From: a phage | DNA length: 64,000 nt | Reading direction: 5' to 3' (one strand) | Assembly (NCBI GenBank): GCA_012557565.1 | Contig: GCA_012557565.1_3926.1 | Shown here: positions 1 through 64,000 of the stretch, piece by piece | Layout of the letters: the number at the start of each line of letters is the position of its first letter | Numbering within the stretch: position 1 is the stretch's first letter | Translations under genes and position numbers: made by a program | Notes under the pieces: model-generated | Seen by the model: only the letters and a program-made list of their open reading frames with translations | What the model was told of the DNA's origin: nothing | The model's database searches: none

Positions 1-611
1 TCTTTAGCTCGCATATAGGTTTCATAAGTATCAACACCACACTTTTTAAGTTTAATGTACTCATTATCCAGAGCACGTTTAGTTTTGGCGTTGATTCGAA
101 TATCTTCTACAACACGAGTAAGAATCTCTGCATTCCATACACCCCACTCTTCAATCTCTGGTTTACGAACACCTACACGAGCACCCCATGCAGCCAAACC
201 GTGAGCACCCTTGTAACCCTTCGGTGTAGGTCTATCCATCCACTGCACACGAGATTGGATAAGTGAATCCTGAAAGAAGTCTCCCCAAGGTTTACACTTA
301 GGATTCTCAAAGTTCCACAGGTCAGGTGCAATATGATTAAACACCCACCAGTCATAACCTAAACCATTATGGATGCAAAGACGTTTAGCTTTCAGTGCAA
401 ACTCAACACCTTCACGTAGACCACCTTTAATGTACTTCGTGTACTTGTGACCAAGAATAGGCTCATCAGTGAACACCCACACAGGTGGTTCGTCACTGTC
501 ATCTTTGTAATCTGCAAATGCCATTACGTGAGCCTTAGTAAACTCAAGGAGCAACCCATCAGTTTCTGTATCACCAACCAAATGCAATTTTTCAAAATCT
601 ACATTGTTCAT
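1..611 (-). CDS. DNA polymerase, family A (T7 gp5-like), N-terminal 3'-5' exonuclease domain; partial, C-terminus lies beyond window start
   Basis: Own translation of the minus strand from ATG (complement of 609-611): MNNVDFEKLHLVGDTETDGL..., with DTETDGL exo motif and HNGxxYD / AHGLAAWG blocks resembling T7 DNA polymerase; RBS GGGAG upstream. Confidence 0.75.
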   Translation of the reverse strand, partial: MNNVDFEKLHLVGDTETDGLLLEFTKAHVMAFADYKDDSDEPPVWVFTDEPILGHKYTKYIKGGLREGVEFALKAKRLCIHNGLGYDWWVFNHIAPDLWNFENPKCKPWGDFFQDSLIQSRVQWMDRPTPKGYKGAHGLAAWGARVGVRKPEIEEWGVWNAEILTRVVEDIRINAKTKRALDNEYIKLKKCGVDTYETYMRAK

Positions 612-870
612 TTTTACTCCCTCTCAAATCATTCTGGATAATACCCTACAGCAATTTTCTTCAAAAAGCAAGTTGACAAACTACTTGACAAGGTGTTAGT
701 CTTTTCGAAGTGGGTTTTATCTTAATAGACTCCCTTTATAGATTAACTATACAGTTTCTTTAAAAGTCTTAAAAGATTTTTAATAGCTTTTAAAAAGCTT
801 TAAAGTTATATGTATAACATACATAAAGATAAGAGATTAAAATCTTTATAGATACTTAACAGAGGCAATC

Positions 871-1311
871 ATGCAGAGGATGTACGTTCACCCAGATATC
901 AATAACCTTGTCCAAGCTTTAGAAAGAGTTGAAGCACTTTACATTGAGGCTCAGAAGGAGTATGCTTATCAACATCGTCGAATGGTTGATGTTCAGCATG
1001 AGATAGAACTATCAAGTGGATACGACGAAGGTTTAAAGTGCTCGGTATTTGAGCACATGAAAGAGATATCTTCAGAAAGACGTAAAGCGAAAGACACAAT
1101 CTTTTTGATAGATACCTTAAAAAATAAGTTGCAAAATGGAACGGACTTAGATAGTCTATCCCAACTGCTTCAGGATGCAGAGAATACATGGGACAGAAAT
1201 TACTTCCCACGGTCTGAAAAAGGACTTGACTTCTCTTCACAAGAAAGCTTAAGATTGTCACGACTTACTATTAACAAAATGAGAGAGATTAAAGATGAAA
1301 ACTGTAAATGA
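871..1311 (+). CDS. hypothetical protein
   Basis: 146-aa ORF in track, first gene after a divergent intergenic region; no recognisable motif. Confidence 0.5.
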   Translation: MQRMYVHPDINNLVQALERVEALYIEAQKEYAYQHRRMVDVQHEIELSSGYDEGLKCSVFEHMKEISSERRKAKDTIFLIDTLKNKLQNGTDLDSLSQLLQDAENTWDRNYFPRSEKGLDFSSQESLRLSRLTINKMREIKDENCK

Positions 1312-2089
1312 GATTCTTGAAGAAAAAGGTATTGACGAAGCATTCATGCTGAACACTGTTGAGACTCTTGCTATCATTATGCGTAGCAACTCACTGTCAG
1401 GAAAATTTATCCCTGAATCTCTGCGTGTTGTAAAAAACGCTGTAGAGAATGATGAAGATTTCCGTAAAGAGGTTGAATACCTGTTGTCTAATAAGACTGA
1501 TGCTCTGAAGACCATCTTCATTGGTGTTGATGCTTTTGCAGCATACATCTTTGATGAAATTTACTCAGGTGGATACATCCAGATTACTGAGCAGGGTATT
1601 AAAGAGCTTGATAACATGAGTGATGAAGACCTTCTGAAAGGTATTTGTACGCCAGTTGCTGCTGTAATGGCATCACTAGAGAAGCGTATGAATGATAAGT
1701 CACCACGTTATGCAAAACTTGATTGGGGCTTTGATGAAGTATCTGAAAAGGCAATTCAGTATGCTGATGAGACAATGAATAAGCTGTCAGAGATTACTAA
1801 TGGTCTCACATTAGACCCTATTCAGGTGAAGGTAACTTCACTGTTAAACGCTATCTTTAGTATCATGGGTATCCATGCTTTACTTGAAGTTTCAAAAATG
1901 TTAGAGTCTGACCCAAGCTTTGTAGAGAGCATTTCACAAGGTGCTCATACAGCAGCACTCGGAGAAGTATTTAGCCAAACTGGTGCAGCAGTTCTTAGCA
2001 CCAAGATTGCAATCAACTTCGGTGAAGAGTTTGTTCAGCAGCTAGAAGCAATGTCTGAGCGTGAACTCACTGGTTCTAAACTACAATAA
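1295..2089 (+). CDS. hypothetical protein
   Basis: 264-aa ORF; followed by a GC hairpin plus T-run near 2101-2131. Confidence 0.55.
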   Translation: MKTVNEILEEKGIDEAFMLNTVETLAIIMRSNSLSGKFIPESLRVVKNAVENDEDFRKEVEYLLSNKTDALKTIFIGVDAFAAYIFDEIYSGGYIQITEQGIKELDNMSDEDLLKGICTPVAAVMASLEKRMNDKSPRYAKLDWGFDEVSEKAIQYADETMNKLSEITNGLTLDPIQVKVTSLLNAIFSIMGIHALLEVSKMLESDPSFVESISQGAHTAALGEVFSQTGAAVLSTKIAINFGEEFVQQLEAMSERELTGSKLQ

Positions 2090-2146
2090 TTGTGGCATAC
2101 CCTTAAGCCTCCTTAATTGGGGGCTTTTTATTATGGAGTGACTTAT

Positions 2147-2887
2147 ATGAAAAGTGTTATTGCATTTACTGGAAAAGCTCGTTCTGGAAAGGATACGTCT
2201 TGCAGCATTGTAAAAAATCTATTGAATGAGGCTGGATACACTGTTAAAGTGTTTGCGTTTGCCGATAACTTAAAAGCAACTGCTGGGTTTATCTTTGACT
2301 TAAACTGGCACGACCTATATGGTGATACGAAAGAAACGCCTAAAAAGTTTAGCTTAGATTTTGACAACCTTAACTCTCGTGTGGCATGGGCTTTCAATAT
2401 AAACATGAAAAGCAAGGGTATACAAGATGATGCAAAACTTTGTGGGGAAATCACAGACAGACTTATCAAAGAGTTAAAGAAAGTTGGTAAGCCAACATTG
2501 CTTACAAAGCTTGGTTTGAAAAATGAATATATGATTTCCTCAAGACAAATACAGCAAGTCTGGGGTAGTGAGGTTATCCGTAAAATTCTTGGAGAGCGTT
2601 TCTGGATTACAGACTTAGCAGAACGTATTGAAAAATTCTATGGTGATTGTGTTAAGAAAAGTCACATAGGTATTGCACTGATATGTGATTTAAGGTTTGA
2701 TATTGAAGCTGAGTTCCTTCAAAGCTATGATATCCAGATAATTGAGATTACAAGAAAAGATGCTATTCAGGTGGCTTCCCATAGCTCTGAACGTGGTATT
2801 TCCACTAACTTCTCTCGTGATATTATCCAGAATAATGGAACGATGGAAGAATTAGAGAGTAAACTTAAAACCATTATCAATCTGTAA
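2147..2887 (+). CDS. deoxynucleoside monophosphate kinase (T4 gp1-like)
   Basis: N-terminus MKSVIAFTGKARSGKDT matches the T4 dNMP kinase P-loop start; start moved from track 2117 to ATG 2147 because GGAG lies about 9 nt upstream. Confidence 0.7.
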   Translation: MKSVIAFTGKARSGKDTSCSIVKNLLNEAGYTVKVFAFADNLKATAGFIFDLNWHDLYGDTKETPKKFSLDFDNLNSRVAWAFNINMKSKGIQDDAKLCGEITDRLIKELKKVGKPTLLTKLGLKNEYMISSRQIQQVWGSEVIRKILGERFWITDLAERIEKFYGDCVKKSHIGIALICDLRFDIEAEFLQSYDIQIIEITRKDAIQVASHSSERGISTNFSRDIIQNNGTMEELESKLKTIINL

Positions 2888-2890
2888 AAG

Positions 2891-3091
2891 GTGTTGAAGA
2901 TGAGAGAGAATAACTTTAAAGTAATTGACCACCGTACAGTGGAACTCTCATCTCTTTCCAAAGAAGTTATGATGGAGCGACTTGAAAGGGTCGCTTCAAG
3001 AAGGAAAGAGATTGCAGAAGAAATCCATGAGCTTGATAAGATTGAAAACGGTCTTAAGGCAGAACTACAACGAAGAGGTGTGAATGGCTAA
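2891..3091 (+). CDS. hypothetical protein (coiled-coil-like)
   Basis: 66-aa ORF, overlaps next gene start. Confidence 0.4.
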   Translation: MLKMRENNFKVIDHRTVELSSLSKEVMMERLERVASRRKEIAEEIHELDKIENGLKAELQRRGVNG

Positions 3092-5075
3092 ACCGAGAAA
3101 ACTGAAAGATGCTGGAACATTTGTAGGTCACTGTGCATGTCCACGCCCTCAATGTTTATCTTCAGATGCAGGTTCTATATATCGTCATGATGACGGTTCA
3201 TATTCAATGACATGTTTCAGTTGTGGAAAAGGTTTTCCAGAGTGGGATTTTGATAAAGGGCAGATTGTGAGTACTCATACTTCAGGTTCAGAGAATAAAA
3301 ACCGTACATTTCGTGGTATGGATTTGGATGATGTGAAAGAAAACCTAGAAGCAATGGATTTAAAAGATAGGAAGATTCCTGCAAAAGTCCTTGAGCGTCT
3401 CGGTATTAAAGTTGATATTGATGATAACGGTGATATTGATGCACATTTCTATCCAACATACAAAAAGGATGAAGATGGTAAGTTGCAACATGTAGGCTAT
3501 CGTGTTCGTCACAAATATCCAGATGACTACCACAAAGAGCACTTACGTGGGAAGTTGAAAGACTTTTCTGGTGGTGTCGGAGATATTAAAGGTGAACTGG
3601 CTATGTTCGGTTCATGGATTGCTCCAGAAGGTGGTAACCGTCTTTTCATCTGGGAAGGTGAGATGGAATGTGCTACAGCAATCTACATGACTTCTTTAGC
3701 AATTAAAGATAAGTCTAGACGTAAGAATTACTGCCACGTTTCTGTACCATCTGGTGCTAATGTTAAGTCTATCAAAGAGAACTATCAGTATATTACTTCC
3801 TTTGATGAAATCTACCTGTGCTTTGATAATGATGAAGCAGGGGCTAAAGCAACTAAGGAAGCTGCTGGTATCTTACCTATTGAGAAAGTAAGACTGTTCC
3901 AGTATCCTGAAGGTATTAAAGACCTTAGTGAGTGGTGGACTAAGTTCTTCAAAGACAAAGATACAGTCTTAGAAGGATTTAAACAACGAATCTACAATGC
4001 ACCTCGTTACTGCCCTGCTGGTATCAAGAACTTTGCAGATGGTTTCGATGCTATGAAGAATCGTGGTCAGATTCCTTTAATTCCTTTCCCAGATTCTTTC
4101 GGGGATTTGAATAAGCTGACTTATGGCGGGTATGGTTTAGGTGAGATTACAACCCTTGCTGCACCTTCATCTGTAGGTAAATCTGCGTATACTCGTGAAA
4201 TGATTTACAAAGCATGGAAAGATACTGAGTACAACATCGGCGTAATCCCTGTTGAGGATACTTACGAAGAACTTATGGAAATGCTCTGTGCAATCCATCT
4301 TAGCAAGCAGATTTCAGAGATTCCTTACGATGAGCGTAATTGGGATGAGATTAAGGTTGCACATGCTGAGTTGTCAAAAGGTCGTCGTATTCACATCGTA
4401 GACCACCAAGGGGCAATTGACCAAGATAACCTGCTGGAGTTTGTTGACTATCTGGTTAATAGTCTTGATTGTAAGATTATCATCCTTGACCCTATTACAT
4501 TGGCACTGTCACGCTCTGATACAGATGAAGAAGAAGTTCTGTCTGAGTTACTTCGTCGCTGTAAGCGTTATCAGTATGCTCAGGTAAACGTGTGTCACGT
4601 TCGTAAGAGTGCAGGTGGTCAAAAGGCTAACTCTGAAGGTGGTGATATTTCTGAAGAAGATATCAAGGGTTCTGGTGCATACTTCCAGATTTCCATGAAC
4701 AACATTTTGCTTATGCGTAACAAGGTTGACCCAGACCCTGTTAAAAAGAACTTGACAAAAATCAAGTTAACAAAATGTCGTCGTCATGGTAAATCAACTG
4801 GTATTGCTGGTCACACTTGGTACAATCCAGATACAGGCCGTCTTGTAAAGGCTGCTGGCTGTGGTGTTGATATTGATGGTGCAGCAGAGAATATTCGTCA
4901 GCAGTTCGGTATTGGTGAGGCTGAAGACCATTATGATGACTCTATGCCACACTATGAAGATGTTGATTTTGACCGTGAATCTGGAGAGATTTACACACAA
5001 GAGCAACGTGAAAGCTCTACCATCCCACCTGTGATTAACGAGGATAATGATGACTGTCCGTTCGAAACTGATTGA
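3084..5075 (+). CDS. DNA primase-helicase (T7 gp4-like)
   Basis: N-terminal Cys-rich zinc-binding segment (CACPRPQC ... CFSCGKG), TOPRIM-like FDNDEAG motif, Walker A-like APSSVGKSAY, DnaB-family-like C-terminal half. Confidence 0.8.
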   Translation: MAKPRKLKDAGTFVGHCACPRPQCLSSDAGSIYRHDDGSYSMTCFSCGKGFPEWDFDKGQIVSTHTSGSENKNRTFRGMDLDDVKENLEAMDLKDRKIPAKVLERLGIKVDIDDNGDIDAHFYPTYKKDEDGKLQHVGYRVRHKYPDDYHKEHLRGKLKDFSGGVGDIKGELAMFGSWIAPEGGNRLFIWEGEMECATAIYMTSLAIKDKSRRKNYCHVSVPSGANVKSIKENYQYITSFDEIYLCFDNDEAGAKATKEAAGILPIEKVRLFQYPEGIKDLSEWWTKFFKDKDTVLEGFKQRIYNAPRYCPAGIKNFADGFDAMKNRGQIPLIPFPDSFGDLNKLTYGGYGLGEITTLAAPSSVGKSAYTREMIYKAWKDTEYNIGVIPVEDTYEELMEMLCAIHLSKQISEIPYDERNWDEIKVAHAELSKGRRIHIVDHQGAIDQDNLLEFVDYLVNSLDCKIIILDPITLALSRSDTDEEEVLSELLRRCKRYQYAQVNVCHVRKSAGGQKANSEGGDISEEDIKGSGAYFQISMNNILLMRNKVDPDPVKKNLTKIKLTKCRRHGKSTGIAGHTWYNPDTGRLVKAAGCGVDIDGAAENIRQQFGIGEAEDHYDDSMPHYEDVDFDRESGEIYTQEQRESSTIPPVINEDNDDCPFETD

Positions 5076-5328
5076 TAGTTATATGAAGAAGGGTTTTGAA
5101 CCCTTCTATTCAGAAAAAAGCAGAGAAAAATTTGTAAAAGAGTGCTTGACTAAGATAGAGCAGTTCGGTAAAGTACTCATCAACAAGGGACATGAAGTAA
5201 AGTTTGAACACTTATCAAAAGATAATGTTGAGCAGTTTGCATTAGCAATTGATGGTTTATCTACAGTTTACATCTTTACCTTGACTAATAAACATTTTGA
5301 ATATGAAATATATCGGAGAGATTCATGA
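5047..5328 (+). CDS. hypothetical protein
   Basis: 93-aa ORF overlapping 3' end of primase-helicase. Confidence 0.4.
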   Translation: MMTVRSKLIDSYMKKGFEPFYSEKSREKFVKECLTKIEQFGKVLINKGHEVKFEHLSKDNVEQFALAIDGLSTVYIFTLTNKHFEYEIYRRDS

Positions 5329-5463
5329 AACATTCTAAAGCATTCGAGAAAGTATTTGGCGATTCCATGAAAGCAACTGCTGGTAAACCTGCTGAATACT
5401 ATGTACAGAAGCGAGTTCGCATGGGTAAGACGGCTCGTAAAGCAGCTAAGAAACCTGCTTAAA
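5326..5463 (+). CDS. small basic hypothetical protein (45 aa)
   Basis: Own translation MKHSKAFEKVFGDSMKATAGKPAEYYVQKRVRMGKTARKAAKKPA; below track cutoff. Confidence 0.3.
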
Positions 5464-5547
5464 GTGTTTGACAAGGGAGTACGAAGTCTGTAAGATTGTA
5501 CTCCTTGATAGTTGAGTTGAAAGTTAATTTGAGAAAGAGGTATTAAA

Positions 5548-6411
5548 ATGTCTAAAGTTGTTAAAATGAAAGCTCCGGTAGAGAAGTACAATGGTCAAGA
5601 ACGTGAGACTCTTCGTTACCTGCTGAAAGATGTTTGGTTCTATTACCTGAACACTATTCCACGTCCTCAAAAGGGTAAATCTGTGGATAAGCATTTTCCG
5701 GGCAAAGATTGTAACTACAGCGTTTCAATTCTGGCAAAAGATGGTAACAAGCTCTTTAAAGAGTTCACCAAGTCTAAAAAGAGTCCTGAAGGTTGGGATA
5801 AAGTTACTACAGAGGCTGTTGATGCAGATGACTTCGAAGAGAAGTTTGGTTGTGAGCCTCCGTTTGAAGCTGACACCTATCACATCCTGAAGGTTAGCCG
5901 TTCAGCAGCATATAAAGACGGTGCTGTGTGGTCAGCAAAACAGAGTTTCCCTGTAATGCTGGTTGAAGAAATCAACGGTAAGCGTGTTGCAGTTAAGCAG
6001 CCTATGAAGAAAATCAAGGCAGCAAAATCTGATAAGCACGATGATGATAAGACTTACGATGTAATTCATCCAGATATTGCAGTTGGTAACGGCTCATTTG
6101 GTAGTGTGATTCTGGCGACTCACTTCTACACTTTTGAAGGTAACGTTCTGACTAAGCCAATTCAGGAACAATTCATCATTGATACTCTGGTTCCTTACAC
6201 TGGTGGTACTGGTGGTGCTACTGAAACTGAACTGGATGAAGATGAACTGGCAATGCTTGGCCTTGCAGGTGTTGAAGACAACGGTGAAATCACTGAAGAA
6301 GATGCAAAAGATTCTGGTGATGAAGGTAAAGGTGGTGATGACGATGACGACGACCTGCCAAACCCAGATGATGATGACGACGAAGATGATTTCGAAACTG
6401 ACGACGAGTAA
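5548..6411 (+). CDS. putative ssDNA-binding protein (T7 gp2.5-like), acidic C-terminal tail
   Basis: C-terminus DDDDDDLPNPDDDDDEDDFETDDE resembles the acidic Phe-containing tail of T7 gp2.5; position between primase-helicase and exonuclease; RBS AGAGG upstream. Confidence 0.45.
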   Translation: MSKVVKMKAPVEKYNGQERETLRYLLKDVWFYYLNTIPRPQKGKSVDKHFPGKDCNYSVSILAKDGNKLFKEFTKSKKSPEGWDKVTTEAVDADDFEEKFGCEPPFEADTYHILKVSRSAAYKDGAVWSAKQSFPVMLVEEINGKRVAVKQPMKKIKAAKSDKHDDDKTYDVIHPDIAVGNGSFGSVILATHFYTFEGNVLTKPIQEQFIIDTLVPYTGGTGGATETELDEDELAMLGLAGVEDNGEITEEDAKDSGDEGKGGDDDDDDLPNPDDDDDEDDFETDDE

Positions 6412-6461
6412 TAGTCAGTAACTACTACAAAGCCCTGTACAGACGTATGGGGCTTTTTCGT

Positions 6462-7514
6462 ATGGAGAGTACAATGGAACAATACACCTTAACAAAGCTC
6501 CCAGAGAGCGTTACACACGTCTTTATTGACTCTGATAGCATTGCTTACAAAGGTGCTTGTGTAGTTGAAAAAGCAAAGTACAAGTATGTGAATAAAATCA
6601 CTGCTGAAGAATCCGACGCTTTTGATAGTGCAAAACTGGCAGCACAATGGCTGTCTGACCAAAGAGTTTTAACTGAAGAGTTAGGACTTGACTTTGATGA
6701 AGATGAATGGGAAAGACAGACTTGGAAGGAGGCTAAGAGTGAAGCTGAAGCAATTATGGCTACACAGCAAGTTCTTCAGGAGTGGTTGAAAGTCGTTGGT
6801 AAAGAACGCAAATGGATGGGTTACCTTACTGAGAAAGGTGTTCACAAACACAAGGATATCAAAGGTCTTGAACACCAATACCAAGGTAACAGAAAAGAAG
6901 CTGTAACACCTACACACCTAGTTGCTTGTCGTGAGTATCTTCTGTCACGACCAGAGTTTAAGCTCCTAAAGGGGGGCTTCGAAGCAGACTCTATCGTTAT
7001 TGCAAAAGCTGAGAAGATGGGTAAAAAAGCTGCTCTGATGAGTATTGATAAAGACCTTCGTCAAGCTGAAGGAACTTACTGTATTGATATGACTTATGAG
7101 AAAGCTCCATTAATTTTCATTGCAGATAATAACGTTGGTGAGATTTGGGATTGCCCTATCAAATCTAAACCGAAAGCTAAGAAGACAGTCGGAGTAGGTT
7201 TTAAATTCCTCTGCTATCAAGCTGTAGCAGGTGATAATGCAGATAACTACTTCGGTTTAAAAGGTGCTGGTAAAGTTGCGGTGATGAATGCACTGGAAGG
7301 TAAAACTACCTACAAAGAGTGCTTAGACGCAATCTATGAACTTTATGCTAAGAAAGAGTCATATACTTATGAATCGTGGGATGGTCAGATTGTGACAAGA
7401 ACTCCACTAGAACTAATGGAGCAGCACTTCTGGATTGCTTATCAAGAACGAAATCCTAAAGATGATTTTACGTTTAAAAAATACAATTGGGAGCCAGTTA
7501 TGAATGAAGATTAA
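6462..7514 (+). CDS. putative 5'-3' exonuclease (T7 gp6-like)
   Basis: VFIDSDSIAY, GDNADNYFGLKGAG and EIWDCPIKS blocks resemble T7 gene 6 exonuclease; start uncertain (6447, 6462 or 6474). Confidence 0.5.
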   Translation: MESTMEQYTLTKLPESVTHVFIDSDSIAYKGACVVEKAKYKYVNKITAEESDAFDSAKLAAQWLSDQRVLTEELGLDFDEDEWERQTWKEAKSEAEAIMATQQVLQEWLKVVGKERKWMGYLTEKGVHKHKDIKGLEHQYQGNRKEAVTPTHLVACREYLLSRPEFKLLKGGFEADSIVIAKAEKMGKKAALMSIDKDLRQAEGTYCIDMTYEKAPLIFIADNNVGEIWDCPIKSKPKAKKTVGVGFKFLCYQAVAGDNADNYFGLKGAGKVAVMNALEGKTTYKECLDAIYELYAKKESYTYESWDGQIVTRTPLELMEQHFWIAYQERNPKDDFTFKKYNWEPVMNED

Positions 7515-8004
7515 AGGTTTTGGTAATTGCCCTGTTTATGGACATTGGATTTCACTGTGCGGGGAAATTGACCCCGCTAACTATTTTGGTTTTGTCTATT
7601 TAGTATACTGTAAGAAAACTGGACAATATTATATTGGAAAGAAACAATTTAATAACATCACTAAGAAAAAGGTTGCTGGAAAGACCAGACGTAAAGTCGT
7701 GACAAAAGAAAGTGATTGGATGACTTATCAAACATCTTCTGAATACATTAAGAAGGATATTGAATCTTTTGGTGAAAAAGAGTTTGACTTCTACATCATC
7801 CAGACTTACTATACGCGAGGTGGCTTAGTTTATGGCGAAGCTAACCTACAACATAAGTTTGACGTCATGACAAAAAGGATTGACTCTAAGCTTCGACTCT
7901 TCTACAATGCAAACATTGCAGCAATCAAGTTTCTTACAAAAGAGACTTATGATGAAGCTGAGAAGAGAATCACTAAAATCATGAAACTTAATGAGAGAGT
8001 TTAA
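7504..8004 (+). CDS. GIY-YIG-like motif protein (possible homing-endonuclease-like)
   Basis: FGFVYLVYCKKTGQYYIGKK matches the GIY-(9-11)-YIG spacing; weak. Confidence 0.35.
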   Translation: MKIKGFGNCPVYGHWISLCGEIDPANYFGFVYLVYCKKTGQYYIGKKQFNNITKKKVAGKTRRKVVTKESDWMTYQTSSEYIKKDIESFGEKEFDFYIIQTYYTRGGLVYGEANLQHKFDVMTKRIDSKLRLFYNANIAAIKFLTKETYDEAEKRITKIMKLNERV

Positions 8005-8221
8005 AATGTTTAATAAAATCAAAAATGACCATGTTTCTAAAATCCAGAGCGGCGTAGCAGCACTGAAGGAGACTATCAATAAAGCTAAGTCAGCTACAGA
8101 AGCTGAGATGGATGCTCTGGAATCACAAATTCAACATCTGTTAAGCAAACGTGTTGAACTCAAAGAACGAATGGACTATATTGAGTCTCAACAAAAGTTG
8201 TTTGAAGATAAGGAGGCTTAA
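7991..8221 (+). CDS. hypothetical protein
   Basis: 76-aa ORF. Confidence 0.4.
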   Translation: MREFKMFNKIKNDHVSKIQSGVAALKETINKAKSATEAEMDALESQIQHLLSKRVELKERMDYIESQQKLFEDKEA

Positions 8222-8976
8222 TGTTTAATTCCAGAGAATCCGTAAGAAATTGGAATCTACGTTGTGGCAATAATCCAAAAGAACCATACAGCACAGAGTA
8301 TTGGGAATCACTGAAAAGTCAATCTCTGTGTATGCTTGAAGAAGCTAGAGAGTTAGTCGCAGCAGTAGAAGCCAAAGACCCTGTTGAGACCCTTGATGCT
8401 CAAGCTGATTTGCAGTATGTACTTGACGGTTTAATTTTCCTGACACAACATGACCATGATGGTGCTATCAAGGCTGTTTGTGAAAACAACAACCTCAAAT
8501 ACACAGACGACTATCAAGAAGCTGTACAGCGAATGTTTGATATTGAAAAACGTACTGGTGATGAATGTTACCTGCGTCAATCAATTATTGAAGGTAAAGA
8601 GTGGTTTGCAATTATTCGCAAGTCTGATGGTAAGATTATGAAACAGTCTAATCTTCCAAAAGTTCAACTTGAAAGTTTTATTGCAGAAGTTGACGCAAAA
8701 GAATTATTTGTGGTAACATCTGACACATGCGTTATCTGCCAAGGACTGATTGGAAGTCTTGGTAGTCTTGGCATTAAAAACTTTTCTAAAGTTGAACCAA
8801 TCTCTTCAAAAGCAGATAAAGACTTCTGCCGTGAGAATGGATTATGGCTTGCGGATATTGTGTACTATGATGGTGAGAAGTTCCATGTAACCTCATATCC
8901 GAAATTGAATTATGATGCAATCAACCTCAAGCAGTGGTTGAAAGGAGTCGGTTATAATGGATTCACAGAACATTAA
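8221..8976 (+). CDS. hypothetical protein
   Basis: 251-aa ORF, ATGA overlap with upstream gene. Confidence 0.55.
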   Translation: MFNSRESVRNWNLRCGNNPKEPYSTEYWESLKSQSLCMLEEARELVAAVEAKDPVETLDAQADLQYVLDGLIFLTQHDHDGAIKAVCENNNLKYTDDYQEAVQRMFDIEKRTGDECYLRQSIIEGKEWFAIIRKSDGKIMKQSNLPKVQLESFIAEVDAKELFVVTSDTCVICQGLIGSLGSLGIKNFSKVEPISSKADKDFCRENGLWLADIVYYDGEKFHVTSYPKLNYDAINLKQWLKGVGYNGFTEH

Positions 8977-9283
8977 TAAAGGTGAAGAAGTGGTGGCAAA
9001 AAGCCACTTCTCCAACTACAACCTCTCTATGACAGTGTTTATGAATGATTCACTGTTAGACAAGTACGGAGAGAAGCCAGAAACGATTCTGGATAATGAA
9101 CAAGTATTAGCAGCAGTGTTGTATAAGTATGGCTTAAATATTGATAAACCGTACTCTTACGAGATTTGCCAGCACAGAAATACTTTTGGTAAAGTTGTTG
9201 TAGCCCCCCTGTTCATGGGTGTAGAGCGCACAGATGACCAGTGGATTTACTTGAAACGAAACTTGGATAGATACCATGTCTAA
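8957..9283 (+). CDS. hypothetical protein
   Basis: 108-aa ORF. Confidence 0.45.
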   Translation: MDSQNINKGEEVVAKSHFSNYNLSMTVFMNDSLLDKYGEKPETILDNEQVLAAVLYKYGLNIDKPYSYEICQHRNTFGKVVVAPLFMGVERTDDQWIYLKRNLDRYHV

Positions 9284-9611
9284 AATTAAAAAGTTAACTA
9301 AAGAAGAAATCAAAGCTGGTGAAGAACTAGGCAATGATAAGTTTGGTGAGACATTACATCATGGTGACTTTGTAATGTACACTGAAGATTGCAAAGGTCG
9401 CAGCGATATCAAATTTGGACGAGTTGTCTGCAAAGTACGTGGTAACTTTTCAATTGCACGACTTGAAGAAGATATTAGTGAGAAACTTGACATGGCATTC
9501 GATGAAGGTAAACGTTACTGGTACATGAATACAATGTATAAAGGTTCACTGACAAAAGTATCACAGAAGTTCGTTGAACTCTGGGAAAGTAAAAAGATTT
9601 TCAGCATTTAA
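9276..9611 (+). CDS. hypothetical protein
   Basis: 111-aa ORF; followed by terminator 9619-9642. Confidence 0.5.
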   Translation: MSKIKKLTKEEIKAGEELGNDKFGETLHHGDFVMYTEDCKGRSDIKFGRVVCKVRGNFSIARLEEDISEKLDMAFDEGKRYWYMNTMYKGSLTKVSQKFVELWESKKIFSI

Positions 9612-9618
9612 TCTCTAA

Positions 9619-9642
9619 GGGGTCTCTTCGGAGACCCTTTTT
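9619..9642 (+). terminator. rho-independent terminator
   Basis: GGGTCTC-TTCG-GAGACCC hairpin followed by TTTTT. Confidence 0.75.
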
Positions 9643-9662
9643 CACCTGTAGGATTTAATATA

Positions 9663-11897
9663 ATGATTACTACTATTCGCAAATCAGACGGTACAATCGT
9701 ACCATTCGAACCAGAACGTTTAAATAAATGGGCTTCATGGGCTGACAAGAGAGGAATTATCTGGTCAGAGGTTGTAATGGAAGCTATGAAGCGTGTCTAT
9801 GAAGGTTGCACAACGAAAGAAATGCACCAAGCTATGATTGACGTTTGTATTGATAAGCAAACTCAAGAGTACTCTGATATGGCTGGGAGGCTACTTCTTG
9901 GCATTATCTACAAAGAAGCTTTTGGTGGATTTACAAAGGTTCCTCAGTTACTTCCATTTGTGATGAAGATGGAGCAGATGGGACTTTGGGAACACATGGA
10001 TTACACACCTGAAGAGATTGACTACTTACAAGGTCACATCGTACATTCGAAAGATATCTCTTATGGGTATGCAGTGCTGAAGCAGTTCCGTGATAAGTAT
10101 GGAATCCGTGACATTAAAAGTGGTAAGCTGTTTGAGTCTCCACAGTTTATGTTCATGGGTATGGCTATGAAAGCCTTTGAAAGACAGCCTAAACAGCGTC
10201 GTTTAGATGATGTTATTAAGCTCTACACATATCTATCTGACCTGAAGATTAATGCTCCTACACCGTATCTGAATGGTCTGAGAGCTACAAAATCTGGCTA
10301 TGCTTCATGCTGCCTAATTAAAGCAAACGATACTGCTGAATCTCTTGGCATTGCTACAAAAGTAGCTTATGACATGACAACTAAGCAAGCAGGTATTGGT
10401 ATGCTGATGGAGACCAGAACAATTGGTGATGGAATCCGACAAAACACTATTGAGCATATGGGAAAACTCCCTTATTACAAGCTTGTACGTGCTGCTGTAG
10501 AAGCTAATAAGCAGAAGAGTCGTGGTGGTTCAGCTAATAACTTCTTCACTGCATTAGACCCACAGATTGAGGATTTGCTACGCTTGAAGCACCCTACAAC
10601 GGTTCCTGCAAAGCGTATTAATGAAATGGATTACTCATTTGGTGCAAATGATTACTTCTGGCAATGTGTACAGTACGATACAGATTGGTTGCTATTCTCT
10701 TACAAAGACGCACCAAGACTGTATGACATGTTCTACACAGCAAGTGCTGATGAATTTGCTATGGCAGTAGGTCACGCAGTTCATACAGGTGTTAAACATA
10801 AACGTGTAAAGGCTCGTGAAGTTGCCAAGTTGTTTATTCAGCAACGTTATGCTACAGGACGTGTTTACCCGTTCTTTACTAACAACGCAAACTATCATAC
10901 ACCTTTCAAAGAGCCTTTGAAAATGTCAAACCTGTGTATGGAGATTGTCTTACCAGTTCACGGTTTTGAGGATGAAAGAGACCTGTATAGCTACACAGCC
11001 AAGAAAGAAGATGGTGAAGTTGCTCTTTGCTTCCTAGCTAGTTTGGTTGCAGGGAGAATCACAGAAGATGAATACGCTGACGTTGCTTATTATGCTCTTG
11101 CAATGGTTGACTCCGTTATTGACCTTATGGATTATCCGTATCCGTCAATGCGTAACCATGTTCAGAAACGTCGTTCTGTTGGTATTGGTCTTACTAATGT
11201 GGCTCATTACCTTGCGAAGAACTATGTGAATTATTCATCAAGGGCTGGTAAAACTAAACTTCATGAGTTGGCTGAGATGCACTCTTACTTCTTGCATGAA
11301 GCATCTTTAAGACTTGCAAAAGAACGTGGTGTCCCAGAGTACATGCAGTTTACTAAGTACCCTGATGGTTGGGTTCCACCTAAGACTGCTAACAAGAAAA
11401 TTGATGAGAAGCACGATGCAAAACTTCGTTATGATTGGGATGACCTGTCACATCGAATTAAAGAAAATGGAGGTATCCGTAACTCTGTGTTAGAGGCTTA
11501 CATGCCTAATGAGAGTTCTTCTCTGGCAACTAACACGACAAACGGTCTGTACCCTATTCGTGACTTTATCTTAACTAAGAAGTCTGCAACTGGTAACGTT
11601 CTTTTTATTGTGCCTGATTATGAAGAGTTGAAGTATGTATATGAAATTGCTTGGGATATTGACACATTTGATATGATTGATTGCTATGCAATTGTTCAAA
11701 AATTCACTGGTCAAGCTATCTCTTCAGATTTCTATGTTGACTACTCGAAGTCTAAGAAGGTATCATTAGAGCAAGCTTTGAAGTACATGATTTATGCAAA
11801 CCTTGTTGGTTTGAAAACTATGTACTACCTTAACAGTCGTATCGGTGTTGGTAAATCAGCACTACAAGATGCCTACTGTGAGGGTTGTGGAGTTTAA
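9663..11897 (+). CDS. nrdA: ribonucleotide reductase class Ia large subunit
   Basis: 744 aa; ATP-cone-like N-terminus, NLCMEIVLP active-site block, C-terminal Cys pair (YCEGCGV). Confidence 0.9.
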   Translation: MITTIRKSDGTIVPFEPERLNKWASWADKRGIIWSEVVMEAMKRVYEGCTTKEMHQAMIDVCIDKQTQEYSDMAGRLLLGIIYKEAFGGFTKVPQLLPFVMKMEQMGLWEHMDYTPEEIDYLQGHIVHSKDISYGYAVLKQFRDKYGIRDIKSGKLFESPQFMFMGMAMKAFERQPKQRRLDDVIKLYTYLSDLKINAPTPYLNGLRATKSGYASCCLIKANDTAESLGIATKVAYDMTTKQAGIGMLMETRTIGDGIRQNTIEHMGKLPYYKLVRAAVEANKQKSRGGSANNFFTALDPQIEDLLRLKHPTTVPAKRINEMDYSFGANDYFWQCVQYDTDWLLFSYKDAPRLYDMFYTASADEFAMAVGHAVHTGVKHKRVKAREVAKLFIQQRYATGRVYPFFTNNANYHTPFKEPLKMSNLCMEIVLPVHGFEDERDLYSYTAKKEDGEVALCFLASLVAGRITEDEYADVAYYALAMVDSVIDLMDYPYPSMRNHVQKRRSVGIGLTNVAHYLAKNYVNYSSRAGKTKLHELAEMHSYFLHEASLRLAKERGVPEYMQFTKYPDGWVPPKTANKKIDEKHDAKLRYDWDDLSHRIKENGGIRNSVLEAYMPNESSSLATNTTNGLYPIRDFILTKKSATGNVLFIVPDYEELKYVYEIAWDIDTFDMIDCYAIVQKFTGQAISSDFYVDYSKSKKVSLEQALKYMIYANLVGLKTMYYLNSRIGVGKSALQDAYCEGCGV

Positions 11898-11904
11898 TTA
11901 AACA

Positions 11905-11925
11905 GGGGGCTGCAAAGCCCCTTTT
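11905..11925 (+). terminator. rho-independent terminator (weak T-run)
   Basis: GGGGC-tgcaaa-GCCCC then TTTT. Confidence 0.5.
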
Positions 11926-11934
11926 GGAGAAACC

Positions 11935-12210
11935 ATGTTAGAACTCATTCAAGATGCAAGGAACAGAGAACCAAACTGTGCTTTGTATCTGTATTATATT
12001 CCAAGAGAGTCTCTATATTATATTGCAGACTATCACCTGAAAGTTAAAATGCCAGATGGTTCTTGGAAAGAGCATCTTCGTTACATTGATTGCTTCAACC
12101 CAAGCAACACTTATGCAAGGTCTGTTGATATGTTTAAAGTTGACCGTTGGCAAGTTTTAACAGCGTCAGAAACCAGAGAATTTTATGAAACAGGAAACCT
12201 ACCATTATGA
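11935..12210 (+). CDS. hypothetical protein between nrdA and nrdB
   Basis: 91-aa ORF. Confidence 0.45.
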   Translation: MLELIQDARNREPNCALYLYYIPRESLYYIADYHLKVKMPDGSWKEHLRYIDCFNPSNTYARSVDMFKVDRWQVLTASETREFYETGNLPL

Positions 12211-13280
12211 TTAACCAACATCCAATCTTTTTAGGTGGTGAGCGAAAAACTTTTGACTCACTCAACAAACACTATCCAAAAATCTTTGAACTGTACAAAC
12301 AGCAGAAAGCACAAGACTGGTCTGAAGATGAGTTCCCGTTTGAGCAGTCACGATTAGACTTTGAAAGCGTTCCAGAATCAATGTCTGGTGTAATGCTTGA
12401 GATTCTTAAGTGGCAGTGGGAAGCTGATACACAGGTTGCTAAAAGTTTAGCATTTGCTTTTGCACCGTTCATCTCTGATGATATCTACGCAACGGCAATT
12501 ATGAAGCAATCTGAGATTGAGAACCTCCATGCCTTGACTTATTCAGAGATTGTTCGTCAGTGTATTAAGAATCCTGAAACAATCCTTGACGAGATTAACC
12601 AGAATACTGCTGTACAAGACCGCCTGAAGACTGTGAACAGAGCACTGGAAGAACTACTTGACGAGGGTATCAACTATCGCCTAGGTTATGTTCGTGACTC
12701 ACTGCTTGAGAAAGACCCTTTGCACTTCCACAAAGTGATTTTGAAAGGTCTCTTTGCAGTAACAGCCTTGGAAGGTGTATCCTTTATGGCATCCTTTGCA
12801 TGTACCTTTGCACTTGATGCACAAGATAAGTTCCAAGGTATTGCTCAGGCAGTACAGAAAATTATGCTTGATGAAATCCTTCACACGAAGATTGACATTG
12901 AAGCACTGAAAGAAACTTTGAAAGATGAAGAGTGGCAAGAAGCTTTCCGTCAGGTTCTCCCAGAAATCAAAGTAATTCTTGATGAAGTAGTTGAAAGTGA
13001 AGAGAAATGGTCTTATTATATTTTCTCTGAAGGACGTGCTGTTGTAGGGTTAAATACAAAACTTCTTCACGAATGGGTTTACTACAACGCCGCTCCATTG
13101 TATGATATGTTTGGTATTCCAAGAGACTTTGTAGCTCCTAAAGAACCACCTTTGAAATATATGATTAAGAAGATGGAAATTGATAAAGAGCAAAACGCTA
13201 ACCAAGAACAACAAAATGGTGCGTACCTTTTGAATACCGTTGTTGATGATTTAAATTCAGGATTTTTAGAGGTTCCTTAA
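12207..13280 (+). CDS. nrdB: ribonucleotide reductase class Ia small subunit
   Basis: 357 aa directly downstream of nrdA; ferritin-like carboxylate/His pattern (EILHTK block); C-terminal tail. Confidence 0.85.
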   Translation: MINQHPIFLGGERKTFDSLNKHYPKIFELYKQQKAQDWSEDEFPFEQSRLDFESVPESMSGVMLEILKWQWEADTQVAKSLAFAFAPFISDDIYATAIMKQSEIENLHALTYSEIVRQCIKNPETILDEINQNTAVQDRLKTVNRALEELLDEGINYRLGYVRDSLLEKDPLHFHKVILKGLFAVTALEGVSFMASFACTFALDAQDKFQGIAQAVQKIMLDEILHTKIDIEALKETLKDEEWQEAFRQVLPEIKVILDEVVESEEKWSYYIFSEGRAVVGLNTKLLHEWVYYNAAPLYDMFGIPRDFVAPKEPPLKYMIKKMEIDKEQNANQEQQNGAYLLNTVVDDLNSGFLEVP

Positions 13281-13522
13281 TGACTTATGTAATTTACTCA
13301 AAAGATGGATGCCCACAGTGTGTGACTGCTAAGAACTTTGCTCAGGCTCGTGGCTTAGACCATGTTGTTAGAATGCTTGGGAAAGATTATGAGCTAAGTG
13401 ACCTTATGGGTATTTCAAAAGTTCCTGTTCGTCAGATGCCTTTCATTATGAAGGTTGAAGATAATGAAATGAAAACAGTTGGAACACTACAAAACTTCAT
13501 GGCAGAGGTGAATAATGCTTAA
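13280..13522 (+). CDS. glutaredoxin/NrdH-like redoxin
   Basis: 80 aa with CPQC active-site motif near N-terminus; start overlaps nrdB stop. Confidence 0.65.
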   Translation: MTYVIYSKDGCPQCVTAKNFAQARGLDHVVRMLGKDYELSDLMGISKVPVRQMPFIMKVEDNEMKTVGTLQNFMAEVNNA

Positions 13523-13715
13523 ACGTTTATGGGATGGTTTTGTTGAAGATGCACCGATGATTGCTCTTGCATTCATGGTTACTAGCCTGTTTACTGATTT
13601 AAAACAAGGTGTCCTCTTCGGAGCTATGCTAGTATGGGTTATCTTTGAGATATTAGATATCAAACATGATTTGAGTGGAAAGCTTAAAAAGCTTATTGAA
13701 AAGTTTTCTAAGTAG
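13515..13715 (+). CDS. small hydrophobic hypothetical protein
   Basis: 66-aa ORF with hydrophobic segments. Confidence 0.4.
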   Translation: MLKRLWDGFVEDAPMIALAFMVTSLFTDLKQGVLFGAMLVWVIFEILDIKHDLSGKLKKLIEKFSK

Positions 13716-13726
13716 AATTAATATAA

Positions 13727-13749
13727 GGGTCTCTTCGGAGACCTTTTTT
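13727..13749 (+). terminator. rho-independent terminator
   Basis: GGTCTC-TTCG-GAGACC then TTTTTT; same hairpin sequence as at 9619. Confidence 0.75.
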
Positions 13750-13764
13750 GTATTAGGAGTCAGA

Positions 13765-15906
13765 ATGGTTAAAGTACAAATTATTAAGAAAGACGGTTCA
13801 CTGGAAAAACCAAATGTAAATAAAATCGTCGAAGCAGTTACCAAGTCAGCTAATAGAGTTGGCTACAAAGAGTTACCACTAGAAGTTATCCACGCTCTTG
13901 AATCAGCCTTTATGAGACTGCTTGTCAGAGCAACTAATCAGAATGCTATGCTCATCTCTGTAGATGATGTTCACAGTATTGTGGAAGGAACTCTGGCAGA
14001 GGTAAACCATGAAATCTATGAGTCATATTCAACCTACAGAAACTATCGTAAAGAGGTTGCACAGAATTGGGATGAACTTTACCAGAAAACTAAAGACACA
14101 CTCTTCTTAGGTGACCGTGAGAATGCTAACTTTGACAGTAGCTTAATCTCTACAAAAGGTTCAATCATCCGTGGGTATCTGACAAAAGAAATCTTTAAGC
14201 AGTATCACTTGACACCAGAAGAAGCAAGTGCTATTGAAGATGGATTCATTTATATCCATGACCTGAGAGATTTAATCTTCGGTGGTATTAACTGTTGCTT
14301 GTTTGACATTGGAAGTGTCTTGAAAGGTGGTTTTGAAATGTCCGGCATCGAATACTGTGAACCAAAGTCTGTACTTTCAGCTTTACAGGTTATTGGTGAC
14401 GTTGTACTCTCAGCAACTGCACAGCAGTTTGGTGGGTTCACTATCCCAGAGATTGACAAGGTTCTTGTGCCATATGCTAAGAAGTCTTTTGAATATCATC
14501 TGGAGAAAGCAAAGCAATACAATATCCCAAGTAAAGAAGTATACCACTATGCTAAAGAGCAACTACAGATTGAGCTGACACAAGGTTTTCAATCTCTGGA
14601 AATGAAGTTGAACACTGTTCCATGTAGTCGTGGTGACTTTGCATTCACAACTCTAACATTTGGTTTACTTGAACCAGACATGGCTAGTGAAGATAATCGT
14701 TTGCAATTTATGATTGCTAAGACTATCCTAGATGTTAGAATGAATGGACAAGGGAAATCTAAGAAGCCTGTTGTGTTCCCTAAATTGGTTTACATCTACG
14801 ATGAAACAAGACATATGTTAGACCCTTGGCAGGGACAACTTTATGATAAAGCTATTGAGTGTTGCTCTAAAGCTATGTATCCAGACTTCTTAAGTGTGTC
14901 TGGTCATGGTTCTGTTGCAGAAGCTTTTGAACGTTCAGGTGCAGTTATCTCTCCAATGGGTTGTAGGGCTTTCTTATCTCCTTACTATGATGAGGAAGGT
15001 AAAGAGTTCTACACAGGTAGAGCAAACATCGGTGCAGTGTCTCTTAATCTGCCGATGATTTACAAGTACTCTGAAGAGAATGGTTTAGACTTCTGGAAAG
15101 AGCTTGACAAATACCTTGAAATGATTCGAAGCTTCCATAAGAAGCGATATGAGATGATTGCTAATATGCCAGCAAGTTCTAACCCTTTAGCTTTCACACA
15201 AGGTGGATTGTATAAAGGACATAAGAAGCCAACTGATAAGATTGGTTGGGATACTGTTAAGTCTTTTACAGCATCTTTTGGCGTGACTGCATTAGATGAA
15301 TTAACAGTGCTTGCTCAAGGTAGAAGATTGCATGAGTCTGATGGTGATATTGCAAGCAAGGTTTTAAGCTATCTGAATAGCAAGCTGGAGCAGTTTAAGC
15401 AGGAAGACGGCTTCCTGTATGCACTTTATGGTACACCTGCTGAGAGTCTTTGTGGTACGCAATTGAAGCAGTTTAGAAATATGTTCGGAGTTGTTAAAGG
15501 TGTTTCTGATAAAGAATACTTCACAAACAGTTTCCACATGAATGTTGGTGCAGACATTACACCGTTTGAAAAGCAAGACTTAGAAGAACCTTTCTTCCAC
15601 TCTTGTAATGGTGGTCATATCCAGTACGTTCGTATTGCTAACCCAGAGAACCATAAAGCTATCAGGGCTTGTGTGACAAGAGGTATGGGTAAAGGTTTCT
15701 ATCAAGGTGTCAACTTTGATTTAGCAATCTGTGAAAATTGTGGTCACCGTCCAAGTGCAGATGTTGAATTATGCCCTAAGTGCAACTCACACGATATCTC
15801 TGTGATTAACCGTGTTTGTGGTTATCTTGGCTGGACTAAGATTAAAGGCACTTCCAGAATGAACGATGCAAAAATTGCTGAGATTCAGGATAGAAAATCT
15901 ATGTAA
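13765..15906 (+). CDS. nrdD: anaerobic ribonucleotide reductase (class III)
   Basis: C-terminal CPKCNSHD ... RVCGYLGW glycyl-radical/zinc motif; start moved to ATG 13765 (after terminator, AGGAG upstream) from track 13675. Confidence 0.85.
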   Translation: MVKVQIIKKDGSLEKPNVNKIVEAVTKSANRVGYKELPLEVIHALESAFMRLLVRATNQNAMLISVDDVHSIVEGTLAEVNHEIYESYSTYRNYRKEVAQNWDELYQKTKDTLFLGDRENANFDSSLISTKGSIIRGYLTKEIFKQYHLTPEEASAIEDGFIYIHDLRDLIFGGINCCLFDIGSVLKGGFEMSGIEYCEPKSVLSALQVIGDVVLSATAQQFGGFTIPEIDKVLVPYAKKSFEYHLEKAKQYNIPSKEVYHYAKEQLQIELTQGFQSLEMKLNTVPCSRGDFAFTTLTFGLLEPDMASEDNRLQFMIAKTILDVRMNGQGKSKKPVVFPKLVYIYDETRHMLDPWQGQLYDKAIECCSKAMYPDFLSVSGHGSVAEAFERSGAVISPMGCRAFLSPYYDEEGKEFYTGRANIGAVSLNLPMIYKYSEENGLDFWKELDKYLEMIRSFHKKRYEMIANMPASSNPLAFTQGGLYKGHKKPTDKIGWDTVKSFTASFGVTALDELTVLAQGRRLHESDGDIASKVLSYLNSKLEQFKQEDGFLYALYGTPAESLCGTQLKQFRNMFGVVKGVSDKEYFTNSFHMNVGADITPFEKQDLEEPFFHSCNGGHIQYVRIANPENHKAIRACVTRGMGKGFYQGVNFDLAICENCGHRPSADVELCPKCNSHDISVINRVCGYLGWTKIKGTSRMNDAKIAEIQDRKSM

Positions 15907-15975
15907 GTAGTTGACAAGGTGGTGTAGGTCTTGATAGGCTTGCATCACCTTTTTATTGGAGCAGAGTATTAAAAT

Positions 15976-16239
15976 ATGAGTTACGATTTTTGGCCTAAAT
16001 TTTGGTTATGGTTCCTTGGAATTGCATTAGCAATCATGGTTGGATTACTCATATATGACACTTATCAAACAAGAATTTGGATGAATGCAAACAATTGTCA
16101 GCAAACATCACAAAGTAGAGAATACATGTACTACATGACAGTAATCTCAGGGAATACGACAATTGTTGTTCCTCAAATTGGTACAGAGTACCTATATACT
16201 TGTGACAATAACCAAACTATATGGTGGTATGGCGAATGA
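15976..16239 (+). CDS. hypothetical membrane protein
   Basis: 87 aa, N-terminal hydrophobic helix. Confidence 0.4.
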   Translation: MSYDFWPKFWLWFLGIALAIMVGLLIYDTYQTRIWMNANNCQQTSQSREYMYYMTVISGNTTIVVPQIGTEYLYTCDNNQTIWWYGE

Positions 16240-16329
16240 TTAAGACATTCTTATTAGTTACCTTAGTAGGTTCTGTTCTACTAGGCTTTTTGTTAGGTCT
16301 TTTATACAACACATTGAAAGGAAAGAAAG

Positions 16330-16722
16330 ATGACTAAATTAAATAAAGCTCAGAGAGATTGGCTTAAAGATTATGCTTTAGAGTGCGGTTCTTGTGAGAA
16401 GACTCACAGAAAATACTCAGAGTTTTACCTCACTTGTACACTGATGATTGATGAAGCTGTCATTGGTGAATCTGAGGAAGAAGGTATTAGTATCCCTCCA
16501 TCACTATGTGGTAAAGTTTTGGTAGCAACTGGTACATGGTCAGACTCATATGGCACAGAGATTGGTGACCTATCCTTCTACAGCATTGAACAAACGATGA
16601 ATCCAAAGTATGTTGCTCTGATGACTCGTGCTCAGGAAGATGAACTCCTTCAGGAATTTATTAAAGAACACTGTGAAGAGTACGTCACAAAACATGTAAG
16701 GTTTGAAGTTGAGGTGATTTAA
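16330..16722 (+). CDS. hypothetical protein
   Basis: 130-aa ORF. Confidence 0.5.
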   Translation: MTKLNKAQRDWLKDYALECGSCEKTHRKYSEFYLTCTLMIDEAVIGESEEEGISIPPSLCGKVLVATGTWSDSYGTEIGDLSFYSIEQTMNPKYVALMTRAQEDELLQEFIKEHCEEYVTKHVRFEVEVI

Positions 16723-17207
16723 TGAATTACATGGAAATACGAAAATTCGATACAGCAAACGGTGAAGGTGCTCGTGTTAGTCTTTTTGTAGCTGGCTGCA
16801 AACACCACTGTGAAGGATGCTTTAACAGGGAGTCTTGGAAGTTTAATGCTGGTAAAGAGTTTACTTATGCAAACCTTTATGGCATCATGCAACTAATGAA
16901 CGATGATGCTATCAGTGGATTCTCTATATTAGGTGGAGAACCTCTTGATGACCGAAACGTACAGGAAGTGACAAATATCTGTAAGCGGATTAAGACTGTC
17001 TATCCAGATAAAACTATATGGTTGTGGACAGGTTACCAGCTACATGAAAAAATTCACTTAGAAGTGATGAAATATGTTGACGTGGTAGTAGATGGTAAGT
17101 ATGATGCTTCTAAACCGACACACAAACCGTATCGTGGGTCTGACAATCAAATACTGTGGAGAAAAGAGTATGGCTGGCAAGGTGACTGTCAATGGAGAGC
17201 AGAGTAG
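16722..17207 (+). CDS. nrdG: anaerobic RNR activating protein (radical SAM)
   Basis: N-terminal GCKHHCEGC cysteine cluster typical of NrdG-type activases; adjacent to nrdD. Confidence 0.8.
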   Translation: MNYMEIRKFDTANGEGARVSLFVAGCKHHCEGCFNRESWKFNAGKEFTYANLYGIMQLMNDDAISGFSILGGEPLDDRNVQEVTNICKRIKTVYPDKTIWLWTGYQLHEKIHLEVMKYVDVVVDGKYDASKPTHKPYRGSDNQILWRKEYGWQGDCQWRAE

Positions 17208-17448
17208 CTATTCAGGTAAGTGGACTTATAACATCAATTCACTTGACGAGTGGATGGTGAAAACTCATGAAAAGTTTGGAGAAAGTGGCTTAACAGCTTT
17301 AGCTGCGCTTGTTAAGCAGGTTACATTCACAGTTGATGAAAAATCAACGCTTGGTGATGGACAAATGCTTTTCACAGATGTAACATATGACAATGTTACG
17401 GTTATCATAGAAAAAGAAGAACTAGACCAGTTCTGTATTAAACTTTAA
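17171..17448 (+). CDS. hypothetical protein
   Basis: Track ORF 17092-17448 trimmed to internal ATG 17171 with GGAG upstream. Confidence 0.4.
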
Positions 17449-17463
17449 AAGAGAGATATTAAA

Positions 17464-17721
17464 ATGGGAATTTTTTCAAACATGAAAGCAGGTTTCTTAG
17501 CGGCTCTGGCGAAAGCAGCAGCTATCGTTTCAATGACTGGTAAACAAGTTGGTGTAGATGCTTCAGCGGTTGCACAGGTTCTTGCAAGTCAGATTGAACA
17601 GCAACCTTACATCCATGTTGGACGTGGTAAAGGTGGTAAGAAGCAAGCTCATCGCCAAACTGGTGCAGCAGCAATTAAACGTGCAGCTAAAAAAGCTCGC
17701 AACCGCAAACGTAGCAAGTAA
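17464..17721 (+). CDS. hypothetical protein, basic C-terminus
   Basis: 85-aa ORF. Confidence 0.45.
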   Translation: MGIFSNMKAGFLAALAKAAAIVSMTGKQVGVDASAVAQVLASQIEQQPYIHVGRGKGGKKQAHRQTGAAAIKRAAKKARNRKRSK

Positions 17722-17732
17722 GGATTATTAAA

Positions 17733-18044
17733 ATGGAAAAGATTTATAACACTCGTAAAATTCAGATTTCTATCCTGTGCCAGTTTATGGCTGATAAACA
17801 CAACTCCCACTATTGTGGTACAGGTTTCCTTACTTTAGGTGGTGGCTACATTAGCTTTAAAGAAGCTGTGAAGATGTACAACGAGCACCCTGAAGATGAC
17901 AAAGAGTTGAAACAACTGAAGCTTACTTATGACAAGAAGCGTAAGAAAATTGTATGCTTGAACAACCTTATCAAGCCAACTGAAAACGTTTATGATGCAA
18001 TTGGTGAGGAAGGTTTCTTAAAAGTCTTGAAAATAGCTCAGTAA
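17733..18044 (+). CDS. hypothetical protein
   Basis: 103-aa ORF. Confidence 0.5.
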   Translation: MEKIYNTRKIQISILCQFMADKHNSHYCGTGFLTLGGGYISFKEAVKMYNEHPEDDKELKQLKLTYDKKRKKIVCLNNLIKPTENVYDAIGEEGFLKVLKIAQ

Positions 18045-18057
18045 ACGTATATGATTA

Positions 18058-18084
18058 GGGAACTGTAAAAGGTTCCCTTTTTTA
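18058..18084 (+). terminator. rho-independent terminator
   Basis: GGGAAC-loop-GTTCCC then TTTTTT. Confidence 0.7.
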
Positions 18085-18097
18085 TTTTGGAGAAATC

Positions 18098-18613
18098 ATG
18101 TACCATTCAAATATGAAACGTGCTGCTGCAATGTCTGTTCTTCGTCTTGATTTTGATGAGCGTCAAGAGTTCATCGAGTCACATAAGTATGACCCTTCAA
18201 ATTCTAATCACATGGTGCTTTGGAATCGTGGTAAGTTCCGTGATAGTGCCTTGTTCCAGTACTACCCTCATTACACTATTGACAACCTCTATGAATACTG
18301 CGTTGTCAAGAACACTATTGCAACCCTTAATAAGCTTTGTAGATATTCTGGAAAGAAAGCTTTCACATTAGGCCACCATAAGCCTGTGACAAAAGGTGGA
18401 GAGCACCATTGCTCAAACTGGTTTATCCAGACACAAGAAGATAATCAGAAGCAAGGTGAGAAACTTCCTGAGACTCCTAAGATGACTTGGGAAGAACAGA
18501 AAGCATATCTTAAAAATAATATGCCACCAATGCTTGACAGGAGCTATGCAGTTCTGGCAATATCTCTCTTGTTGAAGTTTAGGGAAGTTTATGAGGCAAC
18601 TTATTATGTCTAG
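18098..18613 (+). CDS. HNH endonuclease-like protein
   Basis: GHHKPVTKGGEHHCSNWFIQTQEDNQKQG fits the HH...GG...N...Q/N HNH pattern. Confidence 0.5.
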   Translation: MYHSNMKRAAAMSVLRLDFDERQEFIESHKYDPSNSNHMVLWNRGKFRDSALFQYYPHYTIDNLYEYCVVKNTIATLNKLCRYSGKKAFTLGHHKPVTKGGEHHCSNWFIQTQEDNQKQGEKLPETPKMTWEEQKAYLKNNMPPMLDRSYAVLAISLLLKFREVYEATYYV

Positions 18614-18884
18614 AGAACAATGGGATATCAAAGAACTTATTAGTGAAGCTGGAAACGGTAGTGAGATGTATATGATACGTGGTCACGTCCCAGATGCACT
18701 TGCTATTGAGATGATTGACCACTACTCCAACGGATTCTATAAAGAATTTGGAGAGCCAAATATTGAACGTACTTGGACAAAACCAGTACCAGATGGAACA
18801 GGTAACTGTTTAGTTATTTATCACACTGTAGACCCAAAGAAATGTAAAACAGCTATGGCTGTAACATTTGTAACTTTTGACTGA
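18591..18884 (+). CDS. hypothetical protein
   Basis: 97-aa ORF; 3' end overlaps the 21-bp repeat at 18870. Confidence 0.45.
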   Translation: MRQLIMSREQWDIKELISEAGNGSEMYMIRGHVPDALAIEMIDHYSNGFYKEFGEPNIERTWTKPVPDGTGNCLVIYHTVDPKKCKTAMAVTFVTFD

Positions 18885-18890
18885 GAGAAA
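18870..18890 (+). repeat. 21-bp direct repeat GTAACTTTTGACTGAGAGAAA, copy 1
   Basis: Identical to 19834-19854; ends 5 nt before ATG 18896. Confidence 0.85.
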
Positions 18891-18895
18891 ATATT

Positions 18896-19345
18896 ATGAT
18901 TTTTTGTAATTTACAAAAACATGTAATAGAAATTTTGTATAAAGAGTTTGGAACAGAGGGGACATTTGATTCTAATGAGGCTATTGATGTACTTCGAAAG
19001 AAAAGCCTATACATTAGAGGTCAATCAATTAATAATGCTCGTGGTTACTTGACAGCATTACGACAAACTGGTGTACTAATGACTGTAGGCCAGATAAAAA
19101 GTAAAGGTAGACTGAGCATTAACCAGTTAAATAAATCCTTCATGGAAAAGCACATCCAGCTATCACCATTATTGGATGAATCACATGAAGAACCTAAAAA
19201 TAAAGATGAGAACAAAATTGTTGACACAGACCCTGACGTAAGGTACTTTATTGAAAGTGCGATGTTTAATACCTTAGAAGAGGCTGTTGAGCATTGCAAA
19301 AAACACATCATTAAGATTAAACGTGCAAAGATTATTTGGGAATAA
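18896..19345 (+). CDS. hypothetical protein, tandem paralog A
   Basis: 149 aa; clear similarity to the next ORF (ILYKEFGTEG.FDSNEA..LR ... KIIWE). Confidence 0.6.
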   Translation: MIFCNLQKHVIEILYKEFGTEGTFDSNEAIDVLRKKSLYIRGQSINNARGYLTALRQTGVLMTVGQIKSKGRLSINQLNKSFMEKHIQLSPLLDESHEEPKNKDENKIVDTDPDVRYFIESAMFNTLEEAVEHCKKHIIKIKRAKIIWE

Positions 19346-19371
19346 TTTACACTAGCTAAAGAGACAAAGTT

Positions 19372-19821
19372 ATGATTAGCTCATTTTATGTAACGCTTGT
19401 TGAGATACTACACGAAAAGTTCGGGACTGATAAGGAATTTGATTCCAATGAAGCGGTGAAAGCTCTAAGAAGTAATTGTGATTATCTTAAGAAAATGCCG
19501 ATAGCTAATTCAAGGTATTACTTATCAGCGTTGCGTAAAGTTGGGGTTCTCGTGACTGTCAAGCATGGTAGCAAAAATGGTGGAGTTCTTTATATCAACC
19601 AGTTAAGCAAACCATTTATGGAAAATGAACCACGACTAGCAAGACTGGTTACTGGTGTAAAAGACCAAGTAAAAACTACAGAAATCCAAATAATACAAGA
19701 ACAAAACCCAAATGTTAAGTACTTTATTGGTGAGATGATGTTTGATACAATGGATGAGGCAGTTGAGTATTGTAAAAAGAACATCATTAAATTAAAAAGA
19801 AAGAAAATTATTTGGGAATAA
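19372..19821 (+). CDS. hypothetical protein, tandem paralog B
   Basis: 149 aa; paralog of 18896-19345, same C-terminal KIIWE. Confidence 0.6.
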   Translation: MISSFYVTLVEILHEKFGTDKEFDSNEAVKALRSNCDYLKKMPIANSRYYLSALRKVGVLVTVKHGSKNGGVLYINQLSKPFMENEPRLARLVTGVKDQVKTTEIQIIQEQNPNVKYFIGEMMFDTMDEAVEYCKKNIIKLKRKKIIWE

Positions 19822-19833
19822 TAATTTACAAAC

Positions 19834-19854
19834 GTAACTTTTGACTGAGAGAAA
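19834..19854 (+). repeat. 21-bp direct repeat GTAACTTTTGACTGAGAGAAA, copy 2
   Basis: Identical to 18870-18890; ends 4 nt before ATG 19859. Confidence 0.85.
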
Positions 19855-19858
19855 TACT

Positions 19859-20740
19859 ATGGAAACTACTATTCAAGTTCTGCTTAATTCAAATTCAAAA
19901 GGTTCACACCAAGAGACCTTCAACATTATTCAGTTCCCTTCAGGGGAAATTGGTGGTAACTTTTCAGAAGACTTAGTAGATTTTGCTAAACATGCTGCTG
20001 GAAAAATTGAAAACGTAATCTTCACGGTACAAGGTTATGACAAAGACACCTTATTTGCATTAGCTTTGGCTAAAGAAGCAATTGACAACCTTATACCTCA
20101 ACAAACAACAATGAAGTCAGTGTTATTTGGTTTCTTACCAAATGCAAGATATGACCGACACATGTTTAAAGGAGATGCAGCAGCATTGAAAGTGTTTGCC
20201 AATCTGGTAAATGCTATGGAATTTGATTCTGTATGTGCTCTGGATGTTCACAGCAACGTAGCAGAAAATTTGTTCAAGTGCTTCTATAATGTTCCACAAA
20301 AAGCCGTTGCATCACACTTTGCAAGTGACCCACGAATTGATTACTTAGTGGCTCCAGATGCAGGTGCAGCTAAGAAGACAGAAGAAGCTGCTAAGGATGT
20401 TGAAAAGCCATATATCACAATGGCTAAGGTACGCAACCTAAAAACTGGTGAAATAACTGGTATGCGAATCCTTGATGATGTAGACTTAACAGGTAAGACT
20501 GTCATGATTCTGGATGATATCTGTGACGGTGGTCGTACCTTCATTGAGGCTGCAAAGTATCTTCGTGAAGCTGGTGCAGAACATGTAGAACTATATGTCA
20601 CTCATGGGATTTTCTCTAAAGGTGTTGAAAATCTTCTTGACAACGGTATTGACCATATCTACACTACAGATTCATTAGGAAGTGCTAAATGGCGTGGACT
20701 TTCACACTTCTCACAAGTGACTGTAGCAAATATTGAATAA
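19859..20740 (+). CDS. ribose-phosphate pyrophosphokinase (PRPP synthetase)-like phosphoribosyltransferase
   Basis: PRPP-binding motif VMILDDICDGGRT; start set to ATG 19859 (GAGAGAAA RBS) rather than track 19841, which lies inside the repeat. Confidence 0.65.
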   Translation: METTIQVLLNSNSKGSHQETFNIIQFPSGEIGGNFSEDLVDFAKHAAGKIENVIFTVQGYDKDTLFALALAKEAIDNLIPQQTTMKSVLFGFLPNARYDRHMFKGDAAALKVFANLVNAMEFDSVCALDVHSNVAENLFKCFYNVPQKAVASHFASDPRIDYLVAPDAGAAKKTEEAAKDVEKPYITMAKVRNLKTGEITGMRILDDVDLTGKTVMILDDICDGGRTFIEAAKYLREAGAEHVELYVTHGIFSKGVENLLDNGIDHIYTTDSLGSAKWRGLSHFSQVTVANIE

Positions 20741-20750
20741 AAACTTTAAA

Positions 20751-20766
20751 GGGGCTGCATAGCCCC
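20751..20766 (+). terminator. GC hairpin, possible weak terminator
   Basis: GGGGCT-gcat-AGCCCC, poor T-run. Confidence 0.35.
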
Positions 20767-20786
20767 ACTTTGAGAGAGATAAAAAG

Positions 20787-22604
20787 ATGACTAAATCAAT
20801 CTATGCAGTGCCAGCAGGACTTAACGCAGATGCTTACAAAGCTGGTCATATCTACCAGTATCCAGATGCTACTCAGTATCTTATGCTGAATTTAACGCCT
20901 CGTGGAGACAAATGGTTTAACTCTCCATTAGAAATTGATGGTGTTGTAGCATTTGGTATTCAGCGTTTTGTAAAAGACTATCTGGTAGACCACTGGAATG
21001 CAACGTTCTTTGAACGTGATAAGAAAGAAGCCATTGACGAAATCTTGGAAATCATGAATGGTGTACTTGGTGCAGATGCCATTGGTCGTCAACATTGGGA
21101 AGAACTTCATGACTTAGGTTATCTGCCTGTTGAAGTCTACTCTGTAGAGGAAGGTACAATTGTCCCTATGCGTGTCCCGATGATTATATTCAAAAACACT
21201 GTAGAGGGCTTCCATTGGGTAGCTGGTTATCTCGAAGATGCTTTCTCTGCTGAAATCTGGAAAGCTTGTACAATTGCAACTATTGCACTACATTACAAAC
21301 GTATTTGTAAGAAGTGGTCAGATTTGACCTGTGATAACGACTTCCATCTTCCTTGGCAGTGTCATGACTTTGCAATGCGTGGTATGTCTGGATTCACAGA
21401 TGATGCGTTTAACGCAGTAGGTCACCTGACAAGTTTTAAAGGTACTGACAGCTTCCCTGCTGTATACACAGCTAAACGTGCATATGGTCAGTTTATGACT
21501 GTAAGTGATATCGGGAACTCTGTACCAGCAACTGAACACTCTGTGATGTGTGCAAACATCTCATGGAATAGTTGTGCCAAAGAAGTAAGTGATTGGCATC
21601 TGCTACAGTCTGACAACTTGTTAGATGCAATGCGTTGGCGTGGTGAGGTAGAAACTTTCCAACGTCTTCTGACAGAAGTCTACCCAACTGGTATTGCAAG
21701 TGTTGTATCAGATACTTACAACTTCTGGAGAACTGTTACACAGATTTTACCAGAGCTACGTAATGTGATTCTGAATCGTGATGGTAAGTTGGTAATCCGT
21801 CCAGACTCTGGAGACCCTGTTCACATTGTTACTGGTTACAAAGCCATTGAGTGGGAAACTGCTAAGTCAATGTTCTACAAGCACATGAAAGAGCTTGCAC
21901 CGAACAATACACATCTGCATGACACAATCTTGAATTGTGAAATGTCTGATATTGGCTTTGGGTTCTCTGCTTGGCTAATCTCTGAAGGTTATGAGATGGT
22001 TGTTGATAAGGAAGATTTTGAATCTGCTGATACAATCAACCTGATTACCGCTCAGAAAACTGGACAGTTTACTGTGAAGCGTATGCTGACAGCAGAGATT
22101 GATGGGGCTATCCACACGCTGTATAACATCTTTGGTGGCACTGTTAACTCCAAAGGGTACAAAGTGCTGGATGAACATATTGGATTAATCTATGGAGATT
22201 CTATCACCCTTGAACGTGCTGATGAGATTCTCAAACGTCTTGCTGAGAAAGGTTTTGCAAGCTCTAACGTGGTGTTTGGTGTTGGTTCATACACTTACCA
22301 GTACCTGACTCGTGACACATTTGCATTCGCTGTTAAGGCTACACTTGCTCAAATGGATGGTGAAGAAATCATGCTGGCAAAAGACCCTAAAACTGACAGT
22401 GGTCTTAAGAAGTCTGCATTTGGTGGTGTAGTCCCAATGTGGGACGGTGATAAACTGGAAGCTGTAGATGGCTTAGGTTTTGAAGAGTTTGAAGGTGTCA
22501 TTGAGAACCCTCAGTGTGCACTGAAGCTTGTATTCTGTGACTCACAACCCTATGGTTATGTTAACCTTCGTGATGTACGAAAAGTTATTGACAACCAGAT
22601 TTAA
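20787..22604 (+). CDS. nadV: nicotinamide phosphoribosyltransferase (NAMPT/NadV family)
   Basis: 605 aa; N-terminal DAYKAGH...Y block and size match the NAMPT family; adjacent to PRPP synthetase-like gene. Confidence 0.75.
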   Translation: MTKSIYAVPAGLNADAYKAGHIYQYPDATQYLMLNLTPRGDKWFNSPLEIDGVVAFGIQRFVKDYLVDHWNATFFERDKKEAIDEILEIMNGVLGADAIGRQHWEELHDLGYLPVEVYSVEEGTIVPMRVPMIIFKNTVEGFHWVAGYLEDAFSAEIWKACTIATIALHYKRICKKWSDLTCDNDFHLPWQCHDFAMRGMSGFTDDAFNAVGHLTSFKGTDSFPAVYTAKRAYGQFMTVSDIGNSVPATEHSVMCANISWNSCAKEVSDWHLLQSDNLLDAMRWRGEVETFQRLLTEVYPTGIASVVSDTYNFWRTVTQILPELRNVILNRDGKLVIRPDSGDPVHIVTGYKAIEWETAKSMFYKHMKELAPNNTHLHDTILNCEMSDIGFGFSAWLISEGYEMVVDKEDFESADTINLITAQKTGQFTVKRMLTAEIDGAIHTLYNIFGGTVNSKGYKVLDEHIGLIYGDSITLERADEILKRLAEKGFASSNVVFGVGSYTYQYLTRDTFAFAVKATLAQMDGEEIMLAKDPKTDSGLKKSAFGGVVPMWDGDKLEAVDGLGFEEFEGVIENPQCALKLVFCDSQPYGYVNLRDVRKVIDNQI

Positions 22605-22618
22605 GTAAGTATTATAAG

Positions 22619-22640
22619 AGGCTCCTACTGGAGCCTTTTT
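22619..22640 (+). terminator. rho-independent terminator
   Basis: AGGCTCC-tact-GGAGCCT then TTTTT. Confidence 0.7.
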
Positions 22641-22657
22641 AATTTCTGGAGAGTGTT

Positions 22658-22879
22658 ATGAGATTTAATACAGATTTATTTTACACAGACAGCACTGGAT
22701 TCTTTGGTTGGTCTCCAGCAGCAGCTTGGCAGTTATGGTTTTCAGAAGATTACAGAGAGGATAGACAAGTCTTTGTAATGGACTACAAGTTCCCTGTAAA
22801 ACCAACTAAACGTCAGGTTAGAAAGCTTCGTAGAGAGTTTCGTAAAGTTTGCAAAGGGTTTATTAGCTATGAAAATTAA
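22658..22879 (+). CDS. hypothetical protein
   Basis: 73-aa ORF. Confidence 0.4.
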   Translation: MRFNTDLFYTDSTGFFGWSPAAAWQLWFSEDYREDRQVFVMDYKFPVKPTKRQVRKLRREFRKVCKGFISYEN

Positions 22880-23204
22880 ACAGATGAATGTCAATGTAAT
22901 CATTGAAGAACGTTGGGAAAACATTCAGCGTCCTGAAGATGGTCACAAGTTTATCAACGAACTGTTTCAAGCAGCACAGTCAGAGTTAGCTTCTGAGATT
23001 TATACAACGGTCACTTTGAAGGTTTACATCAAAGGTCTGCCACAAAATCATCAAGAGGCACTTGATTTGTTCCAAAAAGGGTTCTACAATCCAAATAAAA
23101 ATATACTTGAGAATAGTTTTGCAGTATCTTCGAGTATTGTTCATGACAGAAGTTTTGTTCTATTTAGAACTGTAGGAGAAAATGTATGCAAAGTTATTGG
23201 TTAG
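22869..23204 (+). CDS. hypothetical protein
   Basis: 111-aa ORF. Confidence 0.45.
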   Translation: MKIKQMNVNVIIEERWENIQRPEDGHKFINELFQAAQSELASEIYTTVTLKVYIKGLPQNHQEALDLFQKGFYNPNKNILENSFAVSSSIVHDRSFVLFRTVGENVCKVIG

Positions 23205-23365
23205 AGATTGTTCTATCATTAGGTTGTATTGTTGCCATTGCAGTGCTACTATGCAAGTACCTCTCAGAGACAGAACCTTGTGATGAGTGTGAAGGTTCCG
23301 GTATAGCCGGTATGGGACATTGTTGCCCTTACTGCAACGGAACTGGAAAGAAATTTAAAAAGTAA
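23186..23365 (+). CDS. small membrane-anchored zinc-finger protein (two CxxCxGxG motifs)
   Basis: Own translation (59 aa): MQSYWLEIVLSLGCIVAIAVLLCKYLSETEPCDECEGSGIAGMGHCCPYCNGTGKKFKK; AGGAG 7 nt upstream; below track cutoff. Confidence 0.4.
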   Translation: MQSYWLEIVLSLGCIVAIAVLLCKYLSETEPCDECEGSGIAGMGHCCPYCNGTGKKFKK

Positions 23366-23366
23366 C

Positions 23367-23396
23367 TTGACAGTGGCATCTATAAAATTATATAGT
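23367..23396 (+). promoter_or_regulatory. sigma70-like promoter upstream of rIIA
   Basis: TTGACA, 18-bp spacer, TATAGT. Confidence 0.5.
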
Positions 23397-23427
23397 TTGC
23401 CACATCGACAACTAAGGAGATATTCTT

Positions 23428-25800
23428 ATGCGCATGGTAAATGACCACGCAACGGTAATTAAAAGCTCAAGTACACTGGAAACCTCTCAGGCTCAGATTA
23501 AGATGACACCTGAAATGTTCAGTCTTCTAAGCTCAGGTGTTTACACATACAAAGAACGTGCTGTTATTCGTGAGTTATCTTGTAACGCAGTAGATGCTCA
23601 CATTGATTCTGGTAATGTTGATAAGCCTTTCTTGGTTCACTTGCCAACTCGTTTTGAGCCTTTCTTTGAAGTTCGTGATTTTGGTACAGGTCTGACTCAT
23701 GAAAAAGTCATGAAGCTTTATATGACCTATGGAGAATCTACAAAGAACGATTCAAATGACTACATCGGTGCTATGGGTATCGGTTCAAAGTCACCGTTTG
23801 CGATTGCTCAATCATTTACTGTATCAAGCTACGTTGATGGTGTTGTTAACAAGTACTCTGTATATCTTGAGAATGGTATTCCTCAAGTCACTAAGTTGAC
23901 TACTAACCCAACTACAGAGCCAAATGGTTTAGCTGTTCGAGTAGCGGTATCTGATAACCGTATTAACAAGTTTCATGAAGAAGCGAGCAATGTATACTCG
24001 TACTTTAAAGTTAAGCCAGAGTGTAATGTTGAGTACTATGACATTCTTGAAGCAATGACTTCCATTTCTCGTGAAGATGGTGTCTATGATGCAATGAAGT
24101 ACAAAGAGAACTGGCGCTCAAATAGTAATAGTGTCCATTTCAACGTAATCATGGGTAATATTGCTTATCCTGTTGAAATGGGTGAGTTGCTTGGTTCAGA
24201 GTTTACAAGTATTCTGCCTCAGTTCTTCCGTAGTGCTGTAGACCTTGTTAATATCTACATGCCAATTGGTTCAGTGGCTATTGCTGCATCTCGTGAAGCA
24301 TTACAGATGAATGAGACCACTAAGACAAAGATTGTTGAAGCCGTGAAGAAAATCACTAAGACAATCGTTGAAGATGTGGTTAAAGAGATTGCTAATAAGC
24401 CAACGCTGATTGATGCTGCTCAGGCTTATGATACCATGAGGAAAGAGGCTCGTGAAATCTTTAATCACGTCCAAGATTCTCTGGAGTGGCAAGGTCAGAA
24501 CTTGAAAAAGCTTGAACAAAAGCTTTTGGGTATTCGTCGTGGTCAGTTAACTGAAGCAGATGGTTCTCCATCATTCTTGAAAGATGATGCAGGTAACTTA
24601 AGGCTTGACAAAGACGGTAATCCAGTTCCTAATATTGGTAATCTGTATGAACCTGTAGCATATTACAAGTACAGCAGTCTGGAGAATCGTATTCGAGCAA
24701 CTTCAGCAACATATTCACAAGATGCTGCCATGTTTAGTATCTTTGGTGCAATGAGTAAAGATAAGTTGAGCAACTATTTGTTCCTTATCAATGACCGTCG
24801 AAACAAGAACGGGTCTGAAAAGACGACTGGTAAAAATCAGATTATCCGTGGAGCTTGCCGTGACCGTGAACAGGAAGATTCTAACTTCCGTCGCTACAAT
24901 GGTATTGCTTTCTTGTTCAGCAGTCAGCAGCAATTTGATGAATTTGTAGCTCTGCATATGCTTGACAAGACTATGTTAAGTGTGCATACAATGTCATCTA
25001 AAGAGCACCACTATGAGAAACGTACCATTGTACGTGGAGTGGTAAAACTGTATAAAGCATTCAAGTGTCCAAACTCTGACATAATCCGTTATACGGAAGT
25101 TAAGGAAAACTTTGATGATATTGAAGAACCACAATTGTACATTAAAGCACAGAGTGATGAAGTGCTAGGTGGTATCTTCTCATGCTCACCAGAACGTGCT
25201 GCAACGTTGATGACAGAATTAACTGGACAACCAGTTTATGTCTTCCGTAAAGCAAACTGGAAGAAGATTCCTGAAGATTGGACAGAAGTCAATGCACAGG
25301 TGATGAAAGATTTTATTGATAACACTCACTGGATTGAGTATCATCGTTACTTGACATATCAGTACATGACTGATAAGCATGATATCACAGATTGTAATGT
25401 TGTTGCTCGTAACTTCAACTTTGCTGGTAAGAAGAAGTCAAGAGGTCATGTATACAACAAAGACTTTGACTCAACAATCCTGTTAGAAGGGAATGAAGAT
25501 GCTGTAGAAGCAATGTTTGGTCGCTTGGCATACACTGCTGCACCAATTGCTTATAAAGAAATCTACAGCACTCTTGATACCATTCGCAGGAATATGAGAG
25601 GCTCTTGTAAGCCAAGAAAGATTCTGGACAATGCTAAGAAGCGTCTTGAAAGTAAGTTCAAATATTACTTTGAGAAACGCCGTAAAGAAAACTTCTTGCT
25701 TTCTAATCTGGATTGGAATAAAGTATCACCTGTTGAAGTTGGTAGATTCTTAGGATTTGATGTTAGAGGTCTGCCAGAAGATACCAACTGTTGGGAATAA
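23428..25800 (+). CDS. rIIA: rIIA protein (GHKL-ATPase-like N-terminus)
   Basis: RAVIRELSCNAVDAH and YIGAMGIGSKSPF blocks match T4 rIIA N-terminal motifs; 790 aa. Confidence 0.8.
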   Translation: MRMVNDHATVIKSSSTLETSQAQIKMTPEMFSLLSSGVYTYKERAVIRELSCNAVDAHIDSGNVDKPFLVHLPTRFEPFFEVRDFGTGLTHEKVMKLYMTYGESTKNDSNDYIGAMGIGSKSPFAIAQSFTVSSYVDGVVNKYSVYLENGIPQVTKLTTNPTTEPNGLAVRVAVSDNRINKFHEEASNVYSYFKVKPECNVEYYDILEAMTSISREDGVYDAMKYKENWRSNSNSVHFNVIMGNIAYPVEMGELLGSEFTSILPQFFRSAVDLVNIYMPIGSVAIAASREALQMNETTKTKIVEAVKKITKTIVEDVVKEIANKPTLIDAAQAYDTMRKEAREIFNHVQDSLEWQGQNLKKLEQKLLGIRRGQLTEADGSPSFLKDDAGNLRLDKDGNPVPNIGNLYEPVAYYKYSSLENRIRATSATYSQDAAMFSIFGAMSKDKLSNYLFLINDRRNKNGSEKTTGKNQIIRGACRDREQEDSNFRRYNGIAFLFSSQQQFDEFVALHMLDKTMLSVHTMSSKEHHYEKRTIVRGVVKLYKAFKCPNSDIIRYTEVKENFDDIEEPQLYIKAQSDEVLGGIFSCSPERAATLMTELTGQPVYVFRKANWKKIPEDWTEVNAQVMKDFIDNTHWIEYHRYLTYQYMTDKHDITDCNVVARNFNFAGKKKSRGHVYNKDFDSTILLEGNEDAVEAMFGRLAYTAAPIAYKEIYSTLDTIRRNMRGSCKPRKILDNAKKRLESKFKYYFEKRRKENFLLSNLDWNKVSPVEVGRFLGFDVRGLPEDTNCWE

Positions 25801-25813
25801 AAATAGTTTGACA

Positions 25814-25829
25814 GGGGCTGAAAAGCCCC
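25814..25829 (+). terminator. GC hairpin, possible terminator
   Basis: GGGGCT-gaaa-AGCCCC, weak T-run. Confidence 0.35.
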
Positions 25830-25879
25830 TTAGAATACGAACCACTAAGTAACTTTAAACAACAAAGAGAGATATTAAA

Positions 25880-27001
25880 ATGACTACTAAGACTAAAGCA
25901 CAAATCGACGCAGAAATCTACGCACTGGTTAAAGAAGGTAAACTTACCAAAACTGCAATTGCTCTGAAGTACAATACTTCAACTCGTTCTGTAGGTCGTG
26001 CTGTAGAGCGTCATGAAGCAACTTTACTGACAGGGAAAACCAAAGAAAAACCTGCGAGGACTCTGAAAGATATTGCAAAGGGTGCTAAGAAAGCTAAAGC
26101 AACTAAAAAGGTAGCTACTCAGAAACCTGTTGCAAAAGCTGTTAAAGAAGCAGTCAAAGCAGAACCTGTAAATGCTCTGCACGAAGCAATGCAGAATAAT
26201 AGTCAGATTGAATACATGATTACTGGTGACTCGGTTATCATGACTTTCGGTGCAGAGTCAGAGATTGTTGAATCAACTCACCCTAACTACACTGAAATTG
26301 TTATGGCTGTTGTATCAGGTGAGTACAAGAAAGCCTTTGAACTGATGAATATTCGCAAATCCATTGAGAACTTTACTCAGGGTGCTGTGACCATTAAAGG
26401 TGATAACCTGTACTACGGTGCTGTTCAAATGCGTTCAACTCTGGTAGACCGTATTCTGGACATGATGAAGAAAGGTGATGAAGGCTTTACCCGTCTGATT
26501 GCATTCTTCGAAAAACTGATGGAAAACCCATCAAAAGACTCTGTAGAACAACTTTGGGGCTTTGTGTCACACCTTGATGTTGAAATCGATGAAGAAGGTT
26601 ATATCATCGGTTGGAAGAAAGTCACAACTCGTAGTGGTAAACTGTTTGACTCTCGTACCTGCAAAGTTCCAAACGATTTGGGTAACATTGTTGAGATGCC
26701 ACGTTGGATGGTTGATAATAACCGTCATGTAACATGCTCTCAGGGTCTGCATGTTGGGGCTTGGGACTATGTAACTAGCTTCTCTGGTGACACTATCCTG
26801 AAAGTTCGTGTTCATCCTCGTGATGTTGTTTCAGTACCAACTGACTACAACGATATGAAAATGCGAGCTTCACGTTATGAAGTTGCAGCGATTGTGAATA
26901 GTCGCCGTGAAGTCATCAAAGAGTGGGATGGTTCAGAAGCACTTCATGTAGTTGTAGGAACTGCTGGTGAACTGATTTCTCAGCGTAAACGTGAAGTATA
27001 A
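25880..27001 (+). CDS. rIIB: rIIB protein
   Basis: LVDRILDMMKKGDEGF and VRVHPRDVVSVPTDYNDMKMRASRYEV blocks match T4 rIIB; directly downstream of rIIA. Confidence 0.8.
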   Translation: MTTKTKAQIDAEIYALVKEGKLTKTAIALKYNTSTRSVGRAVERHEATLLTGKTKEKPARTLKDIAKGAKKAKATKKVATQKPVAKAVKEAVKAEPVNALHEAMQNNSQIEYMITGDSVIMTFGAESEIVESTHPNYTEIVMAVVSGEYKKAFELMNIRKSIENFTQGAVTIKGDNLYYGAVQMRSTLVDRILDMMKKGDEGFTRLIAFFEKLMENPSKDSVEQLWGFVSHLDVEIDEEGYIIGWKKVTTRSGKLFDSRTCKVPNDLGNIVEMPRWMVDNNRHVTCSQGLHVGAWDYVTSFSGDTILKVRVHPRDVVSVPTDYNDMKMRASRYEVAAIVNSRREVIKEWDGSEALHVVVGTAGELISQRKREV

Positions 27002-27016
27002 TAAGTAAATTCCTAA

Positions 27017-27040
27017 AGGGCTGCTTCGGCAGCCTTTTTT
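27017..27040 (+). terminator. rho-independent terminator
   Basis: GGGCTGC-TTCG-GCAGCC then TTTTTT. Confidence 0.8.
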
Positions 27041-27042
27041 AT

Positions 27043-27070
27043 TTGAAAAATGTGCAGGATGATGTATAAT
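27043..27070 (+). promoter_or_regulatory. sigma70-like promoter
   Basis: TTGAAA, 16-bp spacer containing AATGTGCAGG, TATAAT. Confidence 0.55.
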
Positions 27071-27101
27071 TGTCTGCATGTTTAACAAAATAGGAGTGCA
27101 A

Positions 27102-27650
27102 ATGAAGAAATTTGTTTTAGGTTTGTGCTTATTCTTTACAGCACATTTAGCTACAGCATCTGACTGTCCAGAACTTACAATCAGTCAGAAAGTAAATATG
27201 TTAAAAGCATATAACTATGGCGAAGGACAGATGGGAAAAGGTTGGGGAATACCTTTAGCAGCTATAGCCTTACAAGAGTCACAATTAGGTGTCATGTTAG
27301 AAAATAAAAGGACTCATGATTATGGTGTTTTCCAGAATCACTTGAAGACTGTTGTAAAGCGTAACAAAATATCTCCAAAGGTTGCTAAGAAGAAGTTGGT
27401 AAGTGACTTCCATTACTCAGCAAAAGAGGCTCATAAAGAGTTGCTATTCTGGACAAAGGTTCACGGTAACCCAGATGGAAAGTACTCTATGAAGCGTGTC
27501 CTAGCTTCTTATAATGCTGGTTACAAATATAAGATTCCAAAGGCTAGACAATATTCTCAAGATGTGTACAATAACATGAAATTGCTTGCTCAATGTGAGT
27601 TTGCAACAAACATTAAAAAGGTAAAATATGAGCGAATCAAAACAATTTGA
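27102..27650 (+). CDS. secreted lytic transglycosylase (SLT)-like protein with signal peptide
   Basis: N-terminal MKKFVLGLCLFFTAHLATA signal-like segment; ALQESQLG ... DYGVFQ blocks resemble SLT catalytic-Glu region; start moved to ATG 27102 (AGGAG 8 nt upstream). Confidence 0.5.
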   Translation: MKKFVLGLCLFFTAHLATASDCPELTISQKVNMLKAYNYGEGQMGKGWGIPLAAIALQESQLGVMLENKRTHDYGVFQNHLKTVVKRNKISPKVAKKKLVSDFHYSAKEAHKELLFWTKVHGNPDGKYSMKRVLASYNAGYKYKIPKARQYSQDVYNNMKLLAQCEFATNIKKVKYERIKTI

Positions 27651-28323
27651 TACGGTTCTGTGTCATGCTTATGATATCAAACCACTTGATTTAGATATCA
27701 GTTCTGCAAGCTGGTCAGACGTTGCTAAAGCTGACTTTGCAGATACAGCAAGATGTGTTGCATGTAGCTTTGAAGACTTTCATTCAACAAAGACACAGAT
27801 TCCTTGTCAAGATTTGCTAACAGGTAAGACTGTATATGTGGGTCGTAATAGTCTTATCTTGGTTGCAAAGAACTTGGAAGAAAAACGTAAAATGGTCTTA
27901 GCAGATATTGATGGTGTTCTTACAAGTTTTGATAAGAAACTTAATGCAACTCTGTTAGATGATGGTACTTACTCACAGTACACTAACTTGGTGGACTCTC
28001 GCAGAGCTAAACCAACTTATGTTTTTAACATCCTGTGTGGGATATCACAAAATGCTGATATAGGATTCTTAACTGCTCGTGGTGAATCACAGAGAGTGGT
28101 CACTCATCTCTTCCTGAATGAAAATGTAGACAGTGATTTCTTACTGTTTATGCGTGGATTTGGTGACAATGAGATTAGTGCAGAAAGTTTGAAAGTTCGT
28201 ATGCTTCAGTCTTGCATTCTACCTTACTATGATGTAGTATGCTTTATAGAAGATACAGTAAAGAACGTGGCAAAGGTCGAAAGAATCCTTCCACACATTA
28301 AAACAATGTTAGTTAAAAACTGA
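27628..28323 (+). CDS. HAD-like hydrolase motif protein
   Basis: LADIDGVLT resembles HAD motif I (DxDG), but it lies about 90 aa into the ORF; true start may be internal. Confidence 0.4.
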   Translation: MSESKQFDTVLCHAYDIKPLDLDISSASWSDVAKADFADTARCVACSFEDFHSTKTQIPCQDLLTGKTVYVGRNSLILVAKNLEEKRKMVLADIDGVLTSFDKKLNATLLDDGTYSQYTNLVDSRRAKPTYVFNILCGISQNADIGFLTARGESQRVVTHLFLNENVDSDFLLFMRGFGDNEISAESLKVRMLQSCILPYYDVVCFIEDTVKNVAKVERILPHIKTMLVKN

Positions 28324-28334
28324 GAGAGAAAACC

Positions 28335-28799
28335 ATGCAAAATATTATAACAGTAGCTATCGATGCAACCGGAAACAAATCTGAAGTTGTTCGTCGTATC
28401 ATCAAAGACAACTTTGAAGGTAAAATCTTCCGAGCAGTAAACGTCAAAGCTGACGGAGAGATTCGTGAGTATCGTGCTCTGCTGAATGTTTCTAAACACG
28501 TTAAAGGTGTTGGTTCTACAACTGCTCACAAAGAAAATCTGATGACCATCTATGATATGGGTATGGCTTCAGAACTTGGTGCAGCAGGGATTGTAAAACA
28601 GGGAGCACCATACCGTTCCTTCAATCTGGAAACTGCTCTTATGCTTTCCTTCACAAGTGGTGAAAAGACTACCACTTATCTGTTTACTGATGCTGCAACG
28701 GTATCAGCTATCAAGGACAGCACCATTAAATCTGGGGTTAACGCTGCTGCTAAAGCCTCAACAATGGCTGCAAATGTGCTTGCTAAAGTTCTAGGTTAA
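28335..28799 (+). CDS. hypothetical protein
   Basis: 154-aa ORF; terminator follows. Confidence 0.5.
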   Translation: MQNIITVAIDATGNKSEVVRRIIKDNFEGKIFRAVNVKADGEIREYRALLNVSKHVKGVGSTTAHKENLMTIYDMGMASELGAAGIVKQGAPYRSFNLETALMLSFTSGEKTTTYLFTDAATVSAIKDSTIKSGVNAAAKASTMAANVLAKVLG

Positions 28800-28810
28800 G
28801 GTTAATATAG

Positions 28811-28832
28811 AGGCTCCTTCGGGAGCCTTTTT
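28811..28832 (+). terminator. rho-independent terminator
   Basis: GGCTCC-TTCG-GGAGCC then TTTTT. Confidence 0.8.
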
Positions 28833-28851
28833 CATTTATAGGAGAAGTTAA

Positions 28852-29199
28852 ATGACATTTAAAGAATTTTGTCAAGCAGCTTTTGTAATCATTTTTCTGT
28901 TAGGTGTAGGTGCTTGGGGCGGTTACACTTACAAGACTAGCCAAGTTAACGAGAAAGAGTTGACTAATCAGAAGCTTGTTAGTGTTGCTAAGGATGCTTA
29001 CCAAGAAGGTTTAGCAAATCTTAGTGCTAATTATAAAAATGATTTGAAAGATGTGCTTGCTAAAAACAAACACACAAAAGAGGTATTGACCTATGAAAAA
29101 ACTAAGACAGAGTTTTATAATATTTGTGCTACTGAGCCTTATATCGGGGTGTTCAACCAACAAAGTGAACAGTACCTTCAAAAACTCCCAAGTAAGTGA
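28852..29199 (+). CDS. putative i-spanin-like protein (N-terminal TM helix)
   Basis: N-terminal FVIIFLLGVGAWGGYTY hydrophobic helix then charged region; 3' end overlapped out of frame by a lipoprotein ORF. Confidence 0.45.
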   Translation: MTFKEFCQAAFVIIFLLGVGAWGGYTYKTSQVNEKELTNQKLVSVAKDAYQEGLANLSANYKNDLKDVLAKNKHTKEVLTYEKTKTEFYNICATEPYIGVFNQQSEQYLQKLPSK

Positions 29200-29362
29200 G
29201 AGTGACAAGTACACTCAGGAAGAGACTAGGTACACTGTCAAGGGTACTAAGGGTGAAGACCTTGCTAGTGCTATGGAGTTTTATCGTGATGGATTCTATG
29301 AATGTGCTATCAAGGCAAACAATTTGATTGATATGATTTTGTTAGGGAATAAACAGCAATGA
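29093..29362 (+). CDS. putative o-spanin-like outer-membrane lipoprotein
   Basis: MKKLRQSFIIFVLLSLISGCSTN: signal peptide with LISGC lipobox; start embedded in the 3' part of the preceding gene in another frame. Confidence 0.45.
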   Translation: MKKLRQSFIIFVLLSLISGCSTNKVNSTFKNSQVSESDKYTQEETRYTVKGTKGEDLASAMEFYRDGFYECAIKANNLIDMILLGNKQQ

Positions 29363-29628
29363 CAGAAAAGAGTGAAACGTTTTATGTAGAAGGTTACTTA
29401 CTTCTTCCAAGACCAAGTAACACTTATATGAGAATTGATTTCTTACCAACTATCATGGATGATGTAATGTGTCACCTGTTTATTCAGGGTATTACAGCAC
29501 AGTTAAAACATGTTGGAAGAGAATGTAAGATTCGTGTTGACAATCATCCTGAAATCAACGAGAATCACTACATCTGGTTCGGTGAAAACTCCAAAGAAAT
29601 CTACGCAACGTTAAAAACGAGGAAATGA
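29359..29628 (+). CDS. hypothetical protein
   Basis: 89-aa ORF. Confidence 0.45.
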   Translation: MTEKSETFYVEGYLLLPRPSNTYMRIDFLPTIMDDVMCHLFIQGITAQLKHVGRECKIRVDNHPEINENHYIWFGENSKEIYATLKTRK

Positions 29629-29784
29629 TTGTGGACAAACAGAAGCTTCTTAACTTGATTGAAGAGTATGGTGATACCCGTTTTAATATTGGTATTGCAC
29701 AGGTTAAAGATTCAATTGAAAACTCTACCTTATGGGAAGAAGCTTCAGAAGCAATCTTACAACAAATTAAAGAGGTAATCTATA

Positions 29785-30111
29785 ATGGAACTTAATGGTA
29801 AAACCATTGTAGCCGTCTTCTCAGATAATGAGAAAGATATTGGTGTAGCCCAAGTGACATATGGCAATGGTGAGTTTCTATATGGTGTAATCGCCATGAT
29901 TGGTACAAGAGGCGATACCCCAACATTCCAAGATTGTGTACATAAGCTCGAAGAGTCTGTTAGAAATCATTGGTGTCTCGTTTGGATGAACGATAATGAT
30001 ATCAAAGAGCGTTACGCTAAAATTGGTATTGACATTGTTGGTATTGAACATGTAGACTTATATCAACTAACTGAAAAGGTAATGTATGAAAGTTCTAATC
30101 GTCAGAAATAA
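29785..30111 (+). CDS. hypothetical protein
   Basis: 108-aa ORF. Confidence 0.5.
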   Translation: MELNGKTIVAVFSDNEKDIGVAQVTYGNGEFLYGVIAMIGTRGDTPTFQDCVHKLEESVRNHWCLVWMNDNDIKERYAKIGIDIVGIEHVDLYQLTEKVMYESSNRQK

Positions 30112-30307
30112 AAAGACACGGCAAATTATAGCATCTGGTATCTATGTAGGGAGAAGTGAAGTAATCCCGTTTACCGAGGTTTTCTCACATAAAGAAACCT
30201 TCAAATATTATTTGGATGAAGGCTTCTTACGTTCAAACGTTGAAAGTTTTAAACAGACTTTCACCAGTAATCGTACAGTCACTCAAGAGGTAATCTTAAA
30301 TGGCTGA
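30086..30307 (+). CDS. hypothetical protein
   Basis: 73-aa ORF. Confidence 0.4.
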   Translation: MKVLIVRNKKTRQIIASGIYVGRSEVIPFTEVFSHKETFKYYLDEGFLRSNVESFKQTFTSNRTVTQEVILNG

Positions 30308-30500
30308 TTTCTGCAAGAGTTGTTCTATTGAAATGTTTGGACGTGATACAGGAGACTTGAAAGGTCTTATCACTGAAGATGATTTCAAAGCTGGTTATGC
30401 TATGCCAACACTCTGTGAAGGTTGTGGTGGAATCTGGGTAGACCATGAAGGGCAACGTGTAAAACCTTCTGAAGATAAAGAATCGTGGGAGGAATGGTAA
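30300..30500 (+). CDS. hypothetical Cys-rich (zinc-ribbon-like) protein
   Basis: CKSCS ... CEGCGG cysteine pairs. Confidence 0.4.
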   Translation: MADFCKSCSIEMFGRDTGDLKGLITEDDFKAGYAMPTLCEGCGGIWVDHEGQRVKPSEDKESWEEW

Positions 30501-30501
30501 C

Positions 30502-31296
30502 ATGGGTATCGTAAAAATTATTAAAGGTGATATCTTTAAAGACTTTGATAATAAGAAGTTTGATATCATTGGTCACGGTTGTAACTGCATGAACTTAATG
30601 GGTGCAGGTATTGCAGCAACAATTGCTAAACGTTATCCAAAAGCTTATGAGACTGATGCTGAAGTTTATGCTACAGTTGGTGGTGAAGGTCATAAACCTA
30701 AGCATCTTATGCTTGGTAACATCTCTGTAGCACGTTTTAAGCAGGGTCGAATTGCTAACCTTTACACTCAGGTTATCACTGGTAAAGATGCACGATACAA
30801 TGCTTTAGAAGCAGCTTTGCAGCGTCTTAATAACTACTGCAAAGTAAACCAGCTTAAGAAAGTTGGACTTCCTATGATTGGTGCAGGGATTGGTGGTCTT
30901 GATAGCATGGCTGTGCTGTCTATCATCAATCAGACCATGAAAGATGTTGACGTTTATATGTATGTCTATGAAGATAAGATGTACAGTCAGTTGACTAGTC
31001 CGGTTACTGGTTGGGAAAACTTTAGTGAACCTCAATACTTTGATGGTGTTGCCGTGGTAGGCAAGGATAAAGTTACTCTCAAGGTGAAGCGTAATGGTAA
31101 GGTACACACCAGTTACCCTCCGGTTGAGAAGTACAATCGAAGTAACGCTCAAGTTACCCACCCGTTACAAGGCCATTGTCACAGAGCCGTAACATTTGGT
31201 GATGATGCAAGTGTGTATATCGGTGCTGCTACAGAAGAGTTTGCAGAGGATTATATCACACATGAGAATGTTAACTATGTTGAAGCACGTAACTAA
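30502..31296 (+). CDS. hypothetical protein (GHGCNC...MGAGIA motif, possibly macro-domain-like)
   Basis: 264 aa; motif IIGHGCNCMNLMGAGIAATIAKRYP vaguely recalls ADP-ribose-binding macro-like folds; unverified. Confidence 0.45.
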   Translation: MGIVKIIKGDIFKDFDNKKFDIIGHGCNCMNLMGAGIAATIAKRYPKAYETDAEVYATVGGEGHKPKHLMLGNISVARFKQGRIANLYTQVITGKDARYNALEAALQRLNNYCKVNQLKKVGLPMIGAGIGGLDSMAVLSIINQTMKDVDVYMYVYEDKMYSQLTSPVTGWENFSEPQYFDGVAVVGKDKVTLKVKRNGKVHTSYPPVEKYNRSNAQVTHPLQGHCHRAVTFGDDASVYIGAATEEFAEDYITHENVNYVEARN

Positions 31297-31320
31297 TAAG
31301 TTACCTAAATAGACATAGAC

Positions 31321-31368
31321 AAGCCCTCCAAAGTTTGAGTTTAAAATCTCAGGTAAGGAGGGCTTTTT
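31321..31368 (+). terminator. hairpin terminator (long loop)
   Basis: AAGCCCTCC ... GGAGGGCTT then TTTTT. Confidence 0.55.
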
Positions 31369-31556
31369 CATTTCAAATTTGTGCAGGTGCAATTGCATAG
31401 AACTCTGGACAGATTTCTTTAGCTGAACTCCAAAGGGAAAATTCATTTTCAATTTGTGCAGGTCTAGACTCCAAAGGGCTTTTTCATTTTCAATCTGTGC
31501 AGATGCAGTTGGACTCCAAAGGGAAAATTCATTTTCAATTTGTGCAGGTAGGTAGC
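31357..31556. repeat. tandem array: terminator-derived copy plus three 41-45 bp direct repeats (units start 31428, 31469, 31514)
   Basis: Unit CTCCAAAGGG(aaaat/ctttt)TCATTTTCAAT(T/C)TGTGCAG(G/A)T; shared TGTGCAGG core also at promoter 27043-27070. Confidence 0.85.
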
Positions 31557-31722
31557 TATAGGAAGCAAGACCCACCATCCCCTCTTACTCCCCTTCCTCC
31601 CAAAAGTCAAGAGAAAAATTTGTAGAGAACTGAAAAATAATTCTTGACTAGTTTTCTGTTTTCTGTTAGTTGCGTACACGCGTTTCATTCACAACTTTCC
31701 AAAAATATTTTTAAAAATTTTG

Positions 31723-31751
31723 TTGACTCTATGAATCCAGTTTTGTAGTAT
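31723..31751 (+). promoter_or_regulatory. sigma70-like promoter opening the small-gene region
   Basis: TTGACT, 17-bp spacer, TAGTAT; followed by GGGGCAAGCAAGCCCC hairpin and the CCTAAACTGGAG leader. Confidence 0.5.
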
Positions 31752-31803
31752 TTGCATCAACGGGGCAAGCAAGCCCCAACAATCCTAAACTGGAGAATCT
31801 AAG

Positions 31804-32010
31804 ATGTTATATCAACGTGAATTAATGATTGTTGACAACAACAAAACAAAGAAACGCCGTTTTTATATGCTAATCTGCGACGTTTGGCAACGTATCTCAG
31901 AAAAGGATTTTGATAAATATGTTGATACGTCAATCAGGTCTGATTGTTACCTGACAAATCACACAAGACAATTTACAAGACATACGGCAATTTATTACTA
32001 TAACGTTTAA
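31804..32010 (+). CDS. hypothetical small protein (cassette gene 1)
   Basis: 68 aa; conserved leader upstream. Confidence 0.5.
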   Translation: MLYQRELMIVDNNKTKKRRFYMLICDVWQRISEKDFDKYVDTSIRSDCYLTNHTRQFTRHTAIYYYNV

Positions 32011-32021
32011 AGGGCTTGACA

Positions 32022-32183
32022 ATGATTAAAGAAGGTTATGTAATAAAGTACAAAGGGCAAGACGGATACACAAAGTTGGGACGTGTTTTCTATCTCTATA
32101 CTTCAGTGATGGGCAATGAGTGTATAGCCCTTACAAATGGCGACAAAATAACCATGAAAGATTTTATAAAAATTATTTCATAA
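32022..32183 (+). CDS. hypothetical small protein (53 aa)
   Basis: Own translation MIKEGYVIKYKGQDGYTKLGRVFYLYTSVMGNECIALTNGDKITMKDFIKIIS; no cassette; below track cutoff. Confidence 0.3.
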   Translation: MIKEGYVIKYKGQDGYTKLGRVFYLYTSVMGNECIALTNGDKITMKDFIKIIS

Positions 32184-32268
32184 AGTACTTTACATGGGGT
32201 TTATAAATTGCTAGTATAAGCCCCAGATAAAGAGCTTTACCAACAATCCTAAACTGGAGAATCTAAAA

Positions 32269-32649
32269 ATGAAATATCGTGCGCCTAAATTTATCAACAA
32301 AGAAAACTTTCGTGATGCTCTGGAAAATTCCATGAATGAGCAGTTCAAAGGTAAAATCATTGTTGTTCACGCTTACAATTTTAAGTATGATGTAAATGGT
32401 AACAAGATAAACCACTACACCGCTACAATGTTAGATGGTACACTCTCAGGAGAAAAGGCTATTATAAATGCACTGGCTGGACGTGGTAAAACGTTAATCC
32501 GTTGCGATAAGCGCCGCTATCAAGGAAGTGCTTATGGTTATGAGGATGCAATCTATCATCTTGATAACATGGGTTACAACGTGGTAAAAGCTGGAGTATC
32601 TCAAATGATTGGCAGTGATGGCTATGTAACAATCTTTGAAATTAACTAA
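32269..32649 (+). CDS. hypothetical protein (cassette gene 2)
   Basis: 126 aa; conserved leader. Confidence 0.55.
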   Translation: MKYRAPKFINKENFRDALENSMNEQFKGKIIVVHAYNFKYDVNGNKINHYTATMLDGTLSGEKAIINALAGRGKTLIRCDKRRYQGSAYGYEDAIYHLDNMGYNVVKAGVSQMIGSDGYVTIFEIN

Positions 32650-32734
32650 TAAAGTACTTTACATGGGGTTTATAGTTCGATAGGATAAGCCCCAGATAAA
32701 GAACTTTATCACTAACCTAAACTGGAGTTTTAAA

Positions 32735-32992
32735 ATGGCTACTATCAAAAATATCGTAATTACTGCAAAGTCCCGTGATGACGCTCGCGCAACTGCTAAA
32801 AAATTAAATGGCAAAGTGGTTGACAACGGAAAAGAATCTGCTGTAAGATGGGGTGTGAAGACAGACAAGAAATTAACCCTTAAACATAGTTCTTACAACA
32901 TGTTTAAAGGTGTGAAAACTATCGGTAACACTAACGTATTCACAAAGCAAGGTTACAAAATGCACTTATCATTAACTGACAATTTAATCTGA
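32735..32992 (+). CDS. hypothetical protein (cassette gene 3)
   Basis: 85 aa; conserved leader variant. Confidence 0.55.
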   Translation: MATIKNIVITAKSRDDARATAKKLNGKVVDNGKESAVRWGVKTDKKLTLKHSSYNMFKGVKTIGNTNVFTKQGYKMHLSLTDNLI

Positions 32993-33083
32993 TAAAGTGC
33001 TTTACATGGGGTTTATAAGTTGTTAGTATAAGCCCCAGATAAAGAGCTTTACTAACCAATAGTCCTAAACTGGAGATTCTAAA

Positions 33084-33596
33084 ATGAAAACCACTGATGC
33101 TATTTTTGAAGTTGTAAAAGAAAAATACACCATTATTTATGCAGCAGTTAATTTCTATGAGCCTTCCCATTGTGTGGATAACTGGCAATTTACTGATGAG
33201 CATAAAGGAGGGATTACAATCAAAGTTAAGAATGCAGAACGTAACAGCTACAAATATGCAATCCCTACGCATTACCCACTTTCACAGCTTGCCAGTGACT
33301 ACGCAAAACAGGGAAGGGATAACCCATCATTGGAAGCTTACAAGAGCTTACAGGATGAGCTAGAAAGGGATTTAGAAGCTAATAGTTATATCTTGTATGC
33401 CTCAGTAATTGACGCTGAAGGGAACACGGTTTTAAATAGTTTTTCTCTTGCGTACTCTTTTGATTGGTGCTATCTTGACGGGGAAGATTTAGAGACACGT
33501 TTAGAAGAGGAAGTGTCGAACTCTGACGGGGAGACTGAAGTGATGGAACGTTTAGAAGCCTTGAAAGATTCAGTTATGAATATCTTTAATATCTAA
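33084..33596 (+). CDS. hypothetical protein (cassette gene 4)
   Basis: 170 aa; conserved leader. Confidence 0.55.
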   Translation: MKTTDAIFEVVKEKYTIIYAAVNFYEPSHCVDNWQFTDEHKGGITIKVKNAERNSYKYAIPTHYPLSQLASDYAKQGRDNPSLEAYKSLQDELERDLEANSYILYASVIDAEGNTVLNSFSLAYSFDWCYLDGEDLETRLEEEVSNSDGETEVMERLEALKDSVMNIFNI

Positions 33597-33679
33597 AAGT
33601 GCTTTACATGGGGTTATCAAGTTGATAAGATAGCCCCAGATAAAGAGCTTTACCAACAATCCTAAACTGGAGAATCAAA

Positions 33680-33976
33680 ATGTTTATTGCCGCAAACGTT
33701 AGAACTAAATTAAGCCAACTATTAAACAACATTCAATTCATTGAATCTATGCGCCGTCAATCTGAAGCTGTAGAGTGGTATCATGGAAAGATTAACAAAA
33801 AAGAAGTAATAGTTTGTGTATGGAACTTTTGTAGAGAATACAAAAAGCCGTTGCTTCAGGTTGATATCTATGATAACACTAACAAGTCATCGATTAAGAC
33901 CACTAGAGATATGATTGATTCATATGAAATTAGTCACACTGGAAAATTATTTCACAAAGGCGTAAACAAATGTTAA
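33680..33976 (+). CDS. hypothetical protein (cassette gene 5)
   Basis: 98 aa; conserved leader. Confidence 0.55.
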   Translation: MFIAANVRTKLSQLLNNIQFIESMRRQSEAVEWYHGKINKKEVIVCVWNFCREYKKPLLQVDIYDNTNKSSIKTTRDMIDSYEISHTGKLFHKGVNKC

Positions 33977-34317
33977 TCACATATACAGCTATTTTTATCT
34001 CTATTGTGGCGCTCTATAAAGCCTTTAAAGCGCATCAGTTAGCTAATAAGGCAATCACAAGGGATTTAAAAATAAACCTTGTAAGGGGCTTTATAGAGCG
34101 TTTAAGCTTGGAACAATTGAAACGTTTAGAGATGAGCTTTCGATTTAAAGCGGAGACATACAGAATCGACAACATTCTAGCAGGTGATTTTAAGCTAATT
34201 AGTGATTATGACATACTGTTAGAAGCAATTCAAGATATAAATTTAAAAGATTATTACATCGTAATAGCTCAAGAAATTAATAAAAAAGAGCTTGCAATGA
34301 AAAACCAAAACAAGTAA
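33970..34317 (+). CDS. hypothetical protein
   Basis: 115 aa; overlaps upstream gene by 7 nt, no own cassette. Confidence 0.5.
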   Translation: MLITYTAIFISIVALYKAFKAHQLANKAITRDLKINLVRGFIERLSLEQLKRLEMSFRFKAETYRIDNILAGDFKLISDYDILLEAIQDINLKDYYIVIAQEINKKELAMKNQNK

Positions 34318-34382
34318 AGTATTTATCAACGGGGAGGGAAAACTCCCCCACTAAGCAAAATTCCTAAACTGGAGAATCTAAA

Positions 34383-34655
34383 ATGTATACAACTAACAAT
34401 GGTCATACCCTTAATGTAACTCTAAAGCACTATGTAGACGGTGTATTGAACTTTGAAGAGTTAAGAGCAGAACAGCATTTATTAGACTGGCAAGTAGCAG
34501 GACTGCAAAAAACTGCTACGGGGTACGGTACAAAAATTCCTACATCTTGGAAAGTACGCTATTTAGGAAAGTTACGAAGAATTTATCAAGATGTTTATAG
34601 CAATAGTGGTGTAAGTTACATTATTGTTAACGGTAAAAAGTTGTATTTAGTCTAA
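34383..34655 (+). CDS. hypothetical protein (cassette gene 6)
   Basis: 90 aa; conserved leader. Confidence 0.55.
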   Translation: MYTTNNGHTLNVTLKHYVDGVLNFEELRAEQHLLDWQVAGLQKTATGYGTKIPTSWKVRYLGKLRRIYQDVYSNSGVSYIIVNGKKLYLV

Positions 34656-34743
34656 TAAATTGCTTTACATGGGGTTATCAGGTTGATAAGATAGCCCCAG
34701 ATAAAGAGATTTATCTGACACTAACCTAAACTGGAGAATCAAA

Positions 34744-35151
34744 ATGACTACTATTAATCATAAAGAAGTTGCAATTCTGAAAGCACGTTTGACTATTAAC
34801 CGTATCAACATTGTCACATCAGCAGCACCAGATGAAACATTGCATAATATTATTGGTAAAATTCAGGGTGTAGTAGTAGATGTAAAACAGATTAAAGAAG
34901 CTTTACAAGACGTAGCAGCGGGGGCTATAATTGACGGCGCACAATATGAAATGCAGGAAATGCTTTCAAAATCTAGAGTAATGAATAAAGAATTAGACTT
35001 GAAGATGTTTCGATTTGCTGTTAAAGTATGGCTATGTGTTGATTTTGATGCTAACTTTGCAATAGCTGATTTCTTTGCTACATGGTTACAGCGTAATTTA
35101 CCATCAGAAAAATTTCGTGAAATTTGCGATGCAATTTATTCAGAAATTTGA
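34744..35151 (+). CDS. hypothetical protein (cassette gene 7)
   Basis: 135 aa; conserved leader. Confidence 0.55.
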   Translation: MTTINHKEVAILKARLTINRINIVTSAAPDETLHNIIGKIQGVVVDVKQIKEALQDVAAGAIIDGAQYEMQEMLSKSRVMNKELDLKMFRFAVKVWLCVDFDANFAIADFFATWLQRNLPSEKFREICDAIYSEI

Positions 35152-35232
35152 TTGACACTGCAAAAACATAGTAGTAAAGTACACATCAACGGGGCAAGCA
35201 AGCCCCAACAATCCTAAACTGGAGAATCTAAA

Positions 35233-35790
35233 ATGAAATGCTTTCATGGTACTACTCAAGAAAACTTTTTAAACCTTATCAATGGCGGTGAAAAACCATC
35301 AGGGGCTTGGAATTGCTCTGATATGGATGGATGTTTTTACGTGTACCCTGTTAATAAGTTCTATGATGTAGAAAGTTTAGACGACGAACAAATCACAAAC
35401 GAAGGTATTAGAAACGCGCTTGATAGCGCAAGCATTACAGCAGCGTATCAAATGAAGTCTCAAAAACTTGTTATCTTGGAACTTGACATTCCAGAGGAAG
35501 ATTTACAAGATGACTGGAGTTGTGAGAATATGAGCGACGTTGCAAGCTTTACAGAATACTTTGATAAGGCATGGATTAAAAAGATTTACACAACTGAATT
35601 TAACGCTATGTTTTCACCTTTCTTTGTTCCTAATCTGAATAACAAAAATTTGGGGTATATGCCTGACGAACTACACAACATTGCAACAATGGTACAGCGT
35701 AGCGATGAAATGAATAATGTGTATATAGATATCTATGAATCTATGCACGAAAACGTAGCAGAAACGGCTTTAAGCGATTTAACAGCATAA
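35233..35790 (+). CDS. hypothetical acidic protein (cassette gene 8)
   Basis: 185 aa; conserved leader. Confidence 0.55.
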   Translation: MKCFHGTTQENFLNLINGGEKPSGAWNCSDMDGCFYVYPVNKFYDVESLDDEQITNEGIRNALDSASITAAYQMKSQKLVILELDIPEEDLQDDWSCENMSDVASFTEYFDKAWIKKIYTTEFNAMFSPFFVPNLNNKNLGYMPDELHNIATMVQRSDEMNNVYIDIYESMHENVAETALSDLTA

Positions 35791-35853
35791 ACTATAGAAT
35801 CGTACCAGTTAACTAGAAAATCCCCGCATAGGGGCTTACAAGAGGCTTAAATA

Positions 35854-36084
35854 ATGCTTACAACAATCTATCTTATCCTGTCTATTTGCAACGGCTCACA
35901 ATGTGACTTCAAAGGATTAGAAGAGTTTACAGGAAGCGAAAACAATGCTATTGTAGCATGTCAGATAGCAAGGCAAGACTATCCCACATCGGATGATATA
36001 CAGTGTTACTATAAATCAGAAGATGAGGAGGGGATTTACTTTGATAGTGTGAATGGTGAATATGAAATTCTTATTGAAAAGTAG
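35854..36084 (+). CDS. hypothetical protein with N-terminal hydrophobic segment
   Basis: 76 aa; own CCCC-gcata-GGGG hairpin plus AAGAGG RBS. Confidence 0.45.
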   Translation: MLTTIYLILSICNGSQCDFKGLEEFTGSENNAIVACQIARQDYPTSDDIQCYYKSEDEEGIYFDSVNGEYEILIEK

Positions 36085-36171
36085 TTGACACTGGAAACGC
36101 AAACAAGTAAAGTATTTATCAACGGGGAGGGAATGACCTTCCCCAACAATCCTAAACTGGAGAATCTAAAA

Positions 36172-36513
36172 ATGGCATACGTAACAATTATCACTGATAA
36201 AGAAAACTCTTCTTGGTCTACACAAGTAAACGACAAAATGACACCTATGCAATGCCTCAAATACTTTGAGCAATGGAACAGGGGGGAAGATGTAAGTCCT
36301 TTCCAAGTAATGCAGGTTGTGCATGTTGACAATGAAGGGAACAAAACTACACTTAACACTGAATACTATGCTACACGTTTTGATACTCGCAAAGAAGCTA
36401 TGCGGGAACTAAGAGAAAAGGGCTATAGTCACATTGCCGCTTTGATTTGGTCTGATTTGCTTAAAAAACAAGCATTAACCTATGTCAAGCCAGAAAAAAT
36501 CTTTATAAGCTAA
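36172..36513 (+). CDS. hypothetical protein (cassette gene 9)
   Basis: Track ORF 36085-36513 trimmed to ATG 36172 directly after the conserved leader. Confidence 0.55.
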   Translation: MAYVTIITDKENSSWSTQVNDKMTPMQCLKYFEQWNRGEDVSPFQVMQVVHVDNEGNKTTLNTEYYATRFDTRKEAMRELREKGYSHIAALIWSDLLKKQALTYVKPEKIFIS

Positions 36514-36711
36514 TCAATGACTTACAAAAATCTTTGAAAAAACTGTTGACAATACCCCTTGACATTGATAGATTTGTTCGAGGGGGTTTATCTAAAGGGA
36601 TTCACTTAAAAGATTCTTTATAGATAAGCTGAAAATTCTCTTGCAATGGGTTATCAAAATCTGTATAGTTTCAATCAAGCAATGAAACAATCCTAAACTG
36701 GAGAATCTAAG

Positions 36712-36849
36712 ATGTTAGAAGTCATTAAAAACCCTATCTTGTGTGGAATGATTGTATCTTTCGTTATTCCTTTTGGTCTTCTGATAGCAAGTGAAATTCA
36801 AGATTATTTCTTCAATAAAAAGCTTGCAATGACCAACAAAAACAAGTAA
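36712..36849 (+). CDS. small membrane protein (45 aa, cassette gene 10)
   Basis: Own translation MLEVIKNPILCGMIVSFVIPFGLLIASEIQDYFFNKKLAMTNKNK; conserved leader; below track cutoff. Confidence 0.45.
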   Translation: MLEVIKNPILCGMIVSFVIPFGLLIASEIQDYFFNKKLAMTNKNK

Positions 36850-36911
36850 AGTACTTATCAACGGGGAAGGATAGGACTTCCCCACTAAATCCTAAACTGG
36901 AGAATCTAAAA

Positions 36912-37439
36912 ATGAATAAGTTTCAAGCTATCAATCATATCCGTTCCAATGCCGTGATGAGCAAGCCAGTAAAAGACACTTTCGAATTTCGCTGCAATGA
37001 CAAGTTGTTTGCAGTCATTACGAAAGGGGAGGATAAAAAATATTATGTACATCGCCAAAACGTTAAGGTAGTAACAGCAGATAACTTTATGCAAGCTGTT
37101 GCAACAATCCTCCCTGATTTTATGGCACTAGTCGCAGAACTTTGTGAACATTGCATCAAATCATCAAAAGAAGAGTTAAACCGCTTTAAAATGGCTTATG
37201 AGCGCTCTATCAAGTCCCATAACATGTATATCATGCCGTTGGCACATGGGATTATGGCGATGGGTACAGGTTGCCACCCTTGCAAGCTTTACGACGTAGA
37301 AAACATCTATCTAAGCGAGACAAAAGACAGTGATTTTAACTTACAGTTAGGGCAAGCATTGAATGATATGATTAAACTACACGAAAAATCTGTAAAAGAT
37401 ATGGAAAAAGAGCTTGACGAAATCATCAGAACTCTATAA
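36912..37439 (+). CDS. hypothetical protein (cassette gene 11)
   Basis: 175 aa; conserved leader. Confidence 0.55.
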   Translation: MNKFQAINHIRSNAVMSKPVKDTFEFRCNDKLFAVITKGEDKKYYVHRQNVKVVTADNFMQAVATILPDFMALVAELCEHCIKSSKEELNRFKMAYERSIKSHNMYIMPLAHGIMAMGTGCHPCKLYDVENIYLSETKDSDFNLQLGQALNDMIKLHEKSVKDMEKELDEIIRTL

Positions 37440-37498
37440 AGTACTCATCAACGGGGAGGGAATGACCTTCCCCAACAATCCTAAACTGGAGACTAGAA

Positions 37499-37762
37499 AT
37501 GAATAACGCAGAAATCACTATCCTGTTACAGATTGGTACTGACAAAGAAGATATCCAACTTTGCAAACGTATAGAAAGTGACTGGTTTAACGGTGAAATC
37601 ATCGCAGAATCTTATGAAGTAGTTGGATTCATGAATGGTGAAATTGTAAGCCATTTCGGTTTAACTAAATCTGAAGCCGTTGCAAAGTATGACGTTTTAT
37701 CTTGTGAGATTCTTACAAAATACAATGAAAAAAGACTTGCAACTTATGCAGCAATGAATTAA
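37499..37762 (+). CDS. hypothetical protein (cassette gene 12)
   Basis: 87 aa; conserved leader. Confidence 0.55.
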   Translation: MNNAEITILLQIGTDKEDIQLCKRIESDWFNGEIIAESYEVVGFMNGEIVSHFGLTKSEAVAKYDVLSCEILTKYNEKRLATYAAMN

Positions 37763-37827
37763 TATTACTTTCAACGGGGAGGGAATGACCTTCCCCACTA
37801 AACAACCCTAAACTGGAGACTTAAAAG

Positions 37828-38004
37828 ATGAATTTTGAACAGCGTATGATTGCAAAATTTGGTGCTAAACGTTGGGAAGAAATGAAAAAAGAGCATGAAG
37901 AAAAGAAAAATGAAGAGATGGTAGTCATCACTGGTACAGACTTGTTAAATCATTCAGTTACTAACTACATCATTTCCGGTAACTCTTACAAGAAAGTGAT
38001 TTAA
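37828..38004 (+). CDS. hypothetical small protein (58 aa, cassette gene 13)
   Basis: Own translation MNFEQRMIAKFGAKRWEEMKKEHEEKKNEEM...; conserved leader. Confidence 0.45.
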   Translation: MNFEQRMIAKFGAKRWEEMKKEHEEKKNEEMVVITGTDLLNHSVTNYIISGNSYKKVI

Positions 38005-38080
38005 AGTATTGACAAGGGGGCTTCAAAGCCCCTACTATAGAGACTCAATAAACAATAATCCTAAACTGGAGATTCTAAAA

Positions 38081-38329
38081 ATGGCAACTATCCGCGCAAC
38101 TGTTAACAATTTTGGTTTTTATGCTCTGGACGTTAAGTTTGACATGGTAAACACTGGAAATGCTTTTGATATGGTTGATATGTGTCTGAAAGCAACTGTG
38201 AAAGAATACAACCCTGCTGAATGGTTCTGGAAAGAAACGAAAGAGGAGATTTTAGCAAATGGCGTTTTATCTTACTATTGGGGCGATTCTCTTATCTCTA
38301 TCTATTACGATAAAGAAGGCCGCAACTAA
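38081..38329 (+). CDS. hypothetical protein (cassette gene 14)
   Basis: Track ORF 38009-38329 trimmed to ATG 38081 after the conserved leader. Confidence 0.55.
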   Translation: MATIRATVNNFGFYALDVKFDMVNTGNAFDMVDMCLKATVKEYNPAEWFWKETKEEILANGVLSYYWGDSLISIYYDKEGRN

Positions 38330-38369
38330 CAAGACGCCGCAACGGGGCAAATAGCCCCAGACACCTTTA

Positions 38370-38391
38370 CAGCCCCTTCAATGGGGCTTTT
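38370..38391 (+). terminator. rho-independent terminator ending the plus-strand block
   Basis: AGCCCC-ttcaat-GGGGCT then TTTTT. Confidence 0.7.
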
Positions 38392-38814
38392 TGACGTCTA
38401 TACAGAACCCTTCCTAGAATCTTACCAGACCTTTAGAATAATAACTCTATAGCTTACTCTATATCATCTTATCAAGTCAACTAACTTTTCCCTTAAATAT
38501 AAGCCCATAACCCGAAAGGGAAGGGCAATCCCTAAAACGCCCTAAAACGCTCTATACGGGCTTATCATCTCATCTTAAGCAATCATATTAACCACTTCTT
38601 AAAAGCCCTTTATAGAGCTTTCTAGAGCCTTAAAAGAATCTTATAAGGGGTATAAGCTTTATTATCTCGTTAGTATCTTGTGAATAGTTAAACAGGGGCT
38701 TGATAATAGCTTCAAAGTATGCTATGGAGTCTAAAAAGAGCTTAAAAGTAACGTAAAAGTTAGCCCCCTTTACATTCTCTTAACAAAATCTTAACAAATG
38801 CAACATAGTTATGC

Positions 38815-38865
38815 TTGTTAGCCCCTTGTTAAATCCTTGTTAGTGGTATGTTAAGAGCTTGTTAG
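38815..38865 (+). repeat. phased array of 5 TGTTA(G/A) motifs at 11-bp spacing
   Basis: Motif starts at 38815, 38826, 38837, 38848, 38859; inverted-orientation copies (TTAACAA) at 38779 and 38790. Confidence 0.8.
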
Positions 38866-39126
38866 ACACTTTGAAGTCCCTGTATAAGCCCCTGTAAAGG
38901 GCTATAAAGAGCTATATAGTCAGTTGGGCTATAGATACTAGTAAGAACCTTAGAAGAGGTCACACAGAGCTATACAGGGCTTTTAAGAGGTATGTTTAGA
39001 GAATCACTGAGAGGGATAGGGAACGATAAGAGAAGAGATAGTGACCATGTTAATAGATTGTTAAACATGTTAAGAACTTAATAGACACTTGTTAATAATC
39101 TTAACAAAATAACTTTTAAATTTAAC

Positions 39127-39268
39127 ATGTTAGGGACTTGTTAGCATCTTGTTAGAACCTTGTAAGAACTGTTAAGCACTTGTTACACCCTTGTTAGTTC
39201 TGTTAAGAAACTGTTAAGAACTTTAGAGACTTGTTAGGGACTTGTTAGAGTTGTAAAGAAATTGTTAA
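39127..39268 (+). repeat. helically phased array of 14 (C)TTGTTAG-type motifs
   Basis: Motif starts 39127, 39138, 39149, 39160, 39169, 39180, 39191, 39200, 39211, 39221, 39231, 39242, 39251, 39262; spacings 9-11 bp, mean about 10.4. Confidence 0.85.
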
Positions 39269-39335
39269 TGATATTTTAAGATTTTGCAAAGGGGATGTTA
39301 CAGGGCTGTTAAGGGCTACTAAGCAGATATACATC

Positions 39336-39359
39336 CATGAGGTAGATTCTACCGAATCC
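39336..39359 (+). repeat. 24-bp direct repeat ATGAGrTAGATTCTAyCGAATCCA, copy 1 (internal GATTC/GAATC palindrome)
   Basis: Near-identical copy at 39959-39982. Confidence 0.75.
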
Positions 39360-39958
39360 ACTAGTAGATATTTTTCAGATTCTCCCAAGAACCTAAAAAG
39401 TGACCTACCTAGTCTATTTTATAAAAATTTTATAGAACTGAATAACTATCTATACACTATCTTATATAAAACAGGAATTAACAGGCTTATAAGATATCTT
39501 GTTAGTAACGTGTTAGACCTTGTAGGATAAGCCTTAGAAGGGAATACCTGTTTAGTGTTATATAACAGTCTATATAGAGGCTTAGTAATCCCTAGTGATT
39601 CTGCTATATAGGGTACTATCTTGGACATAATGGGTTACTGTTAAGTAACACAGATAACCTAGAGATTAAGATGGGTATAGGGGCTTCTAAGGGGCTAGGA
39701 AGAGGTTAGGAAGGTGATTGTATAGGGTTGATTAATGGTAGGCTTAGAAGGCTTTATAGAGGGCTATATAGAGAGCACTATTTAGGGACTAAGAGGCTAT
39801 ATAGATACTATATAATACTATATAGAGATGATGCTTAGAGAGGGTGTTTAGAAGGGTATAGATATTTTATCACATATCATGGTGACCCAAGATGAACGGA
39901 GTGAATCCCAAATTTTATAAAAATATAAATTTCGTAAATTTTACTCAATAAAAACCCC

Positions 39959-39982
39959 TATGAGATAGATTCTATCGAATCC
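39959..39982 (+). repeat. 24-bp direct repeat, copy 2
   Basis: Matches 39336-39359 with two mismatches. Confidence 0.75.
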
Positions 39983-40003
39983 ATTTTAAGGGGCTGTATA
40001 GTC

Positions 40004-40675
40004 TTACATCAATTCACTAAGCATGGCTTGCAATGAAGTTTTAGAAGTCTGGAAGAAGTGTGTGAACCCATTATGACGTTCTCTTACCTGAATCATTATC
40101 TGGTCACCCTTAATCGGGTGTGAACTAATATGGTATTCATTCATGTTCAGTACAACACCCAAACCATCTATAATGTGTCTGAGTATGTCATATTCAACAA
40201 ATTCTTCTTTACCTGTGACCTTGATACAAACACCTTTGTTGGTTCTCTTAGGGTTTATATCTTCCATAACCAGCATTTGTTGTCCACCAAGAGAAATCAT
40301 AGAGAACTCTTTACGGTTCTGCTGCTTAACATACATCTCAAGTTTCTTCAAAGTATCTTCAAAGAACGGATAAGATTTCTTGACAAAGATACCTTCAAGT
40401 GGCTCTTTACCTGAATCTTCTCGTTCCATCTTAAGTCGATTAACAAGTAATTCTAAAGACCACTTCTCACTTTCATCAAGATATGTATTGATATCATCTA
40501 GACTCAGTACCAGATACTTTCTTTCAAGTTCAAACTTTTTCATCTCTATCAAATCCTTAAAACATTTCTTAGTAATTGCTTCCCATTCTTCGGAGTTCTT
40601 TCTCTTCCTCTTCAGATGGGGAACCATATCTGTTAAGTTCTTCCAACTCTTCTTCAGTAGGTGTCCCATAATCAC
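40004..40675 (-). CDS. hypothetical protein
   Basis: 223-aa ORF, last gene of the minus-strand module. Confidence 0.5.
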   Translation of the reverse strand: MIMGHLLKKSWKNLTDMVPHLKRKRKNSEEWEAITKKCFKDLIEMKKFELERKYLVLSLDDINTYLDESEKWSLELLVNRLKMEREDSGKEPLEGIFVKKSYPFFEDTLKKLEMYVKQQNRKEFSMISLGGQQMLVMEDINPKRTNKGVCIKVTGKEEFVEYDILRHIIDGLGVVLNMNEYHISSHPIKGDQIMIQVRERHNGFTHFFQTSKTSLQAMLSELM

Positions 40676-41106
40676 ATCTTAAGTTTGAAAGTATTTTTAC
40701 CATTGACCTGAATATACCCATCATTTTCAACTATCCAGTGTGCGGTTGAGAATGCACTATATGCGTTTGCTTCACCATAACCAATAAACTTACCATTACA
40801 CCCACTTTCAATAAGTATTGTACCTACTGGTTCACCTGTACCAATGGTTTCTACAATATAGAGTGTGTTTAGCTTTATGGAGCTATCTTCAGTCTCTTCT
40901 TTGAAGCGTTCAGGTAGAGACATATCAAGCCCTTCAGTTATTACAGATTGCATGTAAGCTTCTGAACACTCCCAGATAAAGCTATGAAGAAGAACCTTTG
41001 CAGCATGTCTTGAACAACCAAATTCTGCAACGATATCTTTATACATATCATCTTTAGTTCCATTGTTTAGTAAAGCTTTACGTACCACATCTTTAACATT
41101 CTTCAT
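40672..41106 (-). CDS. hypothetical protein
   Basis: Track ORF 40672-41157; start probably at an internal Met (about 41106) to avoid overlapping the upstream gene. Confidence 0.4.
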   Translation of the reverse strand: MKNVKDVVRKALLNNGTKDDMYKDIVAEFGCSRHAAKVLLHSFIWECSEAYMQSVITEGLDMSLPERFKEETEDSSIKLNTLYIVETIGTGEPVGTILIESGCNGKFIGYGEANAYSAFSTAHWIVENDGYIQVNGKNTFKLKM

Positions 41107-41389
41107 CGTTCCAATCCTCATCTCTCTCGATTTGAAATTCTTCAGGTAACTCTGCAACTGCTTTCAAGTAATAAGCTTCTTGGATGCTGCAAAGGTCTTC
41201 GTAACCACCATTCATAAGCCAGTTATAACCTTGTGGCACACCTTTTTCATCACAGAATCCAGTATAGAACATTGCTTTATGAATCATGTTAAGTGGTTTG
41301 TAAGCAACTTCCACAATATAGAAGGTATTGTCTTTCCAACCACCTTCTGGTGGATGAATACCCTTCACGCCTCTACTTTCTGGTGTCAT
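41093..41389 (-). CDS. hypothetical protein
   Basis: 98-aa ORF. Confidence 0.5.
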   Translation of the reverse strand: MTPESRGVKGIHPPEGGWKDNTFYIVEVAYKPLNMIHKAMFYTGFCDEKGVPQGYNWLMNGGYEDLCSIQEAYYLKAVAELPEEFQIERDEDWNDEEC

Positions 41390-41402
41390 AAAATTTCCTC
41401 AA

Positions 41403-41426
41403 TAAAAGGGGCTGTTACACCCCTTC
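41403..41426 (-). terminator. rho-independent terminator (minus strand)
   Basis: Minus-strand reading GGGGTG-taacag-CCCC then TTTT. Confidence 0.55.
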
Positions 41427-41430
41427 GAAA

Positions 41431-41613
41431 TTACTCTTTATCTTTCTTAGCAGATTTCTTCTTAGCCGTTGCTGCAATAGCAAGGTCTACAAGTTGCGCT
41501 AAGTCAGCTTTCAGAACCGTTACAGGTTGTTCGTTGTAGAATCCTTTGTCAAGGTATTCTTTGAACTCTTCTAAGGTTTCAAATCCAAAAGGTTTGATAG
41601 GTGTTCTAATCAT
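41431..41613 (-). CDS. hypothetical small protein
   Basis: 60-aa ORF. Confidence 0.4.
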   Translation of the reverse strand: MIRTPIKPFGFETLEEFKEYLDKGFYNEQPVTVLKADLAQLVDLAIAATAKKKSAKKDKE

Positions 41614-41683
41614 TTACCCTCCGAGATATCTTTTAAGATTTTCTGGTTAATCATTTCCGCAATAGCATAGCGGATACAAACTA

Positions 41684-42190
41684 CTAAAATTTTAGGTTGC
41701 ATTCTTTACTTACCTCTTCAAACTTACTCTCAAACTCTACAATCTTCTTCTTGTAAGTTGTCATTCTCAAACATGATAGGATGATACCAACTATTGGAAT
41801 CACATACAAGAACCAAATCTCAGAAATTTTCTTCTCAGCTTGGTTAAACGTTAAATCCTGCATGTACATGCCACCGAAGGAGATTACACAAATCATAGCA
41901 AGGAATACAGATAACATGATTGCTATTCCTGCCCACCCTCTGGTATTATGTTCAGCATTTCTACGCTTATTTTCAAGATTGATAAGTTCGTTGTAGTCTG
42001 CTGAGAAGTCTCTGTAGAAAGCTTTCAAGTACTCTCTGCTGTAACCTTCAAAACATCCTGTACCAAACCAATTTTCACCTCCAAAGTGTGAAATAGTTCC
42101 TTCTTCACCGTTTGCTTTCACAATCTTGAAAGATACATGGTGTCTTGACTTCTCATAAGAAATCTGGTCTCTTGAATCTTCATAAATCAT
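41684..42190 (-). CDS. hypothetical membrane protein (two predicted TM segments)
   Basis: Hydrophobic stretches WAGIAIMLSVFLAMICVISF and LYVIPIVGIILSCL. Confidence 0.5.
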   Translation of the reverse strand: MIYEDSRDQISYEKSRHHVSFKIVKANGEEGTISHFGGENWFGTGCFEGYSREYLKAFYRDFSADYNELINLENKRRNAEHNTRGWAGIAIMLSVFLAMICVISFGGMYMQDLTFNQAEKKISEIWFLYVIPIVGIILSCLRMTTYKKKIVEFESKFEEVSKECNLKF

Positions 42191-42405
42191 TGTTCAATCC
42201 TCTTTAATCGTGCATTCCACTCTCTGTCAATCATTCTCTGGAATGTCTTACCTCTTGGAGTAACATTCTTAAGTGACTCTTCAGTACATACCAGAATATC
42301 ACCTCTGGCAAACTTGCCATAGCACTGTTTAGTCTTCTTAGCTCGTCTGTACTGCTCAGAAACAGAGAGCTTCCAGTATTCACCTAGAGTTGTAAACTTT
42401 TTCAT
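42187..42405 (-). CDS. hypothetical protein
   Basis: 72-aa ORF, ATGA-coupled. Confidence 0.45.
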   Translation of the reverse strand: MKKFTTLGEYWKLSVSEQYRRAKKTKQCYGKFARGDILVCTEESLKNVTPRGKTFQRMIDREWNARLKRIEQ

Positions 42406-43142
42406 TCTTTCACCATTGCATTGTAGAATTGCCTTTGAATCTCTTCAGCAATCTGATAAGGTGTGAAACCAGCTTTTAACATCATCCTGACTGTGTACTC
42501 AATGTCATTCTTATTAACCACATGGTCTGTGACACTGATTGCTTCTTTTAACTCTTCAGCTTTCTTTCTAGCATCTTCACAAGCATTGGTCAACATGGAG
42601 TCAAATTTCTTTTGTGGTGTAGTCCAAGCATGACTATGTGGATTCGCATCACAGAAATACTTGAAGTAATCTCTGACATTATCTACGACCAGAGTTTGAT
42701 GACCGTTTTCTTTAGTTTGATATCTAGACTCTTGCTCAGGTACATCTGCGAGTCTGTGTGTAGGAGCCTCAATAGTAACATCAATCGTTCTAACCTTTGG
42801 AGTTACCTCTTTCTTCAGAGTCGGAGTTGCCTCAAAAGTTGCCTTTTCAGACTCTTCATCTTTAACAATTCCAGTATCTACCAAAGCAATACCAAGGAGG
42901 TCTCTAAAGCTTCCTGTGAATACCAGATTTTCTATATCAGCAGTTGAATAAACTTTACCAGCCCACAAATGTCCTTCTGCAAGGTTTTGAGAATCTGGGT
43001 ACAGCTTGAAGTGTATATTTTTCAAAGGTCTGAAGTACACTACACCACTATCAGAGACATGTGTGACCGTGGCTGCAACTCTACGCAATGGGTTTTCCTT
43101 GACATATATAAATATTGTATCTGATTCATTAACTTTGTTCAT
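42402..43142 (-). CDS. hypothetical protein
   Basis: 246-aa ORF. Confidence 0.55.
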   Translation of the reverse strand: MNKVNESDTIFIYVKENPLRRVAATVTHVSDSGVVYFRPLKNIHFKLYPDSQNLAEGHLWAGKVYSTADIENLVFTGSFRDLLGIALVDTGIVKDEESEKATFEATPTLKKEVTPKVRTIDVTIEAPTHRLADVPEQESRYQTKENGHQTLVVDNVRDYFKYFCDANPHSHAWTTPQKKFDSMLTNACEDARKKAEELKEAISVTDHVVNKNDIEYTVRMMLKAGFTPYQIAEEIQRQFYNAMVKE

Positions 43143-43212
43143 TTTATCTCTCCAACAAAAAAGGGAACCACCTTTCGATAGCTCCCATCATACAAAATTC
43201 TAGATATTACTG

Positions 43213-43806
43213 TCAAGTATATTTTCTAGGCAGTAACTTACTTTTTCTGCTTCGAACATCTTCAAGGATAGCTATGAAGTCATCAGAAGCACCCTTCCAA
43301 GGGCTGAAGTTTGGGATATGCTGACGAATAGCTTCAATAATCGTCTTCATACCTGTGTTCTTCATCCACCAATCTGAGCTTGAAGCAGTCATAACAAAGA
43401 ACTGCTCATCATCGGTTAAGATGACCTCTTTAGTGAATGGGGAGGTGTACGTGGTGATAACTGAACCGCCATTCATGTAATATGTACGCTTGTGGACTTT
43501 ATCAAGCATATCATGTAGGTCACCAAACAGTTTCACAACCTCTTGGTGGTTAATGTCTTTCTCAAGGTCTAAACGGTACTTCAGAAGTGCTTCATCAACT
43601 TCTTTAGATGAGAACTTAAAGTACTGCACATCTTCAATGATACATGCAGAGATGTTGTTAACATCCATAGTCAATTTGACAACTTTTGCTGGTGAGTTAA
43701 TGTTTGGCTGGAACGCAGCAAGCACACCCTGAACATTACCGTAGTGTTGAACTAATGCAACTTGTGGAGAATCAACTCCACCATTTTCTTTAATGTTTAC
43801 ACTCAT
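43213..43806 (-). CDS. hypothetical protein
   Basis: 197-aa ORF. Confidence 0.55.
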   Translation of the reverse strand: MSVNIKENGGVDSPQVALVQHYGNVQGVLAAFQPNINSPAKVVKLTMDVNNISACIIEDVQYFKFSSKEVDEALLKYRLDLEKDINHQEVVKLFGDLHDMLDKVHKRTYYMNGGSVITTYTSPFTKEVILTDDEQFFVMTASSSDWWMKNTGMKTIIEAIRQHIPNFSPWKGASDDFIAILEDVRSRKSKLLPRKYT

Positions 43807-43807
43807 A

Positions 43808-44152
43808 CTATAACTTCCTCACTAAATACTTTTTAAGTGGTGTCTTCGGTTTTTCAAAGACCTCAATAGAATCTATTTTAATACCCTCACCACGCATACC
43901 TGTGGATTGGTAGATGTAGAACTCAAGCATCCCTATATTTTTAGCTGGCATATCATGCTTAACAAAGATGGTCACTGAATCTTCACTTTTAAAGATTACT
44001 GTACCGTCTTTATACACAAGCTTATCAGGTTGTTTATAGTCAAGCATATCAAACATCAGAAATAGTCTTTGCTGACATTTGTCCAGCCTTGATGACAGGG
44101 CTTCTTGTATATCTGCAAAATTCTTATAAACAACGATGTGGAGCTTAAGCAT
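43808..44152 (-). CDS. hypothetical protein
   Basis: Track ORF 43808-44245; start probably internal Met at 44152. Confidence 0.45.
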   Translation of the reverse strand: MLKLHIVVYKNFADIQEALSSRLDKCQQRLFLMFDMLDYKQPDKLVYKDGTVIFKSEDSVTIFVKHDMPAKNIGMLEFYIYQSTGMRGEGIKIDSIEVFEKPKTPLKKYLVRKL

Positions 44153-44438
44153 CTGCGTATTCTCTGACGAAGAAGTAGTTGATTTTGTTATCAGATACCA
44201 GAAGGTCATAGCAAGTAATTTCGAACTTACTCTTTTCAGCATCATAGCTAGTGTATGGCTCGGAAACTTGCTTTGTTGACACTTTTGGGTTATTAGGGTT
44301 TAAAAGGCCACCATAGAGTTTCTTAATGGCCTTTGAAACTACACCCCAGATAACATCATCAGTAAGTTCTTCGTACAGGTCAAACTCAGCTTCATAACTG
44401 AAGTCATTTATTGGGAAAATAACCTGTACTTTACTCAT
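44145..44438 (-). CDS. hypothetical protein
   Basis: 97-aa ORF. Confidence 0.5.
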   Translation of the reverse strand: MSKVQVIFPINDFSYEAEFDLYEELTDDVIWGVVSKAIKKLYGGLLNPNNPKVSTKQVSEPYTSYDAEKSKFEITCYDLLVSDNKINYFFVREYADA

Positions 44439-44439
44439 A

Positions 44440-44823
44440 TCAGATTACCTGTGTAACTTGCAAAGCTTCTGTTACGGAGATATCACCAACTTTTTCTTCT
44501 TTGATGAAGGTGAAAGTCAGAAGAGTAGGGTCTGTAACCTCATCTTCCAGAGGGACACCATTTAGTTCATCAAAGATAGATTGTGTAGTCCAATCTTCCT
44601 GGCCATCTGGGTAGTGGTAAGCATAAAGTGGGAAGATAGTATCATACCACCCAAATACTGGACAGCCATCTTTATCATCACGAACATGGCGTAGTACATT
44701 TTCAGAATTTGTAAAACGAAGAAAAAGTTCTCCATTACGCTCATATATTGTAGCATCTACTAACTCATGTGTTTTCATGCCACGACGTGAAGTGTCAACT
44801 TTGACTTGAATCTCTTTATTCAT
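44440..44823 (-). CDS. hypothetical protein
   Basis: Track ORF 44440-44856; start likely internal Met near 44823. Confidence 0.45.
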   Translation of the reverse strand: MNKEIQVKVDTSRRGMKTHELVDATIYERNGELFLRFTNSENVLRHVRDDKDGCPVFGWYDTIFPLYAYHYPDGQEDWTTQSIFDELNGVPLEDEVTDPTLLTFTFIKEEKVGDISVTEALQVTQVI

Positions 44824-45226
44824 AATAACCTCTCTCAGCTTTCTCAATTTTGTCAAGAAGTTTCATACACTGGTCGTTATGGTAAATAGCCTCACGATTG
44901 TGTACTTCCTTCTGCTTCTCAAGTAGAGTTTTATAGTAACCTGATAACTGCTCTCTTGTCAAGGGGTGTTCTGAAATAATGTCTAAGGAACTCTCACCTA
45001 ACGAGAAAAACAAACCATTATCATCTACGTTGTAGAGTTCATTTGTGAAGAATCCCTTGTTAGCCATCGTGATAGGTGAACGCTCAATAACTTCCACAAT
45101 AAACTTGGTAATAACCTTATCACCGTAAGTGATAAGCTTGCTTCCATAAATCCTTACTTTCATACCACTTCTGGTATACTTAAAAGTCCCAACATCATCA
45201 GCCCAAAGTTTCATAGTTTTCTCCAT
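44816..45226 (-). CDS. hypothetical protein
   Basis: 136-aa ORF. Confidence 0.5.
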   Translation of the reverse strand: MEKTMKLWADDVGTFKYTRSGMKVRIYGSKLITYGDKVITKFIVEVIERSPITMANKGFFTNELYNVDDNGLFFSLGESSLDIISEHPLTREQLSGYYKTLLEKQKEVHNREAIYHNDQCMKLLDKIEKAERGYYE

Positions 45227-45232
45227 AGAAAT

Positions 45233-45256
45233 AAAAAAGGCTCCCGAAGGAGCCTC
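45233..45256 (-). terminator. rho-independent terminator (minus strand) downstream of endolysin
   Basis: Minus-strand reading GGCTCC-TTCG-GGAGCC then TTTTTT. Confidence 0.75.
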
Positions 45257-45264
45257 TTAATCTA

Positions 45265-45735
45265 CTATTTTGGATAAACAGCGTCAAGGTAAATTTTGGC
45301 TTCCAAACTACGCCTATTTTGTAGACCCTTGGAAGTTACTTTTTGACCATTCACTGTAATCTTGTTCCACCACTGCATAGCTTCTGCACAACCAGCTTTG
45401 TTACCAGCATTGTGACGCTTGATAAAAGTTGAATCCTGCATAGCACCGATGCCAATGTTGTAAGTCTCTACAACAAGTGCGTCAAATTCGTTCTGCGTAG
45501 TTGGAACCTTAATTGCTCTGTTTACTGCACCTACATAGTTTTCAACATCTGCAAGGAGATATTGAACAGCTTGTTCAGCAGTAATCTTCATCCCCATTGT
45601 TACAGGTCTTCCGTTGATACGGATTGTTCCATAGCCGATTGTGGGGATTCCAGCAGAGTCTTTATAAGCTTCTAAGCGAAGCCCTTCAAAGAACTTAATG
45701 GCTTCTAAGCCTTTACTTGAGAGTTGCATTATCAA
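45265..45735 (-). CDS. endolysin (phage lysozyme, GH24-like)
   Basis: LEAIKFFEGLRLEAYKDSAGIPTIGYG is the characteristic phage lysozyme N-terminal block. Confidence 0.75.
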   Translation of the reverse strand: MIMQLSSKGLEAIKFFEGLRLEAYKDSAGIPTIGYGTIRINGRPVTMGMKITAEQAVQYLLADVENYVGAVNRAIKVPTTQNEFDALVVETYNIGIGAMQDSTFIKRHNAGNKAGCAEAMQWWNKITVNGQKVTSKGLQNRRSLEAKIYLDAVYPK

Positions 45736-46364
45736 CCTCCTACTGCGTTAATAACCACCTTGGCAGATTGGGATGTGATTGAGCCACCTACACCAGTTAC
45801 AACACAAGAGTAAGTACCTTCATCATCAGCTTTAGAAGTCGGTGTCTTTTCATATGTTGCAGATGTTGCTGAAGGGATATCTACATCATCTTTCTTCCAC
45901 TGATAACCAGTTGCACCAGTAGCAACAACTGAAAGTGTAAGTGTTCCACCCTCGTTGACAGTTTGGTCAGTTGGCTGCTGTGTAATAACTGGAGGTGTGA
46001 TTGCATCCTTCAACTTTGCATTAAGCATAGAGAAAGGTTTAACCCTTGCCAACCATTCACAATAAACTGTGTCAACATCCTTCCCATTGATGATTGCATA
46101 CTGCAAGTCCATGAAGAAGTCAGCAGTCCTCATCTGAGCACCAACTGAATATAAAAGTTCTTCACTAAATGGGACTGTGTAGTCTGGTGTGTAATTGAAG
46201 TCAGTAACTTCTGGAATATCAGACTCAGGCCACGGTGAGCTATATGTCAGAGGCAGAACGGCCTCTTGATACTTTCTGAAGTCGTATCTTTTGCCAGCTT
46301 TAACATTCGCTACAAAGTCTTTAACGAACTCTTTAAAATCTGGATATGTCTTTGCTTTAATCAT
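45732..46364 (-). CDS. hypothetical protein with C-terminal Ig-like domain
   Basis: C-terminal PPVITQQPTDQTVNEGGTLTLSVVATGATGYQWKKDD...GTYSCVVTGVGGSITS has an I-set Ig-like pattern; N-terminal 120 aa paralogous to next gene. Confidence 0.55.
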   Translation of the reverse strand: MIKAKTYPDFKEFVKDFVANVKAGKRYDFRKYQEAVLPLTYSSPWPESDIPEVTDFNYTPDYTVPFSEELLYSVGAQMRTADFFMDLQYAIINGKDVDTVYCEWLARVKPFSMLNAKLKDAITPPVITQQPTDQTVNEGGTLTLSVVATGATGYQWKKDDVDIPSATSATYEKTPTSKADDEGTYSCVVTGVGGSITSQSAKVVINAVGG

Positions 46365-46729
46365 TTCTTAGCCTCTAATCTTGCATTTAGTCTAAAATAA
46401 CCTTTGTGCTGCGGTGAAACATCACCTACAACAACTCCGTCAATCTTATAGCCTTTACCCATCACATATTGAATATCCATCAAAAATGTACCAAGACCAA
46501 CGATATGAAACATTGGGTAAAGAAGTTCTTCAGTATCTGGTAGAGGAATTTTAGGTGTGTATTCGGAATGTGTTTCGGTAGGGTTGATATCCTTCTCAGG
46601 CCATTTGCTATCACGCCATGTTAAGGGTGTCGGAAGTACATCATCAAGATTATACCTGTCACCTTCTTGAACACTTTGGACATAAGATTGTAGGAAGCAA
46701 TAAAAGTCTTTTCCACTCTTTGCCTTCAT
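46361..46729 (-). CDS. hypothetical protein, paralog of the N-terminal domain of 45732-46364
   Basis: Shared blocks YPDFKEFV/GKDFYCFL, RYDF/RYNL, EELLY, FFMDLQYA/FLMDIQYV. Confidence 0.5.
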   Translation of the reverse strand: MKAKSGKDFYCFLQSYVQSVQEGDRYNLDDVLPTPLTWRDSKWPEKDINPTETHSEYTPKIPLPDTEELLYPMFHIVGLGTFLMDIQYVMGKGYKIDGVVVGDVSPQHKGYFRLNARLEAKK

Positions 46730-46746
46730 TATCTATCCTTAACAAA

Positions 46747-46768
46747 TAAAAGGGGCTTTCGCCCCATA
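46747..46768 (-). terminator. rho-independent terminator (minus strand)
   Basis: Minus-strand reading GGGGC-gaaa-GCCCC then TTTT. Confidence 0.65.
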
Positions 46769-46772
46769 AAAC

Positions 46773-47363
46773 TTAAGCCATAGTCTTAAGCATGTTTTTA
46801 AGTTTTTTGAGATTCATTGTCTCATCCAACTTAAATCCAAATCCATTGACGTATTCAATGAAATCAGATTTCTTACTCAGAGATAACGCATAGTTCATGT
46901 CAAAGTCATTACTTGGAGTGGACTCTGGAGAGGTGTTCACATCGAAAGAAATCTCTGTGGATGCCTCTTCAGACTCTCTGAGGTTATCAATCACAACACA
47001 TGTGTAGTTTGCTGGAGAGAACGATGTTGAACCAGCCACATAACTGTATTTAGCATTGTGGATAAGATTTGAGAATACTTTGAAGAATGTTTCTGAATCA
47101 TGACATACCAGTTTAAATTCACTATTAGCACCTAGAGCCATGAGTGAATATGGACTTTCACCATCAATGCTATAATCTGGGTTCATTGCCTGAACAGTAA
47201 CACGCATCAAGTTATTTGCAATTGTTTTCTGTTTAAATGAATCAGGTACGTAGTGCATACCTCTTTCACATTGATTAACCAACTCTTTAAGAAGGTCATC
47301 AGAATATGGTGAAGTGATTGATACAGACCCGTCACCATTATAATTAAAACTCACGTTTAACAT
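46773..47363 (-). CDS. hypothetical protein
   Basis: 196-aa ORF. Confidence 0.5.
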   Translation of the reverse strand: MLNVSFNYNGDGSVSITSPYSDDLLKELVNQCERGMHYVPDSFKQKTIANNLMRVTVQAMNPDYSIDGESPYSLMALGANSEFKLVCHDSETFFKVFSNLIHNAKYSYVAGSTSFSPANYTCVVIDNLRESEEASTEISFDVNTSPESTPSNDFDMNYALSLSKKSDFIEYVNGFGFKLDETMNLKKLKNMLKTMA

Positions 47364-47590
47364 TTATCAGTTCTCCTACGATTGATAATCTTGCTGCAAT
47401 AGAGAAATGAAGCAAATTCACTGGAAGAAACCATTAGAACCTGTTCACTAGATTGAGCTATTGCTCTGAAATACATACCAGTTAGTGCATCATAGTGCTT
47501 ATTCTTTCCAATTGAAGTGATATACCCATGACTCTTTGCAGTTTGGTATAAATCAATAATATCTGTGATTTCTAGTTGGGAGCTACACAT
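47357..47590 (-). CDS. hypothetical protein
   Basis: 77-aa ORF, first gene of minus-strand module. Confidence 0.45.
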   Translation of the reverse strand: MCSSQLEITDIIDLYQTAKSHGYITSIGKNKHYDALTGMYFRAIAQSSEQVLMVSSSEFASFLYCSKIINRRRTDKC

Positions 47591-53654: not shown

Positions 53655-53882
53655 ATGTTTAAACTCATAGTTGAAAAACACCCAGAAGATGACAAGCTTG
53701 AAACAGGGAGATTTGGAGATACTTTCTTTATCAGAGTTGGCTGGAAAGCTGACCCATTAGAAGTTAGAAAGATTGTCTACAACTTTGCTGGTTTGGAATT
53801 AAAGCAAGTCATCTTTGAAACAATGTTGCCAGAAAATAAAGATACATGCAATAACGCATATATTCTTACAAGAGTTAGTTAG
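53655..53882 (+). CDS. hypothetical small protein, tandem paralog 2
   Basis: 75 aa MFKLIVEKHPEDDKLE... paralogous to 53383-53610 (shared FETMLPENKDTCNNAYILTRV). Confidence 0.55.
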   Translation: MFKLIVEKHPEDDKLETGRFGDTFFIRVGWKADPLEVRKIVYNFAGLELKQVIFETMLPENKDTCNNAYILTRVS

Positions 53883-53956
53883 GGGATTAGTTTACAAGGT
53901 TAAAACCTCGGTCTTTGAAATCGAAGAAGTTGGTTCAATTCCAACATCCCCCGCCA
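53881..53956 (+). tRNA. tRNA-Gln(TTG)
   Basis: D-stem GTTT/AAAC, anticodon stem TCGGT/ATCGA, loop CTTTGAA, T-arm GTTGG-TTCAATT-CCAAC, CCA; 1:72 mismatch. Confidence 0.7.
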
Positions 53957-53958
53957 AT

Positions 53959-54037
53959 GCTCCATTACTCCAATTGGCAGAGAGGCCAGACTTAAAATCT
54001 GTGTTATGTATCGGTTCGAATCCGATATGGAGTACCA
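53959..54037 (+). tRNA. tRNA-Leu(TAA)-like, short variable arm
   Basis: Acceptor GCTCCAT/ATGGAGT, 3-bp D-stem, loop CTTAAAA, about 7-nt variable region, A73, CCA; 79 nt. Confidence 0.6.
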
Positions 54038-54043
54038 AATATT

Positions 54044-54119
54044 AGCAGTGTAGCATAACTGGCAATGCTCCAGCCTCTGAAGCTGAAAGATTAAGGTTCA
54101 AATCCTTACGCTGCTGCCA
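54044..54119 (+). tRNA. tRNA-Gln(CTG)
   Basis: D-arm GCAT-AACTGGCA-ATGC, loop CTCTGAA, T-arm TAAGG-TTCAAAT-CCTTA, CCA. Confidence 0.7.
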
Positions 54120-54121
54120 CT

Positions 54122-54149
54122 TCTAAGGGTTCTTACGAGAGTCCTTAAA
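54122..54149 (+). other. conserved-loop hairpin (loop GTTCTTACGAGAGT), copy 2
   Basis: Stem TAAGG/CCTTA around the loop seen at 50798-50811. Confidence 0.6.
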
Positions 54150-54150
54150 T

Positions 54151-54227
54151 GTGGCCTTATCATAAATGGATAATGACCCATGCTGTGAACATGGTCTATA
54201 CGGGTTCGATTCCCGTAGGTCACCCCA
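54151..54227 (+). tRNA. tRNA-His(GTG)
   Basis: Acceptor GTGGCCT/AGGTCAC, D-stem TCAT/ATGA, anticodon stem CCATG/CATGG, loop CTGTGAA, C73, CCA; no encoded G-1. Confidence 0.75.
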
Positions 54228-54235
54228 ATTTTAAT

Positions 54236-54311
54236 AGCTCAATTAGCTTATATGGTTAAAGCGCGTGTCTGAAAAACATGAGAACAGGGTTCAAATCCCG
54301 ATGGGCTACCA
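54236..54311 (+). tRNA. tRNA-Phe(GAA), imperfect T-stem
   Basis: Anticodon stem CGTGT/ACATG, loop CTGAAAA, D-stem GCTT/AAGC, CCA; T-stem has mismatches. Confidence 0.55.
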
Positions 54312-54327
54312 ACTTTATAGGTGCATA

Positions 54328-55062
54328 ATGAAAGAGATGACAGAACAAGGTAAAGAGATTTTTAATCTCCTTAAAACTGGTAATGGGTTCTCTAACCCTC
54401 TTATTACTGGTGCAGCAGTTCTTGGTGGTACTGTAGCTGCTTCTCAATCATTAGTGAACTCAATTAGTTCTGTAACAGACCCTGCAACACAACAGATTTT
54501 AGTTGCTGCTGGACTGACAACAGCCTTATTAGGAAGCTTCACAACAAGCCTTGGAAGTACAACTTCAACGACAAGTACACTCACTGAGTATGGACAAAAG
54601 TCTGTAGATGAGTTTTCACAACGTATGCAAGTAGCTAAAGGTTACTCTAACGTTATGGGAGCAGCAGGTGAACAGGTTGGATGTACACCGTTTAGCGGTA
54701 TCATGGGCGTAGCTACCGAGTACGGTAATAAAGCGATGGATTTGATTAATACCTCCATAGACGCTGTAAATAGCGTCCTAAGCGATTTGCAAGATGCAAT
54801 CGACCAAGGACTAGATACAATCTCTGAACTCGCTACACAGGCCGTTACAGCGATTAATGAGGGTATTACAAAGATTACTGCATATGCTAATGAAGTAACT
54901 CAGATGATTGCAGATGAAGCAGCACTGATTGCAGAATACCTGAAAACAAATATTAATGGTTTCCTTGCGAATGTTCTACCAAGCTGGTTTGACGATTCAT
55001 GTAAAACTGGTGTGATTGATACTATCGCAACTCCAGAGATGAAAGAAGCTCTGAACAAATAA
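54328..55062 (+). CDS. hypothetical Thr/Ser/Ala-rich protein inside the tRNA cluster
   Basis: Track ORF 54265-55062 overlaps tRNA-Phe; trimmed to ATG 54328 (AGGTG 4 nt upstream). Confidence 0.5.
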   Translation: MKEMTEQGKEIFNLLKTGNGFSNPLITGAAVLGGTVAASQSLVNSISSVTDPATQQILVAAGLTTALLGSFTTSLGSTTSTTSTLTEYGQKSVDEFSQRMQVAKGYSNVMGAAGEQVGCTPFSGIMGVATEYGNKAMDLINTSIDAVNSVLSDLQDAIDQGLDTISELATQAVTAINEGITKITAYANEVTQMIADEAALIAEYLKTNINGFLANVLPSWFDDSCKTGVIDTIATPEMKEALNK

Positions 55063-55063
55063 T

Positions 55064-55156
55064 GGAAGATTAACCCTAAAAGGTAAGGGAGCAGTTTGCT
55101 AAACTGCCAGTAACCGAGAAATCGGCGTACCAGTTCAAGTCTGGTATCTTCCTCCA
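55064..55156 (+). tRNA. tRNA-Ser(GCT), class II
   Basis: Perfect acceptor GGAAGAT/ATCTTCC, anticodon stem GCAGT/ACTGC, loop TTGCTAA, long variable arm, T-arm ACCAG-TTCAAGT-CTGGT, CCA. Confidence 0.75.
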
Positions 55157-55162
55157 AATTAT

Positions 55163-55238
55163 GTGTCGGTGTCAGAAATGGTTATGTGCCTGTCTGCAAA
55201 ACAGGTTTATGAGGGTTCGAGTCCCTTCCGATACTCCA
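55163..55238 (+). tRNA. tRNA-Cys(GCA)
   Basis: Anticodon stem CCTGT/ACAGG, loop CTGCAAA, T-arm GAGGG-TTCGAGT-CCCTT, CCA. Confidence 0.75.
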
Positions 55239-55270
55239 ATTTATATTAATATCTCTCTCAAAGTTATTAT

Positions 55271-55330
55271 GCCCTGCTATGAGTATTCTCCCTTTCGCTA
55301 CCGGAGAGTATTTTTAGACAGGGCTTTTTT
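55271..55330 (+). terminator. long compound hairpin plus T6, probable terminator after tRNA cluster
   Basis: GCCCTG ... CAGGGC then TTTTTT. Confidence 0.5.
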
Positions 55331-55395
55331 ATAGAGTTATACTTTATGGGAAGACCTATACAGTATGTCTCTGGCATACATTGTGGTTTCTCCTT

Positions 55396-55419
55396 GACGG
55401 TCTCTGCACCGTCTTTTTT
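55396..55419 (+). terminator. rho-independent terminator
   Basis: GACGGT-ctctgc-ACCGTC then TTTTTT. Confidence 0.7.
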
Positions 55420-55457
55420 CAGGAGAATCACTATAACTTTAATTTTGGAGAAATACA

Positions 55458-55664
55458 ATGAACGAGACTAATGTTTACAAAGAACTATATGAAACTCAGA
55501 AACAGGCTCAGATGCTTCAGGCAACTGTAATGGCTGTGGCTGAACGTTTAATTGTTGCAACTGGTATTAACCCACAAGAAGCAACGATGGATAAACTTCT
55601 TAATTTAGTAGATGAAAAGTTTGGTGTAGAACCTAAACAGGAATCTGAAGAAGTTTCTGAATAA
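55458..55664 (+). CDS. hypothetical small protein, first gene of morphogenesis operon
   Basis: 68 aa; RBS GGAGAAA upstream; immediately upstream of large terminase. Confidence 0.5.
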   Translation: MNETNVYKELYETQKQAQMLQATVMAVAERLIVATGINPQEATMDKLLNLVDEKFGVEPKQESEEVSE

Positions 55665-55685
55665 TTCTATTTGCAGAGGTGCTTA

Positions 55686-57287
55686 ATGGACTTAAATGTT
55701 ATTAAGCAGAAGCGAGTGGAAGATGTAAGGAAAGTCCTAGCAGGTGAGTTGGGGCTTTCTGAAGAAGTAAAAGATATTATCAAATCCTTTGGTAAAGACC
55801 CCTCTAAATTCCTTCCAACTCAAATTCTGACTTTATTAAGATACACCCCAGACCAAGTAAGACTCATCTTTAAATTGATGACTGACAAGAACTATGTAGC
55901 TCCACAGCCTGGCTCTCAAGAGGTATTCTTGAACACTAATGCTGACTTGGTACTATATGGTGGTGCTGCTGGTGCTGGTAAGACTGCTGCCCTATTAATG
56001 GACTCACTAAGGTTCATTGAAGACCCAAACTATAATGCTGTTTATTTCCGTCGAAATACAACACAGTTACAAGGTGGTCTATGGCCTGCGGCTAAGAAGT
56101 TATTTGGTAAGTTTGGTGGAGTTCCACATGAACAGAAAATGACTATCACTTTCCCTTCTGGAGCAACTATCAAGTTTACTTATTTGGAACTTGAGAAACA
56201 CTCAGAAGGTCACCAAGGTATCGAATACTCAGCTATTTATTTCGACGAAGGTACACACTTCTCGGCTTCACAGATTTCATATCTTCAGACACGTTTACGT
56301 TCTGGTGCTGAAGGTGACTCATATATGAAAATCTCAATGAACCCAGATAGAGACCACTTTATTTATGATTGGGTAGAACCTTTCCTAGATGATGCTGGAT
56401 ATCCAGACCCAGAGAAGTGCGGCAGGATTCGTTGGTATGTTATGAATGATGGTGTCATGGTTTCTGATTGGGATAGAGATAAAATTCTTGAAATGTTCCC
56501 TCTTGAGATTCCTCAAACATATACCTTTATTTCCGGTACAATCGATGACAACCCTATTCTAGATTTCCTTGAACCTAAGTATCGTGGTAAATTAGAAAAC
56601 AACACACCAGTTAACGTTGCACGTTTACGTTTTGGTAACTGGAAAGCTCGTGCTGAAGGTTCAAACTACTGGCAAAGACAATGGTGTGAAATTGTTGATA
56701 GTGTTCCAGCAGACGTATTTGACGTAAGAGCATGGGACTTAGCAGCAACATTACCTTCTGAGGTTAACCCTAACCCTGACTGGACAGCAGGTGTTAAAAT
56801 GGGTAAATCTAAAAAAGATGGTTGCTATTATGTGATTAACGTAGTAAGATTTAGAGATAGACCTTCTGGAGTTGAAACACAAATTAACCAAACTGCTGAA
56901 GGTGATGGTAAGCGCACAGGTATTTTTATCCCTCAAGACCCCGGCGCTGCTGGTAAATCCTACGCAACCTCCCTTATTAGAAAACTTGCTGAGAAAGGTT
57001 TCCGAGCAAGAGCTAAACCAACAAATAAAGATAAAGTCACCCGTTTTGCAGGTTTCTCTGCTGCTTCTGAGGCAGGACTTGTCAAAATTGTTAGAGGCTC
57101 TTGGAATGAAGCATATTTCCAAGAACTAGAAGGTTTTTGTGGTGATGGTCGTACTAAGGATGACCAAGTGGATGCTACCAGTGATGCTTTCAACAGTCTA
57201 AACGAAGTTAAACTATTCAAGCCACCTTCAATGGGTGCTCATACAGATATTATGAAGAGTAATCCATATCAGGGGCTAAGACGATAA
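55686..57287 (+). CDS. terminase large subunit
   Basis: Walker A LYGGAAGAGKTAALL near N-terminus, size and C-terminal nuclease-like region; start set to ATG 55686 (GAGGTG upstream) rather than track TTG 55671. Confidence 0.75.
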   Translation: MDLNVIKQKRVEDVRKVLAGELGLSEEVKDIIKSFGKDPSKFLPTQILTLLRYTPDQVRLIFKLMTDKNYVAPQPGSQEVFLNTNADLVLYGGAAGAGKTAALLMDSLRFIEDPNYNAVYFRRNTTQLQGGLWPAAKKLFGKFGGVPHEQKMTITFPSGATIKFTYLELEKHSEGHQGIEYSAIYFDEGTHFSASQISYLQTRLRSGAEGDSYMKISMNPDRDHFIYDWVEPFLDDAGYPDPEKCGRIRWYVMNDGVMVSDWDRDKILEMFPLEIPQTYTFISGTIDDNPILDFLEPKYRGKLENNTPVNVARLRFGNWKARAEGSNYWQRQWCEIVDSVPADVFDVRAWDLAATLPSEVNPNPDWTAGVKMGKSKKDGCYYVINVVRFRDRPSGVETQINQTAEGDGKRTGIFIPQDPGAAGKSYATSLIRKLAEKGFRARAKPTNKDKVTRFAGFSAASEAGLVKIVRGSWNEAYFQELEGFCGDGRTKDDQVDATSDAFNSLNEVKLFKPPSMGAHTDIMKSNPYQGLRR

Positions 57288-57299
57288 TAGGTAGAAAGA

Positions 57300-58766
57300 A
57301 TGGCAGATATCACAGAAACACAAGAAAGCCTTCCTCCATTCAGAATGGGTGAGGTTGGGAGTCTTGGCCTTAAAGTTCGCTCAGGAAGAATCTATGAAGA
57401 ACCTAGACAGGCTTTAAGATTCCCAGAAAGTATTAAGACTTTCCAACTTATGATGAGAGACCCTTCAGTAGCAGCCTCTGTAAATATTATTAAGATGTTT
57501 GTCAGAAAGGTTAACTGGAGATTCGTACCACCGAAGGGAAAAGAGAAAGATGCCAAGATGATTGAAAGGGCTAATTTCTTTAACTCACTAATGAATGACA
57601 TGGAGCACGATTGGGCTGACTTTATTAACTCTGTAATGTCATTCTGTACTTACGGTTTCTGTGTAAACGAGAAAGTTTATAAGAAACGTCAAGGTAAGAA
57701 AGGTAAGTACCCTTCAAAATATAATGATGGTTTAATTGGTTGGGCTAAATTACCAATCCGTAATCAGACTACATTAGATAAATGGTACTTTGACTCTGAC
57801 TATAGAAAAGTCATTGGTGTTAGACAGAACCTGCGTAATGTTTCCCATATTGCAGGAGCAATTAATCTTGGTGAACAACCATTGACAAGAAAGCTTCCTA
57901 GAAGTAAATTCTTATTGTTCAAATATGACGATGAGTACGGGAACCCAGAAGGACGTTCACCATTACTTAATGCTTACGTTCCTTGGAAATACAAAGTCCA
58001 GATTGAAGAGTTTGAGGCTGTAGGTGTTTCCAGAGACTTAGTAGGTATGCCAAAGATTGGTCTTCCACCTGATTATTTAGGTGAAGATGCAGAACCTGAA
58101 AAGAAAGCGTTTGTTAAATACTGTCAAGAAGTAGTAAATGACTTAATCGCTAACGATAGAGCAGGTTTAATCTGGCCTAGATTTATCGACCCAGAAACTA
58201 AAGAGGATATTTTTGAGTTCTCATTAGTTTCTAGACAGGGTGCTAAAGCTTATGACACAGGTTCTATTATCGATAGATACTCTAAGCAGATTATGATGGC
58301 ATTTATGTCAGACGTTCTTGCTATGGGTCAGTCAAAGTATGGTTCATTCTCTTTGGCAGATTCTAAGACAAGCTTACTGGCAATGTCAGTTGATATTCTT
58401 CTGAAACAAGTCAAGAATGTAATTAACCGTGATTTGGTTGCTCAGACTTATGCACTGAATATGTGGGATGATGAAGAACACGTAGAAATTGTGTATGATG
58501 ATATTGAGACTCCAGATTTGGAAGCTATTGCATCCTTTATTCAGAAGACCGTTGCAGTTGGTGCTCTGGAAGTTGACAAACCATTGTCTAACAAGCTTAG
58601 AGAATATCTTGACCTTGAACCTGCTGATGAGTCTAAACCAGTATCTGAGAAGCTATCTCCAAACACTCAAAGTCGTTCTGGTGATGGTTATCAAACTGCT
58701 GGAGAAGGGACTGCTAAAACTCCTTCAGCTAAAGACCCAAGTACGGCTAATAAGGCAAACAAATAA
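57300..58766 (+). CDS. putative portal protein
   Basis: 488 aa immediately downstream of large terminase (synteny only). Confidence 0.5.
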   Translation: MADITETQESLPPFRMGEVGSLGLKVRSGRIYEEPRQALRFPESIKTFQLMMRDPSVAASVNIIKMFVRKVNWRFVPPKGKEKDAKMIERANFFNSLMNDMEHDWADFINSVMSFCTYGFCVNEKVYKKRQGKKGKYPSKYNDGLIGWAKLPIRNQTTLDKWYFDSDYRKVIGVRQNLRNVSHIAGAINLGEQPLTRKLPRSKFLLFKYDDEYGNPEGRSPLLNAYVPWKYKVQIEEFEAVGVSRDLVGMPKIGLPPDYLGEDAEPEKKAFVKYCQEVVNDLIANDRAGLIWPRFIDPETKEDIFEFSLVSRQGAKAYDTGSIIDRYSKQIMMAFMSDVLAMGQSKYGSFSLADSKTSLLAMSVDILLKQVKNVINRDLVAQTYALNMWDDEEHVEIVYDDIETPDLEAIASFIQKTVAVGALEVDKPLSNKLREYLDLEPADESKPVSEKLSPNTQSRSGDGYQTAGEGTAKTPSAKDPSTANKANK

Positions 58767-59266
58767 TGGCAGAAGTTATCTCTATTTCCAATGCTACGCG
58801 AGTGCATTCTTATAGAGGTGTCTTAATTATCACTGATGAATTAACTGTAGAGGCTGGCTCAAGGGTCAGCCTTTCAGGGTATGTAAGTGATGGTGGAACC
58901 TCTGACGTTTTCACTATTTGTAGGTTACTTGATGCTCCAATGAGCGGAAAACAGTTTATTTCAAACAATTGTAACGAAATTGTTAAAATTCCATTTGACA
59001 GTTCATGCCTTTTGGGTGTAAAGTTATATAACTGTGAGAATAAACGTGTTAACGTTAATAGTGTTGAAGCTGCATTCATTACCATTGATACAGCATTTAA
59101 ATCTCCAATGACAGTAAACAAAGAGTCTAACAGACTTGAGTACATTTTTTCACAAAATGATTACAAAGTACTTGTCAAAGGTAAAGTTTATGATATGATT
59201 GTAAATGTGGTGGATGAATCTGGTAACCATTCAACAATCCTTAAACAAAAAGTAAGGTTTAATTAA
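58766..59266 (+). CDS. hypothetical head-morphogenesis-region protein
   Basis: 166-aa ORF, ATGA-coupled to portal. Confidence 0.45.
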   Translation: MAEVISISNATRVHSYRGVLIITDELTVEAGSRVSLSGYVSDGGTSDVFTICRLLDAPMSGKQFISNNCNEIVKIPFDSSCLLGVKLYNCENKRVNVNSVEAAFITIDTAFKSPMTVNKESNRLEYIFSQNDYKVLVKGKVYDMIVNVVDESGNHSTILKQKVRFN

Positions 59267-59598
59267 TGGGAACATTAACGATTGATGGTAAGAATAAAAT
59301 CCTAGCCACACTAACCCCAACGACTATTGTATTACACAATGTAGACCCAACGGCAGACCCTACAGCAAATAAGGTTACGCAGCCAGTGGCTATTCTATTT
59401 TCAGAACCTAATAACGGCTTAATTGCTTCAGAAGATACAGTTAATATTACTGTTCCTGCTTCTGCAACGGTTTCTCATTTTAGCCTATGGGATGACAAAT
59501 CTAAGTGCGTGGCAACAGGTGCTTTAAGTAGACCTCAGTTCTTTGCTGAAGAAGGTATTTACGTTATCTCTTCAGTGTCCGTTGACTTAAACAAATAG
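59266..59598 (+). CDS. hypothetical protein
   Basis: 110-aa ORF. Confidence 0.45.
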   Translation: MGTLTIDGKNKILATLTPTTIVLHNVDPTADPTANKVTQPVAILFSEPNNGLIASEDTVNITVPASATVSHFSLWDDKSKCVATGALSRPQFFAEEGIYVISSVSVDLNK

Positions 59599-59609
59599 GG
59601 TGAGTAAAA

Positions 59610-60956
59610 ATGAGTTCGAATATCTTCAGACTTGCTGATAGATTATTCAACCAACCTTTACTAGCCACAGAATCATTAGCACACTCAGCAGCGACTTATG
59701 TAAATAACCGCTTGTTAGGTGATGTTCAAGCAGCAGTAAACTTTGATAAACCTAAAGGTGATGCAAGAAGTCTTTTAAAAGTTAAAGATGATATTGCTAT
59801 TATCCCTATTATGGGTGGCCTAACACATCGTATGACCTTTATGGATGCAATGTGTACTGGTGGGCTAAGCTCTTATGAGGGTTTACGTAGAGGCTTTGAC
59901 GAAGCTGTAGCAGACGAATCTATCAAGACTATCGTACTGCACGTTGATTCAGGTGGTGGTGAAGCGTCAGGTTGTTTTGAGTTGGCACGTCACATCATGG
60001 CCTGTAGAGGCAAAAAGAAAATTATTGCTTATGTAGATGAGTTTGCTTGCTCTGCTGCATATGCTCTTGCATCTTCTGCTGAAGAAATTATTGCATCACC
60101 AGATGCAGATGTTGGTTCAATCGGTGTAATTATGGTTCACCAAGAATTGACAAAGGCTTTTGAAAAGAATGGCGTTACAATTAACGTTATTAAGGCTGGT
60201 GAATTTAAAGGTATGGGTTCTCCATTCCAAGCATTATCAGAAGAAAGCAAGAATAGACTTCAAAAGAGAATTGATGACACCTACGAAACTTTTACTAGTT
60301 TTGTTGCAGACTCACGTAATATCTCTGAAGAAGCTGTAAAGAATACTGAGGCGAATGTTTATTCTGCTCAGGAAGCTCTTGAACTTGGTTTAATTAATTC
60401 TATCATGTCTCAAGATGATTTCTTAAATTACTTACAAGGTTCTGAAGAAGCTCCTGTAAGTTTAAACACAAACAATTCAGGTGAAGAAATGACTGAACAA
60501 GAAAAGCAAGAACTAGAAGCTCTGCGTCTTCAGGTTGCTCAAATGAAAGCTAAGGAACAGGAAGCAGCACTTACAGATTTAACTGGTAAGATTTCTGCAT
60601 ATGCTGAAGCTTTTGGATTTGACGCAAAAGAAGCTGCAACAGCTATTTTAGGTGCTGGTCTTGATAACCCTCTGAGTGTTCTGTTTATGAATGCTATGGA
60701 AGGTGCTAACCAGAAACTTAATGAAACTATCGCGTCCCATGCTTCTGCCATGTCTGAGAAGGATTCTGAAATCACTAAGCTGAAAGAAACTGCTGGTGCT
60801 GTTCTGGAACACTCAAACGCTATGGAAGAACTTGGCAATGACGGCGAAGCAGAAGTGGATGACGGTAAAGACACCGCTCCAGAAGCAAATGCTAATGCTA
60901 ACGCTGACCAACGCAAACTGGCTCTCCAGAATGCTTTGAAAACTCTTATCAAATAA
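59610..60956 (+). CDS. prohead protease (S49/ClpP-like) with C-terminal coiled-coil, scaffold-like region
   Basis: IVLHVDSGGGEASGCFELARHI ... IIAYVDEFACSAAYALASSAEEIIASPDADVGSIGVIMVH resembles S49-family peptidase catalytic region; Ala/Glu-rich C-terminal half. Confidence 0.65.
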   Translation: MSSNIFRLADRLFNQPLLATESLAHSAATYVNNRLLGDVQAAVNFDKPKGDARSLLKVKDDIAIIPIMGGLTHRMTFMDAMCTGGLSSYEGLRRGFDEAVADESIKTIVLHVDSGGGEASGCFELARHIMACRGKKKIIAYVDEFACSAAYALASSAEEIIASPDADVGSIGVIMVHQELTKAFEKNGVTINVIKAGEFKGMGSPFQALSEESKNRLQKRIDDTYETFTSFVADSRNISEEAVKNTEANVYSAQEALELGLINSIMSQDDFLNYLQGSEEAPVSLNTNNSGEEMTEQEKQELEALRLQVAQMKAKEQEAALTDLTGKISAYAEAFGFDAKEAATAILGAGLDNPLSVLFMNAMEGANQKLNETIASHASAMSEKDSEITKLKETAGAVLEHSNAMEELGNDGEAEVDDGKDTAPEANANANADQRKLALQNALKTLIK

Positions 60957-60968
60957 GGAACACAAATA

Positions 60969-61346
60969 ATGGCATATCAAGGTTTTACACATTTAGGTAA
61001 CAGAGAACCTCTTAACGATATTATCCTTTGGGAACAGATTACACCAACTGGACATTCTCGTAAAGAGTACGCTCCAGTAGCCAGCACAGAATACCGTGTA
61101 GGTGAAGTTCTGAAAGCTGATGGTACTAAGGTCGCAGCAGGTGAAGAATCTCAGGCAGACTCTGTATGTATCGTTAACTTCTACGCAGACCTGCAACTGT
61201 CTTATCATGGTCAGTTAAAAGTCGTTGGTATCTACCGTGACGCTGAACTGAAAGACATGCTGACTTTGGCAGAAAGCGTTGATGCTGCTGCTGTCAAGAC
61301 TGCTCTGAAGGCGAAAGGTATTGATTTCGTCCCAACTGGCCTGTAA
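60969..61346 (+). CDS. hypothetical head protein
   Basis: 125 aa between protease and putative major capsid gene. Confidence 0.45.
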   Translation: MAYQGFTHLGNREPLNDIILWEQITPTGHSRKEYAPVASTEYRVGEVLKADGTKVAAGEESQADSVCIVNFYADLQLSYHGQLKVVGIYRDAELKDMLTLAESVDAAAVKTALKAKGIDFVPTGL

Positions 61347-61377
61347 TTAATAATAAGACATTCTGGAGAATTTTACA

Positions 61378-62481
61378 ATGTTGACTAATTCTGAAAAAAG
61401 CAGATTTTTCCTTGCTGATTTAACTGGTGAAGTCCAGTCTATTCCAAATACTTACGGATATATCTCTGGTCTGGGACTGTTCCGTTCTGCTCCACAAACA
61501 CAGACTACTTTCCTGATGGACTTGACTGATTGGGATATTAGCTTGCTGGATGCGGTAGACCGTACTAGCCGTAAAGCTGAGACTAGCGCTCCTGAGCGTG
61601 TTCGTCAGATTAGCTTCCCAATGATGTACTTCAAGGAAGTTGAAAGCATTACTCCTGATGAGATTCAGGGTGTTCGTCAGCCAGGCACTGCAAATGAACT
61701 GACTACTGAAGCAGTTGTACGTGCTAAGAAGCTGATGAAGATTCGTACCAAGTTCGATATTACTCGTGAGTTCCTGTTCATGCAAGCTCTGAAGGGTAAA
61801 GTTATTGATGCTAACGGTGTTCTGTACGCAGACCTGTACAAGCAGTTCGATGTAACTAAGAAGACTATCTACTTCGACTTGGACAACCCGAACTCTGATA
61901 TCGATGCACATATTGAAGACCTGCGTATGCACATGGAAGATGAAGCTAAGACAGGTACTGTAATCAACGGTGAAGAAATTCACATCGTTGTTGACAGAAC
62001 TTTCTTCAGTAAGCTTATCAAGCATCCTAAGATTCGTGACGCATACCTTGCACAGCAGACTCCGCTGGCTTGGCAACAGATTACTGGTTCTCTGAGAACT
62101 GGTGGTACTGATGGTGTTCAGGCTCACATGAACCGCTTCTACTACGGTGGTGTTGTATTCGTACAGTACAACGGTAAGTTCAAAGACAAGCGTGGTAAGA
62201 CTCATACTCTGGTTAGCATTGACGGTGTATCTGATACTAATGTTGGTGTAGGTCACGCATTCCCTAACGTAGCAATGTTGGGTGAAGCTAACAACATCTT
62301 CGAAGTTGCTTACGCTCCATGTCCTAAGATGGGTTATGCAAACACTCTGGGTCAGGAACTGTATGTGTTCGAATATGAGAAAGACCGTGACGAAGGTATT
62401 GACTTCGAAGCCCACTCTTACATGCTGCCATACTGCACACGTCCTCAACTGCTTGTTGACGTTCGTTCAGACGCTGAGTAA
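61378..62481 (+). CDS. putative major capsid protein
   Basis: 367 aa, position after protease/scaffold, biased codon usage (synteny only). Confidence 0.5.
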   Translation: MLTNSEKSRFFLADLTGEVQSIPNTYGYISGLGLFRSAPQTQTTFLMDLTDWDISLLDAVDRTSRKAETSAPERVRQISFPMMYFKEVESITPDEIQGVRQPGTANELTTEAVVRAKKLMKIRTKFDITREFLFMQALKGKVIDANGVLYADLYKQFDVTKKTIYFDLDNPNSDIDAHIEDLRMHMEDEAKTGTVINGEEIHIVVDRTFFSKLIKHPKIRDAYLAQQTPLAWQQITGSLRTGGTDGVQAHMNRFYYGGVVFVQYNGKFKDKRGKTHTLVSIDGVSDTNVGVGHAFPNVAMLGEANNIFEVAYAPCPKMGYANTLGQELYVFEYEKDRDEGIDFEAHSYMLPYCTRPQLLVDVRSDAE

Positions 62482-62503
62482 TAACTTGAAAGGAGGGTTA
62501 TAA

Positions 62504-62953
62504 ATGTGTTATACAGGCGACCCCGCTAATAACCCTCTTGATAGAGTTCGAATCCTCTGCACCGATACTGACAACAATGAAATCCTCATTGACCAATCGG
62601 TGCTAGAGTGGTTCTACCAAGAATCTGGAAAGGATGAAAAGAAAGCAGCCATCAAAGCTCTTAAATATTTACTCTTTCAAGTAGCCAAGATGGGAGATGA
62701 GAAAGTTGGTGGTGTTTATTTACGAAACTCTTCCAGATTCAAATCTCTGAAAGCTGTCTATGACGACCTAGTTAAAAGCTCTGTTAGTGGCCTCCCTTAT
62801 GCGGGTGGTATTAACCAGTGTGATATTGATATGCGTCGTCAAAATCCTTGCTCTGTCAAGAAATATACTGAATATGGCGATGCTGTTAGATACAACGGTA
62901 GAGATTACTGTGAACGTGTCAATGGTGTATTTATTATCGAGCGAGATGAATAA
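62504..62953 (+). CDS. hypothetical protein
   Basis: 149-aa ORF. Confidence 0.45.
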   Translation: MCYTGDPANNPLDRVRILCTDTDNNEILIDQSVLEWFYQESGKDEKKAAIKALKYLLFQVAKMGDEKVGGVYLRNSSRFKSLKAVYDDLVKSSVSGLPYAGGINQCDIDMRRQNPCSVKKYTEYGDAVRYNGRDYCERVNGVFIIERDE

Positions 62954-63435
62954 TGGTTAAAAGGGTTATTCACCCCGCTAGAGCTAAATTAGTCGGGGCT
63001 ATGAAGAACTTGCATACGGCTAATGCTCAAGTTGGGTATTTTCAGGAACAAGGTCAACATAGCTCTGGTTTTTCTTACTCTGCTTTAATGTACTTGCATG
63101 AAGTTATTGGTGTACCAGCAGCTTCAGGTAAAGTATATCGTAGGTTGTTTGAAATTACTATGATGTTACACAGACAGACCTTGTTAGAGCAGACTAAGAA
63201 GAATCTCTATAAGCAATTAAACAGTCTTAATACTGACCCCTCAGATACTTTAGAAGCATTTGCAAAGAGTGCTCAGAAAGCAATTAAAAGAGGTTTTGGT
63301 AATACGGCTATATTGCCTCCTAACGCTCCATCTACAGTTAAAAAGAAAGGCTTCAATGCCCCTCTTGTGGAAACTGGAGATTTACGAGATAACCTTGCTT
63401 ATAAAATCTCTACTAAGAAAGGTATTAAAAAATGA
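62953..63435 (+). CDS. hypothetical protein
   Basis: 160-aa ORF. Confidence 0.45.
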   Translation: MVKRVIHPARAKLVGAMKNLHTANAQVGYFQEQGQHSSGFSYSALMYLHEVIGVPAASGKVYRRLFEITMMLHRQTLLEQTKKNLYKQLNSLNTDPSDTLEAFAKSAQKAIKRGFGNTAILPPNAPSTVKKKGFNAPLVETGDLRDNLAYKISTKKGIKK

Positions 63436-63833
63436 GACTCTTAAATAGACACAGCTTTGTAGTTAAAAGAAAGGTATCTGAAGATGGTTATTACAATGAA
63501 GATGGTGATTGGGTAGCTTCACAGGATATTGTATCAATTAACTGTAAAGGTAATATCCAACCTTATATTAAGGGTTCTGTAAAGAATGGTACACAGATTG
63601 TTTTACCTGAAGGTATCAGATTGACAGATACAAGAATCCTTTTCACTGTAGCTGAGTTAAGAACGTCTGATGATGTTGATTGGACTGAAGCGGATATTGT
63701 CATGATTAAGGGACACGAATACGAAGTCTTTATGACAATGGATTGGTCTGAACAATTAGCTCACACATCCCATTATGAGTATATCATTATTAGAAGGGAT
63801 AAGATGAATGCAGTTAGAAACAGCAGAACTTGA
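63432..63833 (+). CDS. hypothetical protein
   Basis: 133-aa ORF. Confidence 0.45.
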   Translation: MRLLNRHSFVVKRKVSEDGYYNEDGDWVASQDIVSINCKGNIQPYIKGSVKNGTQIVLPEGIRLTDTRILFTVAELRTSDDVDWTEADIVMIKGHEYEVFMTMDWSEQLAHTSHYEYIIIRRDKMNAVRNSRT

Positions 63834-64000
63834 GAAAGGTATTGTCCGAGTTTTGGTTGATGTTATTGGTCACCGTTTAGCGAGAGACAAGAATAACAGA
63901 CCAAATGTTATTAGGGCTTACCCTTCAGATAATTCCAATGATAAAGGTCTAAAACCAGACCAGCCTTTTATTACAGTATACTGTCAAGATGCCACCACAC
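63808..64000 (+). CDS. hypothetical protein, partial (runs off window end)
   Basis: Own translation from ATG 63808: MQLETAELEKGIVRVLVDVIGHRLARDKNN..., open to the window end. Confidence 0.4.
   Translation, partial: MQLETAELEKGIVRVLVDVIGHRLARDKNNRPNVIRAYPSDNSNDKGLKPDQPFITVYCQDATT

Follow-up and report, generated by a model that had tools for sequence, protein, structure and literature searches.

The locus studied here is a gap between two converging gene modules in a 64,000-nucleotide stretch of phage DNA (contig GCA_012557565.1_3926.1), hereafter called the window. The last plus-strand gene stops at 38329 and is followed by a hairpin and U-run at 38370-38391 (plus strand), an intrinsic terminator made of a GCCCC-loop-GGGGC stem and T5 (RNA fold: dG -15.5 kcal/mol, z -3.96). 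It is kept in 13 of 13 relatives, and Michonne and Mordin annotate a terminator there. From the other side, the minus-strand gene stops at 40004 and has its terminator downstream on its own strand, at 39947-39995, where a two-tier hairpin precedes a U-run (dG -20.2, z -3.24). This second terminator is annotated here in Michonne, and KMM2 has the same terminator without the 24-bp insertion described below. A simple terminator scan returned no match, though both flanking hairpins fold well; transcription from both flanks would end at them before reaching the arms of the region. The preliminary description had proposed a convergent gap without credible ORFs between the plus-strand terminator and the minus-strand gene end at 40004, and its coordinates and content are as claimed. 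The largest ORFs in 38396-40003 are 60, 47 and 36 amino acids long and no ORF is conserved: none of at least 40 amino acids is common across genera, and 5 of 13 relatives lack any. Coding periodicity of 3 nt was not detected in the region, and an Rfam scan of 38000-40400 gave no match at E <= 1. A sigma-70 scan finds 14 sites where 7.8±2.7 are expected; its top hit within the region (38391, TTGACG-18-TAGAAT) was rejected as a promoter, its -35 box not being conserved (most relatives read TTTACG).

The best matches of the region are Mooglevirus and Felixounavirus genomes (230 matching records, 92 of them covering at least 80%), and the source phage is a Felix O1-like myovirus (Ounavirinae, Mooglevirus). 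In three genera, column identity across the 1.6 kb is as high as in the flanking genes or higher, the non-coding arms being conserved like coding DNA. The central part, 38763-39320 (558 bp), is homologous from end to end with the mapped direct terminal repeat (DTR) of UAB_Phi87 and with the terminal copies of other relatives. Bardina et al. (2016, PMC4837284, Fig. S1) combined Bal31 digestion with run-off sequencing to map the UAB_Phi87 DTR, given as 608 bp. Positions 2-590 of the published repeat align with about 38771-39322 of the window at 72% identity, and the run-off ends lie 8 nt (left) and 2 nt (right) from the record-based ends. Identical terminal copies are present in the GenBank records of HP1 (570 bp, annotated as repeat_region), Pr103Blw (581 bp, annotated as a short DTR), Ro111lw (613 bp, via PhageTerm) and NBEco005 (651 bp). 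All four copies start with GCCCCCTTAACATTT and end with TGTTAAGGGCTACC, equivalent to window positions 38763 and 39320, where the window reads GCCCCCTTTACATTC and ...TGTTAAGGGCTACT. Other records are cut at the same places: pEP20 and EcSzw_1, which we read directly, are opened at window 39319-39321; ECP2307 and NBEco004 end at the same right boundary (judged by BLAST coordinates only); and the record of Erwinia phage Hena2 begins at the equivalent left end. The preliminary description had proposed a role in packaging and a check on whether relatives place their genome ends here. They do, both in the experimentally mapped DTR of UAB_Phi87 and in the terminal copies of the four GenBank records, all of which coincide with the region; that chromosome ends lie at this locus is already known for close relatives.

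We place the termini of this phage by homology. The region 38396-40003 is very probably a concatemer junction consisting of a left arm, a central DTR (38763-39320) and a right arm. This confidence applies to the identity of the DTR and of the junction; the role of the octamer lattice described below is much less certain. The DTR would be present at both ends of the virion DNA, and the chromosome is predicted to start with GCCCCCTTTACAT (38763) and to end with ...TGTTAAGGGCTACT (39320) after the full genome and a second DTR copy. The DTR sequence occurs once in the window, as expected of a collapsed assembly. The “DTR” reported for KMM2 was set aside as a 64-bp assembly overlap that does not lie at the true boundaries.

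Both DTR boundaries, with approximately 15 nt outside each, are near-invariant in an alignment of 14 phages, and the boundaries are likewise so across 22 DTRs; the boundary motifs are near-identical among relatives, the whole DTR being 72-88% identical. Just outside the left boundary, a conserved plus-strand box at 38748-38762 (window, GTAACGTAAAAGTTA; most relatives in the 14-phage alignment, GTTACGTAAATGCTA) ends at a putative cut site, TTA|G, and in HP1 and Pr103Blw the same context lies before the right-hand copy of the DTR. The left terminal motif (38763-38800, plus strand; GCCCCCTTTACATTCTCTTAACAAAATCTTAACAAAT), near-invariant in the 14 phages, contains TTAACA half-sites (TGTTAA reversed) that lie 11 bp apart and point into the genome. 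Towards the right end, the main TGTTA(A/G) array (39126-39320, plus strand) is built of CTTGTTAG-type units at a pitch of 10-11 bp, up to the right terminal motif ...GGGGATGTTACAGGGCTGTTAAGGGCTACT; TRF reports a period of 11 with 11.7 copies, the sites are also obtained from EM, and the right end of the array is near-invariant. Both virion ends carry inward-facing CCCTTAACA motifs. In the 22-DTR consensus, the left end and the reverse-complemented right end agree at 21 of 38 positions (p = 0.003 versus shuffles).

The region is rich in short repeats, whose counts we scored against 500 dinucleotide-preserving shuffles. TGTTAR occurs 23 times on the plus strand against 1.4±1.1 in shuffles (maximum 5), with 5 more copies on the minus strand; CTTGTTA occurs 12 times, CTATAYAG 8 times and CTTAAAAG 3 times, each against 0.2. 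TTAGAAG is the weakest family (4 against 0.5, with a shuffle maximum also of 4). The “dozens of copies” of the preliminary description are thus found for TGTTA alone or for all families pooled, and not for each family singly. The four motif families are not independent but are variants of one octamer, CT-N4-AG, repeated at a pitch of approximately 11 bp. There are 58 copies of it (10.7±3.1 in shuffles), and CT-N3-AG and CT-N5-AG are depleted. Octamers at this pitch are found in the left arm, the DTR and the right arm, and all three parts have autocorrelation peaks at lags 10-11, 21, 31-32 and 42; a periodogram of A/T versus G/C (W/S) peaks at 11.3 bp with a power of 3.49 against a background of 0.79±0.30. 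A pitch of approximately 11 bp places successive sites on roughly one face of the helix. Over long distances the octamers keep phase only weakly (global R 0.24 at 10.7 bp), which makes the lattice a series of local arrays and not one rigid superhelix. The TGTTAR subtype has a distribution of its own: counted on the plus strand of 14 of 14 phages, the DTR has 16-20 copies, the left arm 0-1 and the right arm 2-8.

Against more distant genera, identity is 0.79 at octamer positions and 0.64 in the spacers. Pairwise indels among relatives peak at 11 bp, and the DTR lengths too are quantised, modulo 11, over 19 distinct values (R = 0.68, p < 5e-5). DTR length ranges from 558 to 658 bp, the 558 bp of the window being the shortest found in the comparison, and with such a spread the two cuts are not set apart by a fixed-distance “ruler.” Slippage of tandem units is another possible source of the 11-bp indel bias, in place of selection for helical phase. 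Even the Hena2 junction, which is barely alignable, retains a signal at lags 11 and 22.

The left arm (38396-38762, 367 bp, non-coding) has 14 octamers and no TGTTAR; its column identity against 13 relatives is 0.58-0.94, and its lag-11 autocorrelation is 0.36 against a background maximum of 0.30. It includes a tandem repeat of CCCTAAAACG (38530-38554, 2.5 copies), which bears out the tandem duplication seen earlier. The right arm (39321-40003, 683 bp, also non-coding) has 19 octamers, mainly of the CTATATAG and CTTAGAAG types, and opens with a box, AAGCAGATATACATCC (39321-39336), that is conserved in the alignment of 14 phages. In the virion, the left arm would be unique DNA just inside the right-hand DTR copy, and the right arm unique DNA just inside the left-hand copy. 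Both AT-rich tracts previously noted are present in the right arm, each with an exact ATTTTATAAAAAT (39416 and 39912): one lies in a near-palindrome (CTATTTTATAAAAATTTTA, 39414-39432) that is invariant in 14 phages, and the second copy (39912-39924) is conserved across genera. We considered ATTTTATAAAAAT as a promoter-like element; the sole other copy in the window (32161) lies within the 3' end of a small ORF, and no pattern emerged.

The pair of 24-bp direct repeats in the preliminary description is also real: 39337-39360 and 39960-39983 are identical at 22 of 24 positions, with 0 such pairs expected by chance. Copy 1 (plus strand; ATGAGGTAGATTCTACCGAATCCA) is a hairpin element between two CAGATAT repeats, and copy 2 is the inner hairpin of the minus-strand terminator. 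Copy 1 is present in the window, KMM2, KMM4, pEP20 and BPS15Q2 and absent, in the 14-phage alignment, from HP1, Michonne, Felix O1, UAB_Phi87 and others; its block is the least conserved of the region (0.48-0.54). The element is an optional hairpin insertion and not a packaging signal. The spacing of the two copies (623 bp) and the published DTRs of approximately 600 bp had raised the idea that they bound the DTR. That idea was dropped: copy 1 falls to the right of the DTR and is absent in several relatives, and the element also occurs in terminator loops.

Nowhere else in the window are the octamers nearly as dense as at the junction. Clusters also occur just after the tandem TTGACA boxes of the two divergent promoter regions (by eye, approximately 7 octamers in 690-870 and 5 in 47870-47975); counted over 300-bp intervals, these places reach 5 octamers, the mean per interval being 0.75. 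Their presence in promoter leaders weakens the idea of recognition by terminase and favours a general architectural or regulatory binder. A regulatory hub, also among the options of the preliminary description, is conceivable. The large terminase subunit itself (TerL; 55671-57287, plus strand) is readily recognised (phrog_979, E 5e-234; Pfam Terminase_6N/6C), and identities of 93-96% to Felixounavirus TerL and 68% to that of the Erwinia Kolesnikviruses identify it as the ortholog of the Felix O1-group enzyme. Bardina et al. (PMC4837284) place the TerL group of Felix O1 in a DTR clade. No small terminase subunit was recognised; the 68-amino-acid ORF just upstream of TerL (55458-55664) belongs to phrog_4397, a family of unknown function.

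By analogy with T7 and T3, replication would yield head-to-tail concatemers in which one DTR is shared at each junction. TerL would then make two sequence-specific cuts, TTA|GCCCCC and GGGCTAC(C/T)|AAGCAG, and strand-displacement synthesis, a step taken over purely from the same analogy, would duplicate the DTR so that each packaged genome has a copy at both ends. The anatomy of the junction suggests roles for its repeats: the octamers most likely serve as a multi-site platform or curved scaffold for a putative protein that would read the sequence and mark the junction, the TGTTA(A/G) subfamily, which is oriented, may label the DTR itself, and the inward-facing CCCTTAACA motifs at both ends may position the two cuts. 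It is tempting to go further, in a proposal that we regard as speculative and rather unlikely in its full form. The 1.6-kb junction would be a helically phased lattice of approximately 60 sites, its design conserved from Felixounavirus to the Erwinia Kolesnikviruses, on which a putative phage protein builds a nucleoprotein “end-organising centre.” The rotational register between the two cut sites would be under selection, and the restriction of DTR length changes to steps of 11 bp would then be accounted for. By binding at the main-promoter leaders as well, this protein would tie gene timing to packaging and to the handling of the ends.

How far do other readings account for the same DNA? The octamers may be bound by a protein of a general architectural or regulatory kind, of the phage or of the host nucleoid, that coats the genome ends and acts at the main-promoter leaders, the arrays then serving gene timing, end protection or DNA condensation rather than terminase recognition. 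We consider this a genuine possibility, if not a likely one. The octamer clusters just downstream of the TTGACA boxes, the stronger conservation of octamers than of spacers, and a pitch that fits binding along roughly one helix face all speak for it, but the octamers are far denser at the junction than elsewhere in the window, and the near-confinement of TGTTAR to the DTR points to an end-specific role. Such a binder is compatible with a DTR and junction at this locus. A reading in which replication slippage or recombination left the arrays behind without function, the DNA needing only to hold two cut sites, is very improbable: indels in whole 11-bp units and the variable DTR length are what such a process would leave, but it sits badly with column identity at or above that of the flanking genes across three genera, with octamers better conserved than their spacers, and with the survival of the periodic design in the Hena2 junction. 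We give hardly any credence to small proteins or non-coding RNAs, which are implied by GenBank records annotating 3-6 hypothetical proteins here. A 60-amino-acid minus-strand ORF (39446-39628) is indeed kept in Mooglevirus members, and the hairpins of the 24-bp element show apparently compensating changes; against this, the DNA is conserved without a shared ORF, 3-nt periodicity or an Rfam match, frame-breaking 11-bp indels dominate, and both flanking modules terminate before the region.

The preliminary description had also put forward a replication origin, a claim that finds no positive support here. The region, especially the right arm with its palindromes and arrays, might still be or contain an origin, perhaps besides the termini, but we regard this as improbable. 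In its favour are the two exact ATTTTATAAAAAT copies, invariant in 14 phages, and arms that are conserved like coding DNA yet non-coding. T7 has secondary origins near both genome ends, a further point in favour. On the other side, there are no DnaA boxes (TTWTNCACA) in 38396-40003, and no flanking gene matches a replication-related family. GC skew turns at 39-40 kb, at the same place where transcription changes direction, and skew is thus confounded. Iteron origins of plasmids and lambdoid phages likewise combine direct repeats with AT-rich tracts in non-coding DNA, and AT-rich palindromes are present here. However, such origins have 3-7 iterons of 17-22 bp, whereas here approximately 60 octamers at helical pitch extend over 1.6 kb with no adjacent initiator gene, and mapped termini fall in the middle of the region and already account for it.

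Knowing the true termini is of practical value, as phage engineering and therapy dossiers require them. Numerous GenBank entries for Felix O1-like phages start at an arbitrary point, and some carry spurious “hypothetical proteins” across the junction. How ends are recognised and duplicated in short-DTR phages outside the T7 group is poorly understood. The phased octamer lattice and the 11-bp-quantised DTR length offer concrete sites at which to seek the recognition protein, and the lattice allows the helical phase between the two cuts to be put to test. That an entire junction is made of one short motif, approximately one DNA turn apart, appears undescribed: term searches of six papers on Felix O1-like phages (PMC3185647, PMC4837284, PMC6454146, PMC8303462, PMC9120918, PMC4591319) found no description of the octamers as a lattice, of the 11-bp periodicity or of the arms, and searches of a largely open-access literature found no account of repeat architecture for these phages.

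The closest known systems are the Felix O1-like DTRs themselves (UAB_Phi87, 608 bp, PMC4837284; Ro111lw, 613 bp, PMC6454146; Pr103Blw, 581 bp, PMC8303462; HP1, PMC9120918). They are homologous to that of the window over the whole DTR and share its boundary motifs (GCCCCCTTAACAT... and ...TGTTAAGGGCTACC), they occupy the same convergent gap between the homologues of Felix O1 genes 23 and 24, and their TerL proteins are orthologous. The window differs in having the shortest DTR of the comparison, offset in length by whole 11-bp units, and in carrying, 17 nt beyond the right boundary, the optional 24-bp hairpin insertion. Outside the family, the closest analogue is the T7 junction, although it has no sequence homology with the window, nor has that of T3. 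The junction here is approximately three times larger, its repeat pitch is approximately 11 bp against approximately 13 bp in T7, and genes run towards the ends here but away from the left end in T7. T7 has a known small terminase, gp18, and its own RNA polymerase, which pauses at the junction; the window has no recognisable small subunit, and Felix O1 is described (PMC3185647) as encoding no RNA polymerase. What the two share is the plan: a short exact DTR (160 bp in T7) in a non-coding junction, and one A/T-cored motif repeated in one orientation in the DTR and its flanks, represented in T7 by CCTAAAG arrays inside and beside the DTR (11 copies in nt 1-340). In T3 and T7, the specificity of packaging lies close to the termini, and the junction is where packaging begins (PMC3276506).

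Homology to relatives with mapped genome ends shows the position, sequence and boundaries of a direct terminal repeat (DTR) within window 38396-40003, and identifies this 1.6 kb as a concatemer junction: a DTR of 558 bp (38763-39320, within a few nucleotides) between a left arm of 367 bp (38396-38762) and a right arm of 683 bp (39321-40003). The window comes from a Felix O1-like myovirus. [quoted passage not shown] Short direct terminal repeats have been reported for Felix O1-like phages (PMC4837284, PMC6454146, PMC8303462, PMC9120918). According to these papers, Bal31 digestion and run-off sequencing gave a DTR of 608 bp for UAB_Phi87 (PMC4837284), and PhageTerm gave 613 bp for Ro111lw (PMC6454146) and 581 bp for Pr103Blw (PMC8303462), while Mooglevirus HP1 has "direct repeats at both termini" (PMC9120918). 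Window 38772-39322 aligns end to end with the DTR sequence published for UAB_Phi87 (its Fig. S1), whose run-off ends deviate from the boundaries by 8 nt inwards on the left and 2 nt outwards on the right. Identical copies are present at both ends of the GenBank records of HP1 (570 bp), Pr103Blw (581), Ro111lw (613) and NBEco005 (651); in all four the copies start with GCCCCCTTAACATTT and end with TGTTAAGGGCTACC, and the corresponding window sequences are GCCCCCTTTACATTC at 38763 and ...TGTTAAGGGCTACT at 39320. The records of pEP20 and EcSzw_1 were opened at the right boundary, as read from their ends; those of ECP2307 and NBEco004 have ends there according to BLAST coordinates, and that of Erwinia phage Hena2 starts with CCACTTTTACATTTCGTTAACAA, the equivalent of the DTR left end. 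The "DTR" of KMM2 is a 64-bp assembly overlap and was rejected. Because the UAB_Phi87 repeat, the terminal copies and the record ends of relatives all map to 38763 or 39320, or to within a few nucleotides of them, we place the DTR there. Packaging, one of three roles offered in the preliminary description (origin, packaging or regulatory hub), was thus the correct one, and its proposal to check whether relatives place genome ends here settled the identity. The region has three of the four defining features of the Felix O1-type DTR family; for the fourth, the physical termini of this phage itself, homology predicts ends at the DTR boundaries. We assign the region to that family, an unremarkable identity that was documented before in close relatives.

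The fine structure is less familiar. When motifs were sought by unbiased EM, one unit emerged for the region as a whole: C-T, four mostly A/T bases, A-G. The short repeat families described earlier are real, and far above chance, but they are one octamer (CT-N4-AG) rather than four separate families. Its 58 copies compare with 10.7±3.1 in shuffled sequences (maximum 20) and with 14 per 1608 bp in the rest of the window, while CT-N3-AG (6) and CT-N5-AG (3) are depleted. Among its 33 variants the commonest are TGTTAG, CTATATAG, CTTAGAAG and CTTAAAAG. Octamers are spaced 10-12 bp apart, and base autocorrelation has maxima at lags 10-11, 21, 31-32 and 42 in each of the three parts (lag 11 in the DTR: 0.45 versus a background maximum of 0.30). 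The A/T-versus-G/C periodogram peaks at 11.3 bp (power 3.49 versus 0.79±0.30), a signal limited to approximately 38400-39900. TGTTA(A/G), an oriented subtype of the octamer, is concentrated in the DTR: each of the 14 phages has 16-20 plus-strand copies there, compared with 0-1 in the left arm and 2-8 in the right. A few reversed copies lie at the left tip and centre of the DTR, and because of these both virion ends, read inward, present CCCTTAACA-N6-TAACA; the left-end consensus matches the reverse-complemented right-end consensus at 21 of 38 positions (p = 0.003).

The approximately 11-bp step recurs in how the junction varies, which reads as a sign of constraint. Pairwise indels among relatives peak sharply at 11 bp (n=274; 12 bp, n=92) and show additional maxima at 20-25 and 32-33. 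Scanning IMG/VR with the left-boundary motif yielded 21 further distinct DTRs with matching boundary motifs; the 19 distinct lengths from IMG/VR and the alignment (558-658 bp) are quantised modulo 11 (R = 0.68, a value reached by none of 20,000 random sets). The Hena2 junction keeps the lag-11 and lag-22 signal though only 116 bp are alignable. In the searchable literature we found no description of a unifying octamer or 11-bp lattice over all three parts, nor of a quantised DTR length or inverted terminal motifs, and as far as these searches went the architecture is new.

When the window is aligned with 13 relatives representing three genera, identity to the window is 75-94% in most 25-nt blocks of the junction, which equals or exceeds that of flanking coding DNA (0.64-0.70). 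Approximately 15 nt outside each DTR boundary are near-invariant (GTTACGTAAATGCTA up to the left boundary, AAGCAGATATACATCC from the right one). The low-conservation blocks are insertion/deletion sites, including copy 1 of the 24-bp repeat. This repeat, the tandem CCCTAAAACG and two AT-rich tracts are all present as described. The 24-bp element ATGAGRTAGATTCTAYCGAATCCA (39337-39360 and 39960-39983) acts like a hairpin module that can be inserted or left out: across genera its presence at one site is patchy and, depending on the phage, it sits in the loop of the minus-strand terminator, of the plus-strand one, or of both (e.g., EcSzw_1, BPS15Q2). Paired changes separate the two window copies, either of two alternative stems being kept.

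Could the region instead hide genes or RNAs? Convergent modules lie on both sides. On the left, the final plus-strand gene has its stop at 38329 and is followed by a GC hairpin with a U-run (38370-38391; dG -15.5, z -4.0); on the right, the nearest minus-strand gene has its stop at 40004, with a two-tier hairpin and U-run on its own strand (39947-39995; dG -20.2, z -3.2). In the virion these genes read towards the chromosome ends, stopping at terminators short of the arms. Between the modules the longest ORFs are 60, 47 and 36 aa. No ORF of at least 40 aa is common across genera among the relatives compared, 3-nt coding periodicity is absent from the region, and an Rfam search of it gave no match at E ≤ 1; together with the 11-bp indel peak, these results make hidden genes or RNAs unlikely and bear out the non-coding, convergent reading. 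The 60-aa ORF in the right arm (39446-39628, minus strand) is intact among Mooglevirus members (with 55 aa in HP1), is missing in Felixounavirus and Suspvirus despite conserved DNA, and is probably not a gene. In several GenBank records the junction and DTR bear annotations of 1-6 "hypothetical proteins" (ESh19-22, pEC-M719-6WT.1, Michonne gene 111, UAB_Phi87 genes 32-34), which look like over-annotation because no ORF is conserved.

A replication origin, also suggested at the outset, could find some encouragement in the two invariant ATTTTATAAAAAT palindromes of the right arm. However, the region contains no DnaA boxes, family searches of flanking genes found no initiator gene nearby, and GC skew lends no support since it is explained by transcription; an origin is not supported, although the right arm might, at low probability, hold one. 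That the arrays are functionless products of slippage is contradicted by the conservation of the region and by the better retention of octamers than spacers in more distant genera (identity 0.79 versus 0.64, p = 0.012).

How might such a junction be processed? By analogy with T7/T3, each junction in a concatemer would hold one DTR common to the adjoining genomes, terminase would cut at both boundaries, and DTR duplication would give each genome two copies. The anatomy suggests that the phased octamers may offer a putative sequence-reading protein either a curved scaffold or a platform along approximately one face of the helix, that TGTTA units may mark the DTR and that the inward-facing terminal motifs may place the two cuts. 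Given the variable DTR length, the positions of these cuts would be set by local sequence with no fixed ruler. An orthologue of the large terminase subunit (TerL) is encoded at 55671-57287. A conserved 68-aa ORF (55458-55664, plus strand; phrog_4397, a family without assigned function) ends 6 nt ahead of the TerL start codon and is by position a candidate small terminase/recognition subunit; this phage group is said to have TerL only. Upstream of TerL, 25 tRNA genes cluster on the plus strand (50010-55238). The 5' end of a DUF7217 ORF (54265-55062) lies over tRNA-Phe, which makes a later true start of this ORF probable.

CT-N4-AG octamers also cluster directly downstream of tandem TTGACA boxes at 690-870 and 47870-47975, i.e., in both divergent promoter regions of the window, and for this reason their binder may have a general architectural or regulatory role instead of being a partner of terminase. 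Both promoter regions (690-870, 47830-47980) have tandem CTTGACA boxes 13-14 bp apart, from which octamers CTTAAAAG, CTTTATAG, CTTAGAAG and CTTTTAAG run to the ribosome-binding site. The segment 47700-48000 is 86-89% conserved in Felixounavirus. The genome is mosaic: this segment matches Shigella phage ESh19 at 100% identity and 3HA14 at 99.3%, whereas the junction is closest to Citrobacter phage KMM4 (93.5%; ESh19, 91.2%). Between small early genes, at least six copies of an intergenic cassette (36099-38086; similar near 32190-32270 and 34320-34385) consist of a hairpin CAACGGGGAGGGAATGACCTTCCCC followed by CCTAAACTGGAGA(N7-9)ATG, a stem-loop and ribosome-binding site shared by the copies, without a T-run.

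The packaging junction proposed here differs from that of T7 in its size and repeat pitch (approximately 11 bp versus 13 bp), and the window has no recognisable small terminase subunit; PMC3185647 describes Felix O1 as lacking a phage RNA polymerase. In its working it may nevertheless be likened to the T7 junction, where CCTAAAG arrays at approximately 13-bp pitch lie inside and beside a 160-bp DTR; for T3/T7, packaging specificity is placed near the ends in PMC3276506. The lattice features offer modest leads on how non-T7 phages with short terminal repeats recognize their ends.

Follow-up and report, generated by a model that had tools for sequence, protein, structure and literature searches.

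The phased repeats described here belong to the direct terminal repeat (DTR) of a Felix O1-like myovirus of the Ounavirinae, the phage from which the window (the whole stretch of 64,000 nucleotides that was analysed) derives. Three head-to-tail arrays, referred to as A, B and C, all fall inside this element, whose boundaries are placed here by homology. The DTR, of which the arrays are the main components, is a mosaic of ~32 units of ~11 bp (plus strand, about 25; minus strand, 7); the putatively selected part of the unit is (T/A)TGTTA(A/G), and the unit resembles the sites bound by phosphorylated ArcA (ArcA-P), the redox response regulator of the OmpR/PhoB family of the host. The DTR of the Ounavirinae is already known as an element; what appears to be new is its make-up, i.e., ~32 phased ArcA-type units whose conservation would extend over the whole subfamily. 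The DTR context also alters the likely purpose of the putative binding. On balance, it is probable that the DTR represents a platform of phased head-to-tail sites, on one face of which a winged-helix-type protein assembles cooperatively, ArcA-P being the best candidate.

Arrays of phased repeats within the direct terminal repeat

The sequence-only reading had described, in what is here called array C, fourteen TTGTTAG-type units with starts from 39127 to 39262, spaced by 9-11 bp with a mean of about 10.4 bp. Every one of these starts carries the motif, and the spacings (11, 11, 11, 9, 11, 11, 9, 11, 10, 10, 11, 9 and 11) add up to 135 bp over 13 intervals, corresponding to a mean of 10.38 bp. 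The core is TGTTA in 11/14 units and TGTAA in two (39160 and 39251), while it is degenerate in the remaining one (39221, CTTTAGAG). The array has a super-period of 31 bp (11+11+9), equal to three helical turns, and Tandem Repeats Finder returned periods of 11, 31, 42 and 51. The periodicity withstood the shuffled-sequence control, 13 TGT[TA]A cores being present between 39100 and 39290 versus 1.65±1.16 (maximum 7) in 2000 dinucleotide shuffles, and it also exceeded random placement, with a Rayleigh power of 11.3 at 10.3 bp versus a maximum of 9.9 in 2000 random placements of an equal number of sites. The density of TGTTA in the array region is the highest of the 64-kb window (11 per 150 bp versus a mean of 0.31).

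The second in-phase array that had been noticed upstream (array A) is also present at 38815-38865, with five copies exactly 11 bp apart, and the two inverted copies said to precede it were recovered at 38782 and 38793. Array A goes on in a degenerate form up to ~38920 (CTGTATAAG, CTGTAAAG, CTATAAAG and CTATATAG). Other features had not been recorded in the sequence-only reading, that is, a third in-phase array at 39047-39095 (array B), inverted copies between arrays B and C, and the pairs 39295/39306 and 39499/39510 (Table 1); nor had the structure as a whole been recognised there as the terminal repeat of the phage. The inverted copies between arrays B and C are CTTAACAA at 39100-39107 and TTAACA at 39122-39127, the latter forming, together with the first unit of array C, the palindrome TAACATGTTA (39123-39132). 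Extra clusters lying beyond the DTR, as the last of the pairs does, are found likewise in BPS15Q2 and Hena2.

Table 1. Position of the repeat units, of the surrounding region and of the terminase gene (window coordinates)
Feature	Position	Strand	Evidence or remarks
ORF-free region, ~1.7 kb	38330..40003	.	ORF list; flanked by convergent gene blocks
Direct terminal repeat (DTR) of virion DNA, ~558 bp	~38763..39320	.	homology only
Three inverted units (TTTACA, TTAACA, TTAACA; 11-bp spacing)	38769..38797	-	sequence
Array A: five units, exactly 11 bp	38815..38865	+	boxes of 10.5-15.2 bits
Array B: ATGTTAA, TTGTTAA, ATGTTAA, TTAATAG, TTGTTAA; spacings 11/9/11/11	39047..39095	+	strongly conserved
Inverted copies between arrays B and C	39100..39133	-	conserved in the alignment
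Array C: 14 head-to-tail units, 11-11-9 pattern	39127..39268	+	sequence, periodicity
Right-terminal pair ATGTTACAGGGCTGTTAA	39295..39312	+	10.2 bits; nearly invariant in 13 genomes
Extra pair TTGTTAGTAACGTGTTAG	39499..39516	+	12.0 bits; ~180 bp beyond the DTR, right flank
Terminase large subunit gene	55671..57287	+	phrog_979, E=5e-234; D4 annotation

The arrays are embedded in the largest non-coding stretch of the genome. According to the ORF list, the plus-strand genes stop at 38329 and the minus-strand genes at 40004, and the annotated relatives Michonne and wV8 show the same convergent layout, with terminators on either side. The top match to the window is Citrobacter phage BSwM KMM4 (94%). 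It is known from the literature that Felix O1-like phages package their DNA with short exact direct terminal repeats, and for Felix O1 itself "short terminal repeats" have been inferred. For the DTR of UAB_Phi87, Bardina et al. give a length of 608 bp, as determined by Bal31 digestion and run-off sequencing; the sequence of this DTR, taken from Figure S1 of that paper (an error-prone transcript of a PDF copy), aligns end to end with positions ~38771-39322 of the window. The DTRs of Pr103Blw and Ro111lw have been reported as 581 bp and 613 bp long, respectively, versus ~558 bp in the window. In spite of these different lengths, the repeats of UAB_Phi87, Pr103Blw and Ro111lw are the same element as the one described here, homologous end to end, with the same ends and the same position between the two gene blocks.

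The records of Pr103Blw, CRP22, D4 and NBEco005 all open at GCCCCCTTAACA, the base homologous to position 38763 of the window. In Pr103Blw, the short direct terminal repeat is annotated at positions 1-581 and 87841-88421, in two identical copies; D4 carries an exact 581-bp repeat at either end of its record, and in both CRP22 and NBEco005 the repeat was matched at two places per record. The left boundary derived from the PhageTerm-opened records differs by 8 nt from that of UAB_Phi87, and the right boundary by 2 nt. On this basis, the DTR in the window would begin with GCCCCCTTTACATT and end with ...TGTTAAGGGCTACT; it is present there as a single DTR because the assembly collapsed the two copies. 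Not every record opening is informative, and three candidates for a physical end were discarded: the "DTR" reported for KMM2, which is merely an assembly overlap of ~60 bp, the opening of the BPS15Q2 record, which starts near, not at, the repeat, and that of the UAB_Phi87 record, which lies in a tRNA region.

Copies of the unit pointing outwards adjoin both termini of the DTR at a distance of 6-8 bp, the inverted units on the left beginning 6 bp from the left terminus and the pair on the right stopping 8 bp short of the right one. The sequence CCCTTAACA lies 3-5 nt in from both termini. A possible inverted symmetry of the two termini was discarded, their similarity being no higher than that of other motif-rich 40-mers. 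Although the terminal repeat has been sequenced before, its internal logic is described in no paper searched: the phased arrays find no mention in the section of Bardina et al. reporting the repeat, nor in the other papers searched, and nothing was found in the searched literature on the corresponding non-coding region of Bas63.

Conservation of the units in related phages

In order to assess whether the arrays are maintained in related phages, as had been proposed for a check, the repeats of 13 genomes were aligned. The analysis revealed that the TGTTA columns are more conserved than the spacers (0.96 versus 0.82 identical; Mann-Whitney p=1.5e-14). Internal indels in these 13 genomes mostly correspond to one or two units (10-11 or 21-23 bp), the others being one insert of 49-50 bp and a few gaps of 1 bp. 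The 9-bp resets are conserved too (e.g., TTGTTAGTTCTGTTAAG), and the average spacing holds at 10.3-10.4 bp because these conserved 9-bp spacings reset the runs of 11 bp. Nearly all the genomes share 10.4 bp as their best global period, but the separate arrays are not coherent in phase to a degree clearly exceeding chance (P=0.25 in the window and 0.03-0.3 in the relatives, under an offset-jitter null that keeps the clusters), and no such coherence is claimed.

The number of plus-strand cores per repeat ranges from 18 to 26 in every relative, Felix O1 having 23 of them (positions 12771-13339 of its record). The inverted units at the left terminus are kept in all the relatives, with three perfect TTAACA copies in the Felixounavirus genomes. 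The Erwinia phage Hena2, which belongs to a different genus, shares almost no other DNA similarity with the window, yet it harbors the same TGTTAAG arrays and the same end sequences, and its record opens at the homologous left end. In the whole genome of D4, the motif clusters are confined to the two copies of the DTR.

Comparison with the binding sites of ArcA

ArcA-P recognises 10-bp direct-repeat elements (ATGTTAAAAA), of which TGTTA is the most conserved part, placed 11 bp apart from centre to centre; in 92/158 sites, three to five elements occur at 11 or 22 bp, the binding is cooperative, and TGTAA and TGTCA represent natural weak elements (Park et al. 2013, Park & Kiley 2014). The likeness of the phage units to the Escherichia coli sites embraces the TGTTA core, the T/A before it and the A after it, the direct orientation, the 11/22-bp spacing, the weak TGTAA variant and the presence of multiple repeats. 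The two systems differ in that the phage has ~32 repeats located in the terminal repeat of a virus, for which the binding is a prediction. A precedent in mobile elements is represented by F-like plasmids, in whose PY promoter a footprint of ArcA-P has been found on TGTTAAGTAAATGTTAA; the TGTTAAG heptamer of this site is common to the phage units.

The likeness was quantified with an 18-bp ArcA matrix rebuilt from 115/128 boxes of the authors' Table S3, which reproduces the published scores within ~1 bit; the authors' cut-off is 9-10 bits and the mean of the true sites is 15.6. In the DTR, 16 boxes score 9 bits or more, 14 score 10 or more and seven score 15 or more, the 14 boxes comparing with 0.64±0.81 in dinucleotide shuffles of the DTR. 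Its top scores (21.1, 20.6 and 20.6 bits) come close to the E. coli maximum of 21.6 obtained with the same matrix. The best box of the window (ATGTTAATAGATTGTTAA, 21.1 bits) is in array B; the left-terminal inverted units form two overlapping ArcA-type boxes on the minus strand (17.2 and 20.6 bits), and array C comprises seven boxes of at least 9 bits, including those at 39251 (20.6), 39262 (17.7) and 39200 (15.1). The density of boxes is 25 per kb in the DTR, whereas the rest of the window has 0.68 per kb and the D4 genome outside the repeat 0.71 per kb. All the relatives scored (15/15) have 7-18 boxes, or 13-18 when the error-prone transcript of UAB_Phi87 is left out, with maxima of up to 22.8 bits.

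The same holds for spacing and variants. Pairs of half-sites in the DTR are most numerous at 11 bp (16 pairs), followed by 20 and 22 bp (10 each), versus 0-3 at most other spacings, with a minor peak of seven at 9 bp, a spacing not proper to ArcA; 13 of the 14 exact TGTTA-N6-TGTTA pairs of the 64-kb window fall in the DTR. Among the 32 TGT[TA]A cores of the DTR, 81% are TGTTA and 19% TGTAA, the corresponding position of the E. coli boxes being T in 76% and A in 19%. The conserved TGTTA core, the 11/22-bp spacing in the same orientation and box scores over the cut-off, which together characterise ArcA sites, are thus all found in the DTR. Boxes for other members of the OmpR family were also looked for and discarded, since consensus pairs for PhoP, PmrA, CpxR, PhoB and RstA, as well as the TorR box, number zero in the DTR.

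Some properties of the phage units depart from those of ArcA sites. A G follows TGTTA in 25-31% of the phage units versus 3% of the E. coli boxes, and a C is located two nucleotides upstream of the core in 45-56% versus 4%. The phage spacers contain G+C and are not A/T-rich as in the E. coli boxes; the A/T-rich flanks of the ArcA logo are missing from the phage units, and the flanking columns alone correlate at 0.47. Moreover, 9-bp spacings are not usual for ArcA, the phage runs comprise 5-14 units versus 2-5 in the host sites, and, unlike most of the latter, the phage sites show no overlap with promoters. Full activity of ArcA requires low oxygen, yet Felix O1-like phages grow in aerated cultures. 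The assignment to ArcA is thus to be read as a quantitative match between sequences, which concerns a 5-bp core together with a spacing shared by winged-helix regulators in general. No paper linking arcA to Felix O1-like phages was found in the literature searched.

Candidate ligands and possible roles at the genome ends

The conservation and phasing of the units suggest that some protein very probably binds them. As judged from the sequences, that this ligand is host ArcA-P rather than a phage protein has a chance close to, or slightly below, even. In the proposed mechanism, the protein would bind the units head to tail every ~11 bp, and the conserved 9-bp resets would hold the long runs on one face of the helix, giving rise to a cooperative nucleoprotein array that might form at every genome end and concatemer junction. 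We tentatively assign to this structure an architectural role at the genome end, which might consist in marking or organising the junction so that terminase can cut it and the DTR can be duplicated, in shielding the end, or in insulating the convergent transcription units; control of replication and titration of ArcA are alternative roles. A role at the genome end is favoured because the arrays coincide with the repeat and the outward-pointing pairs sit so close to its termini. In its widest form the proposal is a little more speculative still: throughout this subfamily of virulent enterobacterial phages (Felix O1, wV8, Mooglevirus, Suspvirus and the Erwinia Kolesnikvirus), the DTR might be made of ~30 sites for host ArcA-P, coupling a process of the genome end (cutting and DTR duplication, protection, insulation or replication) to the respiratory state of the host, or else making the replicating DNA a decoy for ArcA-P. 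In the decoy variant, the replicating phage DNA would drain ArcA-P, and the carbon-oxidation genes of the host would be de-repressed.

Felix O1-like phages are classical typing phages of Salmonella and are used in biocontrol. The combination of a conserved phased array, of the rules of ArcA binding and of the lack of a detectable phage protein of that class offers a testable hypothesis for an otherwise anonymous non-coding block. Binding of ArcA-P, if it occurs, would provide one of the few examples of a response regulator of a host two-component system being recruited by a virulent phage to the ends of its genome; in that case, phage yield in the gut, where oxygen is low, might depend on the redox signalling of the host, and engineered genomes might have to keep the arrays. 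Should the ligand be a phage protein, the arrays would provide a handle on the component that recognises the DNA during packaging, which is still missing from the machinery of the subfamily.

This latter explanation, according to which the arrays are the sites of a phage protein (either a small terminase subunit that has escaped recognition or an accessory packaging or end-binding protein) and the likeness to ArcA is coincidental, appears unlikely, even though several observations speak for it. Such a protein would coat or wrap the terminal repeat, directing the cuts at both DTR boundaries. The arrays lie exactly in the DTR, with motif pairs next to either terminus, and the upstream C, the downstream G, the G+C-containing spacers and the 9-bp resets are un-ArcA-like. 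The DTR boundaries must be cut by terminase, whose large subunit is recognised (Table 1), whereas no small subunit is annotated or identifiable in these phages, so that a DNA-recognition protein not yet assigned must exist somewhere. However, no candidate binder was found. The 68-aa ORF located upstream of the large subunit gene is acidic, none of the eight genes flanking the DTR encodes a DNA-binding domain, and the sole annotated regulator is of the Cro/C1 HTH type, a class usually binding palindromes. A phage-encoded winged-helix regulator was discarded as well: the search for an OmpR-type domain with an ArcA/PhoB/OmpR profile in the six-frame translations of D4 and of the window returned only noise (Pfam confirmed both expected domains in the ArcA probe). 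In addition, the match to ArcA spans the core, the preceding base, the ratio of the TGTAA variant and the 11/22-bp spacing together.

A further point in favour of a phage protein comes from T7, another phage with a short DTR, which carries an analogous array of CCTAAAG beside its repeat. At the end of the T7 genome there are a dozen conserved cores of ~7 bp with variable spacers, located at positions 174-340 of its record with a 13-bp period. Nevertheless, the motif is a different one, the period is not helical, the array lies mostly beside the 160-bp repeat instead of filling it, and T7 is without ArcA-type boxes (one in 700 bp). The resemblance between the two phages is one of analogy, not of homology.

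Improbable, in our opinion, is the possibility that the arrays are the iterons of a replication origin, where an initiator would bind the phased repeats and open the neighbouring A/T-rich DNA. Phased direct repeats beside A/T-rich stretches (39405-39470 and 39905-39935) do recall the classic layout of an origin, and no other non-coding stretch of the genome is as long as the DTR region; nonetheless, the A/T-rich stretches fall outside the DTR, which the arrays match precisely, and the units, at 11 bp, are shorter than typical iterons (17-22 bp). Next to the DTR there is no initiator gene, the flanking genes being devoid of a recognisable initiator or DNA-binding domain, and the cumulative GC skew of D4 tracks the direction of transcription, without an origin signal at the DTR. 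[quoted passage not shown] Readings of the region as promoters or RNA were discarded, since only weak promoter-like matches, none above 9/12, were found within the DTR, and Rfam gave no match in the region.

The sequence-only reading had offered two interpretations of the phasing, namely cooperative binding of a protein along one face of the DNA and intrinsic curvature. The former is indirectly supported by the conservation of the cores, by the unit-sized indels, by the 9-bp resets and by the match of the units to the sites of ArcA-P, a known cooperative head-to-tail binder; the latter found no support. Two dinucleotide wedge models place the arrays below the median curvature of the window. 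Array C ranks at the 37th percentile of the window in the Trifonov model and at the 22nd in the De Santis one, i.e., it is predicted to be straighter than average, with end-to-end/contour ratios of 0.96-0.99. Since the predicted curvature is unremarkable, phased protein binding represents the better reading. The idea that the arrays have no specific ligand at all, being either an 11-bp tandem repeat born of slippage or curved DNA, which a non-coding terminal repeat would tolerate, is very improbable: slippage or unequal exchange does happen, as the unit-sized indels attest, and exact 11-mer microsatellites with TGTTA are common in viral contigs (they make up most of the matches listed in an IMG/VR scan for four TGTTA at 11 bp), but the copies in the arrays are non-identical, their cores are kept while the spacers diverge, contrary to what a young microsatellite would show, the arrays are retained in different genera, Erwinia phages included, and predicted curvature lends no help.

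The cooperative assembly proposed for the DTR is reminiscent of other systems. In the parC centromere of plasmid R1 (ten repeats of 11 bp, bound by ParR) and in tubC of pBtoxis (bound by TubR), head-to-tail repeats of ~11-12 bp support a cooperative protein-DNA filament. The phage differs from these plasmids in that it is virulent and without parMR or tubZR, its repeats are located in the terminal repeat and not in a promoter, and its motif is another one. In phi29, either end of the linear genome is covered for several hundred bp by a phased cooperative nucleoprotein array formed by protein p6; p6 differs in reading bendability with a 24-bp period and without a motif, and phi29 has terminal proteins and no DTR.

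Motifs in the non-coding region

Besides the TGTTA-core units that pack the direct terminal repeat, a second motif family, represented by the 8-bp palindrome CTATATAG, can be recognized in the ORF-free region between the convergent gene blocks (window 38330-40003). All six exact copies existing in the 64-kb window fall in this region, mainly in the right flank, i.e., beyond the terminal repeat, and variants of the motif are spread from 38398 to 39995. Similarly, 22 of the 50 CTATA[TAC]A words of the window are located here, and the flank of the relative BPS15Q2 also carries the motif. Since one relative encodes a Cro/C1-type HTH protein, the palindrome may represent a site for a dimeric protein of the HTH kind.

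The left flank harbors two short tandem repeats. The A/T-rich stretches of the right flank are scored as weak ArcA boxes (sites of the host redox regulator ArcA-P), a result due to their composition alone; they could be unwinding elements, or the remnants of terminators or promoters.

Features within and outside the terminal repeat (coordinates refer to the window unless a relative is named)
Feature	Genome	Position	Remarks
CTATATAG, exact copies	window	38912, 39570, 39604, 39764, 39797, 39818	
CCCTAAAACG x2.5 and CTTTATAGAG x2.5	window	38530-38554 and 38608-38632 (the two repeats)	left flank
A/T-rich stretches	window	39405-39470, 39905-39935	right flank; e.g., TTTTATAAAAATTTTATAG, AAATTTTATAAAAATATAAATTT
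22-bp insert ATTGGTATTGTTACCAATCCCT	wV8, SUSP2, UAB_Phi87	aligned to ~39104 and ~39127	
21-bp insert	NBEco005, SP116	near 39011-39036	
TGTTAAGA-type clusters	Erwinia phage Hena2	601-660, 776-830 (Hena2)	
TGTTAAGA-type cluster	BPS15Q2	940-1000 (BPS15Q2)	
11-bp TGTTA repeats	IMG/VR contigs L055, L059, L114, L115, L134		variable spacers
Terminase large subunit and upstream ORF	window	55458-57287	

The terminal repeat of related phages

In some relatives the terminal repeat is interrupted by short inserts, the 22-bp one consisting of palindromic arms (ATTGGTA/TACCAAT) that flank a TTGTTA core and being located in a different position from genome to genome. The same arms are found in an additional 49-bp insert of NBEco005. 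This type of insert resembles a small element that is either mobile or able to form a hairpin.

The GenBank genome of KMM2 (OP902295) was called complete on the strength of a "direct terminal repeat" of about 60 bp, which is a mere assembly overlap rather than the physical repeat and falls within the true terminal repeat.

TGTTA-type units elsewhere and the terminase region

Further TGTTAAGA-type clusters are present beyond the terminal repeat in Hena2 and BPS15Q2, near the point where the block of minus-strand genes ends; those of Hena2 have units spaced by 12-13 bp and not by 11 bp. Among the IMG/VR matches listed, a few viral contigs sharing no similarity with the window contain 11-bp TGTTA repeats, and these arrays are not plain microsatellites, since their spacers vary.

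As for the terminase, no small subunit is annotated anywhere in the relative D4 (Pharokka annotation). In the window, the match of the large subunit to its PHROG profile begins only at profile position 82, and the ORF directly upstream encodes an acidic protein of 68 aa corresponding to phrog_4397.

Follow-up and report, generated by a model that had tools for sequence, protein, structure and literature searches.

The 210-aa Ig-containing protein encoded just upstream of the endolysin in this phage is, judged by homology, the hexamer-centre capsid decoration protein (Hex-Dec) of its relatives, in a form whose single Ig domain appears to have arisen by deletion, and the 122-aa product of the gene that precedes it is a paralog of its capsid-binding domain (CapBD) alone. 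We put the probability of this joint reading, which concerns the identities and excludes the function of the paralog, at about 0.85. The stretch of DNA analyzed here (the window, 64,000 nucleotides) belongs to Mooglevirus (Ounavirinae, FelixO1-like), with 95% identity to Mooglevirus genomes by megablast, and its source is a FelixO1-like T=9 myophage of that genus. The Hex-Dec of the window has already been solved in relatives and is ordinary; the paralog is the part left unexplained in the literature consulted. The features on which the argument draws are as follows.

46752..46765, minus strand: terminator-like GC hairpin and T-run just upstream of the paralog gene, the upstream boundary of the unit
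46361..46729, minus strand: CapBD-only paralog, 122 aa, without an Ig domain (phrog_4463), ortholog of FelixO1 ORF37 and VpaE1 gp40
45732..46364, minus strand: putative Hoc-like hexamer-centre decoration protein (Hex-Dec), 210 aa, one-Ig allele (phmmer, PHROGs)
46005..46364, minus strand: capsid-binding domain, aa 1-120 of Hex-Dec (aa 1-119 identical to PDB 9C2D chain S)
45744..45995, minus strand: single Ig-like domain of I-set/Ig_3 type, aa 124-207 (Pfam; pLDDT 94-97; alignment)
45890..45920, minus strand: Ig1/Ig2 crossover zone, 31 nt, codons ~149-158 (TGATGYQWKK), identical in both 252-nt repeats
45265..45729, minus strand: GH24 (T4-lysozyme-type) endolysin, third gene in the unit (Pfam Phage_lysozyme, 1.1e-38; phrog_7, endolysin)
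45235..45258, minus strand: terminator-like hairpin and T-run just downstream of the endolysin gene, the downstream boundary of the unit
61378..62481, plus strand: major capsid protein (MCP), the putative binding partner of Hex-Dec, with D221 present (translation ...KHPKIRD221AYL)

Read along the coding (minus) strand, the genes run in the order paralog, Hex-Dec, endolysin; the 210-aa protein lies immediately upstream of the endolysin, as an earlier note on this DNA had stated (open reading frames 45732-46364 and 45265-45729, both on the minus strand). The stop codon of the paralog gene and the start codon of the Hex-Dec gene overlap by ATGA, and the GGAGG ribosome-binding site of the endolysin gene sits inside the last Hex-Dec codons. 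Lying between two terminator-like hairpins, the upstream one of which is also kept in FelixO1 and fBSPA4, the three genes appear to form one tight unit. The trio is syntenic across Ounavirinae, being found in FelixO1, in VpaE1 and in one metagenomic phage that is ~50% divergent. By RT-PCR in FelixO1, ORF36 has a late peak along with the morphogenesis genes, ORF36 and ORF37 both reach their maximum at 60 min, and the endolysin (ORF35) is placed at 25 min rather than at 60 min (PMC3185647); because of this difference in endolysin timing, the trio may not be one simple operon. A sigma-70 promoter scan returned fewer sites than shuffled sequence, so that no promoter can be assigned to the unit. 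The Hex-Dec gene is ~15 kb away from that of the capsid protein, is carried on the other strand and sits among small uncharacterised genes; the flanking 196-, 136- and 127-aa proteins match no family in Pfam or NCBIfam and, in PHROGs, match only families of 'unknown function'.

When the 210-aa protein was searched against the PDB with phmmer, it matched chain S of two entries, 9ncf_S (2.2e-186) and 9c2d_S (1.9e-152), and among the PHROGs it matches phrog_3995 at 2.2e-120. By these measures it is an ortholog of Sf14 gp20, Bas63 Hex-Dec and FelixO1 gp36; the KPS64 record already names its own ortholog 'putative capsid decoration protein, similar to Sf14 gp20'. Sf14 gp20 was located on the capsid by cryo-EM and detected in virions by mass spectrometry (PMC11821841), FelixO1 gp36 (31.6 kDa) was found in virions with 44% coverage by mass spectrometry (PMC3185647), and Bas63 Hex-Dec occupies the facet-edge hexamers only and is encoded >10 kb from the structural module (PMC12609058). 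In Sf14, R79 and R107 make salt bridges to D221 of the MCP (PMC11821841); both of these anchor residues are present in the window Hex-Dec, and both are invariant across 116 CapBD clusters.

Transferred from Sf14, Bas63 and FelixO1, these relations would place the window protein on the virion at the pentamer-adjacent hexamers. The N-terminal domain of ~118 aa would plug, as a monomer, all 60 hexamers of this class at their centres, anchored through R79 and R107 to Asp221 of the MCP, and the C-terminal Ig domain would point outward from the capsid. By likeness to T4 Hoc, the Ig domain may confer weak adhesion, either between particles or between the particle and a surface or mucus. AlphaFold2 models the CapBD within the 210-aa protein poorly (pLDDT 30-58), and the Sf14 authors report that the AlphaFold CapBD disagrees with their density (PMC11821841).

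The gene next to Hex-Dec encodes what the earlier note had taken it to encode, a paralog that corresponds to the first ~120 aa and lacks the Ig domain: BLASTP aligns the two proteins at 37% identity over 123 aa (E=3e-18), and their families cross-match reciprocally (phrog_3995 against phrog_4463, 1e-14 to 1e-16). The sequence relations claimed for the pair are real and far beyond chance. The paralog is a full-length member of phrog_4463 (1.6e-77), a family of hypothetical proteins, and has no family in Pfam or NCBIfam. Its only matches in the PDB by phmmer are 9c2d_S (1.1e-12) and 9ncf_S (1.6e-10), and a Foldseek search with its AlphaFold2 model, a model of moderate quality (pLDDT 64.9 overall), returned the same two chains only (probability 1.0, TM 0.59), with the next match at E=0.9. 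The papers on Sf14, Bas63, FelixO1 and VpaE1 do not discuss how the paralog relates to the Hex-Dec CapBD.

Of 253 related phage records, 233 (~92%) contain the paralog. Among members of Felixounavirus and Mooglevirus its identity is 74-100%, and at a dN/dS of 0.10-0.15, as against 0.03-0.05 for CapBD, it appears to be under purifying selection. Comparison of 48 paralog clusters with 116 CapBD clusters yielded 37 columns that are invariant and shared and 38 that are fixed differently. Where CapBD has R79 the paralog has G78 (98% of the 48 clusters), and where CapBD has R107 it has Q106 (R in a few clusters). The last residue of the paralog, aa 122, falls at the CapBD boundary, and no outward display domain follows, whether Ig, Big_2 or other. 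The paralog is an ancient copy of nothing but the capsid-binding domain, and its surface appears to have been re-specified, with R79 changed to G among other positions. In an HMM scan, the contigs that carry distant CapBD proteins (P0057, P0059 and P0060) showed one CapBD gene each and no stand-alone paralog, so that the duplication is confined to the Felixounavirus/Mooglevirus clade and one divergent metagenomic lineage. The paralog is missing from ~20 related isolates, and fBSPA4, a viable isolate, holds a decayed remnant of it; the Hex-Dec CapBD of fBSPA4 differs by six conservative substitutions, with no compensatory change among them.

Our preferred view of what the paralog does, held at somewhat less than even odds, is that it may serve as a late, accessory and dispensable head-morphogenesis factor. 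Through its CapBD fold it would engage capsomer centres or Hex-Dec itself, transiently or sub-stoichiometrically, and in the mature virion it would have no ordered, stoichiometric place. Neither synonymous codon usage nor GC3 assigns the gene to the structural or to the early class, the log-likelihood ratios of the two comparisons overlapping within ±0.05.

It is unlikely, if conceivable, that the paralog is instead a second hexamer-centre plug, one that fills those 20 hexamers that sit on icosahedral 3-fold axes and that Hex-Dec leaves unoccupied. The CapBD fold and the 37 invariant columns, including the loop PLT-x-S-x-WPE-x-DI, have been kept, and the switched residues correspond to R79 and R107, the very ones that set the preference of Hex-Dec for quasi-3-fold hexamers; the late peak that FelixO1 ORF37 shares with ORF36 and the ATGA overlap with Hex-Dec in the window point the same way. 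Two cryo-EM studies, of Sf14 (PMC11821841) and Bas63 (PMC12609058), nevertheless show no density at the other hexamers. At the 3-fold hexamers this negative is weak, because a monomer bound on the axis would be averaged out, smeared in icosahedral and C1 maps alike. The paralog does not appear, either, among the virion proteins listed for FelixO1 by mass spectrometry, a list restricted to proteins of at least 25% coverage and in which low-copy 14-kDa proteins are easily missed (PMC3185647), or, as far as the text of the VpaE1 paper allows one to infer, in the VpaE1 virion list; 20 copies of a 14-kDa protein would fall under such cut-offs. Its dispensability, seen in its decay in fBSPA4 and its absence from ~20 isolates, argues further against a plug. 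Still more speculatively, the paralog might account for the unassigned C3 density seen at the tip of the Bas63 tail needle, with two helices in each 120 degrees.

Recruitment to a function away from the capsid, be it in lysis timing or endolysin modulation or as a host or defence factor, with the fold alone being kept, we likewise judge improbable. The gene pair adjoins the endolysin, and even distant lineages have their single CapBD gene beside a lysozyme; in those lineages, however, the lysozyme neighbour is a decoration protein bearing a display domain and not the paralog, so that the adjacency belongs to Hex-Dec. The many fixed differences between the paralog and CapBD, the ~2-3 times faster evolution of the paralog protein and the failure to see it in virions would all suit a new role, but the protein has neither a transmembrane segment nor a signal peptide, it matches no lysis, defence or anti-defence family in Pfam, PHROGs or NCBIfam, and FelixO1 has no holin in its endolysin region (PMC3185647). 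If the paralog binds capsids, the pair would be a case of paralogs sharing out quasi-equivalent capsomer classes and would reveal a blind spot in symmetry-averaged cryo-EM; otherwise, a capsid-binding fold would have been re-used inside the cell. Either outcome would be of moderate, specialist interest.

The C-terminal part of Hex-Dec is the I-set-type Ig-like segment that had been read from its letters. Pfam Ig_3 matches it at 1.3e-09 (aa 124-190, profile positions 1-77 of 78), I-set at 7.6e-07 (positions 1-85 of 90) and Ig_2 at 1.9e-06, each over its curated cut-off, and AlphaFold2 folds aa ~125-207 into a beta-sandwich with pLDDT 94-97. Alignment with the Sf17, KPS64 and KMM4 proteins leaves an exact gap of 84 aa in an otherwise identical sequence, and the single Ig domain of the window protein is a hybrid, made of the N-terminal part of Ig1 and the C-terminal part of Ig2 of its two-Ig relatives. 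The crossover was mapped by comparing the window gene with the Sf17, KPS64 and KMM4 genes in prefix and suffix register: the window gene agrees with repeat 1 as far as gene position 475 and, from position 445 on, with repeat 2, at an offset of 252 nt. The one-Ig allele appears to derive from a two-Ig gene by an exact, in-frame deletion of 252 nt that joined Ig1 to Ig2, and because the join falls within 31 nt common to both repeats, it points to homologous recombination or replication slippage.

A deletion of exactly one repeat unit, inside a stretch identical between the repeats, is also what would be left by an assembly artefact in which two tandem 252-nt repeats had been collapsed, an explanation that we consider very improbable. 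In a self-comparison the repeats differ at many positions outside the 31-nt identical stretch, and so are too divergent to collapse. One-Ig forms are, moreover, common: the same 210-aa architecture occurs in the independently sequenced SFPB and Henu11, the protein databases hold ~40 clusters of 210-aa forms, and the exact window protein is found again in assemblies of E. coli and S. flexneri at NCBI, on four ~88-kb contigs. AlphaFold2, finally, predicts a well-folded Ig domain for the hybrid. Across the genus of Bas63, Hex-Dec proteins carry 1-4 Ig domains (PMC12609058). The window provides a clean example of how this number may change, by unit-length recombination between tandem Ig-coding repeats. 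One-Ig Hex-Dec scaffolds could serve phage-display engineering, for which Hoc and pb10 have been used.

That the Ig protein, and with it the paralog, which UniRef names in the same way, should be tail proteins is a notion we give almost no credence, widespread as the label is. phrog_3995 is annotated 'tail protein', many GenBank records say tail or tail fibre protein, FelixO1 gp36 was called a 'major tail protein' in 2010, and the window protein matches the PHROGs of major tail proteins phrog_158, phrog_853 and phrog_3575. These tail matches span the Ig domain only (aa ~96-207), however, whereas the N-terminal domain has been built into hexamer-centre density in two independent cryo-EM structures (PMC11821841, PMC12609058), and the Bas63 paper states that 'tail protein' is a mis-annotation (PMC12609058); Hex-Dec itself matches no tail family in Pfam or NCBIfam. 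For the orthologs, a tail protein is refuted by the solved capsid structures. The gene should read Hoc-like capsid decoration protein (Hex-Dec), and both 'tail protein' and 'hypothetical' are wrong.

Just as remote is the view of the earlier note, that this is a non-structural Ig protein with an intracellular or lysis role in a non-structural module: the gene does lie beside the endolysin, far from the capsid gene and on the other strand, but orthologs with an identical capsid-binding domain are in virions by mass spectrometry and cryo-EM, and FelixO1 ORF36 peaks with the morphogenesis genes. The domain calls, the paralogy and the endolysin neighbor in that interpretation stand; the Ig protein as a non-structural oddity does not, its CapBD being identical to the one modelled in the Sf14 capsid and its homologs being present in FelixO1 and Sf14 virions. 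Far from being an exception to the rule that phage Ig domains are on virion surfaces, the 210-aa protein follows it, because it would itself be a virion surface protein. Its location outside the head and tail module is correctly described, and this placement far from the head genes had been pointed out for FelixO1 in 2010 and for Bas63 in 2025. Two outcomes had been named as able to overturn the view of the pair, the lack of an Ig profile match and an identity as tail-fibre chaperones; the profile searches found Ig matches and, for either protein, no tail-fibre chaperone match in Pfam, PHROGs or NCBIfam.

Among known decoration systems, T5 pb10 resembles the window protein in its Ig domains, which match at 4e-10 and 1e-9 (PDB 8ZVI and 5LXK). 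The matches to 8zvi_a and 5lxk_A cover aa ~131-192 only, and the N-terminal capsid-binding domains have no detectable sequence similarity; with no homology found between the capsid-binding domains, the window Hex-Dec would fall outside the pb10 family. With T4 Hoc it would share the plan of a monomeric, non-essential, hexamer-centre decoration whose Ig-like domains reach outward from the capsid in a string. We know of no CapBD-only paralog in T4. The capsid-binding domain of Hoc is C-terminal (Ig-Ig-Ig-CapBD), whereas in the window CapBD precedes Ig; Hoc-like head decoration PHROGs match the Ig part only, aa 124-205 (phrog_4069, 5.9e-14), and the capsid-binding domains of Hoc and Hex-Dec have a distinct topology with minimal sequence similarity (PMC12609058). 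The window Hex-Dec would work like Hoc but is not a member of the Hoc family.

Closer relatives lie in the sister genus Felixounavirus, where the orthologs Bas63 (JohannRWettstein) Hex-Dec (PDB 9NCF chain S) and FelixO1 gp36 have a CapBD ~87% identical to that of the window, bind facet-edge hexamers only and, as here, are encoded beside the endolysin and downstream of the paralog (ORF35, 36 and 37 in FelixO1); the Bas63 protein carries four Ig domains and the FelixO1 protein two, against one in the window. Within Mooglevirus itself, Sf14 gp20 (PDB 9C2D/9C3A chain S) has the same gene position, an identical CapBD over aa 1-119, R79 and R107, I-set-type Ig repeats following the CapBD and an upstream CapBD-only paralog that is 98% identical, and it differs from the window protein in having three Ig domains (372 aa) where the latter has one (210 aa).

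By its sequence, the phage is a FelixO1-like myophage of the subfamily Ounavirinae. Megablast with nucleotides 44800-47400 returned 234 phage records, the best of them Mooglevirus genomes at ~95% identity (Citrobacter phage KMM4 and Shigella phages Sf13, Sf17 and KPS64), followed by Felixounavirus genomes; the window also carries T=9-type head genes (terminase, portal, protease, the beta-tulip decoration protein Dec and the major capsid protein, MCP) and an array of 25 tRNA genes (50010-55238, plus strand; ARAGORN and Rfam). Directly preceding this array is the gene of a 471-aa protein (48429-49844, plus), whose position corresponds to that of an Sf17 gene with the annotation 'RNA-binding protein, DUF2828'. 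Cellular Ro60-type (TROVE) proteins pair with tRNA-like Y RNAs, so that this arrangement may deserve attention. An extra, weak Rfam tRNA match lies within the array at 50918-50992 (plus; 30.9 bits, barely over the gathering score), at which ARAGORN makes no tRNA call, and could represent a degenerate or unusual tRNA-like element. The features on which the analysis turns are as follows.

46765-46752, minus strand: terminator-like hairpin and T-run, just upstream of the paralog gene
46729-46361, minus strand: paralog gene, 122 aa, first of three tightly packed ORFs
46364-45732, minus strand: Hex-Dec gene, 210 aa, second of the three ORFs
45729-45265, minus strand: endolysin gene, 154 aa, GH24 lysozyme (Pfam Phage_lysozyme, 1.1e-38)
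45258-45235, minus strand: terminator-like hairpin and T-run, just downstream of the endolysin gene
60969-61346: beta-tulip Dec gene, T=9-type head module
61378-62481: MCP gene, T=9-type head module, with D221 present

The packing of the three minus-strand genes is arranged for coupled translation. The paralog stop codon overlaps the Hex-Dec start in an ATGA (46361-46364), the endolysin start lies 2 nt past the Hex-Dec stop, and the last Hex-Dec codons (GTA GGA GGT TGA, V-G-G-stop; 45732-45745, minus) supply the GGAGG Shine-Dalgarno site of the endolysin, so that the Hex-Dec C-terminus is constrained.

The C-terminus of the 210-aa protein matches Pfam Ig_3 (1.3e-09), I-set (7.6e-07) and Ig_2 (1.9e-06), each over its curated cut-off and with almost complete profile coverage, and AlphaFold2 models residues ~125-207 as a beta-sandwich (pLDDT 94-97). 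PDB sequence searches matched chain S of the Bas63 capsid (9NCF, 2.2e-186) and chain S of the Sf14 capsid (9C2D, 1.9e-152), the latter identical over residues 1-119. Sf14 gp20 is a Hoc-like decoration protein, found in virions by mass spectrometry, of which a monomer sits at the centre of every pentamer-adjacent (quasi-3-fold) hexamer; it attaches through its N-terminal 118 aa (the capsid-binding domain, CapBD), with Arg79 and Arg107 forming salt bridges to Asp221 from three MCP subunits, and its Ig domains point outward, unresolved in the map (PMC11821841). The same findings hold for Bas63 Hex-Dec, whose gene lies >10 kb outside the structural module, whose frequent 'tail protein' label is a mis-annotation, and which carries one to four Ig domains across Felixounavirus species (PMC12609058). 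In FelixO1 the same gene is ORF36 (gp36, 31.6 kDa), flanked by endolysin ORF35 and ORF37. R79 and R107 are retained in the window protein, as is D221 in its MCP. Every PHROG match to a 'major tail protein' or 'Hoc-like' family is restricted to the Ig domain. By every defining feature that sequence can address, the window protein belongs to the Ounavirinae Hex-Dec/gp20 family. The earlier note had placed it in a non-structural module; it is instead, judging from its CapBD and the retained contacts, a structural protein whose gene lies apart from the structural module, a location already described in the literature. With orthologs solved on capsids and the contact residues kept, Hex-Dec fits the general rule for phage Ig domains, namely that they decorate virions.

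The window's Hex-Dec is a one-Ig hybrid allele within this known family. Its orthologs in Sf17, KPS64 and KMM4 have 294 aa and two Ig domains; every aligned residue is identical, and exactly 84 aa are missing from the window protein. Relative to the two-Ig genes, the window DNA tracks repeat 1 through gene position 475, and from position 445 on it matches repeat 2, placing the crossover inside a 31-nt stretch (45890-45920, encoding TGATGYQWKK) that is identical between both 252-nt repeats. Such a join is the hallmark of tandem Ig-coding repeats that have undergone unequal homologous recombination or slippage during replication, and it yields an Ig1/Ig2 hybrid predicted to fold well. The one-Ig form is not rare: the same 210-aa form occurs in SFPB and Henu11, the exact protein in other NCBI assemblies (four contigs, the longest 88 kb), and a length of 210-215 aa in ~40 of the ~120 database clusters listed, on which grounds we rejected an assembly artefact. 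NCBI records the exact Hex-Dec and the exact paralog under isolate assemblies of E. coli and Shigella flexneri (EFG4626585.1, EGE3641517.1), on ~88-kb contigs that are entire lytic-phage genomes carried along in bacterial assemblies.

The paralog aligns to Hex-Dec residues 2-119 (37% identity, E=3e-18), and the PHROG families of the two proteins match each other at 1e-14 to 1e-16. The ORF, Pfam, AlphaFold2, alignment and PHROG results therefore bear out in full detail the earlier note's observation of an Ig-type C-terminus beside the endolysin and a neighboring Ig-less relative of the N-terminal ~120 aa. A PDB sequence search with the paralog matched only the two solved CapBDs (1.1e-12 and 1.6e-10), and Foldseek with its AlphaFold2 model, of moderate quality (pLDDT 64.9), recovered only the same chains (9C2D_S and 9NCF_S; probability 1.0, TM 0.59; next E=0.9). 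Alignment and modeling thus show the paralog to have the CapBD fold. Elsewhere in the window, two adjacent 149-aa ORFs of the early region (18896-19345 and 19372-19821, plus), with visibly alike N-termini (EILYKEFGTEGTFDSNEAIDVLRK and EILHEKFGTDKEFDSNEAVKALRS), look like a further tandem paralog pair.

The paralog is old and conserved. It is present in 233 of 253 related phage records (73-100% identity), and a ~50% divergent metagenomic phage retains the trio (122-aa paralog, 298-aa Hex-Dec, 154-aa lysozyme). In this 87-kb Ounavirinae-like phage, a protein matching Pfam Gad1 (PF25705; L009 11510-12369, L010 8967-9826) lies a few kb downstream of the trio; the Pfam name hints at a possible anti-defence function. 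A profile search run exhaustively against 1.84 billion representatives found only 12 clusters in the CapBD superfamily. Its more distant members, from metagenomic contigs L011, L012/L013 and L014/L015, are single-copy; their outward modules are Big_2 (P0057, P0058, P0061) or an I-set-like Ig (P0059), and P0060 has nothing beyond CapBD except a Lys/Ser/Glu-rich tail. In L014 the single CapBD gene lies directly upstream of a lysozyme gene, close to DUF5681 and DUF2828 genes; decoration protein and endolysin were therefore neighbors before the duplication. The paralog is under purifying selection, weaker than that on CapBD (dN/dS 0.10-0.15 versus 0.03-0.05). A comparison of 48 paralog clusters with 116 CapBD clusters gives 37 columns that do not vary in either family and 38 that are fixed differently; the 38 include R79 (G in the paralog) and the entire segment around R107 (ARVKPFSM in CapBD, PqHKGYFR in the paralog), a pattern of functional divergence.

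FelixO1 ORF36 and ORF37 are both maximal at 60 min, together with morphogenesis genes, and the paralog ortholog is not on the FelixO1 virion mass-spectrometry list (PMC3185647); from the VpaE1 list, where only gp54, gp58 and gp68 were detected beyond the FelixO1 set, its absence (gp40) follows by inference. About 20 of the 253 records lack the gene. In the viable isolate Salmonella phage fBSPA4 a decayed remnant persists (L005 3849-4040): its ATG start has become ATA, its reading frame is shifted and ~220 nt are deleted internally, beside an intact upstream hairpin, an intact Hex-Dec start and a nearly unaltered Hex-Dec CapBD. The paralog is dispensable. We tentatively favor, at a probability of roughly 0.4, a late, accessory and non-stoichiometric factor that would act in head assembly through a re-specified CapBD surface. 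Its chief alternative, in which the paralog fills the 20 hexamers on the icosahedral 3-fold axes, seems unlikely to us; in exactly this class, which Hex-Dec avoids for that reason, D221 is shifted with respect to R79 and R107. Cryo-EM of Sf14 and Bas63 showed no density at hexamers other than the Hex-Dec-bound class (PMC11821841, PMC12609058), and a monomer on a 3-fold axis would be averaged out in icosahedral and C1 maps alike. A role unrelated to the capsid seems slightly less likely again; in distant lineages the gene beside the lysozyme encodes the decoration protein rather than the paralog. Separately, the Bas63 tail-needle tip is capped by an unassigned C3 density of two helices per 120 degrees (PMC12609058, section 11), and in Sf14 the corresponding place holds a dome-shaped cap (PMC11821841); the paralog, like other small unassigned proteins expressed late, is no more than a formal candidate for the Bas63 density. 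The word 'paralog' is absent from the Sf14, Bas63, FelixO1 and VpaE1 papers, in which FelixO1 gp37 and VpaE1 gp40 go undiscussed, and the protein is an uncharacterised, conserved relative of a known domain.

Apart from the paralog, literature from 2010-2025 essentially explains the finding. The Hex-Dec mechanism is established in relatives and should transfer to the window phage through sequence identity: CapBD would plug the 60 facet-edge hexamer centres by pairing R79 and R107 with D221, displaying one Ig domain per site. Because of the analogy with T4 Hoc, and because the Bas63 whisker contacts the Hex-Dec Ig domains (PMC12609058), we infer that these domains may adhere weakly to surfaces or mucus, aggregate particles or make contact with whiskers. 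Hex-Dec works like T4 Hoc yet is not a Hoc-family member, and T5 pb10 has the same architecture but forms a separate family; it resembles the two in its Ig domain only, and CapBD differs in topology and position.
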